From a virus (lineage: Duplodnaviria > Caudoviricetes), in IMG/VR virus record IMGVR_UViG_3300012347_000179, positions 1 to 32,093 of that record: a stretch of 32,093 nucleotides of DNA. The stretch is one strand, 5' to 3'. Made by a program: the position numbers and the translations under genes. Below are positions 1 to 32,093 of the stretch, piece by piece. Position 1 is the stretch's first letter; every line of letters starts with the position of its first letter. The notes under the pieces were generated by a model. The model was not told the DNA's origin. It did not search any database and worked only from the letters and a program-made list of their open reading frames with translations.

Positions 1-150
1 GTCGGCTGAACTCAAGTTGGCTGAACTCAAGTCGGCTGAACTCAAGTTGGCTGAACTCAAGTTGGCTGAACGCAAGTCGGCTGAACGCAAGTCGGCTGAA
101 CGCAAGTTGGCTGAACGCAAGTCGGCTGAACGCAAGTTGGCTGAACTCAA
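1..150. repeat. 15-nt tandem repeat GTYGGCTGAACKCAA, 10 copies
   Basis: Directly visible; only two positions vary. Confidence 0.97.
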
Positions 151-264
151 AGAAACTTTTTCTTTAACCGCTTTTTCTACTGCATCTTTAATAGTTGCGT
201 TTTCTGCTTCATAGATAAATAATACATTACCAAAAATACTTTTAATTTCAATTTTTGTTTTCAT
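1..264 (-). CDS. Pentapeptide-repeat protein, N-terminal part (continues at 32093-31816 across the window ends)
   Basis: ATG at 264 reads [38 protein letters not shown] followed by L(S/R)SA(N/D) x10, open to base 1. It has an upstream TAnnTTTG promoter and an A-rich leader. Absent from the ORF track. Confidence 0.9.
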
Positions 265-295
265 AATATTTTGTTTTAATTGTTATTTGATAGGG

Positions 296-337
296 CAAAT
301 ATAGAAAGAATATTTTTACTAAAAAAATTTTTTAGTA
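296..337 (-). promoter_or_regulatory. Early promoter (TATATTTG -7 element, 296-303) with 21-bp palindromic operator (317-337)
   Basis: Matches the Bacteroidota housekeeping -7 consensus TAnnTTTG; TACTAAAAAA-A-TTTTTTAGTA is a perfect palindrome. Confidence 0.75.
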
Positions 338-347
338 TTTATTTTAT

Positions 348-377
348 AAAAAAAGAGCTAATTTTTTGTTAGCCCTT
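348..377 (-). terminator. Intrinsic terminator after the lysis region
   Basis: Minus strand reads AAGGGCTAA-CAAAAAA-TTAGCTCTT followed by a T run. Confidence 0.75.
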
Positions 378-398
378 GAAAACATTGGTAAAATTATT

Positions 399-1019
399 TT
401 AAAATATTTTTAAATAATATCCAATACCTATTCTTTTTTCTGTATCAAATGAAGCATTTAGTATATTACCACGTTTATTTTTAATACCAATTCCTGCAGA
501 AAATAAAGGTTTATTTAAAAGTAAAGTATTTGCCACGTTTACACCTAAATATAAATTGTTTTTTGGTTTGGGTGCATCTACTTTTAATTCTTGTGGCTTT
601 ATTGTGTAGTCTAAACGCATTTGCTTTATATTACCCATCACTTCGCCTGAAACTTGAGCGTTTATATAGTTATCGTCAAATGATTGCTTAAAAGCGTTTA
701 TTTCGATTGCTTTGTTATACGCTTGTATTTGTTGCAAACTATCCATTTTTAAAAACTCTAATTGCATCTTATTATTTTCTTCAAATAGTTTATCTATTTG
801 GTTTACATAAAAGCCACTACCTGCAGTATCTTTTATTGTTCTAACAATAGGTACGTTAATTACTTTTTCTTTTGTTACAATAGAGCCTTTTATTTCTTTA
901 GTAACTACTTTAATTTTTTCGGCTGTTTGTGTTTCAGTATTGCAACCTCTAAAAAATAGTACTGCAAATAATAACACCCAACCTAAATAAGCTAAATAAT
1001 CTATTTTTTTACTTTCCAT
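399..1019 (-). CDS. Membrane-anchored protein, putative spanin-like lysis protein
   Basis: N-terminal hydrophobic helix followed by FRGC, a helical middle, and amphipathic C-terminal beta strands ending in Phe; last gene of the lysis region. Confidence 0.55.
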   Translation of the reverse strand: MESKKIDYLAYLGWVLLFAVLFFRGCNTETQTAEKIKVVTKEIKGSIVTKEKVINVPIVRTIKDTAGSGFYVNQIDKLFEENNKMQLEFLKMDSLQQIQAYNKAIEINAFKQSFDDNYINAQVSGEVMGNIKQMRLDYTIKPQELKVDAPKPKNNLYLGVNVANTLLLNKPLFSAGIGIKNKRGNILNASFDTEKRIGIGYYLKIF

Positions 1020-1125
1020 ATTTTAAATGTATTATTTTATGATATACTTTATTTACGCTTTCTTTATTACAACCTCTGTTATAATAGAATTTTATAATTC
1101 TTAATACTCTTTGTAAATCTGACAT
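1009..1125 (-). CDS. Small hypothetical protein (38 aa, MSDLQRVLRIIKFYYNRG...)
   Basis: Hand-translated; exactly fills the gap between neighbouring genes. Confidence 0.6.
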   Translation of the reverse strand: MSDLQRVLRIIKFYYNRGCNKESVNKVYHKIIHLKYGK

Positions 1126-1127
1126 AT

Positions 1128-1340
1128 TTATATTTTTTTAATTTCTTTTATTACTTCTTCCCAATATTCATTTTCTTTATTCCATTCATCTTCATCGCAC
1201 ATATTAAAACATATTGCATCCAATATATTATCAACTACTATTAATGCACATTCTTTTTTTTCGTGTATAGATAAGTCTGTTTTATAATTTAAAAAATTAT
1301 ACTTATTTATTAACTCTATTGCTTTTTCTTTTGCTTCCAT
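1128..1340 (-). CDS. Small protein, AKxCALI paralogue family
   Basis: KKECALIVVD...YWEEVIKEIKKI resembles 22975, 30975 and 10494. Confidence 0.8.
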   Translation of the reverse strand: MEAKEKAIELINKYNFLNYKTDLSIHEKKECALIVVDNILDAICFNMCDEDEWNKENEYWEEVIKEIKKI

Positions 1341-1341
1341 A

Positions 1342-2544
1342 TTAAAATATTATAGGATTAATACTTTTTTGGTTTTCGTAATAGTTAAAAATAATAAAAC
1401 TGCTATTTGTGTTTTTAAAGTTTGTTTTTACCCAGTCGCTTGGCGGACTAAATGCCCCAAAGTTTTGATATTCAAAAGCAGATGAAGAAGTAAAATCTAA
1501 TAATAATTGGTGGCTATCACCCTTGCTAAATTCTATTGTATAGTTATGTAGTCTATACTCATCAATATAATTTTTAATTTTTTCAATTTGTACAGCATCT
1601 AAATGCGGTTTAAAACCAAACTTCATATTTTTATCATCCTTACCGTGAGTTAAAATAAAACATCTGTTTTCTACGATATAATGGTCTATAAATTTTCTTT
1701 GATTGACTACCTTAACATTTTCGTATTTAAGCTCTATATATGCTTTAAATGCACTATTAACAATATATCCAAAACTTCCAGCGTGGTTATCATTACAAAT
1801 ATTAATACATTCTATACTATTGTAGTAAGGAATTAAAGCATCTATTAAACGTATTTTAAAACCTAACCCAACATCAAACGCTTTTTGGTTATCCATATTT
1901 TGCGGTAAACTATGCCCACCACGAGTAGTTACTGCATCATAGCCATCCATAAAATCGCCAAGCTCGTGTATAATTAAAGTATCTGATTGCTTGTTAATTA
2001 AAGTTTGTGAAACCATAATTTCTAAACGTTTTTCTACTTCTGCTTCATTCCAAACGCCATCATATAAACTATATCCGTTTTGGTTTACTTCCATACCAAT
2101 ATGCACATCAGTATAAACTAACCTGTCAAATATTGATAAATCTAATTTGTTTGAAATTTTAGGTAATTTAATTGGCTTAACTAAATCTTTAAAAATATTA
2201 GTGAAATCAATTTCTTTTTCTAATTCTACTTCTGTTTGTGGTTCTATGTATTCTGGGTTCTTTACAAATATACTACTTTGCTTTGTTTTAAGCCACATAT
2301 GTTTAACCGAAGTATTAGGTACATCTAAATCATTTGTAGCATTATAAATACCCTCGTGCTGGTCTAATAATCTTGCTCTATGCCTTTTAATATATGTGCG
2401 AAGTAAATCTACATCACTATTAACATTACCACCATCATTAGTATTTAATAGTTTTTTAGCTATTTCTGTATCAGTACAATTTTTATTAGCTTGTAATAAT
2501 TCAGTTAATTGTACATCGTAATCATTCCATTTTGAAAATCTCAT
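1342..2544 (-). CDS. Calcineurin-like metallophosphoesterase with N-terminal extension
   Basis: Motifs TDVHIG, LGDFMDG, NDNH, THG and GDSH occur in canonical order. Confidence 0.8.
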   Translation of the reverse strand: MRFSKWNDYDVQLTELLQANKNCTDTEIAKKLLNTNDGGNVNSDVDLLRTYIKRHRARLLDQHEGIYNATNDLDVPNTSVKHMWLKTKQSSIFVKNPEYIEPQTEVELEKEIDFTNIFKDLVKPIKLPKISNKLDLSIFDRLVYTDVHIGMEVNQNGYSLYDGVWNEAEVEKRLEIMVSQTLINKQSDTLIIHELGDFMDGYDAVTTRGGHSLPQNMDNQKAFDVGLGFKIRLIDALIPYYNSIECINICNDNHAGSFGYIVNSAFKAYIELKYENVKVVNQRKFIDHYIVENRCFILTHGKDDKNMKFGFKPHLDAVQIEKIKNYIDEYRLHNYTIEFSKGDSHQLLLDFTSSSAFEYQNFGAFSPPSDWVKTNFKNTNSSFIIFNYYENQKSINPIIF

Positions 2545-2568
2545 AACTTATTTGTTTAAAAGTTTCAA

Positions 2569-2598
2569 CAAATATATAAAAATATTTTGTATATCAAA
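2569..2598 (-). promoter_or_regulatory. Host-type promoter for the phosphoesterase operon
   Basis: Minus strand TTTG-N18-TATATTTG. Confidence 0.7.
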
Positions 2599-2615
2599 AA
2601 AATATGTTATATTTG
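2586..2615 (+). promoter_or_regulatory. Host-type promoter on the plus strand with no downstream ORF
   Basis: TTTG (2586-2589)-N18-TATATTTG (2608-2615). Confidence 0.65.
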
Positions 2616-2619
2616 CGTA

Positions 2620-2682
2620 TTCATAATTTGTTTTGATTAATAGTTAAGAAAAAACCCTTGCAGTATTTGTAAGGGTTTTTTT
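2620..2682 (+). ncRNA. Candidate ~62-nt small RNA antisense to translation-initiation regions
   Basis: Bounded by a plus-strand promoter and a terminator; the 5' part TTCATAATTTGTTTTGATT is complementary to early-gene leaders. Confidence 0.5.
2649..2682. terminator. Bidirectional intrinsic terminator
   Basis: AAAAAA-CCCTTGCA-GTATT-TGTAAGGG-TTTTTTT, immediately downstream of the endolysin stop. Confidence 0.85.
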
Positions 2683-2684
2683 GA

Positions 2685-3092
2685 TTAAATGTTTTTATAT
2701 TCTTGCTTGGCTTCAAAACTCGGACAGGCTTTATTTACGCCAAAATCTTTATGTCCCTGGACTATTGCGTTAGGAAATTGTTTTTTAGCTTGTTTTATTA
2801 GATATAATAAACTTTCTTTTTGTTTTGGTGTTCTGGTATCTTTTGGCTTTCCTTTTTCATCTATACCACCAATATAACTAAAATGTATTGAATTAGAATT
2901 ATAACCTTTAACACCGTTAGTAATTTGCTCATAGTTTGCTAATTCGTGTATAATTCCGTTAGCATCTATTAACCTATGATAACCTACAGAATTCCATTTT
3001 AAAACATCTTTCCAATAGTTTAAAATTGCTTGTTTTGTAGCGTTTGGCTGTGAAGCTGTGCAATGAATTACTATATAATCAATATTTCTCAT
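2685..3092 (-). CDS. Endolysin, N-acetylmuramoyl-L-alanine amidase (T7 lysozyme-like, Amidase_2)
   Basis: IVIHCTA, GYH, YIGG, GHKDF and KACPSF motifs. Confidence 0.93.
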   Translation of the reverse strand: MRNIDYIVIHCTASQPNATKQAILNYWKDVLKWNSVGYHRLIDANGIIHELANYEQITNGVKGYNSNSIHFSYIGGIDEKGKPKDTRTPKQKESLLYLIKQAKKQFPNAIVQGHKDFGVNKACPSFEAKQEYKNI

Positions 3093-3246
3093 CTTTCTTT
3101 TTTCTTAAAGTTTCTATTGTTTTTAATACCGTATAGAATATAGAGGCAATTAATAGAATTATTTTTAAAGCGTTTTCTATGTTAGAGAAACTTAAAGCCA
3201 TTGTTATAGTATTTAAAAAATACAATTTTAGATCGTTATGCGACAT
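3079..3246 (-). CDS. Small membrane protein (55 aa), holin or antiholin candidate
   Basis: Hand-translated MSHNDLKLYFLNTITMALSFSNIENALKIILLIASIFYTVLKTIETLRKKKDEKY: hydrophobic helix plus basic tail, overlapping both neighbours. Confidence 0.7.
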   Translation of the reverse strand: MSHNDLKLYFLNTITMALSFSNIENALKIILLIASIFYTVLKTIETLRKKKDEKY

Positions 3247-3433
3247 TTTTATTTTTCATTAATCGTTCAACAATATTCGTTACTCCCTCTATAGTTATAT
3301 AAGAAGTAGAAACTATTACCCAATCAGTAGAAGTAATAACTCCAAAGAATAAACCTATCGAAGCTATTACAAATACTGTTAGTTTTCTACTTAACCACTT
3401 ATTTAAAAATAAATCTATTTTCTGTCTATTCAT
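3236..3433 (-). CDS. Putative holin
   Basis: 65 aa, SRK followed by two hydrophobic segments; upstream of the endolysin. Confidence 0.7.
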   Translation of the reverse strand: MNRQKIDLFLNKWLSRKLTVFVIASIGLFFGVITSTDWVIVSTSYITIEGVTNIVERLMKNKNVA

Positions 3434-3741
3434 TACGAAGCAAAAGTATGTTTAGGGTTATTTACTTGTATTTCATTACTACCGAAATCTATTTTATTTT
3501 CACTCATAACGTCAAAATGGTAACCATCTGCGTAAATAGGCTCTTTAATTACATTAAATTTCTCATCATAAGTACCATTCTCTAAAACGATTAAACCTAA
3601 TTCTACAATAGCTTGTATACCTTGTCCGTAAGCTAAAGTAATTTCTTTGTTAATGTTTTGTATTTCTACATAAACTTTTTTTGCTAATAAATCAGCTATT
3701 GCAGTTTCTTTGTCTGTGTATTTTAATCTATATATGTACAT
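3433..3741 (-). CDS. Fibre-associated or assembly protein (putative)
   Basis: Directly follows the fibre gene; function inferred from position only. Confidence 0.5.
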   Translation of the reverse strand: MYIYRLKYTDKETAIADLLAKKVYVEIQNINKEITLAYGQGIQAIVELGLIVLENGTYDEKFNVIKEPIYADGYHFDVMSENKIDFGSNEIQVNNPKHTFAS

Positions 3742-3742
3742 A

Positions 3743-4963
3743 TTAAATAGTTGTTAGTTCTGCTAATTCAGCATTAGTTAAACGTGTTTTCCAAATAATA
3801 GAAGTATTTATATTTGTATTTTTAGGGTTTGTATCTGAACCTAAATTACCTAAATATAAATTATTAAAACTTGGGAATGTAATTGCACCTAAAGTACCAA
3901 CTGAAACACCATCTAAATATGCGACAACTTGACTTGAATTATAAGCAATTGCTAATCTATGTTTACCTGTTGTTAAAGTTGTTGTTTCTATAGTACCTTG
4001 TAAAGATGCACTATTATTAAATATAGTTATATAAGCTTTATTTGAATAACACTCAATAGCTAAATTGTTAAAGTAACTTCCATTTCCGCTTCCAATTATA
4101 AAACTTTCAATACCTTGTTTAAAATTAAAATCTACAAAAATTGTCCCCTCTGTTTGCCCTATTAAACTACTTATACCTGTTTTAGAAATTACATCTGCGT
4201 TTCTTGTTACTGCTGCTGAAGTTGTAGGAATGTATGAAGTAGCGTATGAACCTGCTTCTATTTGAGCACCCCAAATAAAAATGCCAGATGTTCCGTTACC
4301 TGTTTGCCCTACTCTTAAATCATATTTTACAGTACTTGTAGTACTACTTGGTGTGGTAAAAGATATTTTATACCAACCATCTTTAAATAATTCTGCTTTA
4401 GGACTTATAAATTGGCTTGAATCTTCATTAGTAATTGTTCCATTATTTAAATTTATAGTTAAAAAAGAACCTGTTACTAATCTTTCTCTAAATCTAATTG
4501 TATTAAATTCTGATGCTTTTGCATAAATAGAATATGTATAAGTTCCTGCTGATAAAGTATTTACTTGTATTAATCCTATTAATTCATTAGAATTTGGTAA
4601 AATACCATTATTTACTATTAATTTATCAGCTGTTGTAGTTCCATCAGGTGCAGTAGCAACATTAGAAGATAAAGTAGCGTCAAATTTTAACCAATTTGAA
4701 TTGCTGAAATCCTCACTATAAGTAAAATTATTCGTTCTTTGTGGTTCTACTAATATACTCGGACAAGTTCCGTTTGTATAGTCTAAACGTGGTACGTTAC
4801 TCGCTACGCTTTCAATTAAACCTGCACTATTAACTCTTGTTGCTGTTGTTGCTCTTGTAACACTTAAATCACCACTTCCATCAGTTGGTTTTATAGCGTA
4901 TAACTTACTCGCTTTTGTTCCGTTTGGCGTTACTACCAAAGAAGCACTTTCAAATAAACTCAT
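3743..4963 (-). CDS. Virion fibre/spike protein with carbohydrate-binding and C-terminal LamG/ConA-like domains
   Basis: TRATTATRVNSAGLIE...PRLDY...LVEPQRTN, WGAQIEAGSYATSYIPT and terminal RLTNAELAELT are motifs typical of these fibres. Confidence 0.75.
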   Translation of the reverse strand: MSLFESASLVVTPNGTKASKLYAIKPTDGSGDLSVTRATTATRVNSAGLIESVASNVPRLDYTNGTCPSILVEPQRTNNFTYSEDFSNSNWLKFDATLSSNVATAPDGTTTADKLIVNNGILPNSNELIGLIQVNTLSAGTYTYSIYAKASEFNTIRFRERLVTGSFLTINLNNGTITNEDSSQFISPKAELFKDGWYKISFTTPSSTTSTVKYDLRVGQTGNGTSGIFIWGAQIEAGSYATSYIPTTSAAVTRNADVISKTGISSLIGQTEGTIFVDFNFKQGIESFIIGSGNGSYFNNLAIECYSNKAYITIFNNSASLQGTIETTTLTTGKHRLAIAYNSSQVVAYLDGVSVGTLGAITFPSFNNLYLGNLGSDTNPKNTNINTSIIWKTRLTNAELAELTTI

Positions 4964-5199
4964 TATATATTTTCTATTAAATTAATTAAACATTGTTTAG
5001 CTTCAAATACTCCACTATCTGTAGCAATTCTTGCTATAAAGTCTATAACAGCTTCTATTTCATTACCTAAAATTTCAGTTTGTTCTGCATCACTAACAGA
5101 ATAAATAGAACCCCAAGATATATCATTATTTATAGCACCTTGACCCCAACCTATATCGTTGTTATTCACGCCTTGCCCCCAATCTATACTATTTGCCAT
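4963..5199 (-). CDS. Small virion protein with three WG repeats and a C-terminal helix motif shared with the tail protein
   Basis: IDWGQG/IGWGQG/ISWGS repeats; FIARIATDSGVFEAKQCL; coupled to the fibre gene by TAATG overlap. Confidence 0.7.
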   Translation of the reverse strand: MANSIDWGQGVNNNDIGWGQGAINNDISWGSIYSVSDAEQTEILGNEIEAVIDFIARIATDSGVFEAKQCLINLIENI

Positions 5200-5308
5200 T
5201 ATTAGATTTTAAAGTTTCTACTTTTTTTAATTGCTCAACTTTTGCTAAATATAAATTTAACTTTTTAAAGTTTTTAATTTTTACGTTATTATAAGTACCA
5301 GCCACCAT
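5189..5308 (-). CDS. Small basic protein (39 aa, MVAGTYNNVKIKNFKKLNLYL...)
   Basis: Hand-translated; bridges the gap between neighbours. Confidence 0.5.
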   Translation of the reverse strand: MVAGTYNNVKIKNFKKLNLYLAKVEQLKKVETLKSNNGK

Positions 5309-5801
5309 AAAAATTATTAGTATCAGGATTTACATCCTCGTTATTATTTCCATTATATTCAGGGTAAGTATTAGTATTATAACACATAAAATCTATAAAC
5401 CTTTGTGTATAACTTTCAGCTATATCCCTTTCTTTTTCTACTAAAAAATCAACTTCTGCTTTGTCTACATTTGTAGCGTTTTCAGAAGTGTGTTTAAACA
5501 AACCTTTATTACTTAATGTGTATGCAGCAAATGGTAAATAGTAAACCATTGCCCAATGAATAAGCATAGGCTTAACGTAAGTAGTTAAAAGATTTTTATA
5601 ATCTATAAACTCTGCTTCGTTAATATCGTCGTTTAAAATCAAATCCTGTAACTTTTTGTAAAGTTTAGAACCTAAATAATTTTGAATAGTAATATCTTGG
5701 CTAATTTTGATATACTCGATAAAATCGTCAGCATCTAAATTACCATTTGTAATTGTAAATTTCTTTACATCTTCTGTACTTATTAATAATGCGTAAGCCA
5801 T
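5289..5801 (-). CDS. Putative head-tail adaptor
   Basis: Helical 170-aa protein directly after the portal, starting LLISTEDVK. Confidence 0.65.
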   Translation of the reverse strand: MAYALLISTEDVKKFTITNGNLDADDFIEYIKISQDITIQNYLGSKLYKKLQDLILNDDINEAEFIDYKNLLTTYVKPMLIHWAMVYYLPFAAYTLSNKGLFKHTSENATNVDKAEVDFLVEKERDIAESYTQRFIDFMCYNTNTYPEYNGNNNEDVNPDTNNFYGGWYL

Positions 5802-5804
5802 ATC

Positions 5805-7622
5805 TTAATTTGTTTTAGGTAAAAATCCCTTGTTAGGCATATCTATCGGTCTTTGTGCTACTAAATTTGGGTTTTTAATAACGTATCCGTATTTCTCTGC
5901 TTTAGCACCTGCTATCTGTTTTGCTTTTGGTGAATTAACATCAATATTTACACCCTCAAAACTTGCGTAAACTTGCTTATTCCACCTATGATGGCAAGCA
6001 CCACCGCCTTTATAAAACCAAACATCTACAAAAGGCGAACCATTAGCACCTAAACCTTTTTGCTCTCCCTCGTTATTAGTTCTAACCTCATTTACTATTT
6101 TGCTTGACATAGCAACAATATCTTCTTTACGATATATTTTTTTTGCTTCAATCATTTTTTTGCAAAATAATCTACTCTTTGAAGAAGTTTCTCCTGCATA
6201 TACATATCTTGTAATAAATCTAATACCGTCTATATTTTCATCTTGCTCACTTCTTGCGTTACCTCTTGCAGTTCCTGTACTTACAAAATTATACGCTTTG
6301 CTTAATAAACTTTGTTTAGGCTCTTTAGATAATAATTCATTTTCTGCATCATCATTATCATAATCTACTTCGCTTTCATCAATTAAAAGCCATTTATCGT
6401 TAGGCGTTTCTCCTAATTGAATTAAAGTATCTGCTACTTCATTATCAGAATTATCTTCGCTTAAACAACAAGTATGTGCAGATAATTGTGTCCCTGTTTC
6501 TTCTGTTACTTGGTCTGTAGTTTGTGCATTTGTTAAATCTGTAAATTCTAAAGGCTGTATTGTTTTAAAGTATAATTTTAACTTAATATCATTAACAGCT
6601 AAAATAATATCTAACGCATCGATAATCTCTAATTGATAAGGTTTGATAACTAAATTATCATATAACAAAGTAGCTGTTTTAATTTCATCAGCATTATTAC
6701 TAAAACCACCACCAGCATCACGAATACCTAAAAGCATTGGCGAAGTAACTCTATGCCCTACAACTAATTTTTCAAAACATTCTTTACTTAAATATTCGTA
6801 ATGTGCAGGTGCATCATTTAAAGGTATATCATCTACAGTAGTTTTGTTTTCTACCGAGCTGTTAAATCCTACAATTACTTTTTCACCCCTTGCACCTGTT
6901 AATTTTCTTTTAACCTCGTTTGCAATTTCTTCTCTTTTTTCTTCTGGTGGTACACCATTATTAAAATTGATAACTTTAGTACCACTAAAGCCATTCATTA
7001 CATCATTAATAAGGTAGTCTGAAACTTCTTCTTCTAACTTTGCATAAGGTAAAGCTCCTGAATAATCAATCGGAGTGTAATAATGGTAACCACTAATATA
7101 AGGCTTAATAATGTATAACTCTACTTCTTTACCATCACCAAAACCAAAAGCAGGAATACGTTTTATTTCTTCACTTGGTTTTTTATTAGCCCAATCAGGA
7201 TGATAATACCACGCTTCAATTTCTCCTTTGTCGTTACATTTTTCAGCACGTAAAGTATGCATTGGAAAATGGTCTACAAATTTAACCTCTCCTTTTTCAT
7301 AACCTACTTGCATAGCTGCCATTCCTAATAGCTTTCTTTCTAAACCAATTTTCTTTAAACAATTTGGTTTAATAATAGAAATCATTTTAGCGTACTCATC
7401 AGGTTTTTTATTAGCGTCTAATGCTGATATACCTTTTCCGTAAATCATATTAGAAACCCCTGTTATAATAGCGTTATTAGTTGTGCTGTATAAATACCTT
7501 TCAATTAAAAAATTAAAGTAATTATTATCTAATCCGTATTCTACAAATTCACCTTTTTTACTTTCGTTTATTTGTGGCGAAGTATATGCACTTAAATTTA
7601 AAATGTGAAACATATTATTCAA
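5805..7622 (-). CDS. Portal protein with C-terminal extra domain
   Basis: Portal-like core (YYTPIDY, GHRVTSPMLLGI, VIKPYQ), an acidic linker, then an SRLFCKKM...YKGGGACHHRW domain. Confidence 0.8.
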   Translation of the reverse strand: MNNMFHILNLSAYTSPQINESKKGEFVEYGLDNNYFNFLIERYLYSTTNNAIITGVSNMIYGKGISALDANKKPDEYAKMISIIKPNCLKKIGLERKLLGMAAMQVGYEKGEVKFVDHFPMHTLRAEKCNDKGEIEAWYYHPDWANKKPSEEIKRIPAFGFGDGKEVELYIIKPYISGYHYYTPIDYSGALPYAKLEEEVSDYLINDVMNGFSGTKVINFNNGVPPEEKREEIANEVKRKLTGARGEKVIVGFNSSVENKTTVDDIPLNDAPAHYEYLSKECFEKLVVGHRVTSPMLLGIRDAGGGFSNNADEIKTATLLYDNLVIKPYQLEIIDALDIILAVNDIKLKLYFKTIQPLEFTDLTNAQTTDQVTEETGTQLSAHTCCLSEDNSDNEVADTLIQLGETPNDKWLLIDESEVDYDNDDAENELLSKEPKQSLLSKAYNFVSTGTARGNARSEQDENIDGIRFITRYVYAGETSSKSRLFCKKMIEAKKIYRKEDIVAMSSKIVNEVRTNNEGEQKGLGANGSPFVDVWFYKGGGACHHRWNKQVYASFEGVNIDVNSPKAKQIAGAKAEKYGYVIKNPNLVAQRPIDMPNKGFLPKTN

Positions 7623-7944
7623 ATATTTTATAATCGTTATTTGTTACGTGTTGAGTATATTGGTCTTTGTTAATCGTATAACTTGCAATAGTTTGATTTG
7701 TACAAAATACCTTATCTCTATAAACTACATCAGTACCATTTAAAATAGTAAGAGTATAGTATTTATTTTCTTTTATTGGAAATATTGCAGAAGTTGCTAC
7801 GTAATATCTATCTATTGAAAACGTGCAATTAATCTCAACTTCTATGTTTGTTTCTTCATCTCGTAATACAATAGCATCAGCATCACTACCATAAATAATA
7901 GCGTTTAATGTTTGTGCTGTTTCTTGTTCTCTTAAGATTATCAT
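7615..7944 (-). CDS. Hypothetical virion protein (beta-rich)
   Basis: Located in the structural module, preceded by the late motif. Confidence 0.6.
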   Translation of the reverse strand: MIILREQETAQTLNAIIYGSDADAIVLRDEETNIEVEINCTFSIDRYYVATSAIFPIKENKYYTLTILNGTDVVYRDKVFCTNQTIASYTINKDQYTQHVTNNDYKIFE

Positions 7945-7949
7945 ATTGT

Positions 7950-7981
7950 TTTATTTAAAAACACAAAAGTTATGTTTTTGT
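7950..7981 (-). promoter_or_regulatory. Putative late promoter ACAA-N14-TGTTTTTAAATAAA (portal operon)
   Basis: Same motif and spacing at 10177, 12070 and 19413. Confidence 0.75.
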
Positions 7982-7994
7982 TTCGACATATTAT

Positions 7995-8030
7995 AAAAAA
8001 AAAGCGAGAATTGTTTAAAATCTCGCTTTT
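7995..8030 (-). terminator. Intrinsic terminator after the major tail gene
   Basis: AAAAGCGAGA...TCTCGCTTTT stem followed by a T9 run on the minus strand. Confidence 0.85.
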
Positions 8031-8051
8031 CAAAGTATTTATTAATTAAAT

Positions 8052-8579
8052 TTATGAACCAACTACTACTGTGAAACCTGCAGCAGTTAAAGTATCTCCG
8101 ATAAAGTTAGCAGGTACTTTTTCTTGTCCTGTTAAACTTAAAGTATAACCTGATAAATCTCCCATTGCACCACCTGTTACAATAGTACCACCTGTTACAT
8201 CCATACCGTGCTGTAAACCTGCGTAAAAGAAATTACCGTTGTTATCTTCTACGATAACTTGAGGGCGACCGTAAGCCAATAGTTTTAATTCTTTATTATC
8301 TTTTGGAGTTAATTTTTTAAATGTTAATTCCAAAACTTGCTCGAAAAACGTTGTTCCGTTTTCTCTTGAGCTATTAACGTTTTGAGTAAAGGTAGAAGCA
8401 CCTTTCAACTCATATTTATAAGCACTTGGAGTACCTGCAACCGCATCGATTACATCCGTATTTGTAGCGTCGTAAGTGTAACCTGTTGCATCTCCGTAAT
8501 TAACGAAGTAAACATTTTTTAAACCACCTACGCTATCTTTACATACTTCCAATCTACCTAAACTTAAATCACAAGCCAT
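8052..8579 (-). CDS. Major tail tube protein
   Basis: MAC...CKDSVGGLKNVYF...ENGTTFFEQ...VEDNNG pattern of Bacteroidota siphovirus tube proteins; flanked by terminators. Confidence 0.75.
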   Translation of the reverse strand: MACDLSLGRLEVCKDSVGGLKNVYFVNYGDATGYTYDATNTDVIDAVAGTPSAYKYELKGASTFTQNVNSSRENGTTFFEQVLELTFKKLTPKDNKELKLLAYGRPQVIVEDNNGNFFYAGLQHGMDVTGGTIVTGGAMGDLSGYTLSLTGQEKVPANFIGDTLTAAGFTVVVGS

Positions 8580-8600
8580 AGTATATATTTTTTAAAAGTT

Positions 8601-8633
8601 AAAAAAAAAGGTGGCGTTTATTGCACCACCTTT
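8601..8633 (-). terminator. Intrinsic terminator after the capsid gene
   Basis: AAAGGTGG...CCACCTTT stem followed by a T run on the minus strand. Confidence 0.8.
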
Positions 8634-8653
8634 AATTAGTTATTTGTTATTAA

Positions 8654-9586
8654 TTATGCTGGAGTGTAAAGTACGATTTCAGAACCTACACCGTATTGAA
8701 CACCTGCAGTAAATCTCATTACAACTCTTACATTTTGACTTCCGTCAATATCTGCCATATCAATTAATTTAACTTCGTTATGGTCAGATAATAAACCTGT
8801 ACCGAAATATAAGTTAGATTTTTGAGCAGCCATCATATAGTTAGAAGCTAATCCGTTAGCAACAAAGATTTTAACACCATCAAAAGAAAGTGAACCATTG
8901 TTAAACCATTGTGTACCTTGTGAGTTAGTACCGTTAGCACCTAAACCTGAAGCAGCAAATCCGCCTAAAGCTCTTACGTAAGCACGAGCTACGTTTTGAG
9001 AAACATAGATATATAAATCTTCTTTTCCGTATAATGCAGATGGAATAGCATCAACTACTTTACCTAATTCAGCAATTACGTTAGAAGCAGTAACTGTAGT
9101 ACCAACTACATCAATAACAGTTGCATCAGCAGTAGCTAAAGGCACAAATCCGTCAAATTGTCCTGCTGTAGCGTTAGCACCTCTCCAAATAGATACTTCG
9201 TTGTTTTCTGCTACTTTAGCAGCAACGTGTCCGATTAAATAATCAGCAAAAGATTTTGGTAAAGTTTCAAAAGCAGACATTCCCATTTCAATAGATTGCC
9301 AAGTACTTGCGAAATCTTTTTTACATAATTCTAAATTTACCTGAAATTCCTCAGGAGTAATAACTCTTTCAGTTAAAGTAACTGTAGAAGTTGCATCAAA
9401 AGCACAAGTAGCATTTTTAACGATAGCATCAGTAGCTAAACGTTGGATAACTGATTTGTACTTTACGTTTGGCATTACTTCAATTCCACCATTTTCAATA
9501 GTAGAAGCTGATAATAATGCAGCTGAAATGTATTTTTTTGAAAATTCACCAGCATAAGTTGTTGTAATACTTGTTGTAGTAGCCAT
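8654..9586 (-). CDS. Major capsid protein
   Basis: 310 aa, follows the scaffold gene; TTTYAGEF...NLELCKKDF...VRVVMRFTAGVQYG. Confidence 0.88.
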   Translation of the reverse strand: MATTTSITTTYAGEFSKKYISAALLSASTIENGGIEVMPNVKYKSVIQRLATDAIVKNATCAFDATSTVTLTERVITPEEFQVNLELCKKDFASTWQSIEMGMSAFETLPKSFADYLIGHVAAKVAENNEVSIWRGANATAGQFDGFVPLATADATVIDVVGTTVTASNVIAELGKVVDAIPSALYGKEDLYIYVSQNVARAYVRALGGFAASGLGANGTNSQGTQWFNNGSLSFDGVKIFVANGLASNYMMAAQKSNLYFGTGLLSDHNEVKLIDMADIDGSQNVRVVMRFTAGVQYGVGSEIVLYTPA

Positions 9587-9602
9587 TTTTTTTAATTAAT
9601 TA

Positions 9603-10166
9603 TTAGTTTGCTATTTTATTCATTACTCTGTCGAAAGTAGTCATTACTCTGTTTTGAGAAAATAACACTTTTTCAACGTTTGGTTTTGCATCAGGGTTGT
9701 GTGTTAAAGGTTGTGCAGACAATTCTACTACTTCTTTTACCTCTACATTTTTCATAGATGCTAATTCCGTTTTTAAACTTTCGATTTCTGACTTTAAAGC
9801 ATCAACATCTTCTTTTGAAAAATGCGACTCTTTAACTGTAGACTCGATTACTTTTTTAGCGGTTGCTGTTTGTGCTGCCTCAACTTCAACTTCTACTTCA
9901 GGTGCTGCTTCCTCTACAGGTGCTTCAACTGCTGCTTCTTTGATTTCTTTGATTTCGCCTTCAACTTCAACTACTAAAATCATTCCGTTATCAAGAGTAT
10001 ACTCACCTACAGGCAATGCAACTCTATCTTCACCATTAACAATAAACACCGCTTGACCTGCTTCAAACATTTCTGCTTCAATTACGGTTCCGTTGTCTAA
10101 TGTCATTTGCTCAAGTTTGATTTCCATACCAAGCAATTTTTTGATTTCTGTAATTACGTTTGACAT
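9603..10166 (-). CDS. Capsid scaffold protein (putative)
   Basis: Acidic, LPVGEYTLDNG motif plus coiled coil; immediately upstream of the capsid gene. Confidence 0.7.
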   Translation of the reverse strand: MSNVITEIKKLLGMEIKLEQMTLDNGTVIEAEMFEAGQAVFIVNGEDRVALPVGEYTLDNGMILVVEVEGEIKEIKEAAVEAPVEEAAPEVEVEVEAAQTATAKKVIESTVKESHFSKEDVDALKSEIESLKTELASMKNVEVKEVVELSAQPLTHNPDAKPNVEKVLFSQNRVMTTFDRVMNKIAN

Positions 10167-10176
10167 ATTTATTAAA

Positions 10177-10208
10177 TTTATTTAAAAACAATAGTTTTTA
10201 ATTGTTGT
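10177..10208 (-). promoter_or_regulatory. Putative late promoter (scaffold/capsid)
   Basis: ACAA-N14-TGTTTTTAAATAAA. Confidence 0.75.
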
Positions 10209-10237
10209 TGTATTTTTAAAAATTATTTATATATTTG
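10208..10237 (+). promoter_or_regulatory. Host-type promoter for the plus-strand three-gene insert
   Basis: TTG-N19-TATATTTG. Confidence 0.7.
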
Positions 10238-10260
10238 TTGAAACAATTAAAACAAATATT

Positions 10261-10491
10261 ATGAAAACAGCAATGCAAGAATTATTTAGCCAATTAGAAA
10301 TTGAGTATCCTAATTTATTTAATACAAACACTTTGGATGGTAGAAAGTTTATAAATGATTATTATAAATTTTTTGAATTGGAAAAAAAACAACTTAATGA
10401 AGCACTTAATTATGATAGACCTTTTTTATGTTGTTGGGAAGATAATTCTGCATTTGAAGAATATTACAATCAAACATTTAAAAATAAATAA
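10261..10491 (+). CDS. Small protein, MKTA...EKKQ...YYNQTF family
   Basis: Resembles 23413 and 31386. Confidence 0.8.
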   Translation: MKTAMQELFSQLEIEYPNLFNTNTLDGRKFINDYYKFFELEKKQLNEALNYDRPFLCCWEDNSAFEEYYNQTFKNK

Positions 10492-10493
10492 TT

Positions 10494-10727
10494 ATGGGAG
10501 ATATTTATAAAGAGCATATAAAAACAGAAGCTTTTAATTTATTTTTTCAGTTTTATAGAGATATTATTTCAGATGAAAAAAAAGCAAAAGAATGTGCTTT
10601 AATATCATTAAAATTTTCTAAACAATCTGATTATAGATTTAAACCTATGTATGGTGGTTGGATATGTGGTATATCTTATTTTAAAGATATAGAAGAAGCA
10701 ATTAAAAATATAAATTATGAAAAGTAA
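10494..10727 (+). CDS. Small protein, AKxCALI family
   Basis: KAKECALISL motif. Confidence 0.75.
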   Translation: MGDIYKEHIKTEAFNLFFQFYRDIISDEKKAKECALISLKFSKQSDYRFKPMYGGWICGISYFKDIEEAIKNINYEK

Positions 10728-10932
10728 ACTTTTACGTAAAATAAGAAATAAAATAACAATAGAAAAACAAGGTACTAAATATTTTTTAATTGATAAGTTT
10801 TTAAATATTGAAAACGAATTTTATAAAAATATTAATTATAAAGAAATTTTACAAATAAGGAGAAATAAAATTTTATATAATGCTTATATATTATATGATA
10901 AAAAAATAAAAATAACTAAAAAAGGGTACTAA
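10717..10932 (+). CDS. Small basic hypothetical protein
   Basis: Overlaps the previous gene and ends in the terminator. Confidence 0.7.
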   Translation: MKSKLLRKIRNKITIEKQGTKYFLIDKFLNIENEFYKNINYKEILQIRRNKILYNAYILYDKKIKITKKGY

Positions 10933-10952
10933 TTATAGTACCCTTAATTTTT
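10918..10952. terminator. Bidirectional terminator between convergent genes
   Basis: AAGGGTACTA-ATTA-TAGTACCCTT perfect stem. Confidence 0.85.
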
Positions 10953-11295
10953 AAACAGATAACAATCTATTTATTATTGTGTCAATAGCGTTTATATTGC
11001 CATTAACTTCTGACTTTGCTTTTTGTACTTTAGCTAATTCACTATCTAAACCTAAATCTTTTATTAATCTTTCTGCTTTATCAAGTTCTTTAATTAATTC
11101 TTTGTTCTTCTTTAAAGAAACATCTGCTAATTTAGCGGCTTGATTCTTTAATTCTAAAGCTTTAATAACTTCTTTATTTGCTTCTGCTAAAGTTCCTTTT
11201 AAATCATCATATATTGTAGCTAATTCAATTTCGTGTTTACTTAATTCAGTTTTAGTAAATAATTTACCAAATACGTTTTTTTCTTGTGGTGTCAT
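10951..11295 (-). CDS. Coiled-coil hypothetical protein (head module)
   Basis: Heptad-rich 114 aa. Confidence 0.7.
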   Translation of the reverse strand: MTPQEKNVFGKLFTKTELSKHEIELATIYDDLKGTLAEANKEVIKALELKNQAAKLADVSLKKNKELIKELDKAERLIKDLGLDSELAKVQKAKSEVNGNINAIDTIINRLLSV

Positions 11296-11298
11296 TGT

Positions 11299-11493
11299 TT
11301 ATCCGTTTACTCTTGTTATTACTCTTACTCCGTTGTTTTCTGTAACGGTTAAACTATCTACTCCTGATGTTTGCCCAATGCCTTGATTTTGTAAATCACC
11401 ATTGCAACATTCTTTACTATAAGTGTTATCATCACATAGACAACCCTTTTTACCATTTACTGGACTTGTTTTACTTTTTGTTTTCGTACTCAT
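11299..11493 (-). CDS. Small Cys-rich head-module protein
   Basis: CLCDDNTYSKECCNG. Confidence 0.75.
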   Translation of the reverse strand: MSTKTKSKTSPVNGKKGCLCDDNTYSKECCNGDLQNQGIGQTSGVDSLTVTENNGVRVITRVNG

Positions 11494-12064
11494 TTATTAA
11501 AGATTTAATTTGTTCAACAATACTTTCGTTTTTACTTAACTGCTTTTTTTCTTCTAATTTATCTGCAAAATAACCCTCAAGGCTAAAACCTTTTACTTTA
11601 CCTGTTTTTACATAGTCATTCCAAATAGCATCATCTTCTACTTTAACCGAAGCCATCCAAGTACCTACAGGTACACTTAAATTATAAATAGCTGATTTAT
11701 CTTTTTCGGTATTTTCAACTATCCAACTTTCAACTACGGTTAAGCCTTTAATTTCTTTACTGTGTTCTAAAGTCCAATTATTTTGGTTGCCATTTTTAAA
11801 AAATAATTGACTTGCTTTATTTACAGTATCTTTTGAAAAATAAATATAATATTCATCTTCTCCATTGCGTCTATAAATTGGCTTTTCAGGAATTAAAACC
11901 GCACCCATTAAAATACGTTTTTCAGTATCTACTTGAGCTAATTTAATTTCTTCAGATTTTAACGCTACGAAATTGGACTCAATAGCAGGTGTAGCTACTA
12001 CACTAATAGCATCTACTCCGCTTAATTCGTCTTTCTCGTCTATTATTAATTCTATTAAATTCAT
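11471..12064 (-). CDS. Prohead protease (XkdF-like)
   Basis: AISVVATPAIE, TLEH, VVESWI, VGTW and VKGFSLEG motifs. Confidence 0.82.
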   Translation of the reverse strand: MNLIELIIDEKDELSGVDAISVVATPAIESNFVALKSEEIKLAQVDTEKRILMGAVLIPEKPIYRRNGEDEYYIYFSKDTVNKASQLFFKNGNQNNWTLEHSKEIKGLTVVESWIVENTEKDKSAIYNLSVPVGTWMASVKVEDDAIWNDYVKTGKVKGFSLEGYFADKLEEKKQLSKNESIVEQIKSLINEYENKK

Positions 12065-12069
12065 ATCGT

Positions 12070-12101
12070 TTTATTTAAAAACATTAATTATTAAATTTTG
12101 T
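12070..12101 (-). promoter_or_regulatory. Putative late promoter (protease operon)
   Basis: ACAA-N14-TGTTTTTAAATAAA. Confidence 0.75.
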
Positions 12102-12107
12102 TATTTT

Positions 12108-14135
12108 TTATCCTATACTTGCGTTACTAACTATATTTCTGTCTAACGCTTGCTGAGTAGTAACTTGGTTAGCAACTACATACGCTTGTACAGGTTGTTG
12201 ACTTCCTAACGTTTGTGCTAATTGATTTACACCTGTGTTACCTACTACGTTAAATTGTGGTGCTGGTGGTGCTGTAGGTGAATCTCCACCTGTACTACCT
12301 GAAGAAGCAGAACCACCGCCACCTAAAGCCCCTAATGCTTTTGTAGTTGCCGATATATTTGCTGCTATTCCAATACCTGCACCTACTTTATTTATTGCTA
12401 TTTCAGCAGCAGATAAAGCTGTACCACCTGGCAACAAAGCATATTTTAATTTAGCCGCAGCATTTGCCGCTTGTGTATTAATTATAATTTTAGAAATACC
12501 TATAGCACTCTCTGCTATTAAAGCCGCTTTTTGTAATCCTTTATTTTTTTCAAACAAACCTTTAAACAAACCTATACCTGCTGAAGCTGTATCTAATGCT
12601 TGGTTTTGTATTGATAACTTTGCCTCTGCAACAGCTCTATCTATTTCAATTTGTTTATCAGCAATTACTTTAGCATCATCTAATTTTTTCTGTGCTTCGG
12701 CTTTTGCTTTTTCATCTTCTGCTAATTTCTTTTCAGCATCTTCTTTATCAAATTTATCTTGTAACTCTTTTTCCTTTGTACGTTGTGCTTCTTTTAATGC
12801 AGTTGTATCTTGGTCGTATTTTGTAGCTTCCTCAATTAGTAATCTATATTGCTCTTGAATTTGTCTTAATTCCTCTGCTCTACGTTCTGCCTCTGTGTCT
12901 ATTTCACCTTGTCTAATACGTTCTAAAGCCTCTGCACGTTCTTTTTCTAATGCAATAGCTTTATCTTTAGCTTCTTTTGCATCATCGTTAGCCTTATCAG
13001 CTGCCTCTTTTCTTTTAGATGCTGCTTCAGTGCCTGCTTGTTTGTCAATATTATTTATAGAAAGTTGTAAACCTGCTCTATCGTTTTTAAGTTTTTCAAT
13101 ACTTTTTAAACTTTCTTTTCTTGTAGCTTCTGCTGCTGCTTTTTCTGCTACAGGGTCAAAAATCAAACTTGCACCTTTATCTAATATTTTACTAAATCCT
13201 GCAGATAAACCAAAATCTTTACCAATAGCAGAACCAATACTATCAATAGTTTTTAATACAGTTTGAAAAGGAATAGTTAAAAATTCTAAAGTACCTTTTA
13301 AAATATCTTTATTTCTTTTAGCTGCTTCAATTTGTGCCTTTGCAGTTATATCATTTTGTACAATTTGGTTTTCAGTTGCTTTTATTACTTGGTCTGTTTG
13401 AGCAATTTTAAGTTTTAAAATATCCTTTTCAGATTTACCTTGTAATTTTAATACATTATCTTGGCTACCTATTGTGTCAAGTTTTCCTTGCTCTGTATCT
13501 AAATTGGTTTGAGCTAATTCATTTAATTTTTCCTGTTCAGCACTTACACCATTAACCGCCTCTTTAATATCATCCCAATAAACAGCAACAGCACCAACTG
13601 CAACTAATAAAAGCCCAATACCTGTAGCTGCTATTCCTGTTCTAATTCCTGCTAAAGCATTTTTAGCAACCGCACCCATTTGCTTAAAACTATCTATACT
13701 CTCTCCTAAACCTTGCAATCCTTGAGATAAAGCCATGGCAGCCTGAAGCCTAACCATAGTTTCCTGTAGGTTTTCACTTTCTACACCTGCTAACGCTAAA
13801 CTTCCCTCTACAGCAGCGAACCCACTTGCAACACCACTTAACGAACCTGATAACGCATTAAATTTAGCATCAGGATTAAACGCATCAGTTAAAGCTTTTG
13901 CATCGCCAATAGCATCTTTTAATTCACCTGCTCTTTTAGCTGCTTCAATAGCCTCTTTTGAAGTTGCTCCAAACTTTTCAGATAACTCTGCTACTTCTGC
14001 TTGTGCTTCTCTTAATTGGCTTTTTAAAGATTGTGTAGCTTTATCCGCACCCTCAATAGAATTAGTTATATTATTTATTCCAGCAGTAGCACCACTACTA
14101 TTTAAATCAATTTCTATCGTTTTTGTAATTGCCAT
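12108..14135 (-). CDS. Tail tape measure protein
   Basis: 675 aa, Ala/Gly-rich helical with a hydrophobic segment and long coiled coils. Confidence 0.88.
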   Translation of the reverse strand: MAITKTIEIDLNSSGATAGINNITNSIEGADKATQSLKSQLREAQAEVAELSEKFGATSKEAIEAAKRAGELKDAIGDAKALTDAFNPDAKFNALSGSLSGVASGFAAVEGSLALAGVESENLQETMVRLQAAMALSQGLQGLGESIDSFKQMGAVAKNALAGIRTGIAATGIGLLLVAVGAVAVYWDDIKEAVNGVSAEQEKLNELAQTNLDTEQGKLDTIGSQDNVLKLQGKSEKDILKLKIAQTDQVIKATENQIVQNDITAKAQIEAAKRNKDILKGTLEFLTIPFQTVLKTIDSIGSAIGKDFGLSAGFSKILDKGASLIFDPVAEKAAAEATRKESLKSIEKLKNDRAGLQLSINNIDKQAGTEAASKRKEAADKANDDAKEAKDKAIALEKERAEALERIRQGEIDTEAERRAEELRQIQEQYRLLIEEATKYDQDTTALKEAQRTKEKELQDKFDKEDAEKKLAEDEKAKAEAQKKLDDAKVIADKQIEIDRAVAEAKLSIQNQALDTASAGIGLFKGLFEKNKGLQKAALIAESAIGISKIIINTQAANAAAKLKYALLPGGTALSAAEIAINKVGAGIGIAANISATTKALGALGGGGSASSGSTGGDSPTAPPAPQFNVVGNTGVNQLAQTLGSQQPVQAYVVANQVTTQQALDRNIVSNASIG

Positions 14136-14257
14136 TTAACTGCTTGTTTAAGTTCTTTTAAATTGTTTGGTACTTTGTGTTTTCCTTTAGCTATATCTAT
14201 AGCTTCGCTTGTTCCAATTTTTTGAAATTCAAGCATTTGTATAATTAATTTAAGCAT
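14114..14257 (-). CDS. Small protein (47 aa, MLKLIIQMLEF...IDIAKGK...)
   Basis: Hand-translated; overlaps both neighbours. Confidence 0.65.
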   Translation of the reverse strand: MLKLIIQMLEFQKIGTSEAIDIAKGKHKVPNNLKELKQAVKWQLQKR

Positions 14258-16703
14258 CTTGTGTTATTACGATTATATCATTATTATTACTTTGTATACT
14301 ATATAATTTTTCTACTCCTGAAGTATTTGCTTTAATATCTATTTCCACATAATTTTCACCATCAGTAATAGTTATTATTTGTCCGTCAGGGTCGTTTAAA
14401 ATACTCCACGTTAAAGGCTCGTTACTTACAGTATCAAATTTCAAAGTTTGTGCTGTGTTACTTGCAAATCTTGGTTGTGAATTATTAAAAGTTAAACTTC
14501 TAAAATCTTGTATCAATTCAAACTTACTTTCAAAAGTATCTAAATCAGTTGTAAAAGAATTTATAATATATCTTTTATCACGTATTACAATTCTATCGTT
14601 TAAACGTAGGCTTAATAGCTCTGAGTAAGGTAAACGCATACTTACCTTAACCATTCTTGATTTTAAAGAATATAAGTTATTTAAATAGTCAAAATAGTAA
14701 TCTTTAAATAATGTATTACTAACGGTATTTAATGTATAACTACTAAATTCTACACCAAAGTTTAACGTATGTATTTGCGTTTGATAACTTACATCTTGCC
14801 CTATAACATTATAGTTTGTTATTTGGTTTGTAGTAGTACCATCATTAAAATAAAAATCACAAACAGCGTTTTCGTATTGATATAAAATAATTGGTTTAGG
14901 TACATAAGCTGTATAATCTGTTTTAATAGCGTAGGCTACTTGTAAATTAGTACCTGTGAATTTATTAAATATAATATTTTCAAAAGGTAGTTTTACACTA
15001 TAATCAGAACCATCAGTATTAAACGGATAAGATAAATCACCATACTCTTTTTGGTATGCATCCGAATAACTTTTATTTAAAATACTTTCGCTTTTCTCGT
15101 AATTAAAATCTACTTTCTTATATGGTTTAATTCTTTCAAAATCAAAATCACTAACGCAATATCCTGAATAATCTTTTATATTACCCTGATAGTACCAATT
15201 CTCTAACTGCTCTAAAGTGTATGTAGTTTCATCATAACTAAACGCTGTTAGGTTAAACATTTTTAATACACCACTAAAGAAATCGGTTACTTTCATATCT
15301 GGCATAAAAGCAGGTAAATCTAAATTTGAAGTTATAGAACCACTTACTATAGTTGCAGATGAAGTATTAGTTGTTGAGCTGTTATTTGCGTAATCGTATT
15401 CTGTAGTACTTGCTGAAATTGTACCTGTATAAGTACACGCCTGAGCAGTACTTAAATAAAATTGAAAGGTTCCATTTATATCACCAACACCTACATAAAC
15501 GTTTGTGCCTGTACCACTTTGTAAATAAAACTGAACACCATCTTTAAAAATAGTTACTTGCCAATTTGTAGAAGTTGAAAGCGTTAAAGAAACAGCACCA
15601 CCATTAAAAAAAGATGCATTACTTCCCGGATTGTTAAACTCGTTTATATCTAAAACGTAGTTATCATTATTGATAGTTAAATTTCCATCATCGTTAGTAA
15701 TACCTGTAAATTCAACTAATACTTTTTGTCCTAATGGATTAAACGCTTCTTTATTCTTTAACCATAAATAAGCCTTTGTAAATCTGCTTTGAGTTAAAAA
15801 GTTACCGTTAAAATTAATGTTATACTTTGAAGCAATAGCATCAAATACCCTCGCTACTTTTAAAGCAGGTGATATTTCGTTATAATGTATATGATGTGAA
15901 TTCTGTGATATATCATTTGTACCACCGCCACCATATTGCCAAACTCTATTACTTGTAATTAAAGGGAATAAAATATCACTATCAGAAGTAGTAGTAATTT
16001 TATTTTGTACGGTTGTACCTGAATAGTTAATAGTATAATCGTTTAACTCTGCAATATCTTTTAATTTATCTTCACCGAATTTATCAGTTAAAGATTTAAG
16101 CACTCCATAAAAAGTAAGTCTATAATCTTCAACACGATTGTTTTTAATTGTAGCACCCTCTAACTGCCATTGCCCTATTCTAAATACTTGCGTGTCAATT
16201 TCAATATATCCGCTATATCTTTTTCTAACATCAAAACCATTATCTAAACTATTTTCGTACCAATGCCTAAATATTTCGTTATTAGTATCACTTGCAGGAA
16301 TTGTAAAACTCTGACTAAAATCTGTAAATACTTTGCTAATATCATTTACATTTTGAATAGAAGAAGTAATACTAATTTTTTCATCGTTAAATAACTCTAT
16401 ACGACTTGCAACATCTATTTCAGTTGGCGTAGGTGCTACTCCACCCAAATCATTAATTATATTTAATAAACAATTTTCTGCCTCAAAAGTACCGCCATCT
16501 ATTTGCACTCTTTTAGCAAAATCACTAATAGTATTTAAAGCAACACCATAAACACCACCTAAAGAATTTATTTGAGATACTAAACAGCTATCAGCTTCAA
16601 AAGTACCACCATCAGCAATTACTCTATCTTTAAATTTGTTTACAACTAATTCTACTGAGTCGTCAATAGTTTTTTTAGTGTATATGTATAACGCTACTTC
16701 CAT
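14250..16703 (-). CDS. Tail tip/baseplate hub protein
   Basis: 817 aa, beta-rich, DFSQSFTIPAS motif, adjacent to the tape measure gene; N-terminal duplicated insert. Confidence 0.7.
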   Translation of the reverse strand: MEVALYIYTKKTIDDSVELVVNKFKDRVIADGGTFEADSCLVSQINSLGGVYGVALNTISDFAKRVQIDGGTFEAENCLLNIINDLGGVAPTPTEIDVASRIELFNDEKISITSSIQNVNDISKVFTDFSQSFTIPASDTNNEIFRHWYENSLDNGFDVRKRYSGYIEIDTQVFRIGQWQLEGATIKNNRVEDYRLTFYGVLKSLTDKFGEDKLKDIAELNDYTINYSGTTVQNKITTTSDSDILFPLITSNRVWQYGGGGTNDISQNSHHIHYNEISPALKVARVFDAIASKYNINFNGNFLTQSRFTKAYLWLKNKEAFNPLGQKVLVEFTGITNDDGNLTINNDNYVLDINEFNNPGSNASFFNGGAVSLTLSTSTNWQVTIFKDGVQFYLQSGTGTNVYVGVGDINGTFQFYLSTAQACTYTGTISASTTEYDYANNSSTTNTSSATIVSGSITSNLDLPAFMPDMKVTDFFSGVLKMFNLTAFSYDETTYTLEQLENWYYQGNIKDYSGYCVSDFDFERIKPYKKVDFNYEKSESILNKSYSDAYQKEYGDLSYPFNTDGSDYSVKLPFENIIFNKFTGTNLQVAYAIKTDYTAYVPKPIILYQYENAVCDFYFNDGTTTNQITNYNVIGQDVSYQTQIHTLNFGVEFSSYTLNTVSNTLFKDYYFDYLNNLYSLKSRMVKVSMRLPYSELLSLRLNDRIVIRDKRYIINSFTTDLDTFESKFELIQDFRSLTFNNSQPRFASNTAQTLKFDTVSNEPLTWSILNDPDGQIITITDGENYVEIDIKANTSGVEKLYSIQSNNNDIIVITQDA

Positions 16704-17719
16704 TAAATTACATCGTTTATTAAACCATAATTAAATTCAAATTCTATTTCGTAATTAATGTTTTTATCTTTTAAATGCGTTTTATAATCTGCACTTTGAG
16801 ATTTTACTACTACAGGTTTATTATCCAATAGTACAACTTCACTCAATAACAAATCTTGAATTAAATCAAAATAATTCTCATCTATCCAACCTGTATTACA
16901 TTTTATTTTTTGTTTACCTTGTTGGTTAAATGTTTTCTTTTGCCCCTGATAAACGTTATAATTTACGCTGCTAGGTAATAGGTTAAAATCTTTAGAAGTA
17001 GTTTCTATTGATTGAGTATTAGCTTTAAAGAATGTAAGAAACTCCCAACCACCAAAACGATTAATAAACGTACAAGTTATAGGAGTATATTTAGGCTCGC
17101 ATAATTGTTCTGCTTTAATTGAATATAATTGTCCTACTCCATCTTGACTTATTAAAACTTCATTACTTGATATTAATATTCTGTACATAGAAGCCTCTGA
17201 TACGCTAAAAGTTTCTACCGTTGTGCCATTATCTACATCATAATCTGCAGGCTCAAAAAACACATTTACATAGTTAGTAGTATAATCTTTTATATATTTT
17301 TTTATACTTGTATTAAACAAAGGTAAAGCTGTATTATTTTCTGAATTATTGTACCCACCTATATAATCTGTATAACCATTTAAACAAACAAAAGTTTCAG
17401 TAGATAATAAAGTATAAGTATTTAAAGTTAATTCAGTATATCTTTTAACTACGCAATATGCCCAAGTTTGCTCATCTTCTTCAGCAGGTACAGTAGTTGT
17501 ATATGTTTTAATAGGTTTAATATATTCTTTTGCATAATTAGCTATGTTGTAAATGTTTTCCGTTTGTGTAGGGCTTGCTATTTTTTTACTTAACGTATAA
17601 GTAGGAATAATTGGCAAACCATCACTTTTATTGTATAAGTATAATTCTACTTTGCTACCTAATTGGTTAGTTTCATTTACCTGTATAAAATACGGACTTC
17701 TAATAAATATCTTTTTCAT
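16703..17719 (-). CDS. Tail protein (distal tail-like)
   Basis: FINRFGGWE...NTGWI...LLLSE motif; located in the tail module. Confidence 0.65.
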   Translation of the reverse strand: MKKIFIRSPYFIQVNETNQLGSKVELYLYNKSDGLPIIPTYTLSKKIASPTQTENIYNIANYAKEYIKPIKTYTTTVPAEEDEQTWAYCVVKRYTELTLNTYTLLSTETFVCLNGYTDYIGGYNNSENNTALPLFNTSIKKYIKDYTTNYVNVFFEPADYDVDNGTTVETFSVSEASMYRILISSNEVLISQDGVGQLYSIKAEQLCEPKYTPITCTFINRFGGWEFLTFFKANTQSIETTSKDFNLLPSSVNYNVYQGQKKTFNQQGKQKIKCNTGWIDENYFDLIQDLLLSEVVLLDNKPVVVKSQSADYKTHLKDKNINYEIEFEFNYGLINDVI

Positions 17720-18252
17720 TATTTTTTGTTTAATGTGTATTGTAAAAATTCTTCAACATCTAAAGCATACGCTTCTACTAATTCATCTGGCAAACGTTCA
17801 AATGCTTTTTCAAATGGTTTGGTAAAAAATAAACTTGGCTTGATACCTTTATGATATATTGACCTTGCAATTAAAAACGATGTATTTTGGTATGATAAAA
17901 ACCTTCCTGATTTATTGTCTTTAAATTGAATACCTTTTTGTTGTACCCATTTTAATATTCCATTTGTCAAACCACCTTTTGCTCCTGTACCACTTCCAAA
18001 CTTAAATGGACTATTGGGTGCTTTATTCGAACTTGTTTTACCTTTGACACCTTTGTCTACAAACTCAGCATAATCTGTGCTTAAAAACGCTAAACGAAAA
18101 CTATTAGCACCAACTTCAATTTCACTATCTAAACTATTGTATAATGCTTTTGTGTTTGTCTTACCTTGTTTAGATAAATTGCTTCTACTCTGCTGAATAA
18201 CGTATTTAGCAAAGTCATTTAAATATTTATATGTTTGTTTAGTATCTTGCAT
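17719..18252 (-). CDS. Neck/tail-completion protein
   Basis: Basic; YAEFVDKG and IARSIYHKGIKPSLFF motifs. Confidence 0.6.
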   Translation of the reverse strand: MQDTKQTYKYLNDFAKYVIQQSRSNLSKQGKTNTKALYNSLDSEIEVGANSFRLAFLSTDYAEFVDKGVKGKTSSNKAPNSPFKFGSGTGAKGGLTNGILKWVQQKGIQFKDNKSGRFLSYQNTSFLIARSIYHKGIKPSLFFTKPFEKAFERLPDELVEAYALDVEEFLQYTLNKK

Positions 18253-18675
18253 TTAGCAAACAGTCATTTCATTTCTAACTAATACATCAAATGTTAAAGC
18301 CCAACCTGCTAAATCGTTTTCAAATCTTTCAGTAAATGGTTCAAAACTTGGCGAACCTGTTAACTCCCAAAAGTCATCTCTTAAATCACCTCTATTTAAT
18401 CTATCCATTACTCTAACACCTAATTGCATTTGAGTATTCCAAACATCTACTTTATTGCTTTCATCTTTTTGATTAAGCAAATCCATCATTAAAATAGTAA
18501 TATTAAACTGAATTACATTACCCTGATGTGTAGCATTATTTACCATTATGTGAGATAAAGGAAATAATGTACGCTTTGCTAAATCCACGCTAAATATATC
18601 ACCCTCTGTAACTGTATTTACAAAAGGCTCATCTAATAACGCTTCTTTAATTTTATTTATAATATTATATACCAT
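18253..18675 (-). CDS. Tail terminator-like protein
   Basis: 140 aa acidic; FPLSHI and ERFENDLAGW motifs. Confidence 0.6.
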   Translation of the reverse strand: MVYNIINKIKEALLDEPFVNTVTEGDIFSVDLAKRTLFPLSHIMVNNATHQGNVIQFNITILMMDLLNQKDESNKVDVWNTQMQLGVRVMDRLNRGDLRDDFWELTGSPSFEPFTERFENDLAGWALTFDVLVRNEMTVC

Positions 18676-18926
18676 TTCGTTTTATGTTTTTAATTTCTAT
18701 TTCTGTTTTTTCTTTTTCAAACATTAACCACATCATTAATTGAGTGATGGGAAGTTTTGTAATTGCATCAAATCGTAAAACATCGCCCTGTGCTGCGGCA
18801 TAAATTGACTGATACCATCCGTATTTTTTTCCAAAATTTGCTTCGCTATTTCCGAGTGTTCCACTTCGTTCTGTATATAATACATCAAACCTTGCACACA
18901 GTCGTTGTGCAAAGTCGAAAAAAAAA
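18665..18926 (-). CDS. -1 frameshift extension of the tail assembly chaperone (gpGT-like)
   Basis: ORF in the -1 frame beginning at a T9 run; KYGWYQSIY...ITKLPITQLMMWL. Confidence 0.75.
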
Positions 18927-19413
18927 CCATACAACCTAATACAACATCTAAAGGCATATACTTTAAATACTCACTATATTTTTCAGAGCTTTCGTATTCT
19001 TCAATAGTATATAAACCTTTTACTTTGCTTGTAATTGGTCTATATAAAATAGCCATTGCTTTATGAATTGTTTGCGTATCAGATAAGTAAGCCTCTAAAT
19101 CTATGTACTCGCCAGAAGTCATATCTTCTAACTTTGGTATAAAACCAAATTCAACTGTACCCATTTTAAAAGTAGGTATTAGTTTAGGTTTTTGACTTAA
19201 CAGATTATTTAAATGATTTAATAATTCTTGTGTATCAGCTAACCTAATACGTGCTACTTCTTTTAATTGTATATCACAAAATATTTCAATAGTTTTTTGA
19301 TTAACAAACTCACTCGCTTCGTTATCCTTAACCAATTTTTCAAACTTTTGATATTGATTAAGAGTAATTTCGTTTAGCGTTTCAGGAATTTTAATATCTA
19401 TTTTCATAAGCAT
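18736..19413 (-). CDS. Tail assembly chaperone (gpG-like)
   Basis: Contains slippery ATG GTT TTT TTT TCG; true start may be the second Met at 19407. Confidence 0.7.
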   Translation of the reverse strand: MLMKIDIKIPETLNEITLNQYQKFEKLVKDNEASEFVNQKTIEIFCDIQLKEVARIRLADTQELLNHLNNLLSQKPKLIPTFKMGTVEFGFIPKLEDMTSGEYIDLEAYLSDTQTIHKAMAILYRPITSKVKGLYTIEEYESSEKYSEYLKYMPLDVVLGCMVFFSTLHNDCVQGLMYYIQNEVEHSEIAKQILEKNTDGISQFMPQHRAMFYDLMQLQNFPSLN

Positions 19414-19444
19414 TTATTTAAAAACATTAAAGTTTAATTTTTGT
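19413..19444 (-). promoter_or_regulatory. Putative late promoter (tail operon)
   Basis: ACAA-N14-TGTTTTTAAATAAA. Confidence 0.75.
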
Positions 19445-19451
19445 ATAAAGT

Positions 19452-19479
19452 AAAAAGCAACTATATTTGATTAGTTGCT
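19452..19479 (-). terminator. Intrinsic terminator after the terminase operon
   Basis: AGCAACTA-ATCAAATA-TAGTTGCT-TTTT. Confidence 0.75.
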
Positions 19480-19619
19480 AATTTATATGCGTGTATTAAT
19501 TTTTTTATTTCTCCTACGTTACGTGGTAAGTTAATAGTAACCTGCTTACCTGTTTTTTTTAATATATGTACTTCTACCATATAAATCATTTCGCCATACG
19601 TTGGTTGATTAGTAGACAT
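19461..19619 (-). CDS. Small hypothetical protein (52 aa, MSTNQPTYGEMIYMVE...)
   Basis: Hand-translated; overlaps the terL end and stops inside the terminator. Confidence 0.6.
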   Translation of the reverse strand: MSTNQPTYGEMIYMVEVHILKKTGKQVTINLPRNVGEIKKLIHAYKLATNQI

Positions 19620-20850
19620 AATAAGAACCTTTATTTGGGTTATCTAAATGAAATGTAACGTTATAACGTATTGCATCGATAGCGTGGTTAAAATCATCTA
19701 TGTATAATTTACTGCCTTTGTTTAGGTATGCGTAATTATTTAACTCCTTTGCTATATTACTGCTATCGTTATCTACTATAATATCATAATCTAACATCAT
19801 AGTAACACCACTTTCAATAGTACCTTTTTTAATTGGTTCTATGTTTAAACCTTTGTGCCTTAAATCTACTATTAGCCTATTCTCTGCACTATCAGCTATT
19901 ATTAATTTATTGGTTGCTTTGTCTGTACATATCTTTGCCAATTCTTCCATACGTAAACCATTCTGATACAAATGCTCTTTAACGTAAATCTTTTTATGGT
20001 CTTTGTCTATTGCAACTTCAATAAGTGTATCAGGGTCAATACTAAAACCAAAGTCTAAACCAAATGAAGTAGGTAAGTTGTTAGGGTTAAACGTACCAAA
20101 TTGCCAATTAGTAAATACTACTCCCTCTGCTTTGTCTAACCATCCGCCTAATATCTGATGCTTGTATTTTTGTGGTCGCCTTACTTTCATATCTTCTACT
20201 TGTAGTATAAAAGACTGCGAAAGGTTAGCGTAATTATCCTCGTAAGTTGTGTGTATATATGTAGTATCTCCTTTAACTAAATTACTACCATCTGCAACAC
20301 CTTTGCTTTCGTAGAAACGTTTGTATATGAAGTGTTCTTTAGTTGCAGGATTAAGTACTAATATAACTCTGTTTTGTATTCCTTTGGCACGTATAGAGAA
20401 GTCTATTTTATCAAAAGTATCTTCATCGTTTAACTCCTCTGCTTCATCTAATACCCAAGTAGTTACTCCAGCTAAAGATTTTAAGTTAGCTGTTTGTGTA
20501 CCGCTACTAGTTTTAATACCTTTAAATAAGATTTTAGAGCCAGTTTTTAAATTTACTATTTCGTCTTTAGTAATATAAAAATCGTGGCTTAAATTAGCTG
20601 TTTCAATCTTATCAATAAATTCAGGTATAATAGAAACGTGTGCAGAAGTTAAAGTATAACGTGTAAATAATATTACGTGTCCTACTTCATAAGTAAGCAG
20701 AAGTAAAAACGAATTAAGGGAGTAGGATTTACCGCTTCCCCTACCCCCTGTAATTACAAAGTATCTACTATTAGCCCCAAGTAGATTATATTTTTTATTA
20801 AGATTTATCAAAGTATGGATTTTGCATATAATAAATATTATTTTCTTCAA
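19609..20850 (-). CDS. terL: Terminase large subunit (PBSX/SPP1-type)
   Basis: GGRGSGKS Walker A, WVLDEAEE Walker B, LNP, GLDFGF and NHAIDAIRY. True start may be TTG at 20811. Confidence 0.95.
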   Translation of the reverse strand: MKKIIFIICKIHTLINLNKKYNLLGANSRYFVITGGRGSGKSYSLNSFLLLLTYEVGHVILFTRYTLTSAHVSIIPEFIDKIETANLSHDFYITKDEIVNLKTGSKILFKGIKTSSGTQTANLKSLAGVTTWVLDEAEELNDEDTFDKIDFSIRAKGIQNRVILVLNPATKEHFIYKRFYESKGVADGSNLVKGDTTYIHTTYEDNYANLSQSFILQVEDMKVRRPQKYKHQILGGWLDKAEGVVFTNWQFGTFNPNNLPTSFGLDFGFSIDPDTLIEVAIDKDHKKIYVKEHLYQNGLRMEELAKICTDKATNKLIIADSAENRLIVDLRHKGLNIEPIKKGTIESGVTMMLDYDIIVDNDSSNIAKELNNYAYLNKGSKLYIDDFNHAIDAIRYNVTFHLDNPNKGSYYVY

Positions 20851-20995
20851 CCCAATTATGATAATATACTTTTATGTTTTTATATTCTGTTATTTTACAT
20901 TCAAAATCTTTTGAACAAACAAAAACATAATCATCTGTATTCATTTCTTTTGGTACAGATTTAAGTATATCATCTAATATTTTAGTCATTACCAA
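20798..20995 (-). CDS. Small hypothetical protein between the terminase genes
   Basis: ORF overlapping both neighbours. Confidence 0.6.
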   Translation of the reverse strand: MVMTKILDDILKSVPKEMNTDDYVFVCSKDFECKITEYKNIKVYYHNWVEENNIYYMQNPYFDKS

Positions 20996-21272
20996 TTTTA
21001 AATATATCCTTAATATTAAAATCGTTTATGTTATGTGTTGTTTCTACTGTTTCTTTTGGTTTACCAAATATATGCTCTGCTATAAATATCTGTCCTCTTT
21101 GGCTATCCATTAAAGTATTCTTAACAAAAGTCTTTTTAGCTTCATCATCAGTTTCAGTATTGTATAATTCCTTTAAAGCGTTTACAAATAAAGTATTTAC
21201 TTTTTGCTCATCTACTTTTGGTTTACGCCCTGCATTTTTATTACCACCGTTATATTTTCTTTTATCTTCCAT
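20982..21272 (-). CDS. terS: Terminase small subunit (putative)
   Basis: NGG..NAGRKPK and EHIFGKPKETVE motifs; upstream of terL. Confidence 0.7.
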   Translation of the reverse strand: MEDKRKYNGGNKNAGRKPKVDEQKVNTLFVNALKELYNTETDDEAKKTFVKNTLMDSQRGQIFIAEHIFGKPKETVETTHNINDFNIKDIFKIGND

Positions 21273-21290
21273 AAATCAAAAAAGTAATTA

Positions 21291-21674
21291 TTATTGATTA
21301 TCTATAGTTGCATCATATACTAATTTTAACTCCTGTATCATATCACGCCAACAAGAACCGCAGCTTGTACTTTGAAAGTTAATATTAAATACTTCTTTAT
21401 AGATAGCCTTTAAACGCTCTTGTAATTTAATTGTTAATTGCTCTGGTTGGTTTGGTAAGAAGTCTTTTAAAAACGTTATGCTATCTTCTGACAAACAGTT
21501 TAGCGTTTGGTTCTCTGTACTTCTGTAACTCCATAACTTGTTAAGCGTTTCTTTTCTATCTTCGCAACCGCAGTTTTCACCAAATACAGATTTAACTACA
21601 CTTGCTATTCCTGTAGTTTCTAAAACGTTTTCAATAGTATCACCTAATCCTTGAGCTTTCTTTTTCCTTGCCAT
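21291..21674 (-). CDS. Phage protein with GLGDT, CGC and CxxC motifs
   Basis: AQGLGDTIE...NCGCEDRK...SCGSC. Confidence 0.75.
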   Translation of the reverse strand: MARKKKAQGLGDTIENVLETTGIASVVKSVFGENCGCEDRKETLNKLWSYRSTENQTLNCLSEDSITFLKDFLPNQPEQLTIKLQERLKAIYKEVFNINFQSTSCGSCWRDMIQELKLVYDATIDNQ

Positions 21675-21676
21675 AA

Positions 21677-22081
21677 TTATATTTTATTTAATTTATATTT
21701 ATTATCCTTATTATTTATATAATGTCTAACTGAACTATAAGAATAATTTAAAGCATCACAAGCTTGTTTTATTGTATCATAAAAAATACCTGTATCTAAA
21801 TGTAAAACTTGTTTAGAAAATGGATTTTTACCACCTATTTGATTTCTTACTCCTACTTTGCAATTATGCAATATTTGTAATTCGTATTCTTTATTAATAG
21901 CTTCTTTTAAATCTTTAGTAGTATGTAAAATTTTAACTACATCATTATCTGTACAAAAATTATTTTTACTTGAGTGCTTCCATAATCTTTTTTGTAAATC
22001 TGTTGTAACTCCAATATAATTATCTAACGTTAAATGATAAATTATATATTCTTTGTCTTTAATGCTATATAACTTTCCCAT
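21677..22081 (-). CDS. GIY-YIG homing endonuclease-like protein with NUMOD1-like C-terminal HTH
   Basis: IIY...YIGVTTDLQKRLWKH...E...N; TGIFYDTIKQACDALN. Confidence 0.72.
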   Translation of the reverse strand: MGKLYSIKDKEYIIYHLTLDNYIGVTTDLQKRLWKHSSKNNFCTDNDVVKILHTTKDLKEAINKEYELQILHNCKVGVRNQIGGKNPFSKQVLHLDTGIFYDTIKQACDALNYSYSSVRHYINNKDNKYKLNKI

Positions 22082-22292
22082 ATTGTTTTAGTATTTTTTT
22101 ATGATATAATTTATCTTTTTTTGTTATTGTGTAATTACCTTTTCTGCTTTTGTGTAATGCGTTTGAAATCATAAATATTATATCAGCATCTGTATCTATA
22201 AAATCTTCTTTAGTTTCAAACTTACTTAAAGAATTAAAATCTATATCTTTGTAGTAATTCATTAAAGTATAAATTTGTTTTACTGCTTCCAT
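22065..22292 (-). CDS. Hypothetical protein
   Basis: ORF track; tight packing. Confidence 0.65.
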   Translation of the reverse strand: MEAVKQIYTLMNYYKDIDFNSLSKFETKEDFIDTDADIIFMISNALHKSRKGNYTITKKDKLYHKKILKQYGKVI

Positions 22293-22293
22293 A

Positions 22294-22782
22294 TTATTTT
22301 AAATTATTATAATCTTCCTGGAATAACTCCCTTAACTTTTTCTTGTGTCCTTTTAGTGAATGGAATATAGAAACAAAACTAATACCTGTTTCTTTTGCTA
22401 ACTTACGCATAGATAAATCACTATCCCTGTAAATTGTAAATAGTTTTTTATCGTACATATCCCAACTGTTTACTTCAGCTTCGCATTTAGTTCTAAATAA
22501 ATGCCATTGTACTGCGTGCTGTTCATCAAAATCTATCTCTGCAGGTTGGTCTACAAAATCAACTATTGTAAACTTATTATAAAATTGAGTAATATAAACG
22601 CTACGTATAACGATAAAAATATAACTTTTATTTAAATTACCGTTTGTAAAACATTTTTCCTCACTTGAGTACATATGTAACTTAATATAAGTTTCCTGTA
22701 CTATATCTTCATAGTTAATCTTATCAAATACTTTAGCGTATTCGATTAATTGCTTATGGTGTTTGTATAACTTTTCTAACAT
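22294..22782 (-). CDS. ECF/sigma70-like transcription factor (putative late sigma)
   Basis: Region-2-like EDIVQETYIKL and region-4 HTH LSMRKLAKETGISFVSIFHSLK. Confidence 0.78.
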   Translation of the reverse strand: MLEKLYKHHKQLIEYAKVFDKINYEDIVQETYIKLHMYSSEEKCFTNGNLNKSYIFIVIRSVYITQFYNKFTIVDFVDQPAEIDFDEQHAVQWHLFRTKCEAEVNSWDMYDKKLFTIYRDSDLSMRKLAKETGISFVSIFHSLKGHKKKLRELFQEDYNNLK

Positions 22783-22791
22783 TAATACAAA

Positions 22792-22840
22792 TGTTACAAA
22801 AACGTTTTGTATTATTAAAACATCATTGTAACATATTTGT
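22792..22840 (-). promoter_or_regulatory. Degenerate late-motif copy plus TGTTACAA/TTGTAACA inverted repeat upstream of the sigma gene
   Basis: ACAA-N14-TGTTTTAATAA at 22812-22840; inverted repeat at 22792-22799 and 22826-22833. Confidence 0.55.
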
Positions 22841-22853
22841 ATAAAGTTATTAA

Positions 22854-22961
22854 CTATTCTTCTATTTCTTCTTCAAAATCGCAGTGTTCTAAACAAGCAC
22901 TACATAAATCACTCCAAATGTGGTGAGGTTCTGCACCGCAACAATTACTATATTCGTTCAT
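22854..22961 (-). CDS. 35-aa Cys-rich zinc-ribbon-like microprotein
   Basis: Hand-translated MNEYSNCCGAEPHHIWSDLCSACLEHCDFEEEIEE; has the shared junction leader. Confidence 0.75.
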   Translation of the reverse strand: MNEYSNCCGAEPHHIWSDLCSACLEHCDFEEEIEE

Positions 22962-22974
22962 ATCTTATTTGTTT

Positions 22975-23181
22975 TTAAAAGTTTTCTATTTCTTGTTTAA
23001 CTTCTTGTAAAAATTCAATATGAAAATCATTGTATTGAATTGCTAAATCAACTGCAATTAATGCACATTGTTTGGCTGATTTCCAATTTCTTTCTAATAT
23101 AATCCCAAAATGTATTGGCTCAATAGTTTCTGCATAATGCTCAACTAATTCTTTTGCTTGTTCCACTGCTGATTGTTTCAT
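22975..23181 (-). CDS. Small protein, AKxCALI family
   Basis: Nucleotide-level identity blocks shared with 30975..31190. Confidence 0.8.
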   Translation of the reverse strand: MKQSAVEQAKELVEHYAETIEPIHFGIILERNWKSAKQCALIAVDLAIQYNDFHIEFLQEVKQEIENF

Positions 23182-23184
23182 ATC

Positions 23185-23409
23185 TTATTTGTTTTGATTT
23201 TGTTCAAACCATTCTTTTATATCTATAAAGGTAACAAAACATTTGTTAGCGTCTAAAATACCGACTAATAAATCTAATACTTCTATCTCACTATACATTT
23301 TCTTGTCTTGTTCTTGTTGCCATTTAGCACCTGCAATAAATGATTCATTTGGAAAAAGTAAATCTAAATCTTCATTATTTGAGGCCTCTTCAAGTGTTTC
23401 CTGTTTCAT
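23185..23409 (-). CDS. Small protein (MKQETLEEA...GAKWQQEQ)
   Basis: ORF with the shared junction leader. Confidence 0.8.
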   Translation of the reverse strand: MKQETLEEASNNEDLDLLFPNESFIAGAKWQQEQDKKMYSEIEVLDLLVGILDANKCFVTFIDIKEWFEQNQNK

Positions 23410-23412
23410 AAC

Positions 23413-23676
23413 TTATTTGTTAAATGTTTCTTTGTAGTATTGTTCTCCAAAAGTTAAATGTTTTTCCTCTGCAAATTGTCTTATTTCAGATTCAGTCATT
23501 TTATTAACTCTGTCATTATGTAAATACTGTCTTAAAGCACAACTATTTCCTGCCTCAATAATCTGTTGTTTTTCCATTTCTTTGGCTTGTTCGAAATTTT
23601 CTAAAGACCAATTAATAAAGTTTGCGTGACTATTTTTAAATTTTTCTTCTAACCATTCTACTGCTGTCTGTTTCAT
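23413..23676 (-). CDS. Small protein, TAVE...QAKEMEKQQ family
   Basis: Shares a 31-nt block with 31386..31613. Confidence 0.8.
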   Translation of the reverse strand: MKQTAVEWLEEKFKNSHANFINWSLENFEQAKEMEKQQIIEAGNSCALRQYLHNDRVNKMTESEIRQFAEEKHLTFGEQYYKETFNK

Positions 23677-23694
23677 AACTTATTTGTTTTTAAG

Positions 23695-23781
23695 TTAAAG
23701 AATAAAGAATAATATTGTAAAAAATACTACCCAATAAACTGTAATTAATAATACATCTGATAATGTTAGTTTTGCTTTCAT
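23695..23781 (-). CDS. 28-aa single-TM peptide
   Basis: MKAKLTLSDVLLITVYWVVFFTILFFIL; first ORF after an early promoter. Confidence 0.65.
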   Translation of the reverse strand: MKAKLTLSDVLLITVYWVVFFTILFFIL

Positions 23782-23815
23782 AATTTTTTTGTTTTAATTG
23801 TTAATAATTGTTTGG

Positions 23816-23856
23816 CAAATATACAAATACTTTTCTAATAAAAAAATTTTTTATTA
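23816..23856 (-). promoter_or_regulatory. Early promoter (TATATTTG) with palindromic operator 23836-23856
   Basis: TAATAAAAAA-A-TTTTTTATTA. Confidence 0.75.
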
Positions 23857-23865
23857 CTTTTTTTT

Positions 23866-24432
23866 TTATTTTAAATAACTATCAAACATTTTAGGGTTAA
23901 TTTCTCTTAATTTATGCCAATCATCATTAGTATAATCTAATAGCATTTTATCCCAAAACTTTGTTTTTTTTAATACCTTGTTTGCTTTTAAATAATCAGC
24001 TACTTGTAAATTACTCATTAACTTATTTACTTTAGTTCTTATTGGAATAACTACTTTACGCTTTGGCTCGTAATCTTTTCCATCGTAATATTTTTTAAAA
24101 CTCCATTGTTGTTTATAAGTATCTTTTTGCTGTTGTATTAAATCGTAATATTTTTTTATGTATTCTTTATCCTTGTTTACATATGCTTTTACAATTAGTT
24201 TAGAAGCCTTATCTGTTTTATAAGTTTTCATTTTTTTAAAGTAATTGTAAATATTTGAGCGTTTGCAATTAATATCATTTGTTACGCTACGTAATATTTC
24301 TGCTTGTTTTAAATGCTTTAGCTCTTTATATTGTTGTTCTACGTATAATGCTTTTAAAACTGTATTTACTACTGTTCTATTTTGTAAAGTTAAATCTACT
24401 CCTAAAGTTTCTTTTATTTCGTTAATTGTCAT
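23866..24432 (-). CDS. Basic hypothetical protein, possibly DNA-binding
   Basis: Lys-rich with a weak HTH-like segment. Confidence 0.65.
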   Translation of the reverse strand: MTINEIKETLGVDLTLQNRTVVNTVLKALYVEQQYKELKHLKQAEILRSVTNDINCKRSNIYNYFKKMKTYKTDKASKLIVKAYVNKDKEYIKKYYDLIQQQKDTYKQQWSFKKYYDGKDYEPKRKVVIPIRTKVNKLMSNLQVADYLKANKVLKKTKFWDKMLLDYTNDDWHKLREINPKMFDSYLK

Positions 24433-24655
24433 TGTTTATAGTTTTATGTAAATGAATTATTGTTTTGTTTATTGATATACTTATTTCGTTTGATGATATT
24501 GGTTTTGTAAATCTTGTTACTTCGCCTTTGTATTCGTATTCAATCCACCATTTGTATTTATGATAAACAGGGTAAACTTTATAACCTTGTTTAATTAGCT
24601 CGTAATATTGTTTACTTGTATCTTGTAAACTTTCTATTTCTTTACGTTTTGCCAT
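24422..24655 (-). CDS. Hypothetical protein
   Basis: Overlaps both neighbours. Confidence 0.65.
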   Translation of the reverse strand: MAKRKEIESLQDTSKQYYELIKQGYKVYPVYHKYKWWIEYEYKGEVTRFTKPISSNEISISINKTIIHLHKTINNDN

Positions 24656-25190
24656 TGGTTAATTCTTTTGTTTTAATTCGGTATATTGCTATAAGTTCTT
24701 TTACATCTTCAATAGATAATAAAGCAGGATTGTTTCTATCGTTTACAAGTTGGTTATATCTTTCTATTCCAATTCTATTAGGCAATCTTAAAGCGTACTC
24801 TATTAAATTACCGTGTAAATCTTTATTACATCTTATACAAGAGTTATGCACGTTATCTTCATTAAAGCGTAAGTTTGGACTTGAGCCTACAGAATAAAAA
24901 TGTGAAGCGTTTACATCGTTATCTTTTAAAAACTTATCACACGAAACGCAAGGCTTACCTTTATCCCTTGTGCGAATGTAAGTATTAAAAACCTTTTGGC
25001 AAATATTTAAGTAGTCTGATTTTGTCATTAATTTTTCCTTAAGTACTTTCTTTTCTTTTTGCCAATCTTTTGCTTTTTTACTTTTCATAAATTGTATTGA
25101 GCAGGCAATCGAACAGACTATTTGAGTATTATTCTGCGGTGTAAATTTATCTTTACAGCTAACGCATTTTCTTTGATATACTTTTTGCAT
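24642..25190 (-). CDS. ninG: NinG/Rap-family junction endonuclease
   Basis: CxxC...CxxxC N-terminus, FNTYIRTRD, PCVSC, ASHF and LRFNEDNVH..CIRCN. Confidence 0.88.
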   Translation of the reverse strand: MQKVYQRKCVSCKDKFTPQNNTQIVCSIACSIQFMKSKKAKDWQKEKKVLKEKLMTKSDYLNICQKVFNTYIRTRDKGKPCVSCDKFLKDNDVNASHFYSVGSSPNLRFNEDNVHNSCIRCNKDLHGNLIEYALRLPNRIGIERYNQLVNDRNNPALLSIEDVKELIAIYRIKTKELTNGKT

Positions 25191-25840
25191 TAGAATAGTT
25201 TTGTTTGGTTAGTGTGGTTTACTATTCTTTGTATTGCCTTATCGTAATACTCTTTATCTAATTCACAAGCTGTTAGTTCAAATCCGTAATCGTGACAAGC
25301 TATTGCTATTGAACCTGAACCTAAATGCGTATCAAGTATTTTATCTCCTTCTTTAGCATAATTTTCTAAAAGCCATTTATATAATTTAGCAGGTTTTTGT
25401 GTTGGGTGTATGCTTCCACCTTGCTGTGCTATTAAACCTCTATTGATATTTACTTGCCTTGTAGCTTTTTGAAAACTACTATATGCAATTTCTCCATCAC
25501 TCATACTTAAACCTTCTTGACCTTTATACCAAAATATCCAACCCATTGTTCCTTTTGTCAAATGCTCTACAAAATAATTAGCACCCCATATAATTTGGTT
25601 TTTAGATACTCTTACTAATTCATTAAAATATTCTGAAGTAGGTATTTCATTATCCCATTCTTTTTGTTTATGTAATTTTCTTTTGTGTTTTGGATTTTTT
25701 GTAAAAGTTTCTGTTTGCCCATCTCTTTCAATTCCATAAGGCGGGTCTACAATAGCTAAATCAAAATAGTTGTCAGGATAACGTGACATCAAAAGCATAT
25801 TGTCTTCGTTTGTTATCGTTATTTTATCTGTAATTTTCAT
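25190..25840 (-). CDS. N6-adenine/N4-cytosine DNA methyltransferase (beta class), orphan
   Basis: DPPY, then HPTQKP and DTHLGSGS. Confidence 0.92.
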   Translation of the reverse strand: MKITDKITITNEDNMLLMSRYPDNYFDLAIVDPPYGIERDGQTETFTKNPKHKRKLHKQKEWDNEIPTSEYFNELVRVSKNQIIWGANYFVEHLTKGTMGWIFWYKGQEGLSMSDGEIAYSSFQKATRQVNINRGLIAQQGGSIHPTQKPAKLYKWLLENYAKEGDKILDTHLGSGSIAIACHDYGFELTACELDKEYYDKAIQRIVNHTNQTKLF

Positions 25841-25842
25841 AA

Positions 25843-26274
25843 TTATAATTTTAAAGTTAAATCATCGTTTGGACTTGGTAACGTAACACCAAAGTATTCA
25901 AATGTAAAGTTATTAATTTCTGCGAGTAAATCCATAAATTGACTTGTTGAAAGTTCTGTAGTAGATTTTATACGTTCTATTACTTCGCCTGTTTCTTCAT
26001 TTACAAATAGTGCTTCTTTTAAAAACTTTAGTTTAATTAAATCGTGAGTGCTTTCGTTTGTCATTATATGCCCAGCTTCTTTTAAACAATTTTGTACTAT
26101 TGGAATAATTACACCATAATAAAATCGGTTTTGCTGCGTACTTCTTTTCTTCTTTGCTTTTTCAATTTTAATTACTATTTGTTTACCCTCAAAAGTTTCT
26201 ATTGCATCTTTAATTAAATTTGTATTGCGTGTTAAAGTTCCGTTTTTAACTTCGCTTAATATCTCAAAATTCAT
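25843..26274 (-). CDS. NinB/Orf-like recombination accessory protein
   Basis: KRSTQQNRFYY...STTELSTSQF. Confidence 0.65.
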   Translation of the reverse strand: MNFEILSEVKNGTLTRNTNLIKDAIETFEGKQIVIKIEKAKKKRSTQQNRFYYGVIIPIVQNCLKEAGHIMTNESTHDLIKLKFLKEALFVNEETGEVIERIKSTTELSTSQFMDLLAEINNFTFEYFGVTLPSPNDDLTLKL

Positions 26275-27110
26275 TATAAAAACTCTTGTATTTCTTTAGG
26301 CAACCAATCGTTATCATCTACATTAAATTTAATTTCTTTAAATGGCTGGTTACGTGAATATTCGCATTTAACTACTGTTACATCATCATCATCTTTTTCT
26401 ACAAATACTACAGTTTCAGCTTTTTTTAATACGCTACTCCCAACGTGTCCTACAGGTTTAGAAGTACCAAAATTTTTATGTAGTATTCCTGTACAGTGCA
26501 TTTTACCCTTTGCAGTCCAATTAAGTAACTTTTCTGTTAAACCTGTACTTTGTTCTAAACTATTAAAATCGGTTACTAAATCTACAAAGCCATCTATTGA
26601 CATTAAACCAATATTATTTTTAAATTCGCTTTCAAATACTACCCAGTCAATAAAATCAAAACGTTCTTTAGGCGTATAACTACGTAACCCAAATGTTTTA
26701 TAATAATCACAATTACCACCGATTAACTCTAATACTCTACGCTGTACTCTTTGTGCGTGAAAGTGAGATTGTTCTGTATCAAATGAAAGTACGAATTTTT
26801 TTTCGTTGTTATGCCCTTTAATACTTGGGTTATAAATGTTTGATTTACCACCAATGTAAGCTGCTTCAATCATTGACTTAAAAAATGTTTTTCTACTTTT
26901 AGAAGCACCTACTATGCAACTGAAATCACCATACGAACCAAAAGGTATTGGGTAACTATTTCCTTTATAATTACTTTCTCCGATGCTTAATGCAATAGGT
27001 TGCTGTTTTATTTCTTCTGCAGGGTCAATTAAACTATCTTTAAATATTTGTTTAAAGTCTAAAATTGGTTCTGCATTATTAGTTAAATCTTCAAAATTAA
27101 AATCATTCAT
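26274..27110 (-). CDS. P-loop NTPase, RecA/AAA_25-type helicase
   Basis: GASKSRKT, FDTEQS, IDGFVD, LH and GHVGS motifs. Confidence 0.8.
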   Translation of the reverse strand: MNDFNFEDLTNNAEPILDFKQIFKDSLIDPAEEIKQQPIALSIGESNYKGNSYPIPFGSYGDFSCIVGASKSRKTFFKSMIEAAYIGGKSNIYNPSIKGHNNEKKFVLSFDTEQSHFHAQRVQRRVLELIGGNCDYYKTFGLRSYTPKERFDFIDWVVFESEFKNNIGLMSIDGFVDLVTDFNSLEQSTGLTEKLLNWTAKGKMHCTGILHKNFGTSKPVGHVGSSVLKKAETVVFVEKDDDDVTVVKCEYSRNQPFKEIKFNVDDNDWLPKEIQEFL

Positions 27111-27612
27111 AATAGTTTATATCTTTTAATAATTCGTTTGCAGTTTTTACAAAACTTTTTTCTACTAATTCAAAATCCCAATTCTTTTTTAATTGTTCTA
27201 TAATTTCTTTTTGGTTTTCTGAAATTATATTTTTATCGTTTTGCTTTTGCTCATCTGTTAATAAATTTGGGTTTGAAGTATTAACACCTATTGAGTTAAA
27301 ATAATTTGTTAGTTCTGTATTGTTTAAATTTTTTTGTAAATATATTAAGTTGTAATTTAATGACAAAGATAAATCTGATTTAATTTTCTTTATTGCTTCC
27401 TCAATACTTCCGTAATACATTAAATTCTGATTTAACTGTATTGCTAATAATTTAGCATATAATAAATTTTGAGTTACAAATTGTTTGTTTTTATTTTCTA
27501 ACGCTGTATTTAATAATTTTAATGCTTCTATATCTTCGCTATAGATATTGTTTTTATTTCGTTTAAATACGTTGTAAATGCGTTTAAATGCGTTTTGTTC
27601 AGTCCAACTCAT
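27103..27612 (-). CDS. Hypothetical protein (replication module)
   Basis: Lies between the initiator and the helicase. Confidence 0.7.
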   Translation of the reverse strand: MSWTEQNAFKRIYNVFKRNKNNIYSEDIEALKLLNTALENKNKQFVTQNLLYAKLLAIQLNQNLMYYGSIEEAIKKIKSDLSLSLNYNLIYLQKNLNNTELTNYFNSIGVNTSNPNLLTDEQKQNDKNIISENQKEIIEQLKKNWDFELVEKSFVKTANELLKDINYYE

Positions 27613-28235
27613 AACCTATCTTGTTTAATTTGTTGTTTAGGTGCAAAAGTCTTATCATTTCTTACCCAAGTTGCTAACCTGCGTTCAATATCAAAAGTTT
27701 TTTGTAATTCAAAAAGCATTTTAGTTTTAGATAAATTAGGTTCAGTCCAATATTGAAAAAAGTTTTTAAGTAAATCCATTTCGTATTTGTTTTTAAATGG
27801 TACTAATTTTTCTTTAAAAGCGAGTGTGCGAATTTCTAAATTCGCTTTACTATCTTTATTTATTACATTTACATTAACACTATCATTTACACTAACACTT
27901 ACAGTTGAATTTGTTGAAGTTTGTTGAACAAAATCAACATTTGTTGAATTTGTTAAAGTTTGTTCTTTTAATTTTGCTAATCTTCTTGCTTCTGCAGATG
28001 CTTTACCTGCTGCTGAACGACCTTCTTTAGTTTGTTCCCACTTCTTTAAATCACGTTTTAATTGTAATTTAATCATTTCAAAAACTATAGCAATAGAATT
28101 ATCAATTACAGGATTTTCATCGTTTACATAAGAAAATAATGTTTTTAAAAGTATACCAGCTTGTTCATTAGTCATTAAATCAATAATAGATTTACTATCA
28201 GAATACAATACAAATGAAGTTTTATCTTTAGCCAT
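27609..28235 (-). CDS. Replication initiator-like protein (DUF6291-like N-terminus)
   Basis: KTSFVLY...EQAGILLK, GRSAAGKAS, low-complexity linker, FFQYWTE...ERRLATW. Confidence 0.75.
   Translation of the reverse strand: MAKDKTSFVLYSDSKSIIDLMTNEQAGILLKTLFSYVNDENPVIDNSIAIVFEMIKLQLKRDLKKWEQTKEGRSAAGKASAEARRLAKLKEQTLTNSTNVDFVQQTSTNSTVSVSVNDSVNVNVINKDSKANLEIRTLAFKEKLVPFKNKYEMDLLKNFFQYWTEPNLSKTKMLFELQKTFDIERRLATWVRNDKTFAPKQQIKQDRL
27904..27957. repeat. Iteron-like TTTGTTGAA repeats, putative replication origin
   Basis: Copies at 27910, 27920, 27940 and 27949 (variant), plus inverted partial copies. Confidence 0.6.
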
Positions 28236-28434
28236 TATTTACCTCACTTTCTAAATAACCAATTTGTTTTTTTAATTCACGTACTAATCTAACTGAAGTA
28301 GATTTATCTAAACAAATTAAATTTTCTTTCATATCAATAACTATTTCATTATAAATATTAATAAAAACTTCTAATTCATTTTGGTCTGTTTTACTTCTTT
28401 CGGTTCCTTGAAAAATTAATTTTACGTTTGCCAT
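28228..28434 (-). CDS. Hypothetical protein
   Basis: First ORF after the structured leader. Confidence 0.7.
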   Translation of the reverse strand: MANVKLIFQGTERSKTDQNELEVFINIYNEIVIDMKENLICLDKSTSVRLVRELKKQIGYLESEVNNG

Positions 28435-28473
28435 AACTATAAAGGTTTAAAGATTACCTATAACTATTAAATT

Positions 28474-28570
28474 AAAAAACCCTATTAAGTCAGCAGTATT
28501 GTGAGAAGTGCTTTCCTAATAGGATTTTGTATAATTTTTTCGATAAATTTGCAATGCTTCTCACTTCATT
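28474..28570 (-). ncRNA. Structured leader/attenuator candidate
   Basis: 5' GTGAGAAG is complementary to CTTCTCAC lying in the loop of a CCTATTAG/TTAATAGG stem followed by T6. Confidence 0.55.
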
Positions 28571-28596
28571 ACTTTGCAAGTATAATATTTTAATTT

Positions 28597-28624
28597 AAAC
28601 CTGCAAAATTAATTACAGGTTTTT
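28597..28624 (-). terminator. Hairpin terminator after the DUF3127 gene
   Basis: AAACCTGTAA...TTGCAGGTTT on the minus strand. Confidence 0.65.
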
Positions 28625-28634
28625 ATTAACAATT

Positions 28635-28976
28635 TTAAAAAGGCAATCCGTCTGCAGCTTGTTGTAATACGCTTGGTGTTTCAACTGCTGTATTAGTTAA
28701 ACTTGGTGCATCTTCTTTATCTATTCTCCAACCATTTAAACTACAATACCATTTACCATTATAAGAATTACCACGTATGTTAATTCCTACCTTTACAGAT
28801 TGCCCTAATGCGTATTTATCTAATATATCGCATTTGTCTTGTACAAAATCAATAGGCACTTCTTGAGGATATTGCTCATTGGTTTTAACTACTAATAATC
28901 TTTTTTTGAAAGTTCCTGCACTTCCTACTGTTTCTGTATTTCCAATATGGATAATACTTCCAATTACTTCACTCAT
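28635..28976 (-). CDS. DUF3127-family OB-fold protein (putative SSB)
   Basis: EQYPQ...FVQDK...NIRG...GWRI and a C-terminal DGLPF tail. Confidence 0.82.
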   Translation of the reverse strand: MSEVIGSIIHIGNTETVGSAGTFKKRLLVVKTNEQYPQEVPIDFVQDKCDILDKYALGQSVKVGINIRGNSYNGKWYCSLNGWRIDKEDAPSLTNTAVETPSVLQQAADGLPF

Positions 28977-28991
28977 TTTTATTTAATTTAA

Positions 28992-29522
28992 TTATTTACT
29001 AATTGTTCCAAATTGAAACCTAACTTTATTATTTTGGTCTTTACAACCAAGATACGATAATTTACCTAAACTATCAAATTGATTAAACCAAACCCACTTT
29101 TTTAATTGAAAATTAAATGTAGCAAAAGCTCTATCGTTTTTAATTTCAAATTCATTCTGTTCAAGTTTTATTTGAATAATTGGATAATCATATAATTCTC
29201 TACCAATACCTAAATTAAAACAAGCACGTTTAAACGCATCACTTGCTTCGCCTTTTTCTTTTTCTGTATTACTTTCAGTTCCTACATCTTGTTTCCAAAC
29301 CCATTGATTAAGTTTTTCTGAATAAATACCAACTGAACAAAATAAATTATTGTTTATAACTTCATATTTCTTTTGCCAACCCTCAACACCATAAACAGCA
29401 TCTAATCTATTCATATCTACTCTGGCATCTTTGTAAGGTAATATAGTAGCATAACCGCCTTTATTAATTGATTGTACTCTAAAATCAATATCTTTAATTT
29501 CTAATGGTGTATTTAATAACAT
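28992..29522 (-). CDS. Rad52/Sak-like single-strand annealing protein
   Basis: YKDARVDMNRLD...KQDVG...KGEASDAFKRACFNLGIGRELY. Confidence 0.85.
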   Translation of the reverse strand: MLLNTPLEIKDIDFRVQSINKGGYATILPYKDARVDMNRLDAVYGVEGWQKKYEVINNNLFCSVGIYSEKLNQWVWKQDVGTESNTEKEKGEASDAFKRACFNLGIGRELYDYPIIQIKLEQNEFEIKNDRAFATFNFQLKKWVWFNQFDSLGKLSYLGCKDQNNKVRFQFGTISK

Positions 29523-29525
29523 AAT

Positions 29526-29966
29526 TTAGTATTTTACTGTTAAACTATCTGAAGCATATTTTACGCTTACTTTTGGTACATCATTTCCATAAGCATCAAT
29601 TACATCTTGTTTTAACGCAAGTTTTAATAATTCTTCACGTTGTTTTAATTCCTCATTTAGTTTTATCCAAATCTCATCTTCTGAAAATTGTATCATTATT
29701 CTGCCGTTAGTAGGGCTAAATTCACAGCCCATTTCAGTAACTTTAATGTCTTTTACTGAATCTTTTAAAATAGTTACAGCATTGCTTACAACATCGTTTA
29801 AACGCACCAAATTAGCTAAAGCCGTATGCTTTGAAACATTACCACTATCAATAATGTTTTTAGCTAAATTTTGCCCAGTTGAAACAGCTTCTTTTTTACT
29901 AAAGTTAGCAGGATATAAACTTGCTACTTCTTGTTCTCTTAATTCTAAAAATTGATTTTTGCTCAT
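29526..29966 (-). CDS. Hypothetical protein (recombination operon)
   Basis: First gene after an early promoter. Confidence 0.75.
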   Translation of the reverse strand: MSKNQFLELREQEVASLYPANFSKKEAVSTGQNLAKNIIDSGNVSKHTALANLVRLNDVVSNAVTILKDSVKDIKVTEMGCEFSPTNGRIMIQFSEDEIWIKLNEELKQREELLKLALKQDVIDAYGNDVPKVSVKYASDSLTVKY

Positions 29967-29994
29967 AATATTTTTGTTTTAATTATTAATACTG

Positions 29995-30036
29995 CAAATG
30001 TAAATATAATTTATTTAATAAAAAAATGTTTTACTA
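29995..30036 (-). promoter_or_regulatory. Early promoter (TACATTTG) with imperfect operator 30016-30036
   Basis: TAATAAAAAA-A-TGTTTTACTA. Confidence 0.7.
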
Positions 30037-30038
30037 TT

Positions 30039-30302
30039 TTATTCGATAATTCTTTGATAATTTTTTCTTATAATAGTATCTATTGGATACGCTAATTGGT
30101 TTAAATAAGTTGATTTACTTACTTCTTTACTTTCAAATACTGCATCTATCATTGGCTCAAGTGCATTTTCAAACGCTTTGCCTTTATCTATAATTTCTTT
30201 TGCAAGTACGCTGTTTGCACCTATATCGTTTAATTCCGAAATTAACATATAAGATAATACTGCTATTTTGTGTGATGAAATATTGTGTTTTTTATTGTTC
30301 AT
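30039..30302 (-). CDS. Hypothetical protein
   Basis: ORF track. Confidence 0.7.
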   Translation of the reverse strand: MNNKKHNISSHKIAVLSYMLISELNDIGANSVLAKEIIDKGKAFENALEPMIDAVFESKEVSKSTYLNQLAYPIDTIIRKNYQRIIE

Positions 30303-30313
30303 AATATTAAATT

Positions 30314-30555
30314 TTATATCATATATTTTATTAATATTTTTAAATTATCTAATAAAATATTATATATTCTAATGTCATTATAGCTATTTGCATAAAGTAC
30401 ATCCATTTGTTTTTTATTAGCACATTTTGTATTTAATTCTTTTTCAGAAGATTTTAATACTTTTTTTTTTGCTGTAAAATAGACTTACTTAAATTACCAA
30501 ATAATTCTATAATTTCATCTTGAGTGGCGTTTTTACAAAATTGTTCTGTTTTCAT
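30314..30555 (-). pseudogene. ~80-codon gene split by a frameshift at an A10 run (slippage-decoded, pseudogene or assembly error)
   Basis: Frame 0 stops after 33 codons; the -1 frame stays open to TAA at 30314. Confidence 0.6.
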
Positions 30556-30559
30556 AATC

Positions 30560-30772
30560 TTAAATTTTAGTTATCATATCAGATTCCACTAACATTATAT
30601 TATCTTTAAGCAATCCTTTTTCTTTTAAAATATTCGCTAATTTAATAGCAAAGTTTAAATTGTATTGCTTACGTTTTTGGTAAGATATTAATTGGCTACT
30701 AATTCCTGTTAGTTTGCTTAAACGATAAGCGGTTAAATCTGTTTGTTTTAGTAATTGATTGAGTGCGTTCAT
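30560..30772 (-). CDS. Cro/XRE-like HTH regulator
   Basis: LTAYRLSKLTGISSQLIS...AIKLA. Confidence 0.75.
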   Translation of the reverse strand: MNALNQLLKQTDLTAYRLSKLTGISSQLISYQKRKQYNLNFAIKLANILKEKGLLKDNIMLVESDMITKI

Positions 30773-30972
30773 AGTTTTCTTTCTTTTTTAAATATTTCTA
30801 ATAGTTCTTTCATTGTGTATTGGTCTGCGTTTTTTAAAAATGTTGTTAATCTCCACTCTGCAAAATCAATAGCGTAATCATCTGCTATTTTTTCGCATTC
30901 TTCTGCGTTATAATTTTTTCTTTCATAAATCTTTTGTTCTGTAAATTGTTTAAATTGTTCTTTTAGTGTCAT
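30769..30972 (-). CDS. Small early protein
   Basis: ATGA-coupled ORF; DDYAIDFAEW...KELLEIFKKE. Confidence 0.75.
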   Translation of the reverse strand: MTLKEQFKQFTEQKIYERKNYNAEECEKIADDYAIDFAEWRLTTFLKNADQYTMKELLEIFKKERKL

Positions 30973-30974
30973 AG

Positions 30975-31190
30975 TTATAGTTTTAAAATTTCTTGTTTAA
31001 CTTCTTGCCAATAGCTTTTATTTACTTCTCCTTTGAAAATATTTGTTTCCACTTCAATAGCTAAATCAACTGCTATTAATGCACATTGTTTGGCATCTTC
31101 AGGGACTGGTAAAATGTAACAAAAATTTAATCTGTCTCTACATCTTAAATATTTATTTACTAATCTTGTTGCGCTTTCTTCTGGTGTCAT
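30975..31190 (-). CDS. Small protein, AKxCALI family
   Basis: AKQCALIAVDLAI...YWQEVKQEI. Confidence 0.8.
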   Translation of the reverse strand: MTPEESATRLVNKYLRCRDRLNFCYILPVPEDAKQCALIAVDLAIEVETNIFKGEVNKSYWQEVKQEILKL

Positions 31191-31396
31191 TTTATTTGTT
31201 TTTTAAGTTGTTCAATAGTTGTTTCTAATTCTCTATTCTGCTTTTCTAATTTTGTTAAATAATCTTCTATTTTAATAAAAGCAACACCTAATTCTGTTTG
31301 TGCCATTACTTCAAAATCTACTGCATCGGAATGATAAAGCTCGTTGATTTCAATACCTAATTCTTCTAAATCTGTTCTAAATAAATTATTTGTCAT
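31187..31396 (-). CDS. Small coiled-coil early protein
   Basis: Start moved to the internal ATG (MTNNLF) to limit overlap with the upstream gene. Confidence 0.65.
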   Translation of the reverse strand: MTNNLFRTDLEELGIEINELYHSDAVDFEVMAQTELGVAFIKIEDYLTKLEKQNRELETTIEQLKKQIK

Positions 31397-31613
31397 TTTT
31401 TTTATATTTTTCGTTATACCAATATTCAAACTCATCATCTTCCCAACCACCAATATAAGGGCAGCTTGCACTTCTCATCTGTTGCTTTTCCATTTCTTTG
31501 GCTTGTTGGATTATACCAACTAAAACTTGAGGAATTGTTTTATCATTAATTATAAGTCCTTTAAACTTTAAATAATCTTCTATAAATTCAACCGCTGTTA
31601 AATTACTTTCCAT
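31386..31613 (-). CDS. Small protein, TAVE...QAKEMEKQQ family
   Basis: Paralogous to 23413..23676. Confidence 0.8.
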   Translation of the reverse strand: MESNLTAVEFIEDYLKFKGLIINDKTIPQVLVGIIQQAKEMEKQQMRSASCPYIGGWEDDEFEYWYNEKYKKNDK

Positions 31614-31812
31614 AAAATAAATTGTCTAAATGGTTAATAAAATTAAATTCTTTTATTTCTAATGATTCAAATAAGTGAATCATTTCGTAAACTTTTAAAT
31701 CAGTCCACGCTACTTTATTTTTTAACGTTTGAATTAAAAAATAATGTTTTTCTGTTTTACCATCTAACTTACTTCTGTTAGCAGGTGATAATTTTTGATA
31801 AAGTGTTTTCAT
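31603..31812 (-). CDS. Small early protein
   Basis: ORF track; tight packing. Confidence 0.7.
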   Translation of the reverse strand: MKTLYQKLSPANRSKLDGKTEKHYFLIQTLKNKVAWTDLKVYEMIHLFESLEIKEFNFINHLDNLFYGK

Positions 31813-31815
31813 AGT

Positions 31816-32093
31816 CTATTTATTTAAAAAAGTTAAATAAGCCTTATACGCTTCATATACTGCTTGTATTTGTTTAAAATCTTCTGTGTTACGTTCTGTT
31901 GAGTAAACTTCATCGCTTTCAAAGAAACTATCCCAATCTTCAATAGTTTTACTTTTGCAACCTATTTGTATTTTATCGTCAATAATTGAGTTACTCCACT
32001 TACAAAAAATAGGTAAATAAGCATTTTCTTTATTTTCAGCTGAACGCAAGTTGGCTGAACTCAAGTCGGCTGAACTCAAGTCGGCTGAACTCA
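31816..32093 (-). CDS. Pentapeptide-repeat protein, C-terminal part
   Basis: [18 protein letters not shown] followed by an IQIGCKSKTIEDW domain; open to the window end. Confidence 0.88.
   Translation of the reverse strand, partial: SSADLSSADLSSANLRSAENKENAYLPIFCKWSNSIIDDKIQIGCKSKTIEDWDSFFESDEVYSTERNTEDFKQIQAVYEAYKAYLTFLNK
32039..32093. repeat. Same 15-nt tandem repeat as 1-150, about 3.6 copies
   Basis: Directly visible. Confidence 0.95.

Follow-up and report, generated by a model that had tools for sequence, protein, structure and literature searches.

Genomic context and anatomy of the locus

The window, i.e., the whole stretch of DNA analysed here, is a virus record of 32,093 bases with a G+C content of 28.6%, and the cultured phages closest to it infect Flavobacterium and Cellulophaga. 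A pentapeptide-repeat gene on the minus strand is apparently split over both ends of the record (1-264 and 31816-32093), which suggests a circularly permuted whole genome. The element considered in this work, a candidate small RNA (sRNA) cassette, occupies the gap between two minus-strand genes, those for the endolysin and for a phosphoesterase/exonuclease-like protein of ~400 aa (Table 1), and the latter gene is a frequent neighbour of the cassette among related phages.

Table 1. Features of the candidate sRNA locus and leaders with predicted pairing to its 5′ arm
Feature	Position	Strand	Basis
ORF 2544, 400-aa calcineurin-like phosphoesterase / exonuclease-like protein	1342..2544	-	phrog_704, E 1e-18, and annotation of relatives
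Overlapping divergent sigmaA-type promoter before ORF 2544; TATATTTG at 2576..2569, TTTG 18 nt upstream	2569..2598	-	sequence match
SigmaA-type Bacteroidota promoter; -33 TTTG 2586-2589, 18-nt spacer, -7 TATATTTG 2608-2615	2586..2615	+	sequence match
Mini-ORF MNTQI*	2607..2624	-	peptide not conserved in relatives
Weakly structured 29-nt 5′ arm	2620..2648	+	fold probabilities, duplex ranks, alignment
Anti-AUG seed TTCATAAT	2620..2627	+	complementary to start-codon regions
Anti-leader block TTGTTTTGATT	2628..2638	+	complementary to A-rich leaders
GUUAA box	2643..2647	+	within 5′ arm
Intrinsic terminator: hairpin 2655-2675, T7 2676-2682	2655..2682	+	folding; differing hairpins at the same position in relatives
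Amidase endolysin gene, convergent on the terminator	2685..3092	-	PF01510, E 5e-16
Leader of pentapeptide-repeat gene (start 264)	258..294	-	predicted duplex -14.6 kcal/mol
Leader of ORF 10261	10231..10275	+	predicted duplex -14.7 kcal/mol
Leader at 23781 (short ORF)	23767..23811	-	predicted duplex -16.3 kcal/mol
Leader of ORF 27612, top-scoring predicted target	27598..27642	-	predicted duplex -18.6 kcal/mol
Leader of ORF 29966	29952..29996	-	predicted duplex -15.8 kcal/mol

A preliminary description of this stretch had placed here a plus-strand TTTG-N18-TATATTTG promoter, followed by some 30 nt, a hairpin and a T7 tract, with no ORF on the same strand; all of these are present, and no plus-strand ORF of at least 40 aa lies over the element. 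With the -7 box placed at -12 to -5 (PMC9723704), the predicted transcription start falls at 2619-2620, so that the anti-AUG seed forms the extreme 5′ end of a predicted RNA of about 63-64 nt. Over its nucleotides 1-28 the arm has a mean unpaired probability of 0.61, i.e., the seed is only ~61% unpaired. The hairpin had also been said to favor a plus-strand transcript, in agreement with its folding energy, which by itself is -10.0 kcal/mol on the plus strand versus -5.3 kcal/mol on the minus strand; the region 2615-2690 as a whole folds at -19.5 versus -12.2 kcal/mol (z -4.1 versus -3.7). On its minus-strand side, the hairpin has a T6 tail and begins 10 nt past the endolysin stop; given the position of that stop, at 2685, it probably terminates the minus-strand late transcript as well and thus doubles as the terminator of the late operon. 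The layout may bear some resemblance to that of the guides of type VI CRISPR systems. A sigma-70 promoter/terminator scan, which does not model Bacteroidota promoters, missed the element. Between 6 and 13% of the sequence words of the region were present in an RNA run and in two further runs of doubtful nature, in all cases as contigs of relatives, so that these matches carry no information, for or against, on strand, start or level.

Conservation and mobility among related phages

Conservation downstream of the endolysin, by which the preliminary description proposed to judge the element, is borne out: of 80 endolysin loci, 18 have the cassette immediately 3′ of the endolysin, and the 60 nt comprising the hairpin and the arm are identical in all 8 close relatives compared. 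In the same 8 relatives, the four-fold sites of the endolysin gene differ at 7-12 of 29-39 positions (22-31%) and the adjoining promoter spacer has 0-8 differences; by this comparison, the hairpin and the arm appear to be under purifying selection. The -7 box fits the TAnnTTTG pattern in all 17 relatives compared, being identical in 16, with a variable spacer, and the CAUA motif of the seed is invariant among the 24 aligned phage cassettes. Among relatives, the hairpin sequence has been replaced wholesale, with its pairing and plus-strand polarity maintained, and even in distant phages with unrelated hairpin sequences the order of promoter, UCAUA seed, U-rich tract, GUUAA and terminator is kept. 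The alignment of such cassettes (A4), for which the pair counts give 92.5% paired, was fitted to the model and includes ordinary terminators, so that its pair counts do not amount to independent covariation. Five further lillamy-type records stop at the hairpin, and in lillamy9-2 the arm and the promoter box lie at the very start of the record.

Moreover, the cassette moves between gene contexts. It occurs in either orientation relative to its neighbours, lying in four phages on the same strand as the adjacent genes; in two others it is retained next to a different endolysin; and two of six records picked for having no cassette at the endolysin have one elsewhere. Altogether, 19 of the 24 phage records scanned, most of which were picked for carrying it, have a seeded cassette. 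As a separate observation, the corresponding place after the endolysin in L036 (3407-3490, minus strand) has a promoter and a terminator around a different cargo of ~50 nt, as if this sRNA slot were swappable.

The preliminary description named one reading that would have undone it, namely that the arm is the leader of a decayed minus-strand gene of which MNTQI* is the trace. In relatives with the endolysin and phosphoesterase linkage, the opposite-strand mini-ORF reads MK*, MNMQI*, MKKQI* or unrelated peptides of 8-35 aa, so that its length ranges over 2-35 aa with no common peptide; this lack of conservation makes a decayed-gene leader unlikely.

A loose pattern of promoter plus seed matched ~1,400 viral stretches, and among the 120 matches listed 12 had a terminator at the correct distance, versus 1 and 0 in displaced windows. 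A recount of the listed matches gave a terminator in 14 of 113 distinct ones, of which 6 lie in front of long ORFs on the opposite strand and probably represent ordinary combinations of a terminator and a leader, leaving 8. A pattern search of metagenomes returned only 4 complete cassettes in 89 distinct matches, all of the type seen in the window, and in short blastn searches the matches to cultured phages were all AT-rich and due to chance.

The commonness of such look-alikes (6 of 14) bears on an explanation that dispenses with a trans-acting RNA altogether: the hairpin would be the late-operon terminator, the plus-strand promoter would insulate or interfere with the promoter of ORF 2544, and the arm would be a ribosome-loading site on the minus strand, belonging to the mini-ORF or left over from a lost gene. 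The hairpin placed 10 nt past the endolysin stop with its minus-strand T6 tail, the overlap of the plus- and minus-strand promoters, and the arm itself, which is the complement of the family of strong leaders of this phage, all accord with such an arrangement. Nevertheless, we consider it rather unlikely, given that the mini-ORF encodes no common peptide, that the arm is invariant while the neighbouring sequence drifts, and that the plus-strand hairpin is about twice as stable as its minus-strand counterpart. Furthermore, where the cassette is flanked by genes on the sRNA strand, these genes would leave the leader-like strand untranscribed. The conservation, the hairpin polarity, the independence of gene context and the variability of the mini-ORF support an sRNA gene of its own on the plus strand, with a seed directed against start codons, and the element is likely to be a real phage sRNA.

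Predicted targets and specificity

The sequence AATTAAAACAA occurs 7 times in the window versus 0.60 expected, and the composite motif AAAACAAA-N0-5-TTATGA 6 times versus 0.08 expected; the six sites of the latter lie in the leaders of 264, 10261, 23781 and 29966, in that of 23676, and on the antisense strand of the element. The first four leaders had been singled out in the preliminary description as targets with a bipartite pairing site behind host-type promoters. The bipartite site is indeed present in each of them, with bulges of 3, 2, 4 and 4 nt, respectively. The promoters can be upheld only in part: the -7 box is clear, but a TTTG at the -33 spacing is found in none of the four, TTG alone being present at 10230. 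As for their status as targets, all four belong to the eight best of 60 leaders by duplex energy (27612, 23181, 23781, 29966, 2544, 23676, 10261 and 264, in this order), but they do not stand apart, the leaders of 27612, 23181, 2544 and 23676 pairing about equally well. An operator-like DNA site was set aside by inference, given that the motif is non-palindromic and keeps its register with the AUG.

Each of the top 8 duplexes outscores at least 99% of 300 shuffles, the kind of control proposed in the preliminary description, and the caveat raised there stands as well, in that the pairing is AU-rich and the scoring leaves out target accessibility. The gene run that includes 23781 also contains 23676, 23409 and 23181, all among the top 9 predicted targets. 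The leader of the phosphoesterase-like ORF 2544 has a predicted duplex of -15.7 kcal/mol, and in roughly half of 14 phages the leader of this adjoining ~400-aa gene is one of the six best. The window also encodes three paralogous ORFs of ~70 aa (phrog_21441; 1128-1340, 22975-23181 and 30975-31190), and the leaders of two of the three are within the top 12 predicted targets. Under labels that we assigned from gene position and the ORFs scanned, a duplex of -13 kcal/mol or better is predicted for 12 of 32 non-structural leaders versus 0 of 28 structural ones (p 0.002).

Across 14 phages, the seeds fit the leaders of their own phage better than those of others; the mean residual is -0.94, with negative values in 11 of 14 (permutation p 5e-5). 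Part of this own-phage fit is also obtained with antisense copies of leaders drawn at random from the same phage, for which the residuals ranged from -0.77 to +0.22 over 6 draws. Similarly, 8 of 60 antisense-of-own-leader controls equal or beat the real arm on the mean of the top 10. Host seeds of the Rfp18 type (see below) prefer non-structural leaders, too (9-13 of 32 versus 1-2 of 28 structural ones). Thus, target specificity is only partly shown, and the preference may stem from strong start sites that are rich in AU, and not from targeting that has been tuned. The complementarity of the arm to the strong leaders may, in our interpretation, reflect tuned regulation. The proposal of the preliminary description that a trans-acting RNA occludes initiation accordingly fares unevenly: it gains from the anatomy of an sRNA gene, from conservation and from the precedents of FopS and Rfp18, and it is weakened by the limited specificity, Rfp18-type seeds and the 8 of 60 antisense controls doing likewise.

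Relationship to small RNAs of the Bacteroidota

In the published description of the FopS RNAs of Bacteroides, translation is repressed by pairing beside the start codon; FopS-10 blocks translation in vitro, in work that used compensatory mutants; binding of RbpB to FopS relieves the repression; the targets are outer-membrane transporters (SusC); and one Caudovirales copy is mentioned (PMC11697453). FopS (RF04319) and GibS (RF04182) are ~65-70 nt long and combine a canonical sigmaA promoter, a single-stranded anti-AUG seed at the 5′ end, a GUUAA box, an intrinsic terminator and pairing to start codons (PMC11697453). The element in the window shares with FopS the canonical sigmaA promoter, the single-stranded 5′ stretch and the intrinsic terminator, and UUCAUA and GUUAA are common to it and to the R1/R1′ seed of FopS, whereas the sequence between them differs. 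FopS is further distinguished by its 12-15 paralogous copies, as opposed to a single cassette in the window, and by its SusC transporter targets, as opposed to the predicted non-structural genes of the phage (PMC11697453). At 2616-2683 there is no match to RF04319 even at an E value of 10 (gathering threshold 56 bits; true members score 72-82 bits), and the whole window has no Rfam match at the gathering level. Flavo-1 (RF01705; PMC2864571), likewise a flavobacterial non-coding motif, was rejected, being a GC-rich, unrelated sequence the covariance model of which has no match in the window.

When a model built from phage cassettes only was used to score 150 of the 8,000-14,000 candidates in each Flavobacterium genome, the best candidate in two of three genomes, G002 and G003, was an intergenic RNA located behind hppD, although its scores were weak, at 39.8 and 37.1 bits (E 0.02 and 0.05). 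For the comparison below, we assume the default window of CopraRNA, in which mRNA positions ~177-207 span the start codon. The hppD-linked RNA corresponds to Rfp18 (PMC9723704 Table S8), an expressed, conserved sRNA of Flavobacterium psychrophilum, nt 34-63 of which are predicted to pair at these mRNA positions (PMC9723704 Table S9). Rfp18 belongs to the host family of this phage group and, like the phage element, has a sigmaA-type promoter; its 3′ part matches the phage layout, in that a UUCAUAAUUU seed precedes a U-rich tract, then a GUUAA box and a terminator that varies, and pairing around start codons is predicted for that same tract (PMC9723704). Unlike the phage RNA, in which the seed starts at the predicted +1, Rfp18 is 97 nt long with a 5′ hairpin before the seed; it is chromosomal, mostly located between hppD and a conserved secreted-protein gene; its mid-seed sequence is unlike that of the phage; and its deletion lowered the mRNA of two predicted targets, fpp1 and THC0290_0300 (PMC9723704). 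A model of 12 Rfp18 homologues (R3), run with filters off, has no significant match at 2616-2683, and the cassettes of two relatives reach only 17-18.5 bits with the Rfp18 model (E 2-4). Thus, the layout is shared with FopS and Rfp18 but the models of both fail, so that the element cannot be filed under either; the phage element and FopS/Rfp18 could possibly have converged on the complement of the start site.

With a strict seed pattern, the hppD-linked RNA or a second seed locus was found in 15 of 151 Flavobacteriaceae genomes. This second locus, seen in four Flavobacteriaceae genomes, is a conserved chromosomal anti-AUG seed with a terminator; it converges with a gene that we take, by its C-terminus, to be tyrS-like; no TAnnTTTG box was found within 110 nt, and the locus possibly encodes an undescribed Rfp18-like RNA.

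In a sample of genomes, a terminator accompanies 18 of 60 Bacteroidota matches versus 1 of 60 from other taxa; the Bacteroidota matches are mostly FopS-like, and three that were tested exceed the FopS threshold. In five host genomes, loose patterns stayed near the reversed-pattern controls, save for FopS in G004, and 800 kb of G002 contain no seeded cassette. FopS-like combinations of seed and hairpin were also noticed outside Bacteroidaceae, in Marinoscillum, Culturomica, Parabacteroides, a Flavobacteriales MAG and other Bacteroidales, and a Bacteroides genome carries a divergent copy; those members of this set of eight that were scored fall below the Rfam threshold.

Proposed mode of action

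Bacteroidota initiate translation without Shine-Dalgarno pairing (PMC6847099), so that a single anti-leader seed can reach many genes. We lean, with a little more than even confidence, towards the view that the cassette yields a trans-acting sRNA of ~63 nt that caps the translation of roughly twelve non-structural mRNAs of the phage itself. Under this model, host sigmaA RNA polymerase would transcribe the sRNA from about position 2620, from phage entry onward, and the accumulating RNA would pair in vivo over the AUG and the upstream adenines of the non-structural mRNAs. Predicted pairing across both the AUG and the A-rich leader would likely block ribosome loading, so that early and replication proteins would be capped or turned down, with the head, tail and lysis leaders spared.

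Conceivably, the RNA is produced and binds start regions, yet acts mainly on the mRNAs of the host; the phage would then carry an imitation of Rfp18/FopS, by which the surface of the host is remodelled or its translation dampened. In the host genome tested, which may differ from that of the real host (G002; 800 kb of 3.8 Mb), 32 of 616 leaders reach -13 kcal/mol or better versus 12 of 616 control sites within genes, and extrapolating the leader count to a complete genome would give considerably more than a hundred genes; the top rank of the Rfp18 homologue with the phage-only model and the action of FopS on outer-membrane transporters (PMC11697453) fit in as well. We regard this version as unlikely, given the much higher frequency of pairing among the phage's non-structural leaders (12 of 32), the fit of the seeds to their own phage over other phages, and the different order in which host leaders are ranked by phage seeds and by Rfp18 seeds (rho 0.34).

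The sign of the regulation could also differ: in place of repression, the sRNA might protect its targets or activate them, or it might titrate an RbpB-type RNA-binding protein of the host. The reduced fpp1 and THC0290_0300 mRNA upon Rfp18 deletion (PMC9723704) and the relief of FopS repression by RbpB (PMC11697453) point in this direction; the predicted duplex, however, spans the AUG itself, which is the repressive geometry in FopS-10 (PMC11697453), and we consider such an outcome quite improbable.

Beyond capping by the RNA of this one phage, we put forward, as a tentative generalization in which we have less than even confidence, that a minimal anti-start-codon RNA, a viral equivalent of Rfp18 and FopS in hosts, is widespread among Flavobacterium phages, that its seed co-evolves with an "address" shared by early-gene leaders, and that it serves as a protein-free master switch closing early translation before the late programme; together with Rfp18, FopS and GibS, it would form one phylum-wide class adapted to initiation without Shine-Dalgarno pairing. 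If true, this would amount to RNA-based control of many genes at once in phages of Bacteroidota, and the shared layout ties together two host sRNAs, Rfp18 and FopS, that were described separately. In the literature searched, which covered few subscription journals, neither a description of such an RNA in Flavobacterium phages nor one of a link between Rfp18 and FopS came to light. The cultured Lillamyvirus phage examined has the same arrangement, spanning its record ends, so that the idea is directly testable.

Finally, the window contains another leader with a distinctive layout. Upstream of ORF 28434 (~28455-28611, minus strand), a promoter-like site is followed by a short stretch, and ~45 nt downstream of it lies a terminator-like hairpin with a loop region to which this stretch is complementary. 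A convincing Rfam match to this leader is absent. The layout recurs in relatives with different but mutually matching sequences, at nine loci of one set and six of another, and it looks like a family of attenuator or pseudoknot leaders.
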